Positions 1 to 64,000 of a stretch of 64,000 nucleotides of DNA are shown here, in pieces. Source of the DNA: Endomicrobiia bacterium (GTDB taxonomy: Bacteria > Elusimicrobiota > Endomicrobiia > DTEH01); the NCBI GenBank assembly GCA_039630545.1, contig JBCNUU010000003.1, positions 173,512 to 237,511 of the forward strand, written 5' to 3'. The notes under the pieces are model-generated. The model saw nothing but the letters and a program-made list of their open reading frames with translations. It was not told where the DNA came from and ran no database searches. The stretch's first letter is position 1. Each line of letters opens with the position of its first letter. The position numbers and the translations under genes were made by a program.

Positions 1-1
1 T

Positions 2-280
2 TTAGTTTCAAATGACATAAATGAGATTTTATCACACTTAGATGAATCTGGCAAAAATTTAATTTTAAGAATTGCATTTGATGAAAAACCGGATAGTAGT
101 TGTCTTGAAGAAAAATATGAGATTTTATGTTCAGAAATATTAAAGGTGAAATATAAAAACAAATATGAAACATTAAAGTCAATTGTAAAAGAAATGTTAG
201 ACGGAAAACAGAGTTTTAATCTTCATGTTTTTAATGAATTTAAGCAAGTTATAGAAATTTTAAAAGTTCAAAATAAATAA
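2..280 (+). CDS. dnaG: 3' end of a CDS entering the window, probably DNA primase C-terminus
   Basis: Open frame LVSNDINEILSHLDESGKNLILRIAFDEK...ILKVQNK* ending 6 bp before rpoD. Identity rests only on the classic dnaG-rpoD synteny. Confidence 0.55.
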   Translation, partial: LVSNDINEILSHLDESGKNLILRIAFDEKPDSSCLEEKYEILCSEILKVKYKNKYETLKSIVKEMLDGKQSFNLHVFNEFKQVIEILKVQNK

Positions 281-286
281 AAAACT

Positions 287-2005
287 ATGAATGAAAAAGA
301 TAAAATAATAAAAAGATTAGTAGAACAAGCTAAAAAGTATGGTTATTTAACCTATGATGAGATAAATAAAACATTTGATGAGTACGAAATAGAAATTGAC
401 AAAGAAGAGATGGATGACTTTGTTGAGATGTTAAATGGAATTGGTGTAAAGATTATAGATGTTAAAAAGTCAAAAAAATTATTTAGAGATGTATATTTTA
501 CTCAAGAGGATTTAAGCGAAGAAGAGACAATAAAATTATTTATAAATGAAGTAAGTAAAATAGAACCAATTGATAGGAAAAAAGAGATAGAAATTGCTAA
601 AAGCATAAGAGCAAAAGAGATGGAGTTACTTATGTTGGTTTTGAGTTCTACTATAGCTTTGCGAGAAATAAACAACTGGGTTTTATTAGTAAAAAAGAAC
701 GAAATGTCACTTAAAGATCTTATGAAAAGAGGTAGAAAATCAAAGTCAGCTCTGCGTAAAATGAGGAAAAAGTTGATTTCTTCAATAAGAGCTGTAAACA
801 AAATTGCTGAAAAAATTTTGATGCTTCGGAAAAAATTAAATTCAGAGAAAAAAAATTCTTTAGCGTTGAAATACAACAAACAGATAGAAAAACTGAAAAC
901 AAAAATAGCTAATAAAATAATCTCTTTAGAATTAAACAGTGAAAGAATAAAACGTCTAATTAAAAGAACGAAAAATATAACAGAAAAGGTTATTCAACTA
1001 ATAGAAGAAATAAAAAGATATCAAAAAATGTTTCCTATTAGCTTAAAAAATGTAATAAGCTTACACAGAAAGTACAAATTACATAAAGTCTCTTCTAAAG
1101 AATTTGAAAGAATAGTAGGATATACTCCACAAGCAACAGAAACAATTTTAGAAAATTATCATAAAGTTTATTATAAACTTCAACATTATAAAAAAGAAAT
1201 AAATATGTCAGAAGAAGAGATAATTCAGTTAGATTTACAAATCAACCAGTTAAATCAGTCTATAGAAGAAGAAAAAATGAAACTGATTCAAGCAAATTTA
1301 AGCTTAGTTACTACTTTTGCTAAGAAATTTGCTATGTTGACTGGTGCTGATGTAAATGATTTAGTTCAGGAAGGAGCAACAGGACTTGCAAAAGCAGCTG
1401 AAAAATTTGAATGGAAAAAAGGTTATAAGTTCTCCACTTATGCTCATTGGTGGATAAGACAGGCGATAAGTAGATATATGGCTGATTATACCAAGACGAT
1501 AAGGTTGCCTGTTCATATAAGAGAACTTGTTTCAAAAATGATAAAAGTTCATAAAAAAATACAAAATAAATTCTCTTTGGAGCCTTTTGTTTCAATTGAA
1601 GAATACGCTCGTGTGCTTAAAGTTCCGCCTAAAAAAATAATTGATACTTTAACAGTGCTTATTGAGCCAATTTCTTCGCATGCTCCTAAAGGACAAAATG
1701 AAGATGCTACCATACAGGATTTTATTCCTTCTTTAGACAATGAAATACCGTTTAATTATCTTTTACAAAATTATAAACGAGAAATTTTAGAAAAAGCTAT
1801 GGATAAATTTTTAGATGAAAGAGAAAAAGCCATATTAAAGTTAAGATATGGTTTTAATGGTAAAGAATATACATTAGAAGAAGTTGGAAAAATGTTTAAT
1901 ATCACAAGAGAACGTGTAAGACAAATAGAAGCTAAAGCCATAAGAAAACTTCGTTCACCAGAAGCTTTAGAAATGTTGAAAGAGATTTATCCAGTGAGAG
2001 ATTAA
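287..2005 (+). CDS. rpoD: Primary sigma-70 factor (group 1) with large non-conserved region
   Basis: Region 1.1 (KKYGYLTYDEIN), region 2 (DLVQEG..GYKFSTYAHWWIRQAI, TIRLPVH) and region 4.2 (YTLEEVGKMFNITRERVRQIEAKAIRKLR). Confidence 0.95.
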   Translation: MNEKDKIIKRLVEQAKKYGYLTYDEINKTFDEYEIEIDKEEMDDFVEMLNGIGVKIIDVKKSKKLFRDVYFTQEDLSEEETIKLFINEVSKIEPIDRKKEIEIAKSIRAKEMELLMLVLSSTIALREINNWVLLVKKNEMSLKDLMKRGRKSKSALRKMRKKLISSIRAVNKIAEKILMLRKKLNSEKKNSLALKYNKQIEKLKTKIANKIISLELNSERIKRLIKRTKNITEKVIQLIEEIKRYQKMFPISLKNVISLHRKYKLHKVSSKEFERIVGYTPQATETILENYHKVYYKLQHYKKEINMSEEEIIQLDLQINQLNQSIEEEKMKLIQANLSLVTTFAKKFAMLTGADVNDLVQEGATGLAKAAEKFEWKKGYKFSTYAHWWIRQAISRYMADYTKTIRLPVHIRELVSKMIKVHKKIQNKFSLEPFVSIEEYARVLKVPPKKIIDTLTVLIEPISSHAPKGQNEDATIQDFIPSLDNEIPFNYLLQNYKREILEKAMDKFLDEREKAILKLRYGFNGKEYTLEEVGKMFNITRERVRQIEAKAIRKLRSPEALEMLKEIYPVRD

Positions 2006-2042
2006 AATTAAATGTTGAATAAATAAATTTATTTTTATATTA

Positions 2043-2084
2043 AAATAAAAATATTTAAATTCTAAATAAAAATATTTAAATTCT
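2043..2084. repeat. Perfect 21-bp tandem duplication AAATAAAAATATTTAAATTCT x2
   Basis: Identical copies at 2043-2063 and 2064-2084, just before the rplT RBS (AAGGAG). Confidence 0.9.
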
Positions 2085-2102
2085 TGAAAAAAGGAGAAAT
2101 AA

Positions 2103-2483
2103 ATGAGAGTAAAAACAGGAGCATATACTAGAAGAAGAAAAAAAGATTATTTTAAACTGGCAAAAGGATACTATGCAAAACTTGGTAGTGCTTACAGACA
2201 GGTAAAACAGCAGGTTATTCGTTCTTTAAAGTTTCAGTATGTTCACAGGAAAGACAGGAAAGGAGTATTTAGAAGACTATGGATTACAAGAATAAATGCT
2301 GCTGTTAGACAGTTGGGTTTAAAGTATAGTGAGTTTATAAATTTACTTAAAAAAGCCAACATTATTTTAGACAGAAAAGTTCTTGCTTATTTTGCTGCAG
2401 AAGAACCAGAAACTTTTAGATATATTGTTGAGTTTGTAAAAAATTTTTCTAATAAAAATTCAACCCAAAAAGTCCCATCGTGA
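2103..2483 (+). CDS. rplT: 50S ribosomal protein L20
   Basis: [52 protein letters not shown]. Confidence 0.97.
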
Positions 2484-2519
2484 GATAGTTTTCAGGAACT
2501 TTTCATGTAATGATTAATT

Positions 2520-3842
2520 ATGAACTCATATTCTTATAAATTTATTATATTATTTTTTGCGATTGTTATTTTTTTAGGAACGATTTTGTTATCTTTGCCT
2601 ATGATGTATAAAAATAAAATTTCTTTCATAGATATATTATTTACAGCTACATCCGCAGTATGTGTTACTGGATTGTCAGTTGTTAACATATCTGAAAAGT
2701 TTAGTTTTTTAGGGCAATTTGTGATATTGATGTTAATACAGATAGGTGGATTAGGATATATGGTTCTGGGAAGTTTAGCGATGGTTTTGTTTGGAAAATT
2801 AACTATTGCTCAAAAAAATATAATTAGTGAATCTCTTAATATAACAGAGTTTAGAACAATTTCTCAAATCACAAAATTAATGAAGAAGGTGGTAATTTTA
2901 ACAGTTATTTTCGAACTAATAGGTTGTGTGATTTTATTCATAAAATTTTATCTATTAGATAAATTCTCGTTTTTTAAGGGGATATGGTTTGCTTTATTTC
3001 ATTCGGTAAGTGCATTTTGTAATGCAGGTTTTAGTTTATTTTCTAATAGTTTTGAAAATTATAAGGGAGATTTTATTATAAACACAATTATTCCATTTTT
3101 GATTATTTCTGGAGGTTTGGGTTTTTTTGTATGGGTTGATATATTAGACAAATTGCGTAAAAAAAAGAGAGAGAGTTTATTTCTTCATACAAAAATTGTT
3201 TTAATTTCTACATTTACTCTTTTGTTATCTGGTTTTATTTTAATTTTTTTATTAAATAATTATATTTATACTATAAACAATTTTCTTTTAAAGGAAAAAA
3301 TTTTTGTAAGTTTTTTCCATTCTGTAACTACAAGAACAGCAGGATTCAATACATTTTCTGTTAGTCAATTTTCGACCCTTACAATTATTATATTTATAAT
3401 TTTTATGTTTATAGGAGCATCTCCAGGAGGAACAGGTGGTGGAATAAAAACTACGACTTTTTTTGTTATAGTAAAAAGCATATATGACTACATAAGAGGA
3501 GAAAAATATGTAAGCTGTTTTAAAAGAACTATAGAAATATCAAATGTTTTAAAAAGTTTTGTGATTTTCTGCGTATGTTTATTTTGGGTTATTTTTATTT
3601 CTTTTTTAATGTATTTAACTAGTGATTTTTCCTATAAAGAAGTAATCTTTGAGACAGTTTCTGCTTTTGGAACTGTAGGGTTATCTTTAGGTATTACCCC
3701 ACAACTTGATAATTATAGTAAAATTTTATTAATAATAACTATGTTATTTGGAAGGGTTGGGAGTCTTGCTTTTTTTTCTATATTGTTTACGAAAGAGCCA
3801 AAAGAAATAAGATATTTAGAAGAGCCAATTTCTGTAGGGTAA
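2520..3842 (+). CDS. ktrB: KtrB/TrkH potassium uptake membrane subunit
   Basis: Four pore-loop motifs: FTATSAVCVTGL, SAFCNAGF, TRTAGF, SAFGTVGLSLG; also GASPGGTGGGIKTTT. Confidence 0.93.
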   Translation: MNSYSYKFIILFFAIVIFLGTILLSLPMMYKNKISFIDILFTATSAVCVTGLSVVNISEKFSFLGQFVILMLIQIGGLGYMVLGSLAMVLFGKLTIAQKNIISESLNITEFRTISQITKLMKKVVILTVIFELIGCVILFIKFYLLDKFSFFKGIWFALFHSVSAFCNAGFSLFSNSFENYKGDFIINTIIPFLIISGGLGFFVWVDILDKLRKKKRESLFLHTKIVLISTFTLLLSGFILIFLLNNYIYTINNFLLKEKIFVSFFHSVTTRTAGFNTFSVSQFSTLTIIIFIIFMFIGASPGGTGGGIKTTTFFVIVKSIYDYIRGEKYVSCFKRTIEISNVLKSFVIFCVCLFWVIFISFLMYLTSDFSYKEVIFETVSAFGTVGLSLGITPQLDNYSKILLIITMLFGRVGSLAFFSILFTKEPKEIRYLEEPISVG

Positions 3843-3848
3843 ATATTT

Positions 3849-4556
3849 ATGGCAAACCATAAACCAAAAACATTTGTAGTAATAGGATTGGGTGTATTTG
3901 GAAGCTATGTGGTTAAATATTTATCCAAATATGGTGCAGAAATAATAGGGATAGATAAAGATGAAAAAAAAGTTGAAGAACTTAAGGAATATTTAAAGGT
4001 TCCAATTGTAGGTGACGCCACAGAAATAAAACAACTTGAAGATGCTGGTGTTTCACCTAAAGATGTGGATGTAGTTATAGTTGCTGTAGGTGAAAGTGTA
4101 GAGGAGAATTTATATATAACTCTGCTACTTAAAGAACTTGATATTAAAAAAATAGTAGCAAGAGCATTAAATACTCAACATGCCAAGATACTTGCTAAGA
4201 TAGGAGTTGACAAAATTGTATTTCCGGAATCAATGGCTGCTGAGAATTTAATAAACAGTTTACTTTCACCATCTATTCTGGAACATTTTAGCTTATCAGA
4301 TGAATACAGTATTGTGGAGGTTATTGCTAGAAAAGAATTTTTTAACAAAACCCTTCAAGAGACAGGTTTAAGGAATAAATATAAAGTTACTGTTTTGGGG
4401 ATAAGAAGGAAGTCCACAATAATAAACGAATCAGGTGAAACAGATTTTAAAGATGACATTTTATTCTTGCCAGGGCCAGAAGAAAAAATTCTTCAAGGAG
4501 ATGTTTTGATAATTATTGGCAAAAACACAGATATTGAGAAGTTTAAAAAAGAATGA
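3849..4556 (+). CDS. ktrA: KtrA/TrkA RCK regulatory subunit
   Basis: VIGLGVFG Rossmann motif, IVARA..HAKILAKIGVDKIVFPE, C-terminal RCK_C; follows ktrB. Confidence 0.92.
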   Translation: MANHKPKTFVVIGLGVFGSYVVKYLSKYGAEIIGIDKDEKKVEELKEYLKVPIVGDATEIKQLEDAGVSPKDVDVVIVAVGESVEENLYITLLLKELDIKKIVARALNTQHAKILAKIGVDKIVFPESMAAENLINSLLSPSILEHFSLSDEYSIVEVIARKEFFNKTLQETGLRNKYKVTVLGIRRKSTIINESGETDFKDDILFLPGPEEKILQGDVLIIIGKNTDIEKFKKE

Positions 4557-4831
4557 AAGAAAAACTTAAAGAAGAACTTTTTGAAACAGGAAAATTCTAT
4601 CTTATCAACAATAGATATGATGAAGCATTAAAAATTTTTGAACAACTTTACAAAGAGAATAAAAATGATCCAGAAATCTTATATCACATAGGATTAGTAA
4701 AAGAAGCACAAAATGAAATAGAAGAAGCAAAAGATATATTTCTTAAAGTATTAGAATTACAACCGAAACATAAGCTGGCTAAAAAACACTTAGATAAACT
4801 TCTTGGCATAAATGATGAAGAATCTGAATGA
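4553..4831 (+). CDS. Small tetratricopeptide-repeat protein
   Basis: TPR patterns G..Y....RYDEAL..F..L....P and EEAKDIFLKVLELQP; ATGA overlap with ktrA. Confidence 0.8.
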   Translation: MKEKLKEELFETGKFYLINNRYDEALKIFEQLYKENKNDPEILYHIGLVKEAQNEIEEAKDIFLKVLELQPKHKLAKKHLDKLLGINDEESE

Positions 4832-5861
4832 AGAATATATTGAAAAGTTAACACAACAATGTTTAGAGGAAATAAACAATGCTACATCTTTACAACAGCT
4901 TGAATCTATAAGAGTAAAATATATTGGCCGCAAAGGCGAATTAAGAAAATTTTTTGAGGAACTTCATAACTTAGATTTAGAAAAAAAAAGACAAATTGGT
5001 TCTCTTCTTAACACATCTATAAGACATATTGAAGAAGAACTTAAAAGTAAAATTACAAAGTTTAAGTCTTCTTTAACAGATTCTTTTAAAGGTGAGTTTG
5101 CTAATCTGGAGATTACATTACCTGGTGTTAAGTTTTCATTGGGGTGTCTTCATCCATTAAATAAAATATACAAAGAAATTATTCAAATATTTTTAAACTT
5201 AGGGTTTAACATAGAAGAAGGCCCAGAAGTTGAGAAGGAAGAATATAATTTTACGCTATTAAATATTCCTGCAGATCATCCCGCAAGGGATATGCAGGAT
5301 ACTTTATACCTATTAGATGAGTTTGAAGAAAAACTTTTACTTAGAACTCATACATCTCCTGTTCAAATAAGGGTAATGCTTTCTAAAAAACCTCCTATAA
5401 AGTCGATAATGCCAGGAAGAGTTTATCGGCATGAAAACCTGGATGCTTCACATCTTTTTAACTTTCATCAAGTAGAAGGTCTTATGGTGGATAAGGGAGT
5501 AAAACTTTCTGATCTCAAAGGTGTGTTAACTTTTTTTGCTAAGAAAATTTTTGGAGAAAATATTCAAAGTAGATTTAGACAGTCATACTTTCCATTTACA
5601 GAACCATCACTTGAAATGGATATTCAGTGTCTTGTTTGTAGAGGTGAGGGCTGCAGTGTATGTAAAAATAGTGGGTTTGTAGAAATTTTAGGATGTGGAA
5701 TGGTTCATCCAAAGGTTTTGGAAAATGTAGGAATAGATTACACCAAATACACAGGTTTTGCTTTCGGTTTAGGAGTTGAAAGAATAGCTATGCTTAAATA
5801 CAAAATAGACGATATAAGACTGTTTTATGAGAATGACTTAAGATTTATAAGACAATTTTAA
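4812..5861 (+). CDS. pheS: Phenylalanine--tRNA ligase alpha subunit
   Basis: HPARDMQDT, LLRTHTSPVQIR, FHQVEG, YFPFTEPS, GFAFGLGVERIAM. Confidence 0.98.
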   Translation: MMKNLNEEYIEKLTQQCLEEINNATSLQQLESIRVKYIGRKGELRKFFEELHNLDLEKKRQIGSLLNTSIRHIEEELKSKITKFKSSLTDSFKGEFANLEITLPGVKFSLGCLHPLNKIYKEIIQIFLNLGFNIEEGPEVEKEEYNFTLLNIPADHPARDMQDTLYLLDEFEEKLLLRTHTSPVQIRVMLSKKPPIKSIMPGRVYRHENLDASHLFNFHQVEGLMVDKGVKLSDLKGVLTFFAKKIFGENIQSRFRQSYFPFTEPSLEMDIQCLVCRGEGCSVCKNSGFVEILGCGMVHPKVLENVGIDYTKYTGFAFGLGVERIAMLKYKIDDIRLFYENDLRFIRQF

Positions 5862-5867
5862 GACTCT

Positions 5868-8303
5868 ATGAAACTCTCATTAAATTGGCTTAAAGAGTTA
5901 ATTGGTAGACAAAACAATATTACTGATCAAGACATAATAGATGCTCTTCCGCAGCTTGGATATGAAGTTGAAGGTATTTACAAATTTGATAAAGAAGTCC
6001 TTTCCAATATAAAAGTAGTTAAAATTCTCAAAGTAGAAAAACATCCCAACGCTGATAAGCTTTCTTTGTGTGAAGTCACAGATGGAAAAAACATATACAA
6101 AGTAGTATGTGGAGCACCAAATGTAACTCAAAATATGATAGCAGCATATGTACCTGCAGGCGGAATTATTGGGGGCGGAGTTGTTGTAAAAAACAAAGAG
6201 ATTCGTGGAGTAGTTTCTGAGGGTATGCTTTGTTCTGCTAAAGAGTTAAAATTATACGAGGATCATAGTGGTATTTTAAGTTTAGATGAGAGTTTTCCTT
6301 TAGGAGAAACACTAGATAAACATTTAGATGATACAGTAATAGAAATCTCTACTCCTGCAAACAGGTATGACTGTCTTGGACATGCAGGAATTGCAAAAGA
6401 ATTAAAAATAAAATTTAATTTAGAAGTTACAGAACACATAAATCCACTTTCATATCTTGAAAATAAAAAACTTCCATTTTTTAATGTTAAAATTTCTTCT
6501 TATGATTTATGTAAAAGATACATAGCCATTAATATGACTTCAATAAATAATAAAGTTAAACTTCCTTTTTTTATTAGATTTAGACTAAATATCTTGGGGT
6601 TAAGAAGCATAAATCCTTTGGTTGATATCTCAAATTATGTGATGCTTGAGGTGGGTCACTCCATTCATATATTTGATGCAAACAAACTTTACGGTGACAA
6701 AATTATAATAAGAAATGCTAAAGAGAAAGAAAAGGTTATAGCACTAGATGGTAAAACATATGAGCTTTCAAGTGATTGTATTGTTATTTCAGACGAGCAG
6801 AAACCAATAGCTATCGGTGGAATAATAGGTGCGGAGAATAGTTGCGTAGAGGATGAGACAACAAACATAGTAATTGAGTCAGCAGTTTTTAACCAGAGTA
6901 AGATACGACTTGCAAGAAAAAATCTTAATATAAACACAGAAGCAAGTTACAGGTTTGAAAGAGGAAGTAGTTTTTTTTTATGTGAATTAGCAGCAGCAAA
7001 AGCATATCAGATGATAGAGAAATACTGTGGGGGTGAAGTTGTAAAATTTGTTGATGAAAAAGATATGGATTATTATAATGAAATAGTTTCTTTTAATACA
7101 AATGGGATAAAAGTAGAGCTAGATTTTTTAGAGTCACTTTTAGGTATAACAGTCGACCCACAAAAATTTATAAATATAGTTCAAAATCTTGGAGGAAAAA
7201 TAAAATTTAATGGAGAAAATATCTTGACCACACGCAGTTTTATAGTAGTTCCTCCGCTTACTCGTCAGGATATTAAATTTCCAGCTGATATAGCAGAAGA
7301 AATAATGAGATTTATTGGTTATGACAAAATACCAGAAACCTTGCCCCATAATATTTTTGAGATCAAAAACAACGCGGATGTATTAAAAGAAAAAATTGTT
7401 ACAATTTTAAGTTCAACATCTTTAAATGAAGTGATAAATTATAGTTTGTGTTCTGCTAAGGATAACGAAGTTGTGCGCAATAATGAAAATTTGAAAATAA
7501 AACTTCTTAATCCTGTCTCAAATGACTACTCGGAATTAAGGTTGTCTTTGTTAAGTGGACTTATAAGAAATTTATTAGTAAATTATAACAATCAAGTGGA
7601 CACAGAGATAGGGTTATTTGAAATTGGTAAAGTTTTTTATAAAGCCGATAAAAAAACAGTTGAAGAAGAAAAAGTTGGTATTCTTATTTATGGAAAAAAA
7701 GAAATTTTATCATGGAAAAAAATAGTCTTAGAATATGATTTTTATTATGCCATTGGTATTATAGAAAAACTGTTTGAAAAATTAAACATTAATTATACTA
7801 AAAATTTATCGTATAAAAGCTCTAAAGAGTATTTATTACTTAATGAAGAATTTTTAAGTAAAATACTTTATTTTTTAAACTCTGAAGAAGAAATTATAGG
7901 ATTTGTTTCAGAACTAAATAAAGAAAAATTTAAATTAAAACTTCCGGGTAGTGTGTTTTATTGTGAAGTAAGTTTAAATAATTTAAGAAAATCCTTTAAA
8001 AAGGATGAGATATTTGATCCTATAGTAAAATTTCCTTGTGTCTTCAGGGATTTATGTATTGTGGTAAACAGAGACATATCTTACCAACAGATAATTAAGA
8101 CGATGTATTCTTGTATAAATAAAGATATTATTTTAGATGTCACTCTTATTGATTACTACCAGAAAGAAAACTTCTTATCTTTAACCTTTTCTTTAAAATT
8201 TCAAAACAAAACTAAAACCTTGACAGATGAGGAAGTGGATTTAATAATTAAAGAAATGCTGGAGAAATTAAGCAAATATGACATAAAACTAAGAGAAAAA
8301 TAA
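5868..8303 (+). CDS. pheT: Phenylalanine--tRNA ligase beta subunit
   Basis: HPNADKL, VCGAPNV, RGVVSEGMLCS, NR.DCLGH.GIA, TEASYRFERG, DIAEEIMRFIGYD, C-terminal anticodon-binding domain. Confidence 0.97.
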   Translation: MKLSLNWLKELIGRQNNITDQDIIDALPQLGYEVEGIYKFDKEVLSNIKVVKILKVEKHPNADKLSLCEVTDGKNIYKVVCGAPNVTQNMIAAYVPAGGIIGGGVVVKNKEIRGVVSEGMLCSAKELKLYEDHSGILSLDESFPLGETLDKHLDDTVIEISTPANRYDCLGHAGIAKELKIKFNLEVTEHINPLSYLENKKLPFFNVKISSYDLCKRYIAINMTSINNKVKLPFFIRFRLNILGLRSINPLVDISNYVMLEVGHSIHIFDANKLYGDKIIIRNAKEKEKVIALDGKTYELSSDCIVISDEQKPIAIGGIIGAENSCVEDETTNIVIESAVFNQSKIRLARKNLNINTEASYRFERGSSFFLCELAAAKAYQMIEKYCGGEVVKFVDEKDMDYYNEIVSFNTNGIKVELDFLESLLGITVDPQKFINIVQNLGGKIKFNGENILTTRSFIVVPPLTRQDIKFPADIAEEIMRFIGYDKIPETLPHNIFEIKNNADVLKEKIVTILSSTSLNEVINYSLCSAKDNEVVRNNENLKIKLLNPVSNDYSELRLSLLSGLIRNLLVNYNNQVDTEIGLFEIGKVFYKADKKTVEEEKVGILIYGKKEILSWKKIVLEYDFYYAIGIIEKLFEKLNINYTKNLSYKSSKEYLLLNEEFLSKILYFLNSEEEIIGFVSELNKEKFKLKLPGSVFYCEVSLNNLRKSFKKDEIFDPIVKFPCVFRDLCIVVNRDISYQQIIKTMYSCINKDIILDVTLIDYYQKENFLSLTFSLKFQNKTKTLTDEEVDLIIKEMLEKLSKYDIKLREK

Positions 8304-8307
8304 CTTT

Positions 8308-11300
8308 ATGTTTTTGAAATTAAAAAAATTTTGGTTCTTAACGGGGTTGATGTACTTTACACAAATACTCTATTCCCTGCCTCAACCGATAACTGATCTT
8401 CAAGTTGTTGAAACTAAATTTAGACAGATAAAAATAAAATGGACTTCTCCTTTATCTGAACAACCTATATTGTATTATCAGATAAGAGTTTCAACATACA
8501 GAGTATTGACTACAGAAGATGACTGGAATAACAACTCTACTGAAACAAGTTATCCTTACATAGTTGAAATAGAAACATATTCCCTGCAGGGACAAACAAT
8601 AAGTTATACTTTTACTAATCTTGAAAATTTTAAAACATACTTTTTTGCAATAAAATCCTCAACTTCTTCAAATAAAGTTCCTCTTTCTTCGATAGACAAC
8701 AATCCCTTTAGACCCTATGCTCAACCTGTAAATCATGCTCCTTACTGGTTAGAAATAGCACCTGTTTGGCCTGCTTATGGAGTATTAGTAACTTCAAACA
8801 ATTTTGTAGGTTTTGACTTTAAAGACGCATATGACGAAGACCTCAACTACGGAGATAGCCTAAAGTATGAACTTTATTATTCTACAAAAGCATCTGCTCT
8901 TTTTGGTTCAACTCCTCCTTTACTTACTGGAGCATATATCGGAAGTGTATTTGGAGTTACTACAAGTTATGTTCAAATTTTAGCTAACAATTTTTCTGAC
9001 AATACAACCTATTATTGGAGAGTTAAAGTAATAGATTATGAAGAAAAATTTAGCTGGTCTATAGATAACTCAGATATCTGTAGGTTTATAATAAATCATA
9101 CTCCAGAAGTTCCTTCTACATTTACACTTATTTTGCCATATTATGGTAAAAAAATCCAAGAAGTTACAGACGGTGTTTTTTTTGACTGGACAGAACCTGC
9201 TGATAACGATCCTTTTGATAGATTTACTTATTCGTTGTACATGTCTTCACAGTCACAAAATTCTGGCTTTTCTTTAGTAGCTGGAGATATTGACTGGTCT
9301 TCTTATACATTAAGTAGTATTTTTGGAAGTAATTGGGTTGAGAATCAGAAGTATTTTTGGTTTGTAAAGGCAAAAGATAGTTATTCTTTGACATCTTATT
9401 CTTTGACTTATTATTTTGTAATAAATTCTTACGAAGAACCTCCTTATAATAATTCTTTAATTACTCCAGGTACTACTGTTTATTTCCCTTTTGATGTTTA
9501 CAATCCGGCTCATGTGCTTTTTACTTTAAAACCTACATTTTATTGGACAGCCTCATCTGATATTGATTTAGAGACAACAATTTATTATCAGTTATTCATA
9601 TCTTCTTTTTCTTCAAATCCAGATGAATTAAATTCTTTATTTTATACAATTTCGCCGATATTTACTACATATTACTATTTATCTCTGGATGTGCTTAAAA
9701 ACAACACAACTTATTACTGGCAGGTAAGAATATGGGATGAACCCTACAGTGGCTATGCAGTTTATTCTTCCAGTCCTTTTTGGTTTTTTACTTGTACAAC
9801 TAACACTCCTCCAAAAGCTGCTATTCTTAAAAAACCTCCTGATAACTTTACTACTTCTTATTTTTATCCAAAATTTGAATGGGATACAGGGAAAGACGAA
9901 GGCTTTAACGCATCCATAAGTTCTCAAGCTTTTATTTTATGGAATAATTTTGAAACAATATATCTGGCGGGACTTTCTAAAAATACAAGCTTTTATATTC
10001 ACTCTGTTGCTTTAAGAAACAACACCACATATTTCTGGCAAGTAATCACCTATGACAACGGCTATCCTCCGCCTCAACTTTCAAGTGGCTCTGCAATTTT
10101 TAGTTTCTATATAAAAAATTCATCACCTTTAGCTTTTAATTTGATTTCTCCTCTTAAAGCACAGATAGTGCAAACTCAAAATATTCAAATTTTCTGGGAG
10201 GAAGCATTAGAACCGGACAGCGAGCCTGTAACCTATAAAGTTATTTATTCTTCAGATAACTTTTTAAGTCTTACTTCTTCTGATGGTATTAAGACTACAA
10301 ATTTTATAATACCCAACTTAAAAGACAATACAACATATTGGTGGTATGTATGTGCTTATGATGTATGGGGGTTTAGAAGTTTTTCTTCAACATTTTACTT
10401 TATAGTTGATAACATATCCCAAAACCCGCTTGGTTTTAATTTAGTTTCGCCACAGAATAATTTTTTAAGTTTGTATCCATCTGTCACATTCTACTGGCAG
10501 TCAACTTCAGATCCGGATCCCTTTGAGAGTGTGTCTTATGAAGTTATTATTTCAACTGAGCTTTCTTTAACTCCTGTATACTTTTCAACAAAAACAGAAA
10601 ACACATATTTTTATGCCGATGAAAAAATACTTAATATAAATACTACATACTACTGGACGGTTGTAGCTATCTCTTCAAGAAGTGGCCAGAGTTTTGCGTC
10701 CAATGGGCCTTTTAAGTTTTCTGTATATAATACAGCTCCTACCAGGCCCATTTTGATTTTTCCTTTAGACAAACAGATAATTACTAAATCTAGTTGTACT
10801 TTAAGTTGGTCAAGATGTGTTGACTTACAGAATGATGAGTTTTATTACGAATTATACATAAGCACCAACAATATAAATTTTGAGAAATTTTATTTAAGCT
10901 CTGTCCAAAACGAATTTCAAGTTAACCTGATAGATGATACTACCTACTGGTGGTATGTGGTAGTGGTAGATACCTTTAACAATAAAAACCACTCAGATAC
11001 TTCTGTCTTTTATACTTCCTACTATAACATAGCGCCTGCAAAGCCAAAAATTCTTCAACCTGTTGATGCACAACTGGTAAATTTACCATATATTATACGC
11101 TGGAGTAGCTGTTCAGATTCAGATATTTTTGATAGGGTAAACTATAGAATAGAAATTTCTACAGATGAAAACTTTTTCTATAAAGTTATAGTTAACTCTC
11201 AACCTCACACCTCGTATCTTTTAGAAGAATTTAAACTTTCTTTTGGAACTTATTATTTAAGAGTAATAGCTTATGATACTTCTATTTATGAAAGTTATTC

Positions 11301-12516
11301 AGACACGATAAGTTTTATAATTCCCTTGTATAATGTTCAGTTATTTTCTCCACAAAATCTTCAAACAATTACTGCTTTGCCGATTATTTTTAGCTACTCA
11401 AAGGTAGAACCTATAGTTTTACACGATACGATTACTTATAAAATAGTTTACTCAAGCAGTAACAAATTTGATTTTAAAAATGAAATAAAAACTTTTTCTA
11501 CATTTTACTTGGTCTGTTTACCACCTATTTTACCTGCTACATATTTTTGGTATATAGAAGTCTCAGATTCGCATTTGAACATGTCAAAAAGTCAAATCTA
11601 TAGTTTTATAATTCCTTATATATTGCCACCTCCATTGTTAGATGTTTCTGTTTCTACTTCTTCTGAAGGTTTACTGCTTTCATGGGAAAGTTTAAATTTT
11701 GAAAATTTCTGGTGTTATAGAATATATAAAGGGTATGAAACAGAAAACATGCAACTTATAGGTTCAACAACAGAGCATTTCTTTTTAGATAGATATGGTT
11801 TGCAAGGAGAGTTTTATTATACAATAAAGACAGTAAACCAATTTGGCATTGAAAGTGAAAATAATAAATACATCAAACTTTTAAATGGTAAACAGGTAGA
11901 TTTTTATTTTAGTCAGGATAGAATAGTTACTGTATTAATTCCCAAAACAGAAGGTCTTTCCTGGGTGGATATACAAAAACTTATCCAGTATGAAAACGAA
12001 GTATGTCCTTATGTATATGAAATTTTATCTTCAAAAAACAAAACTGACGATTTTTTTCAAATTCAATTCATAAAACCACAGGGTATTGAAAACTACTCTA
12101 TTCAGTATTATGATGGTAATTTATGGCAAGATATGTTTTCTTATGAAGTTCAAGAAAAAATCACAGTTAATACTCAATATTTAGGCAGGTACCGTTTAGT
12201 GTTACTTCAGGCACCAGATAATAAGAGAATTACCATAATTGGTTGTTCACCCACTAAGAAAATAATTACTCCCAATAATGATGGTTACAATGACTATATA
12301 GAATTCCACTATGAAGTGGGTTCTTACATTATTGGATATTTATACGATGTAAATTTGAAAAAAATCTGTAAATTAAAAAATAAAGATAAAAATATATTAT
12401 ATTTTGATGGAAAAAATGAAGATGGAAATTTTATTCCTCCGGGAATTTATATTTATTACATAACATCACAGTTAGATAATAGAAGTTTCACAGGAACTGT
12501 TGTAATCAAATACTGA
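8308..12516 (+). CDS. Large secreted fibronectin type III repeat protein with T9SS type-B-like (CHU_C/FlgD-Ig) C-terminal domain
   Basis: Signal peptide; about 10 FN3-like units ending in L.(D/N)NTTY(Y/W)W.V...D; C-terminus ITPNNDGYND...FDGKNEDGNFIPPGIYIYYI...FTGTVVIKY. Confidence 0.8.
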   Translation: MFLKLKKFWFLTGLMYFTQILYSLPQPITDLQVVETKFRQIKIKWTSPLSEQPILYYQIRVSTYRVLTTEDDWNNNSTETSYPYIVEIETYSLQGQTISYTFTNLENFKTYFFAIKSSTSSNKVPLSSIDNNPFRPYAQPVNHAPYWLEIAPVWPAYGVLVTSNNFVGFDFKDAYDEDLNYGDSLKYELYYSTKASALFGSTPPLLTGAYIGSVFGVTTSYVQILANNFSDNTTYYWRVKVIDYEEKFSWSIDNSDICRFIINHTPEVPSTFTLILPYYGKKIQEVTDGVFFDWTEPADNDPFDRFTYSLYMSSQSQNSGFSLVAGDIDWSSYTLSSIFGSNWVENQKYFWFVKAKDSYSLTSYSLTYYFVINSYEEPPYNNSLITPGTTVYFPFDVYNPAHVLFTLKPTFYWTASSDIDLETTIYYQLFISSFSSNPDELNSLFYTISPIFTTYYYLSLDVLKNNTTYYWQVRIWDEPYSGYAVYSSSPFWFFTCTTNTPPKAAILKKPPDNFTTSYFYPKFEWDTGKDEGFNASISSQAFILWNNFETIYLAGLSKNTSFYIHSVALRNNTTYFWQVITYDNGYPPPQLSSGSAIFSFYIKNSSPLAFNLISPLKAQIVQTQNIQIFWEEALEPDSEPVTYKVIYSSDNFLSLTSSDGIKTTNFIIPNLKDNTTYWWYVCAYDVWGFRSFSSTFYFIVDNISQNPLGFNLVSPQNNFLSLYPSVTFYWQSTSDPDPFESVSYEVIISTELSLTPVYFSTKTENTYFYADEKILNINTTYYWTVVAISSRSGQSFASNGPFKFSVYNTAPTRPILIFPLDKQIITKSSCTLSWSRCVDLQNDEFYYELYISTNNINFEKFYLSSVQNEFQVNLIDDTTYWWYVVVVDTFNNKNHSDTSVFYTSYYNIAPAKPKILQPVDAQLVNLPYIIRWSSCSDSDIFDRVNYRIEISTDENFFYKVIVNSQPHTSYLLEEFKLSFGTYYLRVIAYDTSIYESYSDTISFIIPLYNVQLFSPQNLQTITALPIIFSYSKVEPIVLHDTITYKIVYSSSNKFDFKNEIKTFSTFYLVCLPPILPATYFWYIEVSDSHLNMSKSQIYSFIIPYILPPPLLDVSVSTSSEGLLLSWESLNFENFWCYRIYKGYETENMQLIGSTTEHFFLDRYGLQGEFYYTIKTVNQFGIESENNKYIKLLNGKQVDFYFSQDRIVTVLIPKTEGLSWVDIQKLIQYENEVCPYVYEILSSKNKTDDFFQIQFIKPQGIENYSIQYYDGNLWQDMFSYEVQEKITVNTQYLGRYRLVLLQAPDNKRITIIGCSPTKKIITPNNDGYNDYIEFHYEVGSYIIGYLYDVNLKKICKLKNKDKNILYFDGKNEDGNFIPPGIYIYYITSQLDNRSFTGTVVIKY

Positions 12517-13949
12517 TGAAAAAGAAAGCTATATTATCTTTTATATTTTTTGTAATTTTTAAAACTGAAATATTTCCTTTTACTGAAATTTCTTTTGTAG
12601 GTTATCCGTTTTCTGTAAATAGTGTAGTTATTAATCCTGCAGCAGCTGGATTGCTTAATAATAAGTTCAATATAGAATTAGGCTATGGATGGTTATATGG
12701 AAATGTTTTAGAAAATGCTTTATATACTACCCAGATAGCTTCTGCAGTAAACTTAAAAAAAGTATTTCTGGGTCTGCTTCAGGAAGCTTTTGTATTAGAA
12801 AATATTTATTCAGAAGAAGTTTATATATTAAATTTTGGATGTAAACTTCTTAATAAAAAAATTTTTTTGGCAAGTGCTTTTAGATATTATGTTTTTAAAT
12901 ATTTCTATGATGAATACTACGAAAACGATCCTTTGAAAGAAGATCGAGTTTTTACATATAATTTTGATTTGGGGTTAATATGTGAACTTTTTAATAATCT
13001 TTTTGTTTCATTAAGCGGTATAAATATATATGAAAACCGACTCGGAAAAGAAATTAATTTTTTGTTGCCTAAAAAGTATATTTTTGCTTTGTTTTATAAA
13101 TATCTTGATGAAGGTTCTTTTAATTTTGAGGTAGATTTTAAACACATACAGATCTCTGACCGGAAACAAAATGAACTAAGTTATAAGTTGGGAATATCTC
13201 AAAGGGTTTTTTCTTTTAGAAATTTTAGTTTTGACTTATCAGCTTTTTTAAGAAAAGACGGAGATTCCTTTGGATTTTTTTTCTCATTTTATAATAAATT
13301 TCTCAATAAGTTAGGGTTAAGATATATATGGGAGTATCCAGTATCTGATATACAAAAGTTTATAGGCAACCATTACATTATTTTAGATTTTGAATTTGGA
13401 AAAAAAACACAACCTGTTATAGAAGAAAAGTCTCTTACAGAAAAGAAAACATTAAAAGAACAAAAGCAGTCACAACCCGCATCTATAGATGGGAGTTCTT
13501 TATCTAAAGAGCAACTCAAACAAGAAGTTTCAAAACCAGAAATAAAGATATCTACAATTTCACCGAGCTTCAAAGAGTTAGAAACAAAAACATACCAGTT
13601 AACACAAAAATCCACAAATTTCGAAGGGTCTCCGTCTAAAGAAGAAAAAATCGCTTTAGAAAAAAAGCTTTATTTATTAGATGTTTCGACACATCCCTTA
13701 ATTTCAAAAACCACACCTTATAAAGAACCTCAACCTAAAAAAGAACAACTACCACCCACCAAACCACTTGTTTTATATTATAAATTTCCTTTAGCGCATA
13801 AAGTTAAAGAGGGAGAAACTCTTATTAGCATTTCAAAGAAATATTATAATACTGAGAAATACTGGAAAAAGATATACGAAGCAAACAAAGACAAAATAAT
13901 AAAAGGAGTCCCAATAGTAGGGGAGATTTTAATAATTCCTGAGCCTTGA
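12516..13949 (+). CDS. PorP/SprF/PorV-like outer-membrane beta-barrel with C-terminal LysM domain
   Basis: Signal peptide, early NPAAAG motif, alternating aromatic strands ending GNHYIILDFEF, a K/E/P-rich linker, and LysM (HKVKEGETLISISKKYY...W.KIYEAN...LIIP). TGATG overlap with the upstream gene. Confidence 0.7.
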   Translation: MKKKAILSFIFFVIFKTEIFPFTEISFVGYPFSVNSVVINPAAAGLLNNKFNIELGYGWLYGNVLENALYTTQIASAVNLKKVFLGLLQEAFVLENIYSEEVYILNFGCKLLNKKIFLASAFRYYVFKYFYDEYYENDPLKEDRVFTYNFDLGLICELFNNLFVSLSGINIYENRLGKEINFLLPKKYIFALFYKYLDEGSFNFEVDFKHIQISDRKQNELSYKLGISQRVFSFRNFSFDLSAFLRKDGDSFGFFFSFYNKFLNKLGLRYIWEYPVSDIQKFIGNHYIILDFEFGKKTQPVIEEKSLTEKKTLKEQKQSQPASIDGSSLSKEQLKQEVSKPEIKISTISPSFKELETKTYQLTQKSTNFEGSPSKEEKIALEKKLYLLDVSTHPLISKTTPYKEPQPKKEQLPPTKPLVLYYKFPLAHKVKEGETLISISKKYYNTEKYWKKIYEANKDKIIKGVPIVGEILIIPEP

Positions 13950-14074
13950 ATGGAATGTATACATTGGTGTTTTAGATTTATACTAAAATTAAAAGTTTAT
14001 TTACAAAATAATTTTGCTTCTTTAATATCTTTTTGAAAAGTTTTTCAAGAATTTGGAGATTTATTTTTTACTTG

Positions 14075-14103
14075 TTGCTAAATTAAAAAAATTATAGTAA
14101 ATT
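14075..14103 (+). promoter_or_regulatory. Candidate sigma-70 promoter TTGCTA-N17-TAAATT
   Basis: 17-bp spacing in a 187-bp intergenic gap, GGAGGTG RBS downstream, and a near-identical 20-mer upstream of etfB. Confidence 0.4.
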
Positions 14104-14136
14104 ATATTAGATAGTTTTTTACGGAGGTGACTTCTT

Positions 14137-15096
14137 ATGGTAGATGAGGAAGAAAAATTTTATAGCTGGGAGGAAATAGAAAAAGAACTCTCAGAACTTG
14201 AACTTCAGTATGGTGACAGTGACGAAATAGTAAAAAATCTCATAACACCGTCAGTGTCAGCATACTGGAGAAAAAAATTAGAAGAAGAAAAAATTTTATA
14301 TGAAAAAATGCTGCAAACCAAAGAGGAAGAAAAAAAACAGATTTTGTTAAAATTACAACAGCAACAGGAAATAATAGAGGATTTAAAAAAACAAATAGAA
14401 AAGTTAGAACGAGGAGAATACGAAAAGTTAAAAGACAAATACGAAGAACTTAAACTCAAAGAAATAGAGATAGAAAAAGAAAAAGAAAAAATTATCTGGC
14501 AACAACAAATTCAAGGACTTGAGTTTGATAAAAAAATAATTCAGCAAGAAATTGAAAAGACTAAAAGAGAGTATGAACAACAAAAACAGGAGTTGCTTGT
14601 CTACTATAACAGACAATTTAGTTCTTTATTGGAAGTTCAAAATCAACTGCTTGAAGAAACAAATAGTTTAGAACAGGAAATTGACAATATAATTAAAGAA
14701 ACAAAAGAAGAGATTTTAAAAGCAAATAAACAGATAGAAGACTACTCAAAAGAAATAAATAACTTGAAAACGATTATAGAGAGTATAAAACAAGAAAAAG
14801 AAATTATTCTTACAGAAAAAAATAATTTAGTCAAAAAAATAGAAGAAATAAAACAACAATCTTTTCAAGACAAAAGACAACTTTTGACAGCGATAGTTCA
14901 AAATGTTAAAATTTATATAAATGACATAAGAAGTTTATGTGGTTTAATAATAGCTGCTGTTAATTTTATGATGAAACATTCAAAATTTAAAAAATCTGCC
15001 AGATTTCATCAAGAGCTTATTCTTAACACTGTTCAACGGATAATAAGTATCTTGGATGAAATTATTAAGTCAATACTTGAATATCCAATAGTATAA
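14137..15096 (+). CDS. Long coiled-coil protein with degenerate (His-less) HisKA/DHp-like C-terminus
   Basis: E/K/Q heptad-rich body; C-terminal INDIRSLCGLII...ELILNTVQRIISILDEII; strong GGAGGTG RBS. Confidence 0.7.
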   Translation: MVDEEEKFYSWEEIEKELSELELQYGDSDEIVKNLITPSVSAYWRKKLEEEKILYEKMLQTKEEEKKQILLKLQQQQEIIEDLKKQIEKLERGEYEKLKDKYEELKLKEIEIEKEKEKIIWQQQIQGLEFDKKIIQQEIEKTKREYEQQKQELLVYYNRQFSSLLEVQNQLLEETNSLEQEIDNIIKETKEEILKANKQIEDYSKEINNLKTIIESIKQEKEIILTEKNNLVKKIEEIKQQSFQDKRQLLTAIVQNVKIYINDIRSLCGLIIAAVNFMMKHSKFKKSARFHQELILNTVQRIISILDEIIKSILEYPIV

Positions 15097-15098
15097 AA

Positions 15099-16247
15099 AT
15101 GGATGAAAAATTATTATTTGTTTATTCTAAAGAAAAAAGGATATACCTTCCTGAAGTTTTATTTAAAGAATACCAAATAAGAGCGATACCTTCTAACTTA
15201 AAAATATCAAGAGAAATTCTTGAATATAAACCACAGATAATATTATTAGATGAATTTGTACAGTTTGGGTTAGCGAAAAAAATATGTAACAGGTTTAAAT
15301 TTATACCGATTGGAATAGTAGGATACTTTGAAAAACCCAAAAAAATTGAAAATTTTTTAGAGTTAGGCGTGAATATAATAAATCTTAATCAGCCTCAAGA
15401 AGAGATAAATTCAACCATAAAAAATCTTTTATGGTTTTCTTTGTCAAAACAAGAGATATGGGATGAAGAATATAAAATTTCTAAAAGTGAGAACATAAAA
15501 GAGAAAATCTGGAACATTTCTAAAATTTTTATTGAAATATTTGTGATTTTATTATTAGTAGTAGGTGTACCTAAACTTTACAATTTTATTATTTCGCACA
15601 AAAAACTTTTTTATGAGTTAGATGTTGGTTATATCACTGCATGTGATGTATGTATTGTGGGAGATAGATACATACTTAACGATTGGACATTGAGAAATTT
15701 ATTTGAATATGGACAAACAAATGATAAGCTTCTTAAGATGTATGTTCCGCAGGAGCAAATAAATTCTTTATCTGTTAATCACAGCTATGCTGTAGCATTT
15801 TCTATGTTTACAGAGAAGATTTATTTATATAAATATCCTGAGTTTTCTTTGATTACATCTACAGAGCTGTTAAAAAATACAACAGTTTTGTCTATTTATA
15901 TAGATGAAAACAATCACCTTTATCTTTTAGACAATAAATCCGCATTTTATGAATTTGTAATAAAAGATAATAGATTTGTTTTTATTTCATCCTTTGTAAT
16001 AAAGGAAATTTTTCCTTTGGATGTTGTAGTGAAAAATGAAGATATCTATATTCTTGACAATGCGAATAATATACATAGATTGAAAAAAAATAGTTATAAA
16101 AAAGAAAAAACTATAGTTTTTTCTCAATTTTTTGATATTAAACAATATAAATTCAGCTCATTTGCTTTTAGTGAAAGGTGGCTTTATTTAGTAAGTGAAA
16201 AAGATAAAAAAGTATTTAAGTTACCTACTAATATCTTGAAAATATAA
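15099..16247 (+). CDS. Membrane protein: receiver-like N-terminus, one TM helix, C-terminal beta-propeller-like domain
   Basis: KPQIILLD receiver-like motif, TM IFIEIFVILLLVVGVP, NHL-like blades (LSIYIDENNHLYLLD, PLDVVVKNEDIYILD). Confidence 0.65.
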   Translation: MDEKLLFVYSKEKRIYLPEVLFKEYQIRAIPSNLKISREILEYKPQIILLDEFVQFGLAKKICNRFKFIPIGIVGYFEKPKKIENFLELGVNIINLNQPQEEINSTIKNLLWFSLSKQEIWDEEYKISKSENIKEKIWNISKIFIEIFVILLLVVGVPKLYNFIISHKKLFYELDVGYITACDVCIVGDRYILNDWTLRNLFEYGQTNDKLLKMYVPQEQINSLSVNHSYAVAFSMFTEKIYLYKYPEFSLITSTELLKNTTVLSIYIDENNHLYLLDNKSAFYEFVIKDNRFVFISSFVIKEIFPLDVVVKNEDIYILDNANNIHRLKKNSYKKEKTIVFSQFFDIKQYKFSSFAFSERWLYLVSEKDKKVFKLPTNILKI

Positions 16248-16277
16248 AAGCAAAAAACTGAAAGGAGTAAAATTAAA

Positions 16278-17531
16278 ATGCAGTTATCTCATCTTAAAAA
16301 GACAGATATAGAAATTTATGAAGCCTTAAAACAAGAACTTCAAAGACAAAGAGAAAATCTTGAGTTAATAGCTTCAGAAAACTTTCCATCTTTAGCAGTT
16401 TTAGAAACACAAGGTTCTATTATGGGAAACAAATATGCGGAGGGATATCCCTCTAAACGATATTATGGTGGATGTCAGTATATGGATGTAGTAGAAACAA
16501 TAGCAATTGAAAGAGCAAAACTTTTGTTCCATGCAGAACATGCTAATGTTCAACCTCATAGTGGTACACAGGCTAATATGGCTGTGTATTTTGCTGTTCT
16601 TAATCCTGGGGACACTATAATGGGTATGCATCTTTCTCATGGAGGTCATCTTTCTCATGGACACCCAGCAAGTTTTTCAGGAAGATACTACAAAGTTGTC
16701 CCCATAAATGTAAGAAAAAAAGATCATCTTATTGATTACAAAGAAATAGAAAAACTAGCTAAAAAATATAAACCAAAACTTATTGTAGCTGGTTCTTCTT
16801 CTTATTCAAGAGTTATAGACTGGGAAAAGTTCAGGGAAATATGTGATGAAATTAATGCTTATTTACTTGCTGATGTGGCACATTATGCTGGTCTTATTGC
16901 AGCTGGACTTTATCCTTCACCAGTACCTTATGCTGATTTTGTTACTTTTACAACTCACAAGACATTGCGTGGTCCAAGAGGTGCTATAATTTTGTGTAAA
17001 AAAAAGTTTGCGCATTTAATAGATAGAATGATTTTTCCTGGGATTCAAGGAGGGCCAATGATGCATACAATTGCTGCTAAAGCTGTGGCTTTAAAAGAAG
17101 CTATGACAGAAGAGTTTAAGTTATATCAAGCAAATGTGTTATCTAACGCCAGAACATTAGCAGAAGAGCTTGCAAAAAAAGGTTTCAAGATTGTTTCTGG
17201 ACAAACAGATTGTCATATGTTTTTAGTTGATCTAACTAATTTTAAAATTACGGGCCTAGAGGCACAAAATATTTTAGAAGCAGCTGGTATTACAGTTAAT
17301 AAGAATTCTATACCCTATGATCCTAAACCTCCAGCTGAGACATCTGGAATAAGGATAGGCACACCAGCTGTGACTACAAGAGGTATGAAGCAAAAAGAAA
17401 TGGTAATAATTGCTGAGTTAATAGAAAAAGTTATAAAATCTCGCGGAAGCAAGAATGTAACTTCTTATGTTAGAAATAAAGTTAAGTTACTTTTAGAAAA
17501 ATTCCCTCTATATAAAGAGTTAAACTATTAA
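16278..17531 (+). CDS. glyA: Serine hydroxymethyltransferase
   Basis: [61 protein letters not shown]. Confidence 0.98.
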
Positions 17532-17544
17532 ACTTAGCTAACTT

Positions 17545-18588
17545 ATGTTTAAAATATATCTAACAGGTGTTATCTTATCATTTATTTTTTCAGTTTTTTT
17601 GGTTCCTTTTTCAAATTTTCTTGCAAAGAAATTTGGAATTTATGACCGCCCATCTAAAAGAAAACTAAAATATAGAAAACTTACAAGATGGGCAGGTTTT
17701 GGAATGTTTTTAGCATTTTTTTTATCTTTAGTAGTTTTAATAAAAATCTTTCCAGAGCTAAAAGATATTTTAAATTATAAATATACAATAGATTGGGAAG
17801 AATATAAAGAGACAATAAGTATTTCAAAGCAGCTTTTAGGAATATTTTTTGCATCTTTACTTGTAGTCATAGTAGGAAGTATTGACGACAAATTTGGGCT
17901 TTCGGCAGGTGTAAAATTTTTATTTCAGGTAATAACAGCATATTGTGCTATAGATTACGGTGTAAGAATTTTAGGAATAACTTTTCCATTCAATGATAGA
18001 TTTATTGCTTTTCCCAGAATTATAAGTCAGATTGTTACAATTATTTGGCTGTGTAGTTTTATGAATATGATAAATCTTATAGATGGTATTGATGGATTAG
18101 CTGGAGGAATCGTTTTGATTTCAAGTTTTGCATTTTTTATTATTTCGGTTTTACAACAACAAATGATATCCTCAATTATTTCAAATCAATTGATTTTATC
18201 TTCTTTGTTAAGTCTAATTTTGTGTGGAACAGTTGGTGGTTTTTTAGTTTACAATTTTTATCCAGCAAAACTTTTTATGGGTGATACAGGTGCGTTATTT
18301 TTAGGTTTACTTGTAGGGTGTATTACTACTGTAGGGACATTAAAAACAGGTGCTTTGTTGTCTTTTGTTATACCTGTAATTATAGCAGGTGTTCCATTTT
18401 TGGATGTGGCTATGACTATAATAAGAAGAATAAAGAAAAAAGTTAGTATAGGTCTGGCTGACAGACATCATATCCATCATATACTGTTATCTTATGGCTG
18501 GACAGAAAGAGAAGTTGTTTTGTTTTTCTATGTTATAAGTTTATTTTTGTCAATAATTTCTATTTCGATATTAGCGCTTAGGAGGTAA
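17545..18588 (+). CDS. wecA: WecA/TagO-type undecaprenyl-phosphate GlcNAc-1-P transferase (MraY family)
   Basis: GSIDDK, NMINLIDGIDGLA, YNFYPAKLFMGDTG, DRHHIHH; multi-TM. Confidence 0.85.
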   Translation: MFKIYLTGVILSFIFSVFLVPFSNFLAKKFGIYDRPSKRKLKYRKLTRWAGFGMFLAFFLSLVVLIKIFPELKDILNYKYTIDWEEYKETISISKQLLGIFFASLLVVIVGSIDDKFGLSAGVKFLFQVITAYCAIDYGVRILGITFPFNDRFIAFPRIISQIVTIIWLCSFMNMINLIDGIDGLAGGIVLISSFAFFIISVLQQQMISSIISNQLILSSLLSLILCGTVGGFLVYNFYPAKLFMGDTGALFLGLLVGCITTVGTLKTGALLSFVIPVIIAGVPFLDVAMTIIRRIKKKVSIGLADRHHIHHILLSYGWTEREVVLFFYVISLFLSIISISILALRR

Positions 18589-18600
18589 TTAAACATAAAA

Positions 18601-19899
18601 ATGAATAAAAAATGGAATTTTTGGATTAACAAAATTAAACAATTAAAAGAAACATCTTATAAATTCTCTAGTATTTCTGAAGAAGTTATAAATGAACTTC
18701 TAAAAAAAATAAAGGAAAATCTTTTTCAAAATAAATCTGCAATAATAAATGCTAATTTAAAAGACATACAACTTGCAAAAAAATTAAAACTTTCTTCAGC
18801 TTTGATTGATAGATTGACACTTAATGATAAAAGATTTAAAGAAATGTTAGACGGTATAGATACAGTAATATCATTACCTTCTCCAATAAATAAAACACTG
18901 AAAGAATGGAAAAGAAATCTTTCTGGTGGAGAAATTACTATTAAGAAAGTTAGTGTTCCTTTAGGAGTTGTTTTAATGGTGTATGAATCAAGACCAAATG
19001 TAACAGTTGATGCAACTGTACTATGTATTAAATCAGGCAATTGTGTTATTCTTAGAGGAGGTTCTGAGACAATTAATACTAATAAAGAGTTAGTAAAAGT
19101 AATAAATTTGTCTGTTAAAGAAATCTGGAAAAAGTTTAATTTAGAGCTATCACCTGAAATAGTCCTTTTTATTGATGAAAAATCCTACGAATTCTTATAT
19201 GAAATTTTAAAATTAGACAGATACATAGATTTAGTAATTCCTCGTGGTGGAGAAAAGATGGTTAATTCTATAAAAGAAAAATCTTTAATACCTGTAATTT
19301 CTCATGGTAGTGGAGTATGTCATACTTATGTTGATAGCTCAGCAGATATAGAAGTAGCTTTAAAAGTATGTCTTAATGCTAAAGTTCAAAGGCCATCAGT
19401 ATGTAATGCCATGGAAACACTTTTGGTTCATAAAGATATAGCAGAGGATTTCTTACCTAAAATGGCAGAGCTTTACATTAAACACAATGTAGAGCTTCGA
19501 GGTTGTCAACAAACTTTTAATTTATTAAAAAAATACAATATTAAAATAAAAAAAGCAAAAAAAGATGATTTTGGAAAAGAATATCTAGATTATATACTTG
19601 CAATTAAAATTGTAAAAGATATAGATGAAGCAATATATCATATAAATAATTATGGTTCCCATCATTCAGATGCCATAATAACTAAAGATGAGTATGCTCA
19701 ACAAAAGTTTAATAAAGAGGTGGATTCTTCTGCCATATTTATAAATTCGTCAACCAGACTTCATGATGGAGGAGTTTTTGGTTTTGGTAGTGAGATTGGT
19801 ATATCTACTTCTAAATTGCACGCTAGAGGAACGATGGGAATAAATGAGCTTACTACAACCAAGTATATAGTTGTTGGAGAAGGAGCAATAAGAGAATAG
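18601..19899 (+). CDS. proA: Gamma-glutamyl phosphate reductase
   Basis: VPLGVV..YESRPNVT, ILRGGSE, VIPRGG, CNAMETLLVH, GSHHSDAI, EIGISTSKLHARG. Confidence 0.97.
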   Translation: MNKKWNFWINKIKQLKETSYKFSSISEEVINELLKKIKENLFQNKSAIINANLKDIQLAKKLKLSSALIDRLTLNDKRFKEMLDGIDTVISLPSPINKTLKEWKRNLSGGEITIKKVSVPLGVVLMVYESRPNVTVDATVLCIKSGNCVILRGGSETINTNKELVKVINLSVKEIWKKFNLELSPEIVLFIDEKSYEFLYEILKLDRYIDLVIPRGGEKMVNSIKEKSLIPVISHGSGVCHTYVDSSADIEVALKVCLNAKVQRPSVCNAMETLLVHKDIAEDFLPKMAELYIKHNVELRGCQQTFNLLKKYNIKIKKAKKDDFGKEYLDYILAIKIVKDIDEAIYHINNYGSHHSDAIITKDEYAQQKFNKEVDSSAIFINSSTRLHDGGVFGFGSEIGISTSKLHARGTMGINELTTTKYIVVGEGAIRE

Positions 19900-19905
19900 A
19901 CTGCT

Positions 19906-20502
19906 ATGAGTTTTACTAAAAATATAATTCTTTTTGGTGGTACATTTGATCCGGTTCATATAGGACATTTAATTTTAGCACAATCTGCCTTTGAATTTAT
20001 TTGTGCGCAAAAAGTAATATTTATTCCTTGTTATAAACCGCCTCATAAAATCGGTTTTGAATTATCTAACTGGCAACATAGAGTTAATATGCTGAAGCTT
20101 TCTATTAAAGGAATCAAGCACTTTGAATTAAGTTTATTTGAAATTAGGCAAAAAAGAATATCTTATACCTATATCACTGTAGATTTTTTTTCTCAGAAAT
20201 TCCGAGATTATAATCTATACTTTTTGATAGGTTTTGATTCTTTGTTATCTTTGCCTACCTGGGAAAGATGGCAGCAAATATTACAAAAAGTTTATTTTCT
20301 TGTAGGTGAGAGGAATGTTGATAAAGCTTCGATGGAAAAGCTACCTGACATAATTATTAAGAAAGTGGTTTTTTTTAAATCACCAATAATTGAAGTTTCA
20401 TCCAGTATGATAAGAGAAAGAATAAAAAATAAACTTTCTATAAAATATTTTGTGAGTCCTTCTGTGGAGAAATACATAATTAATAAAAAATTATATCTAT
20501 GA
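19906..20502 (+). CDS. nadD: Nicotinate-nucleotide adenylyltransferase
   Basis: FGGTFDPVHIGH, PPHK, SYTY.T, FLIG.D, VSSSMIR. Confidence 0.95.
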   Translation: MSFTKNIILFGGTFDPVHIGHLILAQSAFEFICAQKVIFIPCYKPPHKIGFELSNWQHRVNMLKLSIKGIKHFELSLFEIRQKRISYTYITVDFFSQKFRDYNLYFLIGFDSLLSLPTWERWQQILQKVYFLVGERNVDKASMEKLPDIIIKKVVFFKSPIIEVSSSMIRERIKNKLSIKYFVSPSVEKYIINKKLYL

Positions 20503-21674
20503 AACTGAAGTTCAAACATTTGTTATTGTTTACTTTTTGTGGTTTGGTATTGTATATTGGATATCTTTCGCAGAAAAGTGTATTGATAAAAAATTTAGCT
20601 TCGCAAAAAAGGATTAATTTTCTTTTGTTAGGAACAGATTTAGTAGACAACTCCGTGCATGCTGATACTATTATTCTTTTGAGTTATTTGCCATCTGAGA
20701 GAGTGTTAGATATAGTGTCTATTCCTAGAGATATATATATCGATGTAGAAGGTCTACAATATAAAAAACTTACAGAAGTATATGCTTATTTATATTTTAA
20801 TCTTAAAGACAAACATAAAGCTGTAAAAGAATTTATTAATCTTTTAGAACAAAAATTGTTTTCAACCGGAGAAAAAAAGCTTCAAATTTTTTATTTTTTT
20901 ATACTAGACTATAATAATTTCATAAAACTTATTGATACCATAGGAAAAATAAAAATCACAGTAGACAGACCAATGCACTATGATGATCATGCGGGTAATC
21001 TTCATATTCACTTTGAACCCGGTGTCTACTATTTGAATGGGGAAGAAGCTTTAAAATATGTACGTTTTAGGGATACTACTGGTGACATAGGAAGAATTTA
21101 TAGACAGCAGCAGTTTATTAAAAATTTAATAAACAGAATTTTGTCTGTGGATATCTTGTACAAACTACCAAAATTGATATATACGTTTAACAAGAGCATT
21201 TTCACAAATATTAATTTTTTGGAAACACTGAATTTGCTTTTAGAATTTAAAAATTTAAAATTTTCAAACTTAAGATTTTCAATTTTACCTGGAAAACCCA
21301 AGGGAAGATATATTGAGGTTGAAAAAAATACTATTGATGAACTATTAGAACATTTTTTAACTAATAGACAAAGTCTGGAAAATAAAGAAACAAAAAAGAA
21401 AGTTATTGTGAAAATTTATAATGCTTCTTGTAAACCAAAACTTGCAAAACAGGTAGCATTTTTTCTTAGAGAAAAAGGTTATGATGTTTTGGATTGGGCT
21501 AATTGGTATTGTAAATTACCAAAAAGTAAAATAATAGATTATTCTAATGATGTTAAATCTTTAAATCAACTATGTAATCTTTTAAATATTTTTGACATAA
21601 ATAAATCTTATAGTTTAGAAGAGCAGATAGATTTTGCTGTAATTTTAGGTGAGGATTTTGTTTTAACTTATTAA
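20499..21674 (+). CDS. LCP (LytR-CpsA-Psr) family protein with LytR_C domain
   Basis: N-terminal TM, NFLLLGTD, ADTIIL, SIPRD, GEEALKYVRFR, GDIGRIYRQQ, C-terminal V.IYNA...LA and VILGEDF. Confidence 0.9.
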   Translation: MKLKFKHLLLFTFCGLVLYIGYLSQKSVLIKNLASQKRINFLLLGTDLVDNSVHADTIILLSYLPSERVLDIVSIPRDIYIDVEGLQYKKLTEVYAYLYFNLKDKHKAVKEFINLLEQKLFSTGEKKLQIFYFFILDYNNFIKLIDTIGKIKITVDRPMHYDDHAGNLHIHFEPGVYYLNGEEALKYVRFRDTTGDIGRIYRQQQFIKNLINRILSVDILYKLPKLIYTFNKSIFTNINFLETLNLLLEFKNLKFSNLRFSILPGKPKGRYIEVEKNTIDELLEHFLTNRQSLENKETKKKVIVKIYNASCKPKLAKQVAFFLREKGYDVLDWANWYCKLPKSKIIDYSNDVKSLNQLCNLLNIFDINKSYSLEEQIDFAVILGEDFVLTY

Positions 21675-21698
21675 AATAAATAAAAAGGAGCTTTTTTT

Positions 21699-22313
21699 AT
21701 GAAAAAAGATGTTTTGTTAATTGTTGATGTACAAAATGATTTTTGTCCCCAGGGAGCGTTACCGGTTCCTGACGGAGATAGGGTAGTTCCTGTAATAAAT
21801 AAAATTATAAATAAATTTTTCAAAGTAGTTGCTACCCAAGACTGGCATCCAGAAGATCACATCTCTTTTGCCAAAACACACAACAAAAATATAGGAGAGG
21901 TTATAGAAATAAATGGTGTTTCACAAGTCTTATGGCCTGTTCACTGTGTAAGAGGTAGTGTTGGAGCACAACTCCACAAAGATTTAAACGAAAAAGAAAT
22001 AGATTTAATAATAAGAAAAGGAACCAATCCACAGATTGATTCTTATTCTGCTTTTTTAGAAAATGATAAAAAGACAGAAACTGGCCTTCATTGGTGGCTA
22101 AAAGGTTTAGGTATAAAGGAAGTTTATATTTGTGGTTTGGCTTTAGACTATTGTGTTTATTTTTCTGCGTGTGATGCTGTGAATTTTGGTTTTGATACTT
22201 ATGTGATTTTAGATGCAACAAAAGGAGTAGATATTCCCGAAGGAAACCTACAACGAGCATTAAAACATATGGAATCTATTGGAGTAAAAATAATTAACCA
22301 TGAACAGATATGA
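21699..22313 (+). CDS. pncA: Nicotinamidase/pyrazinamidase
   Basis: VDVQNDFCP.GAL, TQDWHP.DH.SF, WPVHCV, DSYSAF, GLALDYCV. Confidence 0.95.
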   Translation: MKKDVLLIVDVQNDFCPQGALPVPDGDRVVPVINKIINKFFKVVATQDWHPEDHISFAKTHNKNIGEVIEINGVSQVLWPVHCVRGSVGAQLHKDLNEKEIDLIIRKGTNPQIDSYSAFLENDKKTETGLHWWLKGLGIKEVYICGLALDYCVYFSACDAVNFGFDTYVILDATKGVDIPEGNLQRALKHMESIGVKIINHEQI

Positions 22314-23730
22314 TTCTTTGTTGCTTACTGATTTGTATGAACTGACAATGGCACAAGGGTATTTTTTTTATAAAAAAAATGAGTATGCAGTGTTTGATTT
22401 GACATTTAGAAAAGCGCCATTTAATAATGGTTTTATAGTTTTTGCTGGACTTGAAACATTGGTGAATATAATTTTAAACTTAAGAGTTGAATATGAAGAT
22501 ATAAAATATTTAGAATCTTCCGGGTTATTCAAAAAAGAATTTTTAGAATATCTCAAAAAATTTAAATTTACAGGAGATATATATTCAGTAGAAGAAGGAG
22601 AAATAGTTTTTCCTAAAGAGCCAGTTTTAAGAATTCATGCTCCTATAATTCAAGCTCAACTTTTAGAAAGTATAGTCTTAAATATAATAAATTTTCAAAC
22701 ACTAATAGCTACAAAAACAGCCAGAATATCAGAAGTTGCAGAAGGAAAAATGATTTTAGAATTTGGCCTTCGGAGGGCTCAAGGTATAGACGGTGCTTTG
22801 TCTGCTACAAGAGCTGCTTATATAGGAGGAGCTTTCGGGACATCTAATGTGCTGGCTGGAAAGATGTATAATATTCCTGTAAGAGGAACAATGGCACATT
22901 CTTGGGTGATGAGTTTTGACAGTGAATATGAAGCTTTTGAAAAATTTACAAAACTTTATCCAGAAAATGCTATTTTGCTTATAGATACCTACAATACCTT
23001 AAAAAGTGGGATAAAGAATGCTGTGAAAATTTTAAAAAAACTAAAAAGAAAAGGGATTAAAAATTTTGGTATAAGACTAGACAGTGGAGATTTAGAGACA
23101 TTGAGTAAAAAAGTAAGATATCTTTTAGATAAAGAAGGTCTTAAAGAGGCAAAAATTGTAGTATCAAATGAACTAGATGAATACATAATCAGTCAACTTT
23201 TAAATAGAAAATCTCCCATAGATATATTTGGAGTTGGTACAAAACTAATCACTGGTCATCCTGATGCATCAGTAAGTGGTGTGTATAAGATAGTTGCTAA
23301 AAGAAAAAATAAAAAATATGTTCCTGTTATAAAATTTTCAGACACTCCAGAGAAGGTTTCTTTGCCTCATGTAAAAAATATAACAAGGTTTTATACACGA
23401 AATGGTTTTTTGTTTGATGTTATTCATTTAGAAAAAGAAAAATTAAAAAAAGATTGTAGGATATATCACCCTGATTTCCACTATCAAATAAAAACATGTA
23501 ATAATTTAGAATGCGAAAAAAAGTTGCTACTTAAAAAAATAATAGATAAAGGAAATTTGATATATCAATTTCCATCTCTTGTTCAGATAAAGGAAAGAAC
23601 TATTAACAATTTAAAAATTTTACCAGCAGAATACAAAAGACTAATAAATCCCCACATATATCCTGTTGGGATAACAGAAAAACTTAAAAATCTAAAAGAA
23701 ATTTTGATAAGAAGAAAAATAGTTAATTAA
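22300..23730 (+). CDS. pncB: Nicotinate phosphoribosyltransferase
   Basis: LLTDLYELTM, EFGLRRAQ, GTMAHSWV, LIDTY, IRLDSGD, FGVGT. Confidence 0.95.
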   Translation: MNRYDSLLLTDLYELTMAQGYFFYKKNEYAVFDLTFRKAPFNNGFIVFAGLETLVNIILNLRVEYEDIKYLESSGLFKKEFLEYLKKFKFTGDIYSVEEGEIVFPKEPVLRIHAPIIQAQLLESIVLNIINFQTLIATKTARISEVAEGKMILEFGLRRAQGIDGALSATRAAYIGGAFGTSNVLAGKMYNIPVRGTMAHSWVMSFDSEYEAFEKFTKLYPENAILLIDTYNTLKSGIKNAVKILKKLKRKGIKNFGIRLDSGDLETLSKKVRYLLDKEGLKEAKIVVSNELDEYIISQLLNRKSPIDIFGVGTKLITGHPDASVSGVYKIVAKRKNKKYVPVIKFSDTPEKVSLPHVKNITRFYTRNGFLFDVIHLEKEKLKKDCRIYHPDFHYQIKTCNNLECEKKLLLKKIIDKGNLIYQFPSLVQIKERTINNLKILPAEYKRLINPHIYPVGITEKLKNLKEILIRRKIVN

Positions 23731-23752
23731 AATAAGGAGTTATTTATTATTT

Positions 23753-24301
23753 ATGAAAAAAATAAATTTATTTTTTATACTTTCTTTTTATTCAGTAATA
23801 TTTTTTGGATGTCAGACATATCAACCTTCTGTGCAAGTTTTGCCGCCTCATATAAAGACCATAGCTGTTCAACCTTTTGAAAATAAAACAAATATATTTG
23901 GTTTAGAAGACACACTTCGACTCGAAGTAAACAACGAATTGCTTAAAGATGGTAGGTTTACTGTTACTAATGATATTAACAACTCAGATGGATATATAGG
24001 AGGAAGTATTTCTTATTACATTTTACAGCCAATTGCATATGGAGAGAATTTTGAAGTTCAACAATATAAATTAAGAGTGATAATGGATTTATACTTTGTA
24101 GATAGAATAAACAATGTAACTCTTTGGGAGGAAAAAAATCTTGAAGAAGTTTTATTTTTTGCAGCGTCAACTCTTCCTGGAGGTCTTACAGAGGAAGAGG
24201 CAAAAAAAACTGTAATTTTGAATTTAGCAAAAAAAATTTATCTTCGCACTGTTGAAGGATTTGGTTCGGTTACAGGAAGGTCATATAAAAAAGTTCCATA
24301 G
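23753..24301 (+). CDS. lptE: LptE-like outer-membrane lipoprotein
   Basis: Lipobox-like IFFGC, LPPHIKTIAV.PFENKT; directly upstream of holA (conserved lptE-holA synteny). Confidence 0.75.
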   Translation: MKKINLFFILSFYSVIFFGCQTYQPSVQVLPPHIKTIAVQPFENKTNIFGLEDTLRLEVNNELLKDGRFTVTNDINNSDGYIGGSISYYILQPIAYGENFEVQQYKLRVIMDLYFVDRINNVTLWEEKNLEEVLFFAASTLPGGLTEEEAKKTVILNLAKKIYLRTVEGFGSVTGRSYKKVP

Positions 24302-24308
24302 ATTTGTT

Positions 24309-25223
24309 ATGAAAAGAAAGTTTTATTATAAAGAATTTGGAGATAAGATACCACAGCTTCTTAAAGAAGCTAATATATTTTTCTTTTATGGTCCTAACAA
24401 CTACAGTATGATAGAAATTTTAGATAAAATTTTTTCTTCCTTTGATACTATTTCAAAGGATATCATTTATAGTTGGGAAACAAACATTGAAGAAGTAGCT
24501 AAAAAACTTACCACTATGGAGTTGTTTAGCAACAATACAGTGGTAGTATTAAGATATTTCGATAGGTCAAACAAAACATTTAGAAAGAATTTGATAGAGT
24601 TTCTTAAAGAATATAAATTTCATAATTACTTATTTATTCTTTATGAGAAAGAACTTTTAGTAAAAGAAAAAGACGAAACAATAGATTTTTTGTTAGAAAG
24701 CTTTATTTTGGTAGAATATCCTCAACTTACAAAAGAAGAAATTATTGAAAATTTTATTCCTGAAAGGGCAAACTTTCCATTATCCGATGAAGCTAAAGAA
24801 GCACTTTTTGAAAATACCGGCAGTGATTTGTGGCTTCTATCGAATGAAATTGAAAAATTATCCTATTTTGTAGGAGGAAAAAAAATTGTATCTAAAGAAG
24901 ATGTTGAAAGATGTTGTAATGAATATGAAATACCTGAAATTAAAGATTTGATTGAAGCTATAATCAGCAATACCGTATCTCAAAAGTTCAACATTTTAAA
25001 TCAATTGATCTCTAATAACTATACTGCTTTAGGAGTTATAAACAGTTTATACAGATATTTTAGAAAAAATTTTTTATTTAAGAAAATATCTTTATTAAAA
25101 GCTTACAAAATATTAAAAGAAATTCAATTTGCTGATTATAAACTTAAAACATCTTCAAATGGGAGATATGCTGTAGAAAGTTGTATATTAAAAATATCTC
25201 AAATATACCACGATTTACTTTAA
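24309..25223 (+). CDS. holA: DNA polymerase III delta subunit (start taken at ATG 24309)
   Basis: FFFYG, LF....VVV, G.DL.LL.NEIEKL..F motifs; convergent with rpsT. Confidence 0.8.
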   Translation: MKRKFYYKEFGDKIPQLLKEANIFFFYGPNNYSMIEILDKIFSSFDTISKDIIYSWETNIEEVAKKLTTMELFSNNTVVVLRYFDRSNKTFRKNLIEFLKEYKFHNYLFILYEKELLVKEKDETIDFLLESFILVEYPQLTKEEIIENFIPERANFPLSDEAKEALFENTGSDLWLLSNEIEKLSYFVGGKKIVSKEDVERCCNEYEIPEIKDLIEAIISNTVSQKFNILNQLISNNYTALGVINSLYRYFRKNFLFKKISLLKAYKILKEIQFADYKLKTSSNGRYAVESCILKISQIYHDLL

Positions 25224-25493
25224 TTCAACAAGTTTTTTTGCTAAGTTGGATTTAAGACGAGCAGCTTTATTTTTATGGATATAGTGTACTTTTGCAGCTT
25301 TATCTACAGCTTTATAAAATTGTTGAAGTAATTTTTTAGCTTCTTCTAATTTTTTTTCAGCAACTGCTTTAAGAAACAATTTTTTTGTTTCTTTGATTCT
25401 ATTTTTTAATATTATGTTTCTTGCTCTTCTTTTTAAAGATTTGCGAAGTTCTTTTAAAGCTGATGTATGACGGCCACCTTTGAGCTTAGCCAT
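25215..25493 (-). CDS. rpsT: 30S ribosomal protein S20
   Basis: SALKELRKSLKRRARN, DKAAK..IHKNKAARLKS; AAGGAG RBS on the minus strand. Confidence 0.95.
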   Translation of the reverse strand: MAKLKGGRHTSALKELRKSLKRRARNIILKNRIKETKKLFLKAVAEKKLEEAKKLLQQFYKAVDKAAKVHYIHKNKAARLKSNLAKKLVELK

Positions 25494-25576
25494 AGGTTTT
25501 CTCCTTATTTAATTTTTTAATTAAAATTAAGAGGATTTTAAATTAATATATTTTACTTTTAAAATCAATAATTTAA

Positions 25577-27133
25577 ATGAAAAAAAATAAGTTAATACTT
25601 AAAAATATGTCCTTTGTATCTGCAGGAATAATGATATCCAGGATACTTGGTTATTTTAGAGATATGTTGGTAGCTAAAATGTTTGGAGCGGGCTTTTATG
25701 GAGATGCTTTTTATGCAGCGTTTAGAATTCCTAACCTATTTAGAAGATTATTTGGTGAAAATTCCTTAAACGCAGCATTTGTCCCTGTACTTAGTGAGTA
25801 TATGCTGAAAGATACAAAGGAAAGAACAGAAGAATTTCTTTCTGTTATTTCTACTGTTATGGTTGGAATTCTTAGTGTATTGACAATTTTGGGTGTTTTA
25901 TTTGCAGTTCCTTTAATTAAACTTATTACCTGGGGTTTTCCAGAAGAAAAAATATTTCTTACTGCTAAACTTTTGCAGATTATGTTTCCGTATATGATCT
26001 TTATATGTCTTGCTGCGTTGGGTTTAAGTATACTTAATTGTCTAAAAATATTTTTTATACCAGCTATTTCATCTTCATCTTTAAGTATAGCAGAGATAAT
26101 TTTTATTCTTTTTGTTGCTGTGTACTTGCCTGAAGAGAAAAGAATTTTTGGTTTAGCTTTAAGTGTATTAGTTGGAGGAATGCTTCAGTTATGTATAAAT
26201 TTTGCATTTGTTTCTAAACACTATAAAATAACCTTGAACTTTAAAAAATTTTTTTATTATCTGACCTTACCAGAAGTTAAAAGAGTTTATTTACTTTTTT
26301 TACCAGTTGTTGTTGGCTTTTCCACAGATCAAATAAACGCGTTGGTTGATACTCTTTGTGCCTCTTTTTTAAAAGAAGGTTCAATTTCTGCACTTTATTA
26401 TTCTAACAGACTTATGCAGCTTCCTTTAGCATTGTTTGCAATTTCTTTAACCACAGTAGTTTTACCTCAAATGTCACAGGAGGTAGCCACTTTGGATTAC
26501 GATGAGCTTAAAGAAACCGTTATACATTCTTTAAGAAACATTCTTTTTTTTATTTTGCCAGCATCTATTGGGCTTGTCATTTTAGGTAAAGATATAATAA
26601 AGACACTTTTTGAATATGGTAAATTTACAAAAACAGCTACTTTAATGACTTATTCTTGTTTAGCATTTTATTCATTAGGGCTTTTGTTTTTTTCTGTGTC
26701 AAAAGTTTTTACAATCGCATTTTATGCACTTAAAAAACCTGATTATCCAGTAAAAGTTTCAATGAAGATGGTAGTGTTAAATGCTATATTAAATGTGATC
26801 CTTATGCAATTTTTAGAAGTTGGTGGATTAGCTTTAGCTACTTCGTTGGCTTCTTTTGTGGCTACAATTTTGTTATATGTTGAACTTAAAAAAATAATTA
26901 ATATAAATTTTTCTTCAATTAAAAGTTTGTTATTTAAAACGTTTCTTGCAAATGCAGTTTTTATTTTATTTCTTTTTATTATTAAAACTATCATACAAAA
27001 TTCATATATAGTTACATTTTTAGGAGTAACCTCAGGAGTTTTTGTTTATTTTATGACTACTAAAATACTTAAAATTGAAGAAACACAAATAATAACTTCA
27101 TTTTTAAGAAAATTTCTACAGATTTATGGATGA
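25577..27133 (+). CDS. murJ: Lipid II flippase MurJ (MviN)
   Basis: SRILGYFRD, DAFYAAFRIPNLFRRLFGE, LYYSNRLMQLP, FEYGKF, GLALATSLA. Confidence 0.95.
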   Translation: MKKNKLILKNMSFVSAGIMISRILGYFRDMLVAKMFGAGFYGDAFYAAFRIPNLFRRLFGENSLNAAFVPVLSEYMLKDTKERTEEFLSVISTVMVGILSVLTILGVLFAVPLIKLITWGFPEEKIFLTAKLLQIMFPYMIFICLAALGLSILNCLKIFFIPAISSSSLSIAEIIFILFVAVYLPEEKRIFGLALSVLVGGMLQLCINFAFVSKHYKITLNFKKFFYYLTLPEVKRVYLLFLPVVVGFSTDQINALVDTLCASFLKEGSISALYYSNRLMQLPLALFAISLTTVVLPQMSQEVATLDYDELKETVIHSLRNILFFILPASIGLVILGKDIIKTLFEYGKFTKTATLMTYSCLAFYSLGLLFFSVSKVFTIAFYALKKPDYPVKVSMKMVVLNAILNVILMQFLEVGGLALATSLASFVATILLYVELKKIININFSSIKSLLFKTFLANAVFILFLFIIKTIIQNSYIVTFLGVTSGVFVYFMTTKILKIEETQIITSFLRKFLQIYG

Positions 27134-28484
27134 AGATTTAAATTCACAAGTAAAAAACATACCCAAAGTACCTGGTGTTTATTTAATGAGAGATTCCTCT
27201 AATAAGATAGTATATATTGGAAAAGCAAGGAATCTTTATTCCAGAATTAAGTCCTATTTTGTAAACAACAAAGATACAAGACTTATAGGAGCAATGTTTT
27301 ATAACATAAAATCTATAGACTACATTGTATGCGGTTCTGAAAAAGAAGCATTAATTTTAGAACAAAAACTTATAAAAAAAATTCAGCCTCAGTACAATGT
27401 AATATGGCGAGATGATAAATCTTATTTGATGATAAGCATAGATACATCTGAACCATTCCCGGGGATAAACTTTATTCGTTATAAGGAATATTTAGACAAT
27501 AAAAAAAAATCAAAAAATATTATTTACTTTGGTCCATATCCTTCAGCAAAACAAATAAAATCGGTTATTAAATTCGTTTTGAAATTTTTTAAAATTCGTA
27601 GATGTAAACATAATTCTAAATTATTTTTAAATCCTCAATTTAAAAATAAATTTAGCAGTTGTGTTTATTATCAAACAAAACAATGTATTGCACCATGTAT
27701 TTTAACCTCACAGCCGGATAGATACAAGGAGATACAAAAAAACTATAAAAATCTTATAAAAAACATAATTTTATTTCTTAAAGGGAAAAATAAAAAACTT
27801 ATTGAACAGCTTAAGTCAAAAATGAAAGAATATTCAGATAAATTAAACTTTGAACAGGCAATACTACTTAGGGATGTAATAAATTATTTATCTAACATAT
27901 TTTCAAAGTGTGTTATAAAACAGGTAGAAGAAAAAGATATATTAGAAGCTACAATAGAAAAAATAGAGATATTAAAAAAATTAAAAGAAAAATTAAAGTT
28001 GAAATCTTTTCCAGCTATAATTGAAGCTATTGATATTTCTACATTTCAAGGAGTTGGTTCCTGTGGTTCAGTGGTCAGGTTTTTGAATGGAGAACCGGAT
28101 AAATCTAGCTACAGGAGATATAAAATTAAAACATTAAAAGAATATGAAATAGATGACTATGCCATGTTAAAAGAAGTAGTAGAAAGAAGGTACAAAAGGC
28201 TATTAAAGGAAAAAAAACAACTTCCAGATTTAGTAATAATAGATGGAGGTAGAGGGCAGCTTAATGTGGCTTATGAAGTTTTAAAGGAATATAAAATTAA
28301 TGAAAAAATAGATTTAATCTCTATAGCTAAAACGGAAGAATTGGTATATAGTTTAAATCTTGATGATCCAGTAAAACTTGGTAGTTCTTTGGAGGATAAC
28401 CTTTTAAGATATATTCGGGATGAGGCGCACAGGTTTGCGATAAAGTATAATAAAATTTTGTTAAGAAAAAAGTTAAATATATAA
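27126..28484 (+). CDS. uvrC: Excinuclease UvrC, compact form lacking the C-terminal HhH pair
   Basis: GIY-YIG (PGVYLM..YIGKA.NL..RI.SYF), Cys cluster, UVR (LNFEQA..LRD), RNase H-like domain (DIS, DDYAM, IIDGGRGQ, RDEAHRFA), then stop. Confidence 0.9.
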   Translation: MDEDLNSQVKNIPKVPGVYLMRDSSNKIVYIGKARNLYSRIKSYFVNNKDTRLIGAMFYNIKSIDYIVCGSEKEALILEQKLIKKIQPQYNVIWRDDKSYLMISIDTSEPFPGINFIRYKEYLDNKKKSKNIIYFGPYPSAKQIKSVIKFVLKFFKIRRCKHNSKLFLNPQFKNKFSSCVYYQTKQCIAPCILTSQPDRYKEIQKNYKNLIKNIILFLKGKNKKLIEQLKSKMKEYSDKLNFEQAILLRDVINYLSNIFSKCVIKQVEEKDILEATIEKIEILKKLKEKLKLKSFPAIIEAIDISTFQGVGSCGSVVRFLNGEPDKSSYRRYKIKTLKEYEIDDYAMLKEVVERRYKRLLKEKKQLPDLVIIDGGRGQLNVAYEVLKEYKINEKIDLISIAKTEELVYSLNLDDPVKLGSSLEDNLLRYIRDEAHRFAIKYNKILLRKKLNI

Positions 28485-28492
28485 CATATTCT

Positions 28493-29185
28493 ATGAAAGG
28501 AGATATAATTTTAAAAAATATATCCAAAGTTTATCACAAAGGAAAAATTAAGATCTTTGCGTTAAAAAATATAAATTTAGAGATAAAAAAAGGAGAATTT
28601 GTTGTAATCATGGGTCCTTCAGGAAGTGGAAAGACAACACTTCTTAATATAATTGGATGTTTAGATATACCCACAGAAGGAGAAGTTATTTTTAACGGGA
28701 AGGTTCTTAAAAGTTTTTCAGAAGATCAGCTTGCAGAGTATAGAAGACAAAATATAGGTTTTATTTTTCAGTCTTTTAATTTAATTCCTGTACTGACAGT
28801 AAAAGAAAATATTGAGTTGCCTCTTATATTGGAGAAAAATTTTTCATCACAGTACAAAGAAGAGCGTATTAAGGAACTTATTGAGAAACTTGGATTAAGT
28901 GGAATGGAGAATAGATTTCCTTCAGAACTTTCTGGAGGACAGGAACAAAGAGTTGCTATAGCAAGGGCTTTAGTTAAAAAACCAATAGTGGTTTTAGCTG
29001 ATGAACCTACAGCAAATTTAGATTCACAGACTGCTTTAGAAGTTATAAAAATAATGAAAGAGATGAATGAAATAGAAAAAACTACTTTTATTTTTTCCAC
29101 CCATGATCCTAAAATAGAAAAATTTGCAAAAAGAATAATAACTTTAAAAGATGGCATGATAGAGTCCGATATAATGGTAAGTTAA
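28493..29185 (+). CDS. LolD/MacB-family ABC transporter ATP-binding protein
   Basis: GPSGSGKT, IGFIFQSFNL, LSGGQEQRVAIARAL, LADEPT. Confidence 0.92.
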   Translation: MKGDIILKNISKVYHKGKIKIFALKNINLEIKKGEFVVIMGPSGSGKTTLLNIIGCLDIPTEGEVIFNGKVLKSFSEDQLAEYRRQNIGFIFQSFNLIPVLTVKENIELPLILEKNFSSQYKEERIKELIEKLGLSGMENRFPSELSGGQEQRVAIARALVKKPIVVLADEPTANLDSQTALEVIKIMKEMNEIEKTTFIFSTHDPKIEKFAKRIITLKDGMIESDIMVS

Positions 29186-29197
29186 AAATCTAAAAAT

Positions 29198-30475
29198 ATG
29201 CTTTTCAAAATATCGCTGAGAAACGTTTTCAGATATAAAAGAAGGACTTTCATTACCATATTATCAATGGCAGTGGGTTTTATGTCTTTTGTGTTTTTTG
29301 ATTCATTATTTTTAGGAATTGATAAAATGCTAGTTGAACAACTAATGAAACTACAAGATAGTTCAATAGTTATATATTCAAAAGAATACGATGAGGATAA
29401 AAAATCATATCCATTAGACAGACCAATAAAAGATATAAATGAGATCTTAAAAATAAGTTCATCAATAAAAAATATTGAAGCACTAACTCCAAGAACTCAG
29501 TTTTTATGTGAAGTTATATATTTAGGGAAATCTAAACATATAATTGCTACTGTTATAGAACCAAAAACAGATGTTCAAGTTTTTGACTTACATAAAAATT
29601 TAAAAGAAGGCAAGTTTTTAGATGATACTTCAGCATTGGAAATTTTAGTAGGCAGTGCTTTAGCTGAGGAGTTAAACATAAAAGTAAAAGATACAATAAC
29701 ACTTTCTGCTTATACTAAATACAAAATGCTAAATGCTTTAGACTTTGTCGTTTGTGGGATTTTAGAGACATCGGTTCCTTTAATAAATGAATCAACAGTT
29801 GTAATAAATTTTAAATCAGCAGAAAAACTTCTTGACTTAGAAGGAGATGTTAATTCAATACACATAAAAGTTCCATGGAATAAAAGAGAAAGTATTTCAG
29901 GTTATTTTAATAAAGTTTCGAAAATAGCCAAGCAGTTTAAAGAAGGTTTGTCAGATGATTATAAAGTTTACACATTTAAAGATTTATACCAGGAATTTAT
30001 GCTGCTTATGAAACAGAAAAGAATTTCTTCTTTTATAATCGTGTTTTTTATTTTACTTATTTCAGCAGTAGGAATTGTTAATACAATGCTTATGGCAGTA
30101 TATGAAAGAGTGAAAGAAATAGGAATAATGATGGCTATGGGTTTTAAGCCAAAACAGGTAAGAAATTTATTTTTACTTGAAGGGTTAATAATTGGACTGT
30201 TTGGTAGTGCGTTAGGAGCATTTTTAGGATTGCTTTCTAATTTATGGCTTATATATAAAGGATGGAATTTAGAGATAATGTATGGAGAAAAAATAACAGG
30301 CCTTAAAGCTTCTCAACTAGGTATGCCTGTGTGGGGTGTAATTTATGGAGAGTGGAATATATATGCGTTTGTATTTTGTTTTTGTTTTTGTATATTAATA
30401 GCAGTTATTTCAGCATATTTTCCGTCAAGGTTTGCTTCTAAGCTTACAGTTACAGATTGTTTAAAATTTATATAA
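29198..30475 (+). CDS. LolC/E-FtsX-like ABC permease
   Basis: RNVFRYKRRT, large periplasmic domain, NTMLMAVYERVKEIG.M.AMG, FLLEG. Confidence 0.88.
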   Translation: MLFKISLRNVFRYKRRTFITILSMAVGFMSFVFFDSLFLGIDKMLVEQLMKLQDSSIVIYSKEYDEDKKSYPLDRPIKDINEILKISSSIKNIEALTPRTQFLCEVIYLGKSKHIIATVIEPKTDVQVFDLHKNLKEGKFLDDTSALEILVGSALAEELNIKVKDTITLSAYTKYKMLNALDFVVCGILETSVPLINESTVVINFKSAEKLLDLEGDVNSIHIKVPWNKRESISGYFNKVSKIAKQFKEGLSDDYKVYTFKDLYQEFMLLMKQKRISSFIIVFFILLISAVGIVNTMLMAVYERVKEIGIMMAMGFKPKQVRNLFLLEGLIIGLFGSALGAFLGLLSNLWLIYKGWNLEIMYGEKITGLKASQLGMPVWGVIYGEWNIYAFVFCFCFCILIAVISAYFPSRFASKLTVTDCLKFI

Positions 30476-30477
30476 AA

Positions 30478-31749
30478 ATGAAAAAAATACTTCAAATGGC
30501 TTATAGAAATATAAAGCGTAACAAAAGAAGAACTCTTTTAGCTATTGTGTCTGTTGGGTTGTCTGTGATGTTTATAGTAATCCTGCAGGGACTCGTGAAT
30601 GGGATGATGGAAAATATTATAAAAAATTCTACAAAAAATGAAACAGGTCATATAAAAATTACCACAATTGATTATTCTAAACAAAATTTTTCTTCTGTTA
30701 ATCATATAATTTATGAACCAGATGAAGTAGTAAAGCATATTCTTAAAGATAACTATATTTCAAAACATATAGAAATTATAACAGAAAGAATAAAATTTCC
30801 TGTGATGTTAAATAATAAAGGAAAAAATAAAACTGGGATTTGCATAGCAGGCGATATATATAAAGAAAAACAGCTTCTTATGTTAGATAAATGTATGATA
30901 GAAGGTGAATATCTAAAAGGTGAAACAATAATTAAGAATAGAAAAAAATATAGAGAAATTATTATTGGCGAAAAGTTAGCTAAAGCTTTAGATCTCAAAA
31001 TAGGAGATAGCTTTTCGTTAATGATACATGGAGTTGATTTCGGGATTCATATACCTGGTTTTTATATAAGAGGTATTTTTAAAACTAATCTTAATATTTT
31101 AGATGAAAATGTTTTTATGATAAACCTCCAGGATGCAAAATATATTTTAAATACTAATGGTGGAACACATGAAATCCTGGTTATGCTTAAAAAACCTCAA
31201 GAGGCAAAAAAGATAGCAAGTTATATAAATAATTATCTTTTTCAAAAAAGTAACTACAAAAATCTTATCGCTTTAGATTGGGAAACCACAAATGGTTGGG
31301 TAAAAATGATGAAACAGGCTTTAAGAATCTACAACCTCATATACATAGGGATAACTTTTCTTGGAGCGTTTATTATTACAAACATTATATTAATGATAGT
31401 TCTTGAGAGAAAAAAAGAAATAGGAATACTTAAATCTATGGGATTTAAAAAATGGCAGATTCTTTTGATCTTTACATTAGAAGGAGTAATTTTAGGAGCT
31501 GTAGGAAGTATATCTGGAGCTTTGTGTGGTGTTCTTGTGAGCTGGCCTTTGTCTATTTATGGGATAGATTTTTCTTCTTCAATGTCTAATATGAATTATC
31601 CAATGGATAATGTTATAAAATGGAGCATAGATTTCACAAATGTTTTATTTTCTGTTTTGTTAGGTGTAGGAGTTTCTTTAGTAGTATCAATTATTCCTTC
31701 TAGACACGCTGCTAGAATGCAACCAACAGAAGCCTTAAGAAGTATATAA
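30478..31749 (+). CDS. LolC/E-FtsX-like ABC permease, second paralog (start taken at ATG 30478)
   Basis: AYRNIKRNKRRT, VLERKKEIGILKSMG, PSRHAARMQPTEALR. Confidence 0.88.
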   Translation: MKKILQMAYRNIKRNKRRTLLAIVSVGLSVMFIVILQGLVNGMMENIIKNSTKNETGHIKITTIDYSKQNFSSVNHIIYEPDEVVKHILKDNYISKHIEIITERIKFPVMLNNKGKNKTGICIAGDIYKEKQLLMLDKCMIEGEYLKGETIIKNRKKYREIIIGEKLAKALDLKIGDSFSLMIHGVDFGIHIPGFYIRGIFKTNLNILDENVFMINLQDAKYILNTNGGTHEILVMLKKPQEAKKIASYINNYLFQKSNYKNLIALDWETTNGWVKMMKQALRIYNLIYIGITFLGAFIITNIILMIVLERKKEIGILKSMGFKKWQILLIFTLEGVILGAVGSISGALCGVLVSWPLSIYGIDFSSSMSNMNYPMDNVIKWSIDFTNVLFSVLLGVGVSLVVSIIPSRHAARMQPTEALRSI

Positions 31750-31755
31750 AAAAGT

Positions 31756-32511
31756 ATGAAAATTAAATATTTTAAAATTTTCCACTATCACATGAAATTT
31801 TTTTTGTGGGTAGCATTTATACATTCTTTATTAGCTATAACTCCTGAAGAAATTTTGAAAAAAGTTGATAAAAATTTAAATTTTTCTTCAGCAATAATGA
31901 ACATAAAAATGGAGATTTATCTACCAGATAAATCTGTAAGGATAAAAAAATTTAAAACCTGGATTTCAGGTAACAATTCATATGTAGAGTTTTTGAATAA
32001 AGAAGATAAGCATGTAAGATATTTAAAAATTGGCAAAAGGATGTGGATTTACGATAAAGAAGAAGAAAATACTTTTTTAATTTCAGGACACTTATTGAAA
32101 CAATCAATGATGGGAAGCGATATTTCTTATGAAGATATTTTAGAAACAGAACAAATCTATACTAACTATGATGTCAAGCTCATAGGTGAAGAAAATTTAA
32201 GAGAAAGAAGTTGTTATGTTATTCTTTTAACAGCAAAGGTTAAAGAAGTAAATTATTTTAAGCGAAAAATGTGGATAGATAAAGAGCAGTTTTTTCCTCT
32301 AAAAGAAGAAATATATGCTAAAAATGATAAACTGTTAAAAACTTTTGAATATTTAGAGATTGAATTTTATAAAGATAAAGTATATCCAACTAAAAGTGTT
32401 GTATCTGACAAACTTAAAATTGGAACAAAAACTGTGGTAATAATAGAAGAAGCTATTTTTGATGTAGAAATATCAAGTTATTATTTTACTCGTCGGTATT
32501 TAGAAAGATAA
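31756..32511 (+). CDS. Outer-membrane lipoprotein-sorting (LolA-like) periplasmic protein
   Basis: Signal peptide, EEILKKVD, MWIY, QSMMGSDISYED, Y.KR.MWID, FT.RYL family motifs. Confidence 0.8.
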   Translation: MKIKYFKIFHYHMKFFLWVAFIHSLLAITPEEILKKVDKNLNFSSAIMNIKMEIYLPDKSVRIKKFKTWISGNNSYVEFLNKEDKHVRYLKIGKRMWIYDKEEENTFLISGHLLKQSMMGSDISYEDILETEQIYTNYDVKLIGEENLRERSCYVILLTAKVKEVNYFKRKMWIDKEQFFPLKEEIYAKNDKLLKTFEYLEIEFYKDKVYPTKSVVSDKLKIGTKTVVIIEEAIFDVEISSYYFTRRYLER

Positions 32512-33599
32512 TGTTCATTTTAAGACTTTTTTTTATTCTACTTTTTCCTTATTTAATTTTTTTGCAGGACAGAAACTTTGAAATTTCAGGACATTTTTTA
32601 AATTCATTTGGTTTTTTATATTTTGAAGATGTTGAAATTTCAAGCAATAACTTTTATTTAGGAAGGTCAGCCTTTAGAGTTAATTTTATAAAGAAAAAAG
32701 AGTTTTTAAAAATTGATGGAAGTATAGACTTTAACTTTCTTTATGGTTTTTATAAAAATTTCTTTCAACATTTGAATAATACGTTAAAAATAACCGAAGA
32801 CTCAATACTTGCAATAGATATTCGTAAGTTATATATTGTCCTTAAATATAGATTTTTAGATCTTTATATAGGAAGACAACTTTTAAAATTTGGTGAGGGT
32901 TATATTTTAAATCCTTTGAATTTATTTTCCGGGATTGATTTTTCAGAAAAGACCTTTACAAGAGTTGGTGTGGATGCTTTTAGGTCAAAACTACAGATTT
33001 CTAATATGGGATATCTTGAAGGTATTTTTGTTTCTAAAGTTAATGTAAAAAAGTCAGGTTATGTGTTAAAGTTTATCAGTTCTATTTTTGGCTGGGATAT
33101 AAGTTTTATAGGTTGTTATAGAGAAGAATTAGATTGGCTGTCTTTTGGCTTTTCATATAAAGGAGATATTGTCGGAGGATTATATGGTGAGATGTTATAC
33201 AACTATGCTGTTGAACCTACTAAAAGATTTTATAATTTTTTAGTTGGTTTTGATTATTCTTTTTATCAAAAAATTCTTCTAAGATTAGAGTATGCTTATA
33301 ACTCTTTTGATATAAACAACTTTTCCCGAAATGAAATTTCGTTTTTACCTAATTTTCCATTTCTTTCAAAACACTACTTTATATCACAAGTTACTATTTT
33401 TTCTAACTTAATTGATAATATTACCTTTTTAATCCTGCATGAAATTACCAGTAAGAAGAATTTTATTATTTTTTCTTATAAAAAAAGCATATTTTCAAAT
33501 GTTGAATTATCTTCAACTTTAAGATATTCAAATAGAGATTTTTTTGGATTTGAATTTGATACAGTTTGTTTTTTAATTGATATTATTCTAAAATTTTAG
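32511..33599 (+). CDS. Putative outer-membrane beta-barrel protein
   Basis: Signal peptide, LY....LYIGRQ...FGEG...NP motif, aromatic-rich strands, terminal Phe. Confidence 0.65.
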   Translation: MFILRLFFILLFPYLIFLQDRNFEISGHFLNSFGFLYFEDVEISSNNFYLGRSAFRVNFIKKKEFLKIDGSIDFNFLYGFYKNFFQHLNNTLKITEDSILAIDIRKLYIVLKYRFLDLYIGRQLLKFGEGYILNPLNLFSGIDFSEKTFTRVGVDAFRSKLQISNMGYLEGIFVSKVNVKKSGYVLKFISSIFGWDISFIGCYREELDWLSFGFSYKGDIVGGLYGEMLYNYAVEPTKRFYNFLVGFDYSFYQKILLRLEYAYNSFDINNFSRNEISFLPNFPFLSKHYFISQVTIFSNLIDNITFLILHEITSKKNFIIFSYKKSIFSNVELSSTLRYSNRDFFGFEFDTVCFLIDIILKF

Positions 33600-33617
33600 A
33601 AAGGAGAAATCACATAT

Positions 33618-34904
33618 ATGCCAGATACACTTGTGATGATAATATTTATTATAACTTATGCTTTATTTGTAGTTTTTCCCTCTAAAAGGATATTTGTGTC
33701 AGTTGCTTCAGCTATTATAGTATTTTTTTTATGTTTATTTGGTTTTAAAAAGTCTCCAATTTATGGTATTGACATAAATGTAATAAACATTTTTATTGGA
33801 ACACTTTTAGTATCCAACATTATTGCAGAAAGTGGTGTTGCTGAATATATAGCAGAAAAAATTATTATTAAAATAAAAAACACAAAATGGATTCTTCTTG
33901 TGCTTTGTGTAGTGACTGGTTTTTTATCAATGTTTTTAGAAAATGTTGCAACTTTAATAATTGTAGCTCCCGTTGCTTTGCAAATTTCAAAAAAACTAAA
34001 TATACAACCAACAAAATTACTTTTTGCTTTAGCAGTTTCAAGTAACCTTCAAGGGACAGCCACTCTCATAGGAGATCCTCCAAGTATTCTTTTAGCTTCA
34101 GCTACGGGTATGAATTTTTTGGATTTTTTCTTTTATAAAGGTAAGCCCTCTATATTTTTTGTTGTAGAACTAGGAGCAGTTAGTTCGTTTTTTGTGTTAT
34201 ATTTTATTTTTAAGAAACAAACAAACAATAGCATTAAAGTACAATTTACTGCAAAAGTAAAGTCCTGGATTCCGTTATATATTTTATTTATAAAAATAAT
34301 AGCTTTAATAGTTGTTTCAGTCTTAACCTCAAATTATAAAACAGGAATATTTCTAAAACTTGCAGGTATAATTTGTTTAGTATGTGGAGTTTTTGCATTA
34401 TTTGTAAAAAGAACGATATTAAAAACAAGTGTAATTGAAGGAATAAAAAAACTTGACTGGGAAACAGTTTTATTTTTAAGCAGTGTTTTTATATTAGTAG
34501 AAAGTTTAGAAATTTCTGGATGGATTAACAGAATTTGTGATTTTTTAGTTAAAATCATTGGAAAAAATAAGTTTATAATATATACACTTTTTGTTTTTTC
34601 TGCAGTAATTATTTCTGGGTTTGTAGATAATGTTCCATTTTTTATGACTATGATTCCCATAGGAAAAACATTTTTTGATAAGGGTGAAATGCCACTGGAA
34701 CTTATTCTTTTTGGACTTCTGATAGGGACAACTTTAGGTGGAAATATTACTCCTACAGGAGCTTCAGCTAATATAGTAGCATGGGGAATTCTTAAAAAAG
34801 AAGGCTATAAAGCAACCTTTTTAGATTTTTTAAAAATAGGTTTTCCTTTTACCATGGCTGCTGTTTTACCTACATATCTTTTAGTGTGGCTTTTGTGGAG
34901 TTAA
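33618..34904 (+). CDS. ArsB/NhaD/SLC13-like ion-transporter superfamily permease
   Basis: ENVAT, SSNLQGTATLIGDPP, DNVP, GGNITPTGASAN; many TM helices. Confidence 0.85.
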   Translation: MPDTLVMIIFIITYALFVVFPSKRIFVSVASAIIVFFLCLFGFKKSPIYGIDINVINIFIGTLLVSNIIAESGVAEYIAEKIIIKIKNTKWILLVLCVVTGFLSMFLENVATLIIVAPVALQISKKLNIQPTKLLFALAVSSNLQGTATLIGDPPSILLASATGMNFLDFFFYKGKPSIFFVVELGAVSSFFVLYFIFKKQTNNSIKVQFTAKVKSWIPLYILFIKIIALIVVSVLTSNYKTGIFLKLAGIICLVCGVFALFVKRTILKTSVIEGIKKLDWETVLFLSSVFILVESLEISGWINRICDFLVKIIGKNKFIIYTLFVFSAVIISGFVDNVPFFMTMIPIGKTFFDKGEMPLELILFGLLIGTTLGGNITPTGASANIVAWGILKKEGYKATFLDFLKIGFPFTMAAVLPTYLLVWLLWS

Positions 34905-35019
34905 AATTTTGCTGAACTATTAATTTCTCTTTTTAAATTATAAATTATGTTAGCAGCAATGTCTTTTTTTAGAGGATTATTTGTAGATTTAAACATTCTG
35001 CTCATCTAGATAATCTTAA

Positions 35020-35410
35020 GAGAGGGTTTTGCTTATCGAAAAAATAGTTACAACAATAGTTTATGAAATAAGAGATTGTCACATTTGTAAAGGACTTCAT
35101 TGTTGTATTAATCTAAAATGTGTAATAAAAAGTAAACAACAACGAAAGACCTCAATGGTAATGTTTATCTGAAAAAGACAAAGTAACAGAAAACCTATAG
35201 TTTTTATAATTTTGCATACACAGGAGATGTGCCTTTTTTAAATGTTGATTTGGTTAGATATATAAATATGATATACTTTTGCCAGTCTATAATAGAAAAG
35301 TAGATCTGTATTACCAGAAATAAAAAAACCGCTGGAAAAAAATAATTATCAACTTAAATTTAAATAACCCTAAGCAAAACTCAGGAGTGTTTACATCAAT
35401 AACTTCATAC
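35020..35410 (+). pseudogene. Probable decayed molybdenum cofactor guanylyltransferase (MobA-like) relic; limits approximate
   Basis: Frame 35187-35300 gives SFYNFAYTGDVPFLNVDLVRYI. A shifted frame at 35302-35364 gives SVLPEIKKPLEKNNYQLK. Both resemble successive MobA segments and are interrupted by stops and frameshifts. Confidence 0.4.
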
Positions 35411-35503
35411 AAACGTGCTTATTTGTTTAAGAAAAAGTGAAAAATTTAAAAAAAAGAAAAAGTTCCAGTTGAAGTTTACAGATATAATTAAAAATACAAG
35501 TAC

Positions 35504-35532
35504 TTGATATTAAGGTTTTCTTTTTATATTAT
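35504..35532 (+). promoter_or_regulatory. Candidate sigma-70 promoter TTGATA-N17-TATTAT for the GYD gene
   Basis: Canonical spacing; AGGAGGT RBS follows. Confidence 0.5.
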
Positions 35533-35562
35533 TTCTCACACTTAAACAGGAGGTAAAACTAC

Positions 35563-35844
35563 ATGAAAAAATTTATAATGTTGGGAAAATACTCACTGGA
35601 GGCAATAAAAGGCATCTCTGCTTTAAGGACAAAAAAAGTAACCAGTATAATAGAAAACAACAAAGGAAAGCTGGAAGCTATGTATATGTTGTTGGGTGTG
35701 TATGATTTGATTTTTATAGTGGAGTTTCCTTCAGTGGAAAATGCAATTAAAAGTTCAGTCGAAATAACAAAATTAACAGGAATTTCTTTTAATACCTTTC
35801 CTGCAGTTGAAGTAGAAGAGTTTGATAAATTAGTTGGCAAATAA
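35563..35844 (+). CDS. GYD-domain protein
   Basis: FIMLGKYS, GKL..MY.LLG.YDL..IVEFP motif; strong RBS. Confidence 0.85.
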   Translation: MKKFIMLGKYSLEAIKGISALRTKKVTSIIENNKGKLEAMYMLLGVYDLIFIVEFPSVENAIKSSVEITKLTGISFNTFPAVEVEEFDKLVGK

Positions 35845-35857
35845 TTTAATTTTATTA

Positions 35858-35886
35858 TTGAAGTTCTTAAAATTTTTTGTTAGAAT
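35858..35886 (+). promoter_or_regulatory. Sigma-70 promoter of tRNA-Met: TTGAAG-N17-TAGAAT with extended -10 TG
   Basis: Canonical spacing, TGn before the -10 box, 11 bp upstream of the tRNA. Confidence 0.65.
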
Positions 35887-35897
35887 ACTTTAAAAAA

Positions 35898-35972
35898 GGC
35901 GGTGTAGCTCAGTTGGTTTAGAGCAGCGGAATCATAATCCGCGTGTCGGGGGTTCAAGTCCCTCCACCGCCA
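35898..35972 (+). tRNA. tRNA-Met (CAT), elongator type, CCA not encoded
   Basis: Acceptor stem GGCGGTG/CACCGCC with paired G1-C72, anticodon stem GCGGA/TCCGC around CAT, T-loop GGTTCAAGTCC. Confidence 0.93.
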
Positions 35973-35990
35973 AAAATATAATTAAAAAAA

Positions 35991-37151
35991 CTATAAGTCT
36001 TGCCATTTCACAGCTAACAAACAATAAAACTTAGTTGCTGCTAAAACATCCTCTACTTTTATATACTCGTTGTCCTGATGAGCCAAAAAAGGACTACCTG
36101 GGCCAAAGCCTACCGTTGGGATGTTAAAATCTGCCATTGTTATAGAACCATTTGTGCAAAATTGCCATAAAATAGGTTTTGGTGATTTTAAAAAGCACTC
36201 TTTATATGCAGTCATAGCTTTAGTTAAAAGTTTATCTTCTTCATTCAGTATCCAGGCTTTAAAGAATCTATGTTGTGGTAAAAATTTGTAGTTTTTGTGT
36301 TTTATATTTTTTAATATAAAATTTTTTATAGTCGCTTCTGTTTCTCCTAAAACGCTTCTGTAGTCTATATATAGTGAACACTCATATGGGATGCTGTTTA
36401 AAGAATTTGTTTTTGACTCTATAAATGTTATAGTATAAGTAGGTGTTCCAAGTTTTGAAGGTTTAAAATTTTCGTTTTTAGTCTCAATTAAATTTCTTAT
36501 TACAGGATATCCTAAATAAATTGCGTTTTTACCTAAATGAGGTAAAGATGAATGTGCAGATTTCCCTGAAAATATAAGTTTTATGCTCCATTTTCCCTTA
36601 TGTCCATAAACTATCTTCAGATCAGAAGGTTCGCAGATTACAGAGTATTTTGGTTTTACATACTTTACAACTTCTTCAATTCCTTTACCTGAAGAATTTT
36701 CTTCACTGGAAGATAGAGAAAAACAAATTGGTGGTGTTCTTAATTGGAATTTGTTTAAAAATAAAAAAGCAAAAACTAAAGAAGTCACAGATCCTTTATC
36801 GTCGCAACTTCCTCTTCCATATATTTTATTTTCAACTAATTTTCCACTGAAAGGAGGATACCTCCAGCTATTAGTTTCTTCAGCTGGCACAGTATCCAGA
36901 TGTGCGTCATAAAATAATTCAACATTGTTAGATGTATTTGCATTGTAAAACATAAGTAGATTGTTTTTTAGTGTTATAATTTTTGAGTTTTTATGAATTT
37001 TATGGTGATATAAAAATTCTCTTATAAAATTTATTAATTTTGACTCATTTCCTGAGTAGCTTTTAATTTGAACTGTTCGCGAAAGAAACTTTATGATTTC
37101 TTTTTTATTTTCTTTTAAAAATGTTTCAAGTTGTAATTTTAATTCTTTCAT
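35991..37151 (-). CDS. M20 (ArgE/DapE) metallo-amidohydrolase, YgeY-like
   Basis: DAHLDTV, IYGRGSCDDKG, SEE, ICEPS, G.SAHSS.P, WQFCTNG...GFGPG...AH..NE. Confidence 0.85.
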   Translation of the reverse strand: MKELKLQLETFLKENKKEIIKFLSRTVQIKSYSGNESKLINFIREFLYHHKIHKNSKIITLKNNLLMFYNANTSNNVELFYDAHLDTVPAEETNSWRYPPFSGKLVENKIYGRGSCDDKGSVTSLVFAFLFLNKFQLRTPPICFSLSSSEENSSGKGIEEVVKYVKPKYSVICEPSDLKIVYGHKGKWSIKLIFSGKSAHSSLPHLGKNAIYLGYPVIRNLIETKNENFKPSKLGTPTYTITFIESKTNSLNSIPYECSLYIDYRSVLGETEATIKNFILKNIKHKNYKFLPQHRFFKAWILNEEDKLLTKAMTAYKECFLKSPKPILWQFCTNGSITMADFNIPTVGFGPGSPFLAHQDNEYIKVEDVLAATKFYCLLAVKWQDL

Positions 37152-37228
37152 AAATAAAAGTTTATAAAAATTTTAATCTTGTTTCAAATATTGAATTTTA
37201 AAGAGAAAAAAGATATTTCTTAAAAATT

Positions 37229-37744
37229 ATGATAAGTTTTACTGAGATAATTTCTGATCCTCTAATTACAATAGCTATAATTATAGCTTCTGTTTCAACT
37301 TTTTTAGTGGTTATTCTCGGATACTATTACAAGAAAATCAAAGAACAACAAATAATTTACGAAGTCACTAAAAAGCATCCTATACAGAAAGAAAAACAAC
37401 AAAAACTCCAGGAAGAGACATCAAAAACCATAATTTCTCATCAAGAATATGAGTTAATAATATCTCAGTTAAATGAATTGTCTTCACAAATAAATAATTT
37501 GACCGGACATATTAAAGAACTCTCAGCAGTTTTTTCTTTTTTAAAAGATAATGAAATTTCTTCATCTGAAGAATTTTCTCTGACACCAGATGTCATTTCA
37601 AAATTAGTTAGTGTTTTAGAAAAGATTCAAACTGATATGAATAATTTAAAAACCAAAACAGAAAACTCAATATCCTCAATAGAGGAAATTAAAGTTAAAC
37701 TTGATAATTTATTGAAACTTTTATCAACAATTTTACAGCAATGA
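37229..37744 (+). CDS. Hypothetical protein with N-terminal TM anchor and coiled coil
   Basis: Hydrophobic residues about 12-33, then helical heptads; ATGA overlap with the next gene. Confidence 0.65.
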   Translation: MISFTEIISDPLITIAIIIASVSTFLVVILGYYYKKIKEQQIIYEVTKKHPIQKEKQQKLQEETSKTIISHQEYELIISQLNELSSQINNLTGHIKELSAVFSFLKDNEISSSEEFSLTPDVISKLVSVLEKIQTDMNNLKTKTENSISSIEEIKVKLDNLLKLLSTILQQ

Positions 37745-38211
37745 AATTAGGTTTATTAAAAACACTTATAATTTTGAATATACTGATCATTGTAGTTTCG
37801 CTAGCCGTAATATATTTCAGATATTCAGAACTTTCTAACAAACCTGAAATTTTGATTAAGGAAAACAAACAATCTTTTCAACAGGGCTTAAATGTTAAAG
37901 AAACAGAAAAATCCACCCCGACAGTTACTGAACAGCTTTTATTTACAAGCCAAAAAAAATTAAGAAAACCAAAATTTGTATATTTTTCTTCTAAGGCCAA
38001 AAAAGTTGCTTTAATTGGGGATTTTAACAACTGGGTTCCTGTTACTATGAACAAAGTTTCATCTTCTAAATGGGAGTTAACTGTGGAAATTCCTGAAGGT
38101 AGATATCTTTATAATTTTTTAGTAGATGGAAAAATAATGCTTGATCCAAATAACAAACAAACAGAACTTTCAAAAGAAGGTTTTAAAAGTTCGGTTTTAG
38201 AACTAAAATGA
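37741..38211 (+). CDS. Membrane-anchored CBM48/AMPK-beta glycogen-binding domain protein
   Basis: N-terminal TM; AKKVALIGDFNNW, W...V.IPEGRY.Y.F.VDG....DP.N. Confidence 0.85.
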   Translation: MKLGLLKTLIILNILIIVVSLAVIYFRYSELSNKPEILIKENKQSFQQGLNVKETEKSTPTVTEQLLFTSQKKLRKPKFVYFSSKAKKVALIGDFNNWVPVTMNKVSSSKWELTVEIPEGRYLYNFLVDGKIMLDPNNKQTELSKEGFKSSVLELK

Positions 38212-39398
38212 AGACAATAGAAGAGATTAATGAAAAAATAAAACAAGGCAAAGTTGTTGTTTTAACTGCTGATGAGATGATAGAGTTTGTGAAAGAAAAG
38301 GGATTAAAGGAGGCTGCCAGACAAGTTGATGTTGTAACAACAGGTACTTTTGGTCCTATGTGTTCTTCAGGTATGTATTTAAACTTAGGCCATACAAAAC
38401 CAAGGATAAAAATTGGTGGCGGAAAATGTTATCTAAATGGAGTCCCCTGTTATGCTGGATTTGCAGCTGTAGATGTGATGTTAGGAGCCACAGCTTTACC
38501 TGATAGTGATTCAAGAAACAAAGATTACCCAGGCGAGTTCAGATATGGTGGTGGCTATGTAATTCAAGAATTTGTTGATGGTAAAGACATTGAACTTGTG
38601 GCTGAAGGTTACGGAACTGATTGTTATCCGAGAAAATATATAAAAACAAATATAAATATAAAAAAAGTAAATGAAGCAGTATTATTTAACATAAGAAACT
38701 GTTATCAAAATTACAATGTTGCTGTTAATCTTTCTGATAAACCTATATATACATATTTAGGAATGTTAAAACCCAATCTTGGCAACGCTAACTATTGCTC
38801 AGCTGGTCAGTTATCACCTTTGTTAAAAGATCCTTATTATAAAACCATAGGAATAGGCACAAAAATTTTTTTAGGAGGAGGTATTGGTTTTGTTGCATGG
38901 TGGGGAACGCAGCACAATCCAGATGTTCCTAGGACCGATTTAGGTATTCCTAAATTTCCAGCAGGCACTATCGCAGTAATAGGTGATTTAAAACAAATGT
39001 CTTCCGAATTTTTAGTAGGCGTTTCAATTTTAGGTTATGGAGTTTCACTGGCTGTAGGGGTAGGAATACCTATTCCTGTATTAAATGAAGAAATAGCAAG
39101 ATATACTGCAGTATCAGACGAGGAAATACTTGCACCTGTGGTGGATTATAGCAAGGATTATCCTGAAATTACAGGCAAACCACCGATATGCTTTGTATCT
39201 TACAAGGAACTTCGTTCGGGAGAAATAGAAATTCAAGGAAAAAAAGTACCCACAGGTTCTCTTTCCAGTTATGCTAAAGCTAAGAAAATAGCTACAATTT
39301 TAAAAAATTGGATAAAGAATGGTAAGTTTTATCTTACTAAACCAGTAGCAAAACTGCCCTCTGTTGGAGAAGGTATAAAATATAAATTTCTTACTTAA
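38208..39398 (+). CDS. Homocysteine biosynthesis protein (DUF39, aspartate-semialdehyde sulfurtransferase family)
   Basis: KTIEEINEKI..GK.VVLTA.E, VDVVTTGTFGPMCSSG, YGGG.VI, GTDCYPR, RNCYQNY, GTQHNP. Confidence 0.88.
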   Translation: MKTIEEINEKIKQGKVVVLTADEMIEFVKEKGLKEAARQVDVVTTGTFGPMCSSGMYLNLGHTKPRIKIGGGKCYLNGVPCYAGFAAVDVMLGATALPDSDSRNKDYPGEFRYGGGYVIQEFVDGKDIELVAEGYGTDCYPRKYIKTNINIKKVNEAVLFNIRNCYQNYNVAVNLSDKPIYTYLGMLKPNLGNANYCSAGQLSPLLKDPYYKTIGIGTKIFLGGGIGFVAWWGTQHNPDVPRTDLGIPKFPAGTIAVIGDLKQMSSEFLVGVSILGYGVSLAVGVGIPIPVLNEEIARYTAVSDEEILAPVVDYSKDYPEITGKPPICFVSYKELRSGEIEIQGKKVPTGSLSSYAKAKKIATILKNWIKNGKFYLTKPVAKLPSVGEGIKYKFLT

Positions 39399-39428
39399 TT
39401 TCCTTTATAATAATACTTCCCTTTCTAT

Positions 39429-42400
39429 ATGAAAAGAGATCAGACACAGATATTTGTACTTGATGCTTCTGCAGGAACTGGCAAGACATATAGTTTAGCA
39501 GAAAGATATCTTAGGTTGATATTTGAGTCTTTTTCATATAAAGGTACACCTTCAATTAATGAAATAATAGCGATTACCTTTACAAATAAAGCATGTTTTG
39601 AAATGAAACAAAGGATTTTAGAGATGCTTAAGAAGATTGCTCTGGATAAGTTTGAGAAAATAGAAGAAAAAAATGATATTATCTTTAAACTTAACTTTCA
39701 AAATTTAAATGTTCTTAAAAGACAAGCTGAAACAATAATTGAAGAAATACTCAAAAATTATCACTTCTTTCAAATTTATACTATTGATAGCTTTATACAC
39801 ACATTAGCTAAAGCTTATGCGTTTCATTTAAGAATATCTCCAAATTTTAAAGTTGAAACTAGCCTAGCTGAATATTTGGATTACAGTGTAGATTATATGA
39901 TAGATAAGGCTTCTGAAAGTAAAAAAATTAAACAACTGTTAAAAGAATTTCTTAAGACCTATCTTTTAGTAGAACATAAAAGAAGTTTTAATCCTAAAAC
40001 TCATATATTTAAAATTATAAGAGTTTTATATGAGTATTCCAGTAATTATTCTTCTGGTTTTAAAAAGTTTGAAACTTTTAGAAATTTTTTTGGTGATTCT
40101 AAAAACTTGATAAAAAATATAAGAAGATTTTATGAAAAAATACCAAAAGAGAAAATTAATAAAAATTTTATAAATGGTATAGAAAAATTTTTAGAAGAAC
40201 ATAAAACTTCTTCCGTAATAAAGTTTGAAAACCTCTCTAAATGGCTTTTAAGAGAAGAAATTCCTATAAACAAAGGACATAATATTTCAAATAGTTTTAA
40301 TAATGAATGGAAAAAAATAAAAAAGTCACTTTCTGAGTTGTGTACCGTTTATGCCAGAGGAGTTTATAATAACTACATTGAGATTTATAATCTGGTTAAT
40401 GAAATTTTAGATAATATTGCCCAAAAACAAGATATTATCTTTTTAGAGGATCTTAATAAAAAAATTAGTTATATTCTTTCTTTTGAAGAGTTTATTCCAG
40501 AGTTATTTATTAGACTTTCTACTACAATTAAACATTTTTTGATAGACGAATTTCAGGATACAAGTGTTCTCCAATGGGAAAATCTTGTTCCTATAATTTC
40601 TCAAGTATTAGCATCTAATGGGACTTTGTTTTATGTGGGGGACAAAAAACAATCTATTTACAGATTTAGAGGCGGAGAAGCAGTGTTGTTTGATAGGGTT
40701 AAAGATTATTTTGGGCCATTTAAGATACAGATTGATTCTTTAAATAAAAACAGAAGAAGTAAAAAAGAAATAGTTGAATTTAATAATTTTATTTTCTCAA
40801 AAGAAAATCTTGAAAAATTTTGTAGAGAAATAAAAATAGATGACACTGGTCTTGTTAGGAAAATTTTAGAGGTTTATTCCAATACTCAACAGGAACCCTT
40901 AATGAAGGCAGGAGGTTTTGTTTATGGAGAGTTGATAGAAGAAGATAATTATGAGGAATTAGTTAGACAGAAGTTATTAAAAATAATAAAAGATTTCCAA
41001 CAGAAAAACTATAATATCTCAGATATAGCCATTCTTGTAAGAAAAACCGATGAGGCAGCTGTGGTTTCAGAATGGTTGTTAGAAGAAAGAATTTCTGTTG
41101 AGTCAGAAAAAACTTTGAATGTTAAGGATAATTATATAATAAAAGAAATAATCTCTCTTTTGAAATTTTTGAATTTTCACTTTGATAATATTTCTTTTGT
41201 ATCCTTTTTGTTAGGAAAAATTTTTATACATTCATCTAAAATTACTTTAGAGGAGATTCAAAATTTTGTTTTAAAAGTTTCAAGATTAGAAAATGTTGTT
41301 TTTTGCGAAGAATTTAAAAAAGAATATCCACAGCTCTGGGATAAGTTTTTTTCGTATCTTTTTGAAGTTTCAGGATTTCTTTCTGTCTATAATTTACTTT
41401 TAAAAATTTATAGTGTGTTTGATTTAAAAACAAATCCTGAATTTGTAAGAAATTATGCATTTTTTGTACACCTTTTGAATCTTGCTAAAAAAGCTGAAGA
41501 GAAAAATGGTTCGTTAAATTTTTTTCTTAATTTTATAGAAAATTTAAAAGAAGAAGATCTGCATATAAATGCCAAAGCAGAAAAATCTGTAAAAGTTCTA
41601 ACCATTCATAAAGCAAAAGGACTTGAGTTTAAAGTTGTAATTATTCCATTTCTAGAAATAGAAATAGAAGTTGGTAGACACAAAGGTGTCTCTTCTCGGT
41701 TTTTAGTTGTAAAAGAAAAAAATTCAGTTAGTTTAATAAAATCCAACAAAAAACTTGCTGAACTTTCAGAGGAAGTTTCTAAGTTTTATAATGAGGAGTA
41801 TGTGAATTTATTGATAGATGAACTTAATGTTCTTTATGTAGCTTTAACTCGTGCAAAAGACCAACTTTATTTTTTTGTTCCGCAAAAAAATTCAAATCTT
41901 GCAGTTTCATTATTCCCGTGGCAGGATGTTATCATTAAAATAGGTTCTCTTTCTTTTCCAGAAGAAGATGTTGTAAAACCTTTAGCTGTGATAAAATTTC
42001 AGCCATCTGAATACAGGAACTGGCAAGAAATATTGATAGAGGAAAGAATTACAAAAGAAGAAATTTTGAATAAACAAAAAATTATAGATGGTAAAATACT
42101 ACATACAATTCTTTCATTTGTTGGCAGTTTATATGATAAAGATGTAGAATATGAAATAGAGACAGCTATTAAAAAGACAAAAAGATTTTTTAATATTAAA
42201 AACGAAGAACTTCAAGTTTATAAACAGAAAGTTTTAAATTTAATTCAAAAAGAAGATGTTAAGAAACTATTCTTTGTTGAAAAAGAAGATTTAGTTTTTT
42301 GTGAACAAGATATAATATCTAAAGACGGAGAAGTATACCGTCCCGATAGACTAATAATAAAAGAAAAAGAAATAAATATTGTAGACTATAAACTTTCCTC

Positions 42401-42527
42401 AAAAGAAAAAATTCAGGAATATAAATCTCAGCTTGAAAAATATGCTGCACTTGTTGAGAGTATTTGTAAGAAACCTACGAAAAAATATATACTTTTTTTA
42501 GATACTTTAGATCTTTTGGAAATATAG
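39429..42527 (+). CDS. addA: AddA-like UvrD helicase-nuclease
   Basis: ASAGTGKT, AITFTNKA, IDEFQDTS, VGDKKQSIYRFRG, TIHKAKGLEF, LYVALTRA, C-terminal RPDRL..IVDYK nuclease. Confidence 0.88.
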   Translation: MKRDQTQIFVLDASAGTGKTYSLAERYLRLIFESFSYKGTPSINEIIAITFTNKACFEMKQRILEMLKKIALDKFEKIEEKNDIIFKLNFQNLNVLKRQAETIIEEILKNYHFFQIYTIDSFIHTLAKAYAFHLRISPNFKVETSLAEYLDYSVDYMIDKASESKKIKQLLKEFLKTYLLVEHKRSFNPKTHIFKIIRVLYEYSSNYSSGFKKFETFRNFFGDSKNLIKNIRRFYEKIPKEKINKNFINGIEKFLEEHKTSSVIKFENLSKWLLREEIPINKGHNISNSFNNEWKKIKKSLSELCTVYARGVYNNYIEIYNLVNEILDNIAQKQDIIFLEDLNKKISYILSFEEFIPELFIRLSTTIKHFLIDEFQDTSVLQWENLVPIISQVLASNGTLFYVGDKKQSIYRFRGGEAVLFDRVKDYFGPFKIQIDSLNKNRRSKKEIVEFNNFIFSKENLEKFCREIKIDDTGLVRKILEVYSNTQQEPLMKAGGFVYGELIEEDNYEELVRQKLLKIIKDFQQKNYNISDIAILVRKTDEAAVVSEWLLEERISVESEKTLNVKDNYIIKEIISLLKFLNFHFDNISFVSFLLGKIFIHSSKITLEEIQNFVLKVSRLENVVFCEEFKKEYPQLWDKFFSYLFEVSGFLSVYNLLLKIYSVFDLKTNPEFVRNYAFFVHLLNLAKKAEEKNGSLNFFLNFIENLKEEDLHINAKAEKSVKVLTIHKAKGLEFKVVIIPFLEIEIEVGRHKGVSSRFLVVKEKNSVSLIKSNKKLAELSEEVSKFYNEEYVNLLIDELNVLYVALTRAKDQLYFFVPQKNSNLAVSLFPWQDVIIKIGSLSFPEEDVVKPLAVIKFQPSEYRNWQEILIEERITKEEILNKQKIIDGKILHTILSFVGSLYDKDVEYEIETAIKKTKRFFNIKNEELQVYKQKVLNLIQKEDVKKLFFVEKEDLVFCEQDIISKDGEVYRPDRLIIKEKEINIVDYKLSSKEKIQEYKSQLEKYAALVESICKKPTKKYILFLDTLDLLEI

Positions 42528-42530
42528 CAC

Positions 42531-45356
42531 ATGAAAAATTTGGAGTATTACACTTTTAATCTTGCTGAAGATATTTTAGATAAAATTTTAGAGTACATCA
42601 CTGCAAGATTTAAAATTGAAGAATTTAGAAAATTATGTATAATTTTTGGTGGAAAAAGGCCTGGGGTAGTTTTTAGAAAACTTCTTGCTGAAAAAATAAA
42701 ACAAGATTTCTTCTCACCGAGTATCTTTTCAGTAGATGAGTTTGTTGTATATTCTGCTTCTAAATTTAAAGAAATAAATTTTGTATATGAATTAGACGCT
42801 GTATATTTGCTATATGAAATAGTATATAGAAATATTCCTTTTTTAAGAAAAAAATTTAAAAATTTTTTTGAATTCTTAGGATGGGGTTATGAAATTTTTA
42901 ATTTCTTAGAAGAGCTAACTTTAGAAGATATACCTGATGACAAGCTTTTAAATATTCAAAAAGAGGCAGAAATTGGATTTAATGTACCACCTACAATAAA
43001 CGAGTTACTTAAGGAAATAGTGACAGTTAAACAAAAATTTTATGAAACTTTAGAAAACAAAAATCTTTCAACAAGAGGGATGCTATATAAGTTGGTGTCT
43101 CAAAATCAAGAATTGCAATTTGAAGAGTTCCACAAAATCATATTTGTAACTCCGTTCTATTTACATAATACAGAGTATAAGTTTATAAGAAATCTTATAG
43201 ATAAAAACAAAATTATAATTTTTTTCCAAGGAGACCAAAAAGATTGGAAACAATTAGAAAACTTATCTAAAAAATTAGGGATAAAAATAACTCCACCAGA
43301 AAAAGAAAATCAACTACCTGAAATGTATTTCTATTCTACTGTTGATGTTGAATCAGAAGTATTATGTGCTCATGAAATATTAAAAGGAGTTTCTGAAAAT
43401 GATTTAAATGAAGTTCTTGTAGTAGTTCCTGATGATAACACTGGAATTTCTCTTATTAATTATCTGCCTTTAAATGTAAAGGAGTTTAATTTTGTATGTG
43501 GATATCCTGTAAAAAGAAGTGTTTTTTATAGTCTTTTAGAATCAATATTTAATGCCCAAATTACAAAAAAAGGAACTAAATATCATACTAAAAGTTATCT
43601 GAGTGTTATTACCAATAAATTGATTAGAAACTTAAATTTATCGGATTATCCTAACACTACAGCTGGAATTGTAGAAACTATAGAAGCAATTATCGCAGGA
43701 AAAATAGAAGATGAAACCATAACCGGGAGTAGTTTTATAAAAATAACAGATATTCTTAAAAGCAAGGTTTTATATGAAAATTTATATGAAAATTTTTCTA
43801 AAAAAAACATCATAATTTCAAAAAAAGCTCTTAGGGGACAGCTTAAAACAATTCATGATTTGTTATTTTATCAATGGGAAGAAATAACCTCTTTTAAAGA
43901 TTTTTGTATAAAGTTGGAGAAGTTATTAAATTATATATTGAAATTTAGTTTAGCTACAAATTATTCTTTTAACCTAGAAGTAATGGATAAACTTTTTAAT
44001 CTAGTAGAGTTACTAAAAAATATTTCCTTTAGGGATTTAGTATTTTCTAAAGAAGAAATTTTTAAAATTTTTTTAAATGAACTGGAAAACATCAGGATTT
44101 CTTTTTCTGGTTCTCCTGTAAAAGGATTGCAAATATTAGGATTTTATGAAACAAGAAATTTATCTTTTAAGAAAGTTATAATTTTAGATGTTAATGAAGG
44201 CGTGTTGCCTTATCTCAAAGTAACATCCTCTTTAGTGCCTGCAGAAATATTAATAAAGCTAGGAATAAACAGAGTAGAGATAGAAGAAGAGATCCAGAGA
44301 TATCATTTTTTTAGACTGATCTATTCAGCAAAAGAAGTTCATCTGATATATATAGAATCTAAAGACAAAGAAAAAAGTAGATTTTTAGAACAAATTTTGT
44401 GGAATAAACAAAAGCAAACAAAACAATTAACTATTTCTAACATTTATCATGGAATCTATGAGATAGAAATTCTTTCAGGCAAACAAAAAATATCAAAAAA
44501 TAGCCAAATCATAGAGATTCTTCTAAAAATGATTTATTCTCCAACAGCAGTTGATACTTATATACACTGTCCCATGAAGTTTTATTTCAGATATGTATTA
44601 AACCTATCTGAAGACGACATCTTAGAAGAACCAGAAGGCAAACAAATAGGTAAATTTGTTCATGAATTTTTGCAGGCTATATTTAAGAAGTATGTTAAAA
44701 GAAAGCCTGTTATTGATGAAGTTTTTATAAAAGATGCTTTAGATTTTTTAGAAGAAAGTTTTAATAAGAAACTTAAAAAAAGTTTTAAAACTGATTCCCT
44801 TCTTATAGAAGAAGTAATGAAGTTTGTCTTGCGAGAATTTTTATTATTTGAGAAAGAAAGACTTTCGACACAGAAAGTAAAAGAAATAATTTCCCTGGAG
44901 AGTAATTTTCAGAAAGTTTTTCATCTGAATGATAATAAATTTTGTTTTTCTTGCAGAATAGATAGGATAGATAAGCTTGAAGATGACACCCTTTTAGTTA
45001 TTGACTACAAGACAGGTAATATCATGGTAATGAAAAAAGATCTCCAGTTGAATACTTCTTTGTCTAGGGAAGTGATAAAAAAACAAATAAAATCCTTGCA
45101 ACTTCCTTTATATGTTGAAGTGGTAAAAGAAAAATTTCAAACTGACAATATAAATGCAATGTTTTATGATGTAAAAAATCTTGAATATAAACTTCTATTT
45201 GATGAAAAAACTGACAAAGATAAAGTTCTAATAATAACAAATAAAGCACTAAAATACATTCTTGAAGAAATCATAAATCCACATGTTCCTTTTGTCGCTG
45301 ATGATACAGATACCAATCTGTGTTCAAACTGTAATTTTTATCTTTTGTGTAGATAA
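42531..45356 (+). CDS. addB: AddB-like inactive helicase with PD-(D/E)XK nuclease and Fe-S staple
   Basis: GLQILGFYETR.L.F, NEG.LP, SPT...Y..CP..FY, RIDRID, IDYKTG, terminal C..C....C. Confidence 0.85.
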   Translation: MKNLEYYTFNLAEDILDKILEYITARFKIEEFRKLCIIFGGKRPGVVFRKLLAEKIKQDFFSPSIFSVDEFVVYSASKFKEINFVYELDAVYLLYEIVYRNIPFLRKKFKNFFEFLGWGYEIFNFLEELTLEDIPDDKLLNIQKEAEIGFNVPPTINELLKEIVTVKQKFYETLENKNLSTRGMLYKLVSQNQELQFEEFHKIIFVTPFYLHNTEYKFIRNLIDKNKIIIFFQGDQKDWKQLENLSKKLGIKITPPEKENQLPEMYFYSTVDVESEVLCAHEILKGVSENDLNEVLVVVPDDNTGISLINYLPLNVKEFNFVCGYPVKRSVFYSLLESIFNAQITKKGTKYHTKSYLSVITNKLIRNLNLSDYPNTTAGIVETIEAIIAGKIEDETITGSSFIKITDILKSKVLYENLYENFSKKNIIISKKALRGQLKTIHDLLFYQWEEITSFKDFCIKLEKLLNYILKFSLATNYSFNLEVMDKLFNLVELLKNISFRDLVFSKEEIFKIFLNELENIRISFSGSPVKGLQILGFYETRNLSFKKVIILDVNEGVLPYLKVTSSLVPAEILIKLGINRVEIEEEIQRYHFFRLIYSAKEVHLIYIESKDKEKSRFLEQILWNKQKQTKQLTISNIYHGIYEIEILSGKQKISKNSQIIEILLKMIYSPTAVDTYIHCPMKFYFRYVLNLSEDDILEEPEGKQIGKFVHEFLQAIFKKYVKRKPVIDEVFIKDALDFLEESFNKKLKKSFKTDSLLIEEVMKFVLREFLLFEKERLSTQKVKEIISLESNFQKVFHLNDNKFCFSCRIDRIDKLEDDTLLVIDYKTGNIMVMKKDLQLNTSLSREVIKKQIKSLQLPLYVEVVKEKFQTDNINAMFYDVKNLEYKLLFDEKTDKDKVLIITNKALKYILEEIINPHVPFVADDTDTNLCSNCNFYLLCR

Positions 45357-45559
45357 ATTTATTCATATCTTAATGATTTTATAATATTAAGCTTTCCAGC
45401 TTTTTACACTGGCTTATAAGCAAAAATTTAATCTCTCAATAACAACTTGTATTTTTCAACTCTTTTTATTTGAGGGCTGTTTTGTTTGACAGCAAAGATA
45501 TAATTTCTTTTAGTTTAAAACTGTTTGAAAATAAAACTGGTGTTTGGTACAAAACCACC

Positions 45560-46246
45560 TCATGGATGGGAAGGGAATGGGTTTTTATGATGTTTAGGAT
45601 GTTTTTCACACGGAGGACAGCATCTATCATTGAATTTATTTTTCCATTTTTTCATTTTTTCAGGTTTTCCTGAAATTATAAAGTTTATTTTTCTAAATTT
45701 TTCTTTTTCTTCTAACAATCTTCTATGCTCCTCCTTGGTCATAACCTCATCACTCCAGATTTCTTTTTCTACTTTAAGAAGTTGATTGTGAGTTTCTTTT
45801 AGCAGTTTAGCATCCTCTTGTGAAATTTTTCCCTTTTTTAATAAGTTTTCTATTCTTTCGTTAAACCGCTTTTCTTTATCTTGTAATGATAAGTGTTCAT
45901 CATCAAAATGTTTTTCTGCTTTTTCTAACACATTTTTGATTTTTTGCCTTAGATTTCTTTCTTTTTTAAGCAGATTTTCTTTTTCTTCTTTTGTAAGTTT
46001 GTCGTCTTGCCACACTTGCTTTTTATATTCTTTTACTTCTTCTATGCTTCTTAATATATCTTTTTCTTCCTCTTCTGTGATTACACCTTCTTCTTTTAGC
46101 ATTTTTATTTTACCTTCAATAAATTCAATCCTTTTTGACGGATGGGGTATTTGTTCTGGTTTATCTTTTGCAGGTAAGGATTCGTCAAATGCAAAAGCAA
46201 TTGAACATAAAAATAAAATCATGAGTGTCTTTATTGAATTTTTCAT
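45560..46246 (-). CDS. Secreted helical-repeat protein with Cys/His-rich tail
   Basis: Signal peptide (..CSIAFA), two internal repeats G.I(T/S).E....W.D...TKEE...LL, tail RCCPPCEKHPKHHK; AAAGGAGGT RBS. Confidence 0.75.
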   Translation of the reverse strand: MKNSIKTLMILFLCSIAFAFDESLPAKDKPEQIPHPSKRIEFIEGKIKMLKEEGVITEEEEKDILRSIEEVKEYKKQVWQDDKLTKEEKENLLKKERNLRQKIKNVLEKAEKHFDDEHLSLQDKEKRFNERIENLLKKGKISQEDAKLLKETHNQLLKVEKEIWSDEVMTKEEHRRLLEEKEKFRKINFIISGKPEKMKKWKNKFNDRCCPPCEKHPKHHKNPFPSHP

Positions 46247-46260
46247 GGTTTTACCTCCTT

Positions 46261-46677
46261 TTATTTAGGTCTAAATACAGTATAATACTCAAACATGACT
46301 AAATCTATTGTTTCTTGTGGATAAAGTTCATATGTAAAAGTTTGTTTTTTGCTTTGGTATAATTTTGTCAAAAAAATAGAAACTGTAATAAAGATCACTC
46401 CCAGAGCAGGCACTAAATATCTAAAGTATTTTGCAGGTAATAATAAAACAGGTTTAATTTGTGTTTGCTTTAGTTTATTTAAAAGTTTTGCTTCAAAATG
46501 GGGTGATGTTTCTAAAGTTGTAGGTTGTAAAATGGTTTGTATTTTAGAAAAAAATTCAAAATCTTCCCTACACTTATTACATACACTTAAGTGGTTTAAT
46601 ATGATGTCTTTTTGGTTTTGAGATAATTCATTGTCAAAGTATTTAGATATCAAAATTTTGTATTTTTTACACTTCAT
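46261..46677 (-). CDS. Zinc-finger (zf-HC2) anti-sigma factor
   Basis: MKC......S.Y.D.EL.......HLSVCNKC (HxxxCxxC) plus one TM helix. Confidence 0.88.
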   Translation of the reverse strand: MKCKKYKILISKYFDNELSQNQKDIILNHLSVCNKCREDFEFFSKIQTILQPTTLETSPHFEAKLLNKLKQTQIKPVLLLPAKYFRYLVPALGVIFITVSIFLTKLYQSKKQTFTYELYPQETIDLVMFEYYTVFRPK

Positions 46678-46715
46678 AAATTTGCTTTCTTTAGTTAGGT
46701 GTTTTCTTTATATTA

Positions 46716-46744
46716 TTAGACACCAAAAAATTAAAAAACTTGCG
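46716..46744 (-). promoter_or_regulatory. Candidate ECF-sigma promoter CGCAAG-N17-GTCTAA upstream of the anti-sigma gene
   Basis: Minus strand reads CGCAAG TTTTTTAATTTTTTGGT GTCTAA in the 69-bp era/anti-sigma gap, an ECF-like bipartite layout. Confidence 0.5.
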
Positions 46745-46746
46745 GG

Positions 46747-47688
46747 TTAAAATCCCAGTTGCGATATAAAATCAGTTTTTTTTGTCCATTTTTCTTTAAG
46801 TTTAACATTAAGGGAAAGAAATACAGGTTTGTTTAGTAATTTTTCTATTTCTATTCTGGCTTGAGTTCCAATTTGTTTAAGTTTTTTTCCGTTTTCTCCT
46901 ATTATTATTGCTTTGTGATTTTCTTTTTCCACTATTACATAGGCTTCAATTACAATTTTGTTTTTATCCACATCTCCTGGTTTTATTTCTTCAACTATTA
47001 CAGCAGTAGATTTTGGTATTTCTTGATATACATTCTGGAAAATTTTTTCTCTTATTATTTCGCTTATTTGAAGTTTTAGTGGTAAGTTAAAAGCTTCTTC
47101 GTCTTCAAAAATTTTGGGTTGTTCAGGAAGATATTCAATAATTTTTTGTAGCAATACATCTATATTGGAATTGTTTAAAGCACTTACTGGAATAATTTCT
47201 TTAAAAAAACTAAATTCTTCTTTTATAGTTTTTATTTTTTCTTCTATTAAATCAGAATTTTTAATAAGATCTATTTTGTTTAATACACAAAACATATTTA
47301 TATTATTTAATTCAACTTTATTTTCTTTTAATATTTCTTTTAGTTTTTGCATAATTTCACGGTCTGTTTCTATAAAACCCTCTTTTGCATTTACAAGAAA
47401 AATTATTAAATCAGCGTCTAAAATTGAGTTATAAGCATATCCATACATTCTTTTTTCCAACTCGTTTTTAGGTTTATAGATACCAGGAGTATCAAAAAAT
47501 ATTATCTGAGCATCAGGGAAGTTTTTAACTCCAGCAATTGAGAATCTTGTGGTTCCTGCAATGGGTGAAACAATTGCTATTTTTTTGCCTAAAATAGTAT
47601 TTAACAAAGTAGACTTTCCAACATTTGGTTTTCCTATAATTGTAACATATCCAGCTTTAAAGTTTGTATTAGGGTTATTTTTAGTCAT
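46747..47688 (-). CDS. era: GTPase Era
   Basis: GKPNVGKSTLLN, TTR, DTPG, NKID, SAL, EIIREK, KH domain (IIIGENG..LKQIG..AR). Confidence 0.96.
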   Translation of the reverse strand: MTKNNPNTNFKAGYVTIIGKPNVGKSTLLNTILGKKIAIVSPIAGTTRFSIAGVKNFPDAQIIFFDTPGIYKPKNELEKRMYGYAYNSILDADLIIFLVNAKEGFIETDREIMQKLKEILKENKVELNNINMFCVLNKIDLIKNSDLIEEKIKTIKEEFSFFKEIIPVSALNNSNIDVLLQKIIEYLPEQPKIFEDEEAFNLPLKLQISEIIREKIFQNVYQEIPKSTAVIVEEIKPGDVDKNKIVIEAYVIVEKENHKAIIIGENGKKLKQIGTQARIEIEKLLNKPVFLSLNVKLKEKWTKKTDFISQLGF

Positions 47689-48301
47689 GTTCTTTTAGCT
47701 TTTTTATAATATATTTTTTAATATTTTGTCTTGCACGAAATAGCAGTGATTCTACAGAAGAAATTGAGGTTTTTAGAATTTTAGCAATTTCTTTATAAGA
47801 CATTTTTTGATAAATTGCAAGATGAAAAGCTAATTTTTGTTTTTTAGAAAGAGTTTCAAGAGATTCTTCTAAAATAGATTTAAATTTATTTTCTTCTTCC
47901 TTCTTTATTATTATATCTTCTAAATTATCACTTTTTTGAGTAAGTGGATTATCTTCTATGTTTTTCTCTTCTAATGAAATAACATTTTTCTTTTGTGATT
48001 TTAAAAAATTTATTGATAGATTTACAGCTATTCTGAAAAGATATGTTTTTGGTGATGATTTTTGTTTAAATGAATTTATATTTTTATAAAACTTTATAAA
48101 GACATCTAATACAATTTCTTCGGCATCTTGTGGAGAACCTTTTGGTTTTATATAGTTATATACAAATTCAAGTAAATTATTTTTATATATATCTACAAAT
48201 ATTCTAAAAGCTTTTTCTTTTTCCTCTTGAAGAGCAGAGTTATCTAAAAGGATTTTTATAGCTTTTTCTTCAATGTCGGATTGTTGATATTCTTTCATCA
48301 T
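47681..48301 (-). CDS. ECF RNA polymerase sigma factor
   Basis: DAEEIVLDVFIK.Y....F...S...TYLFRIAVN (region 2), MSYKEIA.IL..S.SSVESLLFRAR (region 4). Confidence 0.92.
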   Translation of the reverse strand: MMKEYQQSDIEEKAIKILLDNSALQEEKEKAFRIFVDIYKNNLLEFVYNYIKPKGSPQDAEEIVLDVFIKFYKNINSFKQKSSPKTYLFRIAVNLSINFLKSQKKNVISLEEKNIEDNPLTQKSDNLEDIIIKKEEENKFKSILEESLETLSKKQKLAFHLAIYQKMSYKEIAKILKTSISSVESLLFRARQNIKKYIIKKLKEHD

Positions 48302-48393
48302 TTATTTAAAATTTATTAAATGTGTTTAAAAAATTCAACAAAGCAATTCTTTAATTATTGAAAAATTTAACAAATTTTTTTATTATAAATACC

Positions 48394-51581
<3,188 letters not shown>

Positions 51582-51698
51582 AAAGTTGTCTGCTTGAAAC
51601 TTACCTGAAAAAAATAAAAATTATTCTGTTAGTTGCTAAATAAAAAAAATTTATATAAACAAGATTATTATAATTTTTAGATTCTTACGGAGGTAAAT

Positions 51699-52493
51699 AT
51701 GAACTTTGTTGTATGCATAAAACAAGTCCCTGCTACAACTTCTGTACAAATAGATCCAAAAACAGGTACATTGAAAAGAGAAGGTGTTGAATCAATTATA
51801 AATCCTTTTGATGAATATGCGATAGAGGAAGGAATAAGGTTAAAAGAAAGAGTCGGTGGGAAAACTACGGTAATAACTATGGGTCCCCCTCAGGCAGAAC
51901 AGGCTTTAAGAGAAGCTTTAAGTCGTGGTTGTGATGAAGCGATATTACTTACTGACAAATCTTTTGCAGGAGCAGATACCTGGGCTACTGCTTATACGCT
52001 TTCATGCGCTATAAAAATGTTGCCTGAACCTGTGGATCTTATAATATGTGGGAAACAGGCTTCAGATGGTGATACTGCTCAGGTAGGACCTTCTTTAGCT
52101 GAGATGTTAGATATTCCTCATGTAGCATATGTAAGAAAGATTTCTGAGATAAGACCAGGTTATATTAAAGTTGAAAGAATGCTTGAGGATGGAGTGGATG
52201 TTTTGGAGATGTCTTTGCCAGCGTTAATTACAGTAGTAAAAGAGATAAACACACCAAGACTACCTTCTCTTAAAAGTATGTTAGCAGCTAAAAAGAAACA
52301 GATACATTACTGGAACAAAGAAACTATTCATGCGGATTTAGACAAGATAGGACTTACAGGTTCACCGACACAGGTAAAAAAGATATTTTATCCACCAGCT
52401 AGAACAGGTGGAGAAAGAATAACTGGAGCTACTGCTAAAGAAATTGCTGAGAAGTTAGTAATGAAATTATCTGAAACAGGTTTAATAAAATAA
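51699..52493 (+). CDS. etfB: Electron transfer flavoprotein beta subunit
   Basis: VCIKQVP, INPFDEYAIE, MGPPQA, FAGADTWATA, DGDTAQVGP, GSPTQV. Confidence 0.95.
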   Translation: MNFVVCIKQVPATTSVQIDPKTGTLKREGVESIINPFDEYAIEEGIRLKERVGGKTTVITMGPPQAEQALREALSRGCDEAILLTDKSFAGADTWATAYTLSCAIKMLPEPVDLIICGKQASDGDTAQVGPSLAEMLDIPHVAYVRKISEIRPGYIKVERMLEDGVDVLEMSLPALITVVKEINTPRLPSLKSMLAAKKKQIHYWNKETIHADLDKIGLTGSPTQVKKIFYPPARTGGERITGATAKEIAEKLVMKLSETGLIK

Positions 52494-52521
52494 TTTTTAA
52501 AATTGAAAGGAGAACTACATA

Positions 52522-53766
52522 ATGAGCAAAATTGAAGTTATAACTTTAAAATGTACAGGTTGTAGCCTTTGTATTAAATCCTGTCCCTACAATGCAATTT
52601 CTATAATTGATTCAGAACATCTTTTAGAATCCGGCAAAACCGTAAAAAAACTTGCTGTTATTGACTTAACTAAATGTACATATTGTGGTGCATGTGTTGA
52701 AACATGTAAATATAAAGCAATAGTTTTACAAAAAGAAGAAGCCAAAGAAACAACGGTAGATTTTAAAGATTACAAAAACATATGGGTTTATGCAGAACAA
52801 AGAAGAGGAGAGATAGCACCGGTAGTGTTTGAACTTATTGCAAAAGCAAAAGAGTTAGCTGAAAAGCTAAATTGTAAAGTTTGTAGTGTACTTTTAGGTT
52901 ACAAAATTAAAGATCTATCAAAAGAGTTAATTTATTATGGAAGCGATATTGTCTATGTGATAGATGATCCAGTGTTACAGGAATTTTTAGATGAACCATA
53001 CGCTGAAGCTCTTTCTTTGCTTATAAAAGAAGAAAAGCCAGAAATAATTCTTATGGGAGCTACAAACATAGGTAGATCATTTGCAAGCCGTGTAGCTGCT
53101 AAAATCAGGACAGGACTTACAGCTGACTGTACGGGGCTGGATGTAGATTTGGAGACAAGAAATCTTCTTCAAACGAGACCTGCTTTTGGTGGAAATATTA
53201 TGGCTACAATTTTAACTCCAAAACATAGGCCTCAAATGGCGACAGTAAGACACAAAGTGTTTAAAGCTCTTCCTAAAGATACTTCAAGGCAAGGAGAGGT
53301 AATAGAAAAACATTATGATTTTTCTAAAGTTAAGATAAGAACAAAATTTTTAGAATTTATAAAAGATACTACAGCAAAAGTTAACTTAGCAGAAGCTGAC
53401 ATAATTGTTTCAGGTGGTAGGGGTCTTGGAGGTCCTGAGGGGTTTAAACTTTTAGAAGAACTAGCAGACCTTTTAGGTGGTGCAGTAGGTGCTTCCAGAG
53501 CTGCAGTAGATGCTGGCTGGATTCCCTATTCTCATCAAGTAGGCCAGACAGGAAGAACTGTAGCACCAAAACTTTATATTGCTTGTGGAATTTCGGGACA
53601 GATTCAGCATTTAGTTGGTATGTCTTCTTCTGAAACAATAGTAGCAATAAACAAAGATCCTGAAGCTCCTATGATGAAAATAGCTACCTACAGCATAGAA
53701 GGTGATATATATGAAATAGTTCCTGAACTTATAAAAGCAATAAAAGCCTATAAAGGATTAAGTTAA
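52522..53766 (+). CDS. etfA: Electron transfer flavoprotein alpha subunit with N-terminal 2x[4Fe-4S] ferredoxin
   Basis: CTGCSLCIKSCP and CTYCGACVETC; GLTADCT, TRPAFGGN, GASRAAVDAG, QVGQTG, GISGQIQH. Confidence 0.95.
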   Translation: MSKIEVITLKCTGCSLCIKSCPYNAISIIDSEHLLESGKTVKKLAVIDLTKCTYCGACVETCKYKAIVLQKEEAKETTVDFKDYKNIWVYAEQRRGEIAPVVFELIAKAKELAEKLNCKVCSVLLGYKIKDLSKELIYYGSDIVYVIDDPVLQEFLDEPYAEALSLLIKEEKPEIILMGATNIGRSFASRVAAKIRTGLTADCTGLDVDLETRNLLQTRPAFGGNIMATILTPKHRPQMATVRHKVFKALPKDTSRQGEVIEKHYDFSKVKIRTKFLEFIKDTTAKVNLAEADIIVSGGRGLGGPEGFKLLEELADLLGGAVGASRAAVDAGWIPYSHQVGQTGRTVAPKLYIACGISGQIQHLVGMSSSETIVAINKDPEAPMMKIATYSIEGDIYEIVPELIKAIKAYKGLS

Positions 53767-53795
53767 TAATTGGAGACTTTTAAATAGGTGAATTT

Positions 53796-54950
53796 ATGAA
53801 TTTTTTGAAAGTAAAAGGCAGCAGCTATGAGATGGGCTTTCAGCAAGGAGAGTTTTTTTGTGAAGATATAAAAAGTAGTTTTAGTAGACTTGTGAGGTCA
53901 ACTGCAATAAAAACAATAAAACCTAAGTTTCTGCCTGGATTTATTTTTTCTCAGATACTTAAACGGATTTTATATAAAAAATGGAAAAAACCAATAGAAA
54001 TTCTTACCCCTGAATTCTCAGAAAGAATAAAAGGTATCTCTGAGGGTGCAAGAGTTGATATAAGAGATTTATATGTTATTCAGAGTATAGAAGTAATGGC
54101 TGATGATATTAGTTACTTTTTAAAAGATACTAAAAATTTTGTCCCTTCAGGATGTTCCTCTATATGTATTATGCCACATTTGTTTAAGGGAAATGAGATT
54201 ATTCTGGCTAAAAATTTTGACTACTTAAGTGAATTTTTAAATGATCAGGTTGTAAGAATAAGTCAGCCAAAAAAGGGATATAAAAGTATAGAAATAACAT
54301 ATAAACAAATCGCAGGTTGTCATGACGGAATGAATGAAAAAGGTCTTGTTGTACTTTACAACTATGGGTTAACAATTGAAAAAATTCAAATAAGAATTCC
54401 TATTACTATCTTAGTTCAGCAAATTCTTGAAAGATGTGCAACCGTGGATGAAGCTGTTATGTTTATTAAATCATTTAGATATCCAAACGGTGCAATACTT
54501 ACTTTAGCTGATGCTTACAACCAGGCTGTTTGTATAGAGTTGACTCCAGAACATATTGGTTTAAGGAAACCACAAAATGGTGTATTAGTTGCCACCAACT
54601 TCTACTTATCCGATGAAGTTAAAAATTATGATATTCCACATAACGCATACTTTAAAAAGAAAAATCTACCACAACAGCTTCAAAACAAAAGAGTCCATCA
54701 ATCCAGTGAAGAAAGATATTATAGAATCCTCCAGTTGATAAATAAAAAAAACTATTATTCTTTAGAAGAAATTATAGACATTTTAAAAGATCACAACAAT
54801 AAACCTGAAGGTGATGACGATACTATCTGTCGCCATGGAGAACTACTTTCAACTCAAACAAGTATTATATTTTTGCCTAAAAAAAGAAAAATAAAAGTTT
54901 GCTTTGGTTTGCCATGCAAAAATGTCTATACGGAGTTTGTTTTAGATTAA
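53796..54950 (+). CDS. C45-family autoproteolytic Ntn acyltransferase/hydrolase
   Basis: GSSYEMG.QQG, E.I.GI.EGA, putative nucleophile GCSS, LAKNFDY, DGMNEKGL, ATNFY, SEERY.R, ICRH. Confidence 0.82.
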   Translation: MNFLKVKGSSYEMGFQQGEFFCEDIKSSFSRLVRSTAIKTIKPKFLPGFIFSQILKRILYKKWKKPIEILTPEFSERIKGISEGARVDIRDLYVIQSIEVMADDISYFLKDTKNFVPSGCSSICIMPHLFKGNEIILAKNFDYLSEFLNDQVVRISQPKKGYKSIEITYKQIAGCHDGMNEKGLVVLYNYGLTIEKIQIRIPITILVQQILERCATVDEAVMFIKSFRYPNGAILTLADAYNQAVCIELTPEHIGLRKPQNGVLVATNFYLSDEVKNYDIPHNAYFKKKNLPQQLQNKRVHQSSEERYYRILQLINKKNYYSLEEIIDILKDHNNKPEGDDDTICRHGELLSTQTSIIFLPKKRKIKVCFGLPCKNVYTEFVLD

Positions 54951-55036
54951 ATTTTTCTTCAGGTTGAAATTAGTTTAGATTTTTAGTAAAAATAGAATTA
55001 AAAAATTAAACTTTTAAAAATAAGGTTTAAATTTAT

Positions 55037-57079
55037 ATGATAAATTTACTAAAAATAGTAAATTTATTTGCAGCATTTTTTAATTTTTCTTTATCAGTGG
55101 CAGTAACACAGTGTAGACTTCCTTCCTTTAAGGATCTAAGAAACATAAACCTTGGAGTTTTTCTTTTAGCATTAACTTCTGCTTTGTGGTCCCTTAATAT
55201 GAGTTTGATGCTTTTTTGTAAGGAGAATATTTTAGTTGCTGAGATTTTTTCAAGACTTAACTGGATAGGTTCTTTTGTTGTAGCAAGTTATACATATTTG
55301 AGTTTGTCAATGACAAAACAGTATAAAAAAGCTGTAGTAATAGGTATTTTGCAATATATTTTTGCGCTGTTTTTTACGATTATAGCTTTTACAGAGTATG
55401 GAATAGTAAAAGTAATTTCTTGTTATCCACTTAAACGAGAATTTGGAGTTATTGCTCCTTTTTTTAGATTTTGGATAATGATATCTACAATTTATTCTGT
55501 GTGGTTAACAATAAATCATTACTTTAAGACAAAAGGTATGGAGAGATTGCAGTTTCAGTATTTTACTTTTGGCATTTTAGTATATGCTATAGTAGGTTCA
55601 GTTTTTAATTCAATCTTGCCGCTATTTGGATATGAAGGGTTAATATATCTTACTCCTTTCTTTTCTATCATATGGGTGCTTGCTTCGTTTTATTCTATTC
55701 ATAGTTATAAGCTTTTAGATATAGAAGTGGTGTTCTGTGATGTAATAAAATTTGCTGTGTTTATATTTATTGGTGTATTTGTAAATTATATTTTAATAAA
55801 TGTTTTTATAGAATTTGCTTCTTTGAATCCTTTATGGAGTTCGACATTAAGTGTGATAATAGTAGGCACTATATATTTCGCTACACCTATAAGAGAAAGA
55901 ATCAACAACACTATAAGAAACATAGTTTTAAGAAAAAGAACATCCTATCAAAAACTTTTAGAAAACACTGCAGCAGCTGTAGTTGAAATCCTGGATTTAG
56001 ACAATTTGCTTCAGTATGTGTTAAAACAAATAAATTCTTCACTTGGAGCAACAAAAATTTGTGTATTTTTGTTAGATGAAGAAACCAAAGACGAAGAAGG
56101 TGAACCAGTTTATGCTTTAGCTGCTTCTTATGGAATTGAAGAATTTAAAGTTACTTATTTTAAACAAAAAAAGATTATTAACTGGCTTAAAAAACATAAA
56201 GAACCCTTTCTTTTGGATGTTGCGTATCATACAATGGCACCAACTGAATACAAGCAGTTAGCAGATGATGCTGCTTTATTTGGGGCAATAATTATAGTTC
56301 CTATCATTTATAAAGGTGAGCTTATCGGTATAATAACTCTAGATCAGAAAAAAACAGATGGCACCATATTTGATATAGAAGATATAGAAATACTTAAAAC
56401 ACTTTCAGAGCAATTAGCGGTTGCTATACAAAATAGTAAAATTTATAAAGAGTTAAACACAGCTTATTTGCAGATTACCAGAGCTTTATCTTTAACTTTA
56501 GAATCAAAAGATGAGTATTTAATAGGACATTCGGATAATGTTACAAAATATGCTGTTCTTCTTGCTAAAAAATTAGGATTAAGTGAAAGAGACATATATA
56601 TTTTAGCACAAGCTTCTGTATTACATGATTTAGGAAAAGTTGGTATCCATGACTATATATTAAGTAAACCTGGAAAACTCACAAAGGAAGAATGGGAAGA
56701 GATGAAACAACATCCAATAAAAGGAGCAAAAATTCTTCAAGCTCTTCCGTTTTTAAACGATGTAGCGCGTATTATTCTTTATCATCACGAACACTACGAT
56801 GGTACCGGCTATCCAGAAGGACTTAAAGGAGAACAGATCCCTCTTCTTTCAAGAATACTTACTTTAGCAGATTCTGTAGACGCTATGTTGTCTGAGCGTC
56901 CTTATAAAGAAAGAAAAATGACAGTAGATGAAATGTTAACCGAAATAATTTCTCAGAAAGGCAAACACTTTGATCCATTCCTTGTAGATAAATTTGTTGA
57001 ATTGATAAAAGAATATCCTGAAATATTTAAACCTTCAAATCAAAAAAAGTCTGATGAAAGATCTGGAAATAATAACTGA
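55037..57079 (+). CDS. Membrane sensor HD-GYP phosphodiesterase (multi-TM, GAF, HD-GYP)
   Basis: About 9 TM helices, GAF (VPI..KGELIGII.L..K...F..EDIEIL.TL.EQLAVAI), GHS..V, LHDLGKVG, HHEHYDGTGYP.GLKG. Confidence 0.92.
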   Translation: MINLLKIVNLFAAFFNFSLSVAVTQCRLPSFKDLRNINLGVFLLALTSALWSLNMSLMLFCKENILVAEIFSRLNWIGSFVVASYTYLSLSMTKQYKKAVVIGILQYIFALFFTIIAFTEYGIVKVISCYPLKREFGVIAPFFRFWIMISTIYSVWLTINHYFKTKGMERLQFQYFTFGILVYAIVGSVFNSILPLFGYEGLIYLTPFFSIIWVLASFYSIHSYKLLDIEVVFCDVIKFAVFIFIGVFVNYILINVFIEFASLNPLWSSTLSVIIVGTIYFATPIRERINNTIRNIVLRKRTSYQKLLENTAAAVVEILDLDNLLQYVLKQINSSLGATKICVFLLDEETKDEEGEPVYALAASYGIEEFKVTYFKQKKIINWLKKHKEPFLLDVAYHTMAPTEYKQLADDAALFGAIIIVPIIYKGELIGIITLDQKKTDGTIFDIEDIEILKTLSEQLAVAIQNSKIYKELNTAYLQITRALSLTLESKDEYLIGHSDNVTKYAVLLAKKLGLSERDIYILAQASVLHDLGKVGIHDYILSKPGKLTKEEWEEMKQHPIKGAKILQALPFLNDVARIILYHHEHYDGTGYPEGLKGEQIPLLSRILTLADSVDAMLSERPYKERKMTVDEMLTEIISQKGKHFDPFLVDKFVELIKEYPEIFKPSNQKKSDERSGNNN

Positions 57080-57488
57080 AAAAATTTTTTTGTCTACTGA
57101 TGGGAATATAGATATAATAAATATTACTTCTTATTTATCTGAGATAATAGCTAAAAAGCAAATTCAAGACGGCATCCTTACTGTTTTTGTCCCAGGTGCT
57201 ACAGGTGCAGTAACTACTGTGGAGTATGAAAAAGAACTAATAAAAGATACAAAAGAAATGTTTTTAGAAATTATAAAAGAAAACAAAACATATCACCATA
57301 ATTCAACACATTTTCACGGAAACGCCACATCACATTTAAGAGCCACAATCATAGGGCCTTCTTTGACTATTCCTATAACAGATGGTAAACTACATCTGGG
57401 TGTCTGGCAAGAAGTTGTATTTATTGATTTTGACAACAGGCCAAGAGATAGGGAACTTGTTGTCAAGATAATAGGAGTAAAAAAATGA
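57054..57488 (+). CDS. yjbQ: YjbQ/UPF0047 family protein
   Basis: FVPGATGAVT..EYE, Y.HN, GNA.SHLRA, L.LG.WQ.V..IDFD.RPR.R. Confidence 0.9.
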   Translation: MKDLEIITEKIFLSTDGNIDIINITSYLSEIIAKKQIQDGILTVFVPGATGAVTTVEYEKELIKDTKEMFLEIIKENKTYHHNSTHFHGNATSHLRATIIGPSLTIPITDGKLHLGVWQEVVFIDFDNRPRDRELVVKIIGVKK

Positions 57489-58810
57489 TAAACGATATTT
57501 TTGCAAAATGTTATAAATTTATAGACGCAAGACAGGCACAACTTTTAGGTATATACCCATATTTTAAACCCATATCTACTGCACAAACCTCAGAAGTAAT
57601 AATAAACGGCGAAAGAAAAATTGTTTGTTGCTCTAATAACTATTTAGGTCTTACAGTTCATCCTAAAGTTAAGCAGGCAGCTATAAAAGCTATTAAAAAA
57701 TATGGAACAAGTTGCACTGGTTCAAGGTTTCTTAGTGGGTCTTTAGATTTACACGAAGAGGTTGAAGAAAAATTTGCAAAATTTATAAACAAAGAAGCAT
57801 CTATTCTTTTTACTACAGGTCATCATGTTAATCTTGGTGTAATATCTGCCTTGGTAAACAGAGGCGAGGTTGTAATTACAGATAAGTTAGATCATGCTTC
57901 TATAATTGATGGATGTATGATAGCAGAATATTTTGGTGGTGAAATGGTGAGATTTAGACACAACAACATGGAAGATTTAGAAAGGATTCTTAAAAAATAT
58001 GAAGACAAACCGAAACTCATAGTTGTAGACGGAGTTTTTAGTATGGAAGGTGATATATGTAACCTTCCTGAGATTATAAAACTTGCAAAGCTTTATGGTG
58101 CAAGAGTTATGGTGGATGATGCCCATGCTTTAGGGGTTTTGGGTAAAAATGGATGTGGAACTGCGGAGCATTTTGGACTTGAAGCAGAAACTGATCTTAT
58201 AATGGTTACTGCCTCTAAATCGCTGGCCTCCATTGGAGGTTTTATAGCAGGAAGAGAAGAAGTAATACACTACATAAAACATCACGCAAGATCTTTAATT
58301 TTTACTGCTGCTCTTCCTCCAGCTCAGGTTGCTGCGATTTCTGCTGCTTTAGATGTAATAAAAGAAGAACCCGAAAGAAGAAAAAGACTCTGGGAGATAA
58401 CAAACAGAATGCTTAAAAGTTTCAAAGAGTTAGGTTTTAACACAAGAAATTCACAGACTCCTATAATTCCTGTACTTATAGGTGGAGGAATACAAAAAGT
58501 ATTTTCTTTCTGGAGAGCTTTATATGATGAGGGAGTTTTTACTTCACCTGTTTTGCCTCCTGCTGTTCCGGAAGGAGAAGAGTTAATAAGGACAAGTTAT
58601 ATGGCTATTCATACTGATGAGCAATTAGAATTTATTATTGAAAAATTTGCTAAAGTTGGAAGAAAATTTGGTTTGATTCCTGGAGGAGGTTTACCAAAAG
58701 GTAAGATAATTAAGTTAAAGAAGACATCCTTTCCAAGAAAATTAGCAAAAAGATTTTTTGTGGAAACTAAACGGTGGATGAAGAAGTTATTTTTAGCAAA
58801 GCAAAAATAA
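57485..58810 (+). CDS. spt: Serine palmitoyltransferase-like alpha-oxoamine synthase (PLP)
   Basis: GIYPYF N-terminus typical of bacterial SPT, SNNYLGL, GSRFL, DKLDHASIIDG, DGVFSMEGD, DDAH, TASKSLASIGG, IRTSYMA.H; adjacent to a CerS-like gene. Confidence 0.75.
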   Translation: MINDIFAKCYKFIDARQAQLLGIYPYFKPISTAQTSEVIINGERKIVCCSNNYLGLTVHPKVKQAAIKAIKKYGTSCTGSRFLSGSLDLHEEVEEKFAKFINKEASILFTTGHHVNLGVISALVNRGEVVITDKLDHASIIDGCMIAEYFGGEMVRFRHNNMEDLERILKKYEDKPKLIVVDGVFSMEGDICNLPEIIKLAKLYGARVMVDDAHALGVLGKNGCGTAEHFGLEAETDLIMVTASKSLASIGGFIAGREEVIHYIKHHARSLIFTAALPPAQVAAISAALDVIKEEPERRKRLWEITNRMLKSFKELGFNTRNSQTPIIPVLIGGGIQKVFSFWRALYDEGVFTSPVLPPAVPEGEELIRTSYMAIHTDEQLEFIIEKFAKVGRKFGLIPGGGLPKGKIIKLKKTSFPRKLAKRFFVETKRWMKKLFLAKQK

Positions 58811-58824
58811 AATGTATAATTTTT

Positions 58825-59952
58825 ATGAAAATAAAAACTGTAGAAAACAACAAAGATCTGTTAAAATTTATCAAATTTCAATGGGAGGTTTACAGAAACG
58901 ATCCTTACTGGGTTCCACAACTTATATCTGATTTAAAACTTTTATTTGATGAAAAGAAAAATTATTTCTGGGAACATGCAGAAAAAAAGTTATTTTTTTT
59001 AGAAGACAATACTGGAAAAATTTTAGCAAGAGCAGCCGGTATAATAGATTACAACTTTATAAAATTCCACAACGAGAACACAGGTTTTTTTGCTTTTTTT
59101 GATTGTTTGAATTTAGAAAACTCAAAAGAAATATCATCCGCTATTTTGTCTGCTGTGGAAGAATGGCTTAAAAAGAAAGGAATGACTAAAATGTTAGGTC
59201 CAACAGCACCCTCTACAAACGATGAGATGGGACTTTTATATGAAGGATACGGAGTTGAGCCGGTACTTATGATGCCATATAATCCTTCCTACTATCACGA
59301 TTTATTGTTAAACTATGGATTTAAAAAGGCAAAAGATCTTTATGCCTACAAAATTACAAAAGAGACATTAGAAAAACAAAGAATTGAAAAATTAATAGAA
59401 GCAATTAAAAGAAAACAACCTTCTTTAGTTGTAAGACCCGTTAATCTTAAAAATTTTAAGCAAGAAATTGCCTATGCTGTTGAAGTTTACAATGCTGCAT
59501 GGGAGAAAAACTGGGGGTTCGTTCCATGGACTCAAAAAGAATTTATTTCGCAAGCTTTGAGGTTAAAACCACTTCTTAAGCCAGAATTTGTTTTACTTGC
59601 TTTTATAAAAGAAGAACCTGTAGGAATTATGATCACTGTTCCTAATTATAATGAAGTATTAAAAAAGCTAAATGGAAAACTGGGACCTTTTGAATTATTG
59701 AAATTTCTTTATTATAAAAATAAAATTAAATCTCTAAGAATAATGGTAATGGGAGTAAAAAAGGAATATAGAAACAAAGGAATAGAAGTCTTGATGTATT
59801 ACCATACGATGCTTGAGGGTTTAAAACAGGGTTATGAATGGGCAGAGCTTTCTTGGATACTTGAAGACAACCATATGATGATAAAAGCTGCTGAAGCGCT
59901 GGGAGGAATTCTTTATAAAAAATATAGAGTTTATGAGAAGATAATATGTTAA
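58825..59952 (+). CDS. cerS: Bacterial ceramide synthase-like tandem GNAT (YghO family); start taken at ATG 58825
   Basis: FIKFQWEVY.NDPYWVP.L, F.EHA, G.F.FF, WL...GM..M.GP...STNDE.GLL, MPYNP.YY, YN.AWE.NWGFVP, ELSWILEDN, KKYRVYEK. Confidence 0.75.
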   Translation: MKIKTVENNKDLLKFIKFQWEVYRNDPYWVPQLISDLKLLFDEKKNYFWEHAEKKLFFLEDNTGKILARAAGIIDYNFIKFHNENTGFFAFFDCLNLENSKEISSAILSAVEEWLKKKGMTKMLGPTAPSTNDEMGLLYEGYGVEPVLMMPYNPSYYHDLLLNYGFKKAKDLYAYKITKETLEKQRIEKLIEAIKRKQPSLVVRPVNLKNFKQEIAYAVEVYNAAWEKNWGFVPWTQKEFISQALRLKPLLKPEFVLLAFIKEEPVGIMITVPNYNEVLKKLNGKLGPFELLKFLYYKNKIKSLRIMVMGVKKEYRNKGIEVLMYYHTMLEGLKQGYEWAELSWILEDNHMMIKAAEALGGILYKKYRVYEKIIC

Positions 59953-59975
59953 TTTTATTTAAGGAGTCTTTAGGT

Positions 59976-60974
59976 ATGGACAAAACAATTCGTGAACTTC
60001 ATGAAAAAATTCAAAGAGAATCGGTTTTTATTCAGGATCTAAAAAATGAAATTCATAAGATAATAATTGGTCAAGATTATGTAATAGATAGGGTGTTAGT
60101 TGGACTTTTAGCAAACGGGCACATTTTGATAGAAGGCGTTCCTGGGCTTGCTAAGACACTTCTTATTAAAACACTTTCAAAATGTATTCAAACAAAATTT
60201 CAAAGGATTCAATTTACTCCTGATCTTCTTCCAGCAGATATTATTGGCACACTTGTTTATAATCCGCAGACAACCCAGTTTGTTGTTAAGAAAGGTCCAA
60301 TTTTTGCGAATATAATTTTAGCAGATGAGATAAACAGAGCACCTGCAAAAACCCAGGCGGCTTTGCTTGAAGCCATGCAAGAAAAACAGGTAACCATAGG
60401 AGAGCAAACTTACAGACTTGAGGAACCATTTTTAGTTTTAGCAACTCAAAATCCAATAGAACAGGAAGGCACATATCCTCTGCCAGAAGCCCAGGTTGAT
60501 AGATTTATGCTCAAAATAAAAATTGGTTATCCTCAAAAAGATGAAGAAAAAGAAATTTTAGAGTTATCTTCCCAGATTCTGGAAGAAAGGTTTTCAAACA
60601 TTAAAGCAATAGTTTCACCTGTTGAAATATTAAAAGCAAGAAGAATAATACAGGATATATATGTTGATGAAAAACTAAAAGATTATATTTTAAACATCGT
60701 GTTTTCAACAAGAGAACCCCAGAACTATAACTTAACAGATATCAAACCATTTATAATGTATGGAGCTTCACCAAGAGCTTCTATTTATCTTTTGTTAGCT
60801 TCAAAATGTTACGCGTTTTTAAATCACAGAGGCTATGTTATTCCTGATGATATCAAAGCAGTAGCCTATGATGTATTAAGACATAGAATTATTCTTACTT
60901 ATGAAGCAGAAGCAGAACAGATTACATCTGATGATATAATAAAACAAATTTTAAACACTATTGAGGTGCCATAA
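59976..60974 (+). CDS. moxR: MoxR-family AAA+ ATPase (start ATG 59976 after AAGGAG)
   Basis: IEGVPGLAKT, RIQFTPDLLPADI, LADEINRAPAK, ATQNPIEQEGTYPLPEAQ.DRF, GASPRA. Confidence 0.95.
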   Translation: MDKTIRELHEKIQRESVFIQDLKNEIHKIIIGQDYVIDRVLVGLLANGHILIEGVPGLAKTLLIKTLSKCIQTKFQRIQFTPDLLPADIIGTLVYNPQTTQFVVKKGPIFANIILADEINRAPAKTQAALLEAMQEKQVTIGEQTYRLEEPFLVLATQNPIEQEGTYPLPEAQVDRFMLKIKIGYPQKDEEKEILELSSQILEERFSNIKAIVSPVEILKARRIIQDIYVDEKLKDYILNIVFSTREPQNYNLTDIKPFIMYGASPRASIYLLLASKCYAFLNHRGYVIPDDIKAVAYDVLRHRIILTYEAEAEQITSDDIIKQILNTIEVP

Positions 60975-61012
60975 AAATTTTTTTGTTTTAAAGAAAGGAG
61001 GAAAAATAAAAA

Positions 61013-62047
61013 ATGAAAGTAAAAAGAATAGGTATACTTACAGGCGGTGGAGACTGTCCAGGGCTTAACCCAGCAATAAGAGGAGTAGTATATAGAGCTT
61101 TTTCTGAGGGTATAGAGTGTGTTGGAATTTTAGATGGTTGGAAAGGAATGATCGAAGCAAGAAGTATTCCTTTAACATTAAATGATGTAGAGTATATAGT
61201 AAACAAAGGAGGAACAATTTTAGGAACTTCAAGAACAAATCCTTATAAAAAAGAAGCAGGACCAGAAAAATGTGTTGAAACATTAAAAAAACTTAATCTT
61301 GATGCTTTAATAGCAATGGGTGGAGAAGATACTTTGGGTGTTGCAAATAGACTTTATAAAGAAAAAAACTTTCCTGTAGTAGGAGTTCCTAAAACAATGG
61401 ATAATGATCTTTCTGCTACAGATTATACTTTCGGTTTTGATACTTCTGTTACGGTTGCTGTAGACGCAGCTGAAAGACTAATTGATACAGGAAGATCTCA
61501 CAGAAGAATTATGGTTTTAGAAGTAATGGGAAGACATGCTGGTTGGGTTGCTTTGTTTACAGGAGTTGCTTCTGCAGCAGACTGGATTTTAATTCCTGAA
61601 GAAGAAGTGAACATAGAAAAAATGTGTGAACATCTTAAAAAAGTATATGAAAGAAAAAAAACCGCATTAGTTGTTGTATCTGAAGGTGTAATTCTACCTG
61701 GTATAAAACCAGAGAAAGAAGAACTTGATGAGTTTGGTCACATGATACTTAAAAAAAGAGGTATAGGAGAGCAGGTTGCAGAAGTAATAGAAAAAAACAC
61801 AGGAATAGAAACAAGAGTTGCTGTGATAGGACATATTCAAAGAGGTGGTGCACCAACACTTTTTGATAGAATTTTAGGGCTAAGAGTTGGCGTAAAAGCG
61901 GTAGAGTTGGTTTTGGAGGGTAGATTTGGATATATGGTTGCACTTAAAGGCAATGAAGTGGTTCCTGTTTCTTTAGAGGAAGCCACAGGAAAACTTAAAA
62001 CAGTAGATGCCAACTGGATAACTTTTATGAAGAATTTTTTTAAATGA
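61013..62047 (+). CDS. pfkA: 6-phosphofructokinase, group III (mixed ATP/PPi clade)
   Basis: TGGGDCPGLN, GGTILGTSR, GGEDT, PKTMDND, EVMGRHAGW, GHIQRGG. Confidence 0.93.
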   Translation: MKVKRIGILTGGGDCPGLNPAIRGVVYRAFSEGIECVGILDGWKGMIEARSIPLTLNDVEYIVNKGGTILGTSRTNPYKKEAGPEKCVETLKKLNLDALIAMGGEDTLGVANRLYKEKNFPVVGVPKTMDNDLSATDYTFGFDTSVTVAVDAAERLIDTGRSHRRIMVLEVMGRHAGWVALFTGVASAADWILIPEEEVNIEKMCEHLKKVYERKKTALVVVSEGVILPGIKPEKEELDEFGHMILKKRGIGEQVAEVIEKNTGIETRVAVIGHIQRGGAPTLFDRILGLRVGVKAVELVLEGRFGYMVALKGNEVVPVSLEEATGKLKTVDANWITFMKNFFK

Positions 62048-62070
62048 ATTAACGAGGAGGGTATAGCAAT

Positions 62071-63459
62071 ATGGTTTTAAGATTTAACAAACACAGAAGA
62101 ACGCTTGAACAAGACGAATACAGATACGAACTTCAAGATGTAGATGAGCCTAACTTGTTTAGAGATATTTTTTCATATGAAGAAATTCCTAAAATTCCAT
62201 TTAATCACCGCTTAGTACCAATGAATCCTGCAGAAGAAATATGGATTACAGACACAACCTTTAGAGATGGTCAGCAAGGTTTTGGAAATTTTACAGTAGA
62301 ACAAATTGTTGACCTTTATAAACTCATGTCAGAACTTTCGGGGCCAAATGGTGTGATAAGACAGACAGAGATGTTTATTTATACTGAAAAAGACAGAAAA
62401 GCTCTTGAGGAATGCAGAAAACTGGGACTAAAATATCCTGAAATTACCTCCTGGATAAGAGCAAATGAAAAAGACTTTGAACTTGTAAAACAGATGGGAC
62501 TTAAAGAAACAGGAATACTTGCTTCTGTTTCAGACTATCATATTTTTTATAAATTGAAAATGAAACGAAGTCAGGCAATGGCACAATACTTAAGAATAAT
62601 AGAAAAAGCTCTTGAGATGGGAATAATCCCAAGAGTACACTTCGAGGATATTACAAGAGCTGACTTTTATGGGTTTGTCGTACCATTTGCAAGACAACTT
62701 ATGAAGTTAGCGCACGAAGCGAAAATGCCAGTTAAAATAAGAGCGTGTGATACTTTAGGATACGGTGTAACCTATCCTGGTGCATCATTGCCAAGGAGTG
62801 TTCCTGGTATAATATATGGATTAACACGCCTTGCTGGAGTGCCATCTGAATGGCTTGAATGGCATGGCCACAATGACTTTTATTTTGGAGTTGTTAACGC
62901 TACAACTGCCTGGCTTTATGGATGTTCAGCAGCAAATGGTTCTTTGTTAGGCATAGGAGAAAGGACAGGTAACACTCCAGTTGAAGCTTTAGCTATAGAG
63001 TATGTCGCTTTAAGAGGTGAAACCAACGGCATGGATCTATCTGCAATCACAAGAATAGCAGAATATTTTAAAGAAAAAATTGGCTACAAGATTCCTCCCA
63101 ATCAACCATTTGTTGGTGAAAACTTTGCTAAGACTCGTGCAGGAATACATGCTGATGGACTGTTGAAATACGAAGAGATTTATAATATTTTTAACACAGA
63201 AAAAATTCTTGGAAGAAAACCGGAAGTAGGCATTTCTGATAAATCTGGTTTAAGTGGGATTGCGTATTGGATTAATACAAAGCTCAAAATTCCGGAGAAT
63301 GAGTGGATTCCTAAAAACCATCCAGGTATCCTTAAAATAAAAGAATGGATAGACGAGCAATACAATGTTCATTATAGAGTAAGTGACATTTCTGACGAAG
63401 AAATGTGGGATTTAGTTAAAACTCACTTACCAGATATTTATAACAAATATAAAAAATAA
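62071..63459 (+). CDS. Re-citrate synthase (LeuA-like DRE-TIM metallolyase)
   Basis: EPNLFRDIF.Y.EIPKI.F, ITDTTFRDGQQ, SVSDYHIF.KL, EDITRAD, EWHGHND, GERTGN, TRAGIHADG; no LeuA regulatory domain. Confidence 0.82.
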   Translation: MVLRFNKHRRTLEQDEYRYELQDVDEPNLFRDIFSYEEIPKIPFNHRLVPMNPAEEIWITDTTFRDGQQGFGNFTVEQIVDLYKLMSELSGPNGVIRQTEMFIYTEKDRKALEECRKLGLKYPEITSWIRANEKDFELVKQMGLKETGILASVSDYHIFYKLKMKRSQAMAQYLRIIEKALEMGIIPRVHFEDITRADFYGFVVPFARQLMKLAHEAKMPVKIRACDTLGYGVTYPGASLPRSVPGIIYGLTRLAGVPSEWLEWHGHNDFYFGVVNATTAWLYGCSAANGSLLGIGERTGNTPVEALAIEYVALRGETNGMDLSAITRIAEYFKEKIGYKIPPNQPFVGENFAKTRAGIHADGLLKYEEIYNIFNTEKILGRKPEVGISDKSGLSGIAYWINTKLKIPENEWIPKNHPGILKIKEWIDEQYNVHYRVSDISDEEMWDLVKTHLPDIYNKYKK

Positions 63460-63464
63460 AAACT

Positions 63465-63536
63465 TCCGGGGTGGTGTAATTGGTAGCACAAGGGACTTTG
63501 GATCCTTTAGTCGTGGTTCGAGTCCACGCCCCGGAG
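63465..63536 (+). tRNA. tRNA-Gln (TTG), CCA not encoded
   Basis: Acceptor stem TCCGGGG/CCCCGGA, anticodon loop CTTTGGA, T-loop GGTTCGAGTCC. Confidence 0.93.
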
Positions 63537-64000
63537 TTTTTTTGGAGACTCAGCCGGTTTTGTTAATAGATAAAATTAAAACATTCTACTATATTCGTTT
63601 GATATGTTTGTTTTATAATTTGAAATCATCCAGTTGTTGTTAAAATAACTTATTCATATGTTTGACTCACCTATTTATATAAGTTACAGAAAAATTTCTA
63701 CTTTGTTGTCTAAAGAAATAAGAAATATGCATTCCTGACTAATGATGGTAGAATAGAAAAGAACTAATAACAAACTTATATGGTTTTAGGTTCAGTATTA
63801 CTAAAATTGGAGAGTTTAACATTTATTTTTGACTAACATGGAACTGTCAAATTGGTTTGAAATAAATAATAAATATTTCAGAGGTTGACTTTGAAATGGA
63901 ATAACTTATTAATGACAAAATCAGTTCAGAAACCGAATTTATCATTTGATAAGATTTGAAAAAAAGTAATTTTAGCATTTCTGATTATAAAATGATAAAA

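Follow-up and report, generated by a model that had tools for sequence, protein, structure and literature searches.

Adjacent spt and bcerS genes for likely ceramide synthesis in an Endomicrobiia bacterium

Two adjacent genes of an Endomicrobiia bacterium, spt and bcerS, encode what we take with good confidence to be an enzyme of the Spt type and an acyltransferase of the bCerS type, which would likely make ceramide, while a reductase encoded on another contig, C34, would likely yield dihydroceramide. Judged from its gene content, the organism probably makes sphingolipids. Homologues of Spt, bCerS and CerR, the set by which a bacterial ceramide pathway is recognised, are all present in its genome, as they are in Caulobacter (CC_1162, CC_1154 and CC_1164, respectively) and in Escherichia coli BL21 (ECD_02854, yghO ECD_02850 and ECD_02852); identity to the E. 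coli BL21 proteins is 38% for Spt, 31% for bCerS and 23.5% for CerR. The initial annotation of the window (the whole 64-kb stretch of DNA analysed here) had pictured a low-GC diderm close to Elusimicrobiota, and this portrait holds: GC content is 29.4%, the presence of LpxC, WaaA-like and LptFG genes supports diderm status, and the host does belong to Endomicrobiia, within Elusimicrobiota.

The locus and the identity of its two enzymes

The features considered are the following:

57054..57488, plus strand: yjbQ/UPF0047 gene (TIGR00149 match), overlapping the start of spt by 4 bp; context only
57485..58810, plus strand: spt, Spt-like PLP alpha-oxoamine synthase of 441 aa, on the Bacteroidota/delta-type branch, with the Endomicrobiia signatures CSNNYLG, TGHHxN and xTASKS
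58679..58807, plus strand: C-terminal extension of Spt (residues 399-441), with 15 Lys/Arg against 1 Glu and a terminal predicted amphipathic helix
58825..59952, plus strand: bcerS, tandem GNAT protein of 375 aa in the bCerS / YghO family, homologous to bacterial ceramide synthase
contig C34, 31781-32761, minus strand: cerR candidate, an extended SDR, top match in the genome of the E. coli BL21 CerR homologue

The landmarks by which the pair had been recognised are all in place, with GIYPYF, SNNYLGL and GSRFL at residues 22, 50 and 79 of the PLP enzyme, respectively, and DP.WVP.L (26), STNDE.GLL (130), MPYNP.YY (150), NWGFVP (229) and ELSWILEDN (341) in the GNAT protein. The 14-bp spacing is likewise exact, the TAA stop of spt occupying 58808-58810 and the ATG of bcerS starting at 58825; this layout, on a single strand, contrasts with the statement in PMC11324152 that cerS is always in a different operon. 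An Spt-like gene lies near a bCerS homologue in 52 of 80 loci fetched from many phyla, so that the pairing is not a matter of chance. The slot of the yjbQ/UPF0047 gene is the position of cerR in relatives, and the order yjbQ-spt-bcerS recurs at two loci (L001 and L002), being absent from the other 11 of the 13 compared. Scans for promoters (53 against 49.8) and terminators (6 against 5.4) remained at chance level. Recent horizontal transfer of the two genes was considered and rejected: in GC and GC3 they match the surrounding genes, and within Endomicrobiia the branching of the Spt tree reflects kinship.

Best family model, best solved structure and trees all agree in assigning the PLP enzyme to Spt, as had been proposed. 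Among NCBIfam models, SerpalmtaseCFB comes first with 509 bits, against 389 for BioF and 363 for Kbl. The 640-bit equivalog cut-off of that model (NF047600) is missed, as it is throughout Endomicrobiia (0 of 61 genomes pass) and by the cluster-linked enzymes from Corallococcus (514 bits) and Ignavibacteria (593 bits), one genome each; when bona fide Bacteroidota Spts were sought with NF047600, none of 20 stood above it. The nearest solved structure is the SPT of S. multivorum (PDB 3A2B / 8GUH; Bacteroidota/delta-proteobacterial subgroup), at E 6e-115 and 388 bits. A cysteate fatty-acyltransferase (CFAT), making capnine or sulfonolipids, belongs to the same superfamily and its solved structure matches at E 3e-69, yet it reaches only 237 bits against these 388. 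Following the pocket residues that PMC13692747 uses to separate the two types (CFAT has Ala82 and Lys280, and no equivalent of Asn117), the host enzyme, mapped by position, displays the Spt-type Ser80, Ala275 and Asn116, which makes the cysteate enzyme a very improbable identity.

The phylogeny recommended in the initial annotation was built, and the grouping with BioF or Kbl that would have spoken against Spt did not appear. In the IQ-TREE analysis (33 rows) the host enzyme sits inside an 8-row Endomicrobiia-type clade (support 100/100), itself nested in a clade of 19 rows (96/96) that also contains the Spt of E. coli BL21, a protein tested by experiment; the BioF of bio operons stands separate from the Spt clade (98/98), with Kbl as outgroup. 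FastTree (85 of 125 sequences) agrees on this placement. Both trees have E. coli BL21 Spt as their only experimentally tested Spt, and leave aside HemA, CFAT and the S. multivorum enzyme. It could be argued that the enzyme is nevertheless a BioF or Kbl next to an unrelated GNAT, as many of its homologues are labelled 8-amino-7-oxononanoate synthase in public annotation and as no other alpha-oxoamine synthase was found in the host genome. This we hold to be scarcely credible, in view of the tree position and of the linkage to bCerS across phyla. Moreover, in this genome (95.5% complete) neither bioB nor bioD was found over cut-off and tdh had no match, a bioA-like match at 30% identity being present on contig C1. 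Relatives carry true BioF and Kbl as separate paralogues: 13 of their 17 second alpha-oxoamine synthases adjoin bio genes and one adjoins tdh, which sets the cluster-linked enzyme apart as a paralogue of its own. Many of the '8-amino-7-oxononanoate synthase' labels in Endomicrobiia are therefore probably misannotations.

The active site tells a similar story. Aligned with the functional residues of S. multivorum SPT named in PMC10196870, the host keeps N51, G79, S80, F82, H137, S186, D211, H214, T242, S244 and K245, hence the PLP, catalytic and serine-binding residues, including the full set that we looked for in an Spt (PLP lysine K245 with H137, D211, H214, T242, S244, N51 and S80). The exact GTFSKS motif around the PLP lysine is replaced by VTASKS, a variant found Endomicrobiia-wide that retains the SKS core. 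Besides its score under the NF047600 cut-off, a basic tail of 43 residues and the exchanges that give TGHH, TASKS and CSNN set the host enzyme apart from that of S. multivorum. Residue by residue, the changes are Phe114 to His, Phe242 to Ala, Gly50 to Cys, Ala79 to Thr, Met271 to Ile and Ser273 to Thr, and they make an amino acid other than serine possible. The same three-step chemistry would then start in a class-specific pocket and end in a long-chain base built on something other than serine, for instance one of the 1-deoxy type. TGHH, TASKS and CSNN co-occur in 111 of the 120 closest homologues, where Spt-like enzymes of other groups have TG(F/Y)Q, GT(F/Y)SKS and GSN, and S. multivorum SPT is itself described as accepting alanine and glycine too. 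Against this, the serine-contacting N51, G79, S80, H137, T242 and S244 are retained; furthermore, Phe114 touches the PLP phosphate via its main chain (PMC10196870), so that its exchange for histidine may be neutral. We regard a non-serine base as unlikely, and keep serine as the expected substrate.

The tail of Spt deserves a comment. Its hydrophobic moment, 0.68, is the joint highest among the 18-residue windows of the protein, of the 94 homologues with a long tail in a set of 120 proteins 85 have a W..L(W/F)-type end, and a helix spans 418-438 in the AlphaFold model with pLDDT <50. We infer that the tail docks either the membrane or ACP. The model as a whole is moderate (pLDDT 71, with tail and PLP-lysine loop <50), and no contacts were drawn from it.

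The GNAT protein was rightly taken for a ceramide synthase homologue: its whole sequence aligns with YghO of E. coli BL21, a member of the bCerS family (E 8e-65, with the identity given above) and itself a homologue of Caulobacter CC_1154 according to PMC9386255. This family comparison, like that of the reductase, was made with the E. coli BL21 homologues rather than with the bCerS and CerR tested in Caulobacter. The tandem architecture of the GNAT protein is also supported, with a Pfam GNAT match at residues 42-133, matches between a 40-sequence profile and solved GNATs at positions 276-366, and two repeated alpha/beta units in an AlphaFold model of pLDDT 94.6; no related solved structure was found by sequence.

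A reductase encoded away from the pair

No CerR candidate is present in the 64-kb window, as had been stated, and the genome-wide search for a CerR-like SDR that had been advised was run; it led to the gene on contig C34. Its match to E. coli BL21 CerR (E 7e-22 at 23.5% identity) has to be read knowing that extended SDRs form a large family. In 39 of 51 Endomicrobiia relatives outside the host's family, a cerR orthologue lies immediately upstream of spt-bcerS, both gene pairs being adjacent; of 58 genomes having the gene, 57 have one copy. Scored against a profile built from 32 reductases that are linked to such clusters in other phyla, E. coli CerR, which is outside the set, obtains 223 bits and the other SDRs of the host genome at most 108; the 280 bits of the C34 candidate itself are inflated, because the members of the profile were chosen by similarity to it.

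It is conceivable that Spt and bCerS are active while the C34 protein is no ceramide reductase, in which case the end product would be an oxidised (3-keto) ceramide, or another enzyme would reduce it. The low identity to E. coli CerR goes in this direction, as do the location of the reductase on a contig other than that of spt in 10 of 10 genomes of the host's family, a departure from the known Spt/bCerS/CerR pathway, and the absence of any reductase gene from 19 of 19 loci of other Elusimicrobiota classes. The single-copy status of cerR, its clustering with spt outside the family and the profile scores argue the other way, and render this outcome quite unlikely; the C34 protein stays our candidate for the last step.

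Acyl donor and proposed route

Unlike the Caulobacter and E. coli BL21 pathway, that of the host lacks a dedicated AcpR, an AMP-binding enzyme such as AasR and a second LptFG pair; no gene of the ceramide-kinase family was found over cut-off either. An AMP-binding enzyme is lacking in the host genome and in 9 of 9 members of its family, and a single ACP was found, adjoining fabF and plsX in the fab cluster of contig C4 (AcpP gene at C4:29916-30176). Without a dedicated ACP or an acyl-ACP synthetase, the rhodobacterial AasR/AcpR-dependent variant does not fit. Bacteroidota Spts use acyl-CoA (PMC11324152), in contrast with the host, where no acyl-CoA synthetase was found. As neither acyl-CoA nor acyl-ACP synthetase is present in the host's family, housekeeping acyl-ACP is the likely donor; against this stands the weak use of acyl-AcpP by the tested proteobacterial Spts. 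Within Endomicrobiia, 20 of 61 genomes have the Spt/bCerS pair and no acyl-activating enzyme. We gave no weight to a link between the tail of Spt and the missing acyl-CoA synthetase, since tail loss looks like a single event in related genera.

We may thus picture the following route. Spt would condense L-serine, the presumed amino acid, with a long-chain acyl thioester to give 3-ketosphinganine; bCerS would N-acylate this compound; the C34 reductase would then reduce the keto group, giving dihydroceramide. Acylation is here placed before reduction, an order disputed in print. Housekeeping acyl-AcpP from the C4 fab cluster would supply both acyl groups, the basic tail would keep Spt at the inner membrane, and the product would presumably join LPS in the outer membrane.

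Distribution and significance

The gene set is widespread among relatives. bcerS was found in 172 of 201 Elusimicrobiota genomes, and spt, bcerS and cerR together in 56 of 61 Endomicrobiia genomes; among 17 genus-g6 genomes of high quality, 4 lack all three at once, and in G229 the three are broken together. In a reduced-genome clade (G012 and G023) spt is lost while bcerS and cerR are kept under purifying selection, which makes salvage of sphingoid bases a candidate role for this remnant. In G232, lipid A genes are deleted and all three ceramide genes kept. Replacement of LPS as a general rule was rejected, as the host genome has LpxC and an lpxC match exists in 35 of 44 genus-g6 genomes.

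The host had been placed outside the familiar producers. This stands insofar as our literature search, which left two key taxon lists uncovered, found no published report of sphingolipids in Elusimicrobiota; it does not stand for the genes, a phylum-wide set that is also common in many other phyla. In a Black Sea metagenome study (PMC11334938), an 'Spt-like' clade B gathers Spt homologues with co-located bCerS and CerR from uncultured anaerobes, and Spt-like genes are counted in 38 phyla of that study, 40 in all; its main text does not name Elusimicrobiota, which may be in its supplement. What is new is the host and not the pathway; as the latter had been inferred in about 40 phyla before, the central result is an ordinary one. 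As far as gene content can tell, probable sphingolipid production is nevertheless extended to the greater part of Elusimicrobiota, a phylum with gut dwellers and endosymbionts of protists among its members.

Taken together, these observations might, quite tentatively, describe a third form of ceramide synthesis, dispensing with acyl-CoA and dedicated carrier, in which a tail-anchored Spt and bCerS are both fed by housekeeping AcpP, and which would have been bent to host life within Endomicrobiia, G012 and G023 salvaging the sphingoid bases of their hosts and G232 having swapped lipid A for sphingolipid. A natural Spt/bCerS pair in genomes that lack an acyl-activating enzyme is a useful departure from the known systems. 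The existence of a bacterial sphingolipid salvage route is left unresolved in PMC11324152, and the spt-less relatives of this organism would offer a test of it.

The adjacent gene pair and its host

Two adjacent genes, recognised by the initial annotation as a candidate sphingolipid pathway, are indeed present in the window with all eight of the quoted motifs (8/8):

57485-58810, plus strand: serine-palmitoyltransferase-like PLP enzyme (Spt), 441 aa, from ORF reading
58825-59952, plus strand: YghO-family tandem GNAT of ceramide-synthase type (bCerS), 375 aa, beginning 14 bp past the Spt stop

The genome that carries them (1.60 Mb in 82 contigs, GC 29.4%, completeness 95.5%) was thought to belong to an Elusimicrobiota-like diderm. 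The best named matches of PheS from the window, and the nearest named relatives of both lipid genes, are Endomicrobia and Elusimicrobiota. The presence of LpxC, of a WaaA-like gene and of a single LptFG pair speaks for a diderm that has LPS.

The top NCBIfam model of the PLP enzyme is the Bacteroidota-type Spt (509 bits, under the cut-off of 640, against 389 for BioF and 363 for Kbl), and its best solved structure is the SPT of S. multivorum (388 bits; BioF/Kbl enzyme, 288; cysteate fatty-acyltransferase, CFAT, 237). The proposed phylogeny against Spt, BioF and Kbl (IQ-TREE, 33 rows) bears out the assignment: the enzyme groups with its class relatives in a clade of 8 rows (100/100), nested in a 19-row clade with E. 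coli BL21 Spt (96/96), separate from the bio-operon BioF (98/98) and from Kbl. The same placement was obtained with FastTree on 85 of 125 collected sequences, near-duplicates removed, HemA, CFAT and S. multivorum SPT being absent from both trees. It is also the sole alpha-oxoamine synthase found in the genome, where no bioB or bioD was detected at cut-off and no tdh matched E. coli Tdh as query; among relatives' second copies, 13/17 adjoin bio genes and 1/17 adjoins tdh. Aligned to S. multivorum SPT, it retains N51, G79, S80, H137, S186, D211, H214, T242, S244 and K245, the available text of PMC10196870 naming the residues that bind PLP and serine, and the marker residues of cysteate enzymes, as given in the available part of PMC13692747, are not present.

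At the level of sequence, this Spt has two class features, the TGHH, TASKS and CSNN motifs (found in 111/120 nearest homologues) and a basic C-terminal tail of 43 residues, 15 of them Lys or Arg, ending in a predicted amphipathic helix; one might guess at membrane or ACP docking. Three loci of other Elusimicrobiota (L008, L009, L015) pair a similar Trp-containing tail with an ordinary GTFSK motif, so that the tail and the altered pocket may have arisen separately. Separately, Spt-related enzymes of about 420 aa from genomes around two Bacteroidota-labelled MAGs (L125, L126, L135-L150) form a well-supported clade, basal in the Spt-like group.

Over its full length the GNAT can be aligned to E. 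coli BL21 YghO (31%, E 8e-65), which PMC9386255, in its available text, lists as a homologue of the Caulobacter ceramide synthase CC_1154. With GNAT matches in both halves of the protein, this full-length homology upholds the ceramide-synthase reading. NWGFVP is identical in both proteins and the remaining four motifs are partly retained; 30/30 atlas matches are assigned to the GNAT family, and the predicted model is confident (pLDDT 94.6). Second bCerS paralogues occur in some Myxococcota loci (L068:7262-8383, L075:7213-8310) and in some Elusimicrobiota genomes (G117, G120 and others).

Directly upstream of the pair (53796-57079) lie genes for an autoproteolytic acyltransferase of the C45 family and for a membrane-GAF-HD protein; both are probably outside the pathway, as just two loci, the closest named ones, share this order. 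Elsewhere in the window, 62071-63459 encodes a DRE-TIM metallolyase, under every NCBIfam cut-off, which we take to resemble the Re-citrate synthase of anaerobes, and 8308-16247 a 1402-aa Ig/Fn3 protein, followed by one that ends in LysM and by two ORFs that no family fits convincingly.

The candidate reductase and the dispersal of the operon

The genome search suggested for a CerR-like SDR, the ceramide reductase, yields a candidate on another contig, C34, the best match in this genome of the E. coli CerR homologue (23.5%, E 7e-22):

C34:31781-32761, minus strand: CerR-type reductase

Across the 61 genomes of the class Endomicrobiia, the Spt-type gene is found in 57, bCerS in 59, the reductase in 58 and all three in 56, these counts, like those below, being descriptive only since kin are not independent. 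Outside the window's family, cerR-spt and spt-bcerS each lie within 600 bp in 39/51 genomes (including G058, whose spt is split across two contigs); within it, spt adjoins bcerS and the reductase is on a separate contig in 10/10. As relatives keep the three genes clustered and this family has cerR elsewhere, the pair is what is left in the window of a cerR-spt-bcerS operon inherited from an ancestor. Homologues of bCerS occur in 172/201 genomes drawn across the phylum; in its other classes spt adjoins bcerS in 17/19 fetched loci, with this reductase nearby in 0/19. Among 80 loci from many phyla, each 2-11 kb long, an Spt-like gene is present in 52 and a homologue of the C34 reductase in 44.

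Losses are seen in the genus g6 (44 genomes, 0.2-1.4 Mb), probably a reduced-genome endosymbiont lineage, judging from size and from tree neighbours called Endomicrobium. There an Spt-type gene occurs in 29 genomes, a bcerS match in 33 and a cerR match in 32; none of the three is present in 4 of 17 high-quality genomes, and in G229 each of them is broken. That the genes are lost together points to a single pathway and shows that some lineages can do without it. A different arrangement is found in G031 (L109, L110): the class-type Spt is isolated, a divergent bCerS (27%) lies on a different contig, and a CerR orthologue was not found; the bCerS match is weak too in G198, of the same genus.

The proposed reactions and their acyl donor

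In the most likely pathway, Spt would join serine to a long-chain acyl thioester in a condensation, after which bCerS would acylate the amine and the C34 enzyme would reduce the ketone, the order of acylation and reduction being disputed in the available texts of PMC11087976 and PMC11324152. The known donor is acyl-CoA in Bacteroidota (PMC11324152, available text) and, in proteobacteria, a dedicated acyl-AcpR loaded by AasR, such Spts using acyl-AcpP only weakly. No AMP-binding (adenylate-forming) enzyme was found in the present genome, as confirmed by tblastn using six of relatives' AMP-binding proteins as queries, nor in 9/9 other members of its family (10/10 in all); it is missing in 20/61 class genomes and present in 36/37 of family f4. 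The single ACP lies on contig C4 in a plsX-fabH-fabD-fabG-acpP-fabF cluster (fabH, fabD and fabG named by reading translations). Because that enzyme is missing and the sole ACP sits among fab genes, both acyl-requiring steps would use acyl-AcpP. Unlike Caulobacter, as described in the available text of bioRxiv 10.64898/2026.04.12.717747, this genome has no ceramide-kinase-family gene above cut-off and no second LptFG pair.

Relatives without spt or without lipid A genes

In three relatives an eroded spt lies between cerR and bcerS:

L104:5713-8112, in G023
L105:4901-7692, in G012
L202:2755-5260, in G229

The bcerS tree unites them as a single clade (100/99), and the cerR tree does so with weaker support (80/85). 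In G012 and G023 the bcerS and cerR frames are open, and dN/dS between the two (NG86; bcerS 0.17 at dS 0.72, cerR 0.15 at dS 0.80) lies between the extremes seen for pairs whose spt is intact (0.10-0.30), indicating purifying selection despite the erosion of spt. This fits a candidate salvage of sphingoid (long-chain) bases from outside. Several points speak against salvage: G229, close kin of G023, has both frames broken, the spt losses could be separate events, and in G023 lipid A genes are broken as well and an AMP-binding enzyme is missing. Slow decay is the other candidate.

Conversely, in G232 (L198, L200) lpxD, lpxA and lpxB are gone and lpxC survives only as a remnant at its syntenic site, where a bamA-like gene and the fabZ half are intact (flanking genes named from translations and order), and yet this genome retains cerR-spt-bcerS intact. 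G227 (L201) has the same pattern, by search alone; each genome is 83% complete. Both are candidates for an LPS-free, sphingolipid-bearing outer membrane.

Spt-like genes have been reported from 40 phyla (PMC11334938, available text). Elusimicrobiota are unnamed in the main texts of that paper, its preprint and PMC12619533, which list taxa in supplements; sphingolipids and ceramide go unmentioned in the main text and three of four supplementary files of PMC11257099, on Endomicrobia comparative genomics, and a search of literature listings found no paper tying the phylum to sphingolipid synthesis. The feature is real and the original interpretation stands; the pair would probably make a ceramide-type lipid from serine. 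It is a further member of an already known pathway, and as such an ordinary finding; the points worth testing are the acyl-donor gap, the relatives that lack spt and those that lack lipid A.
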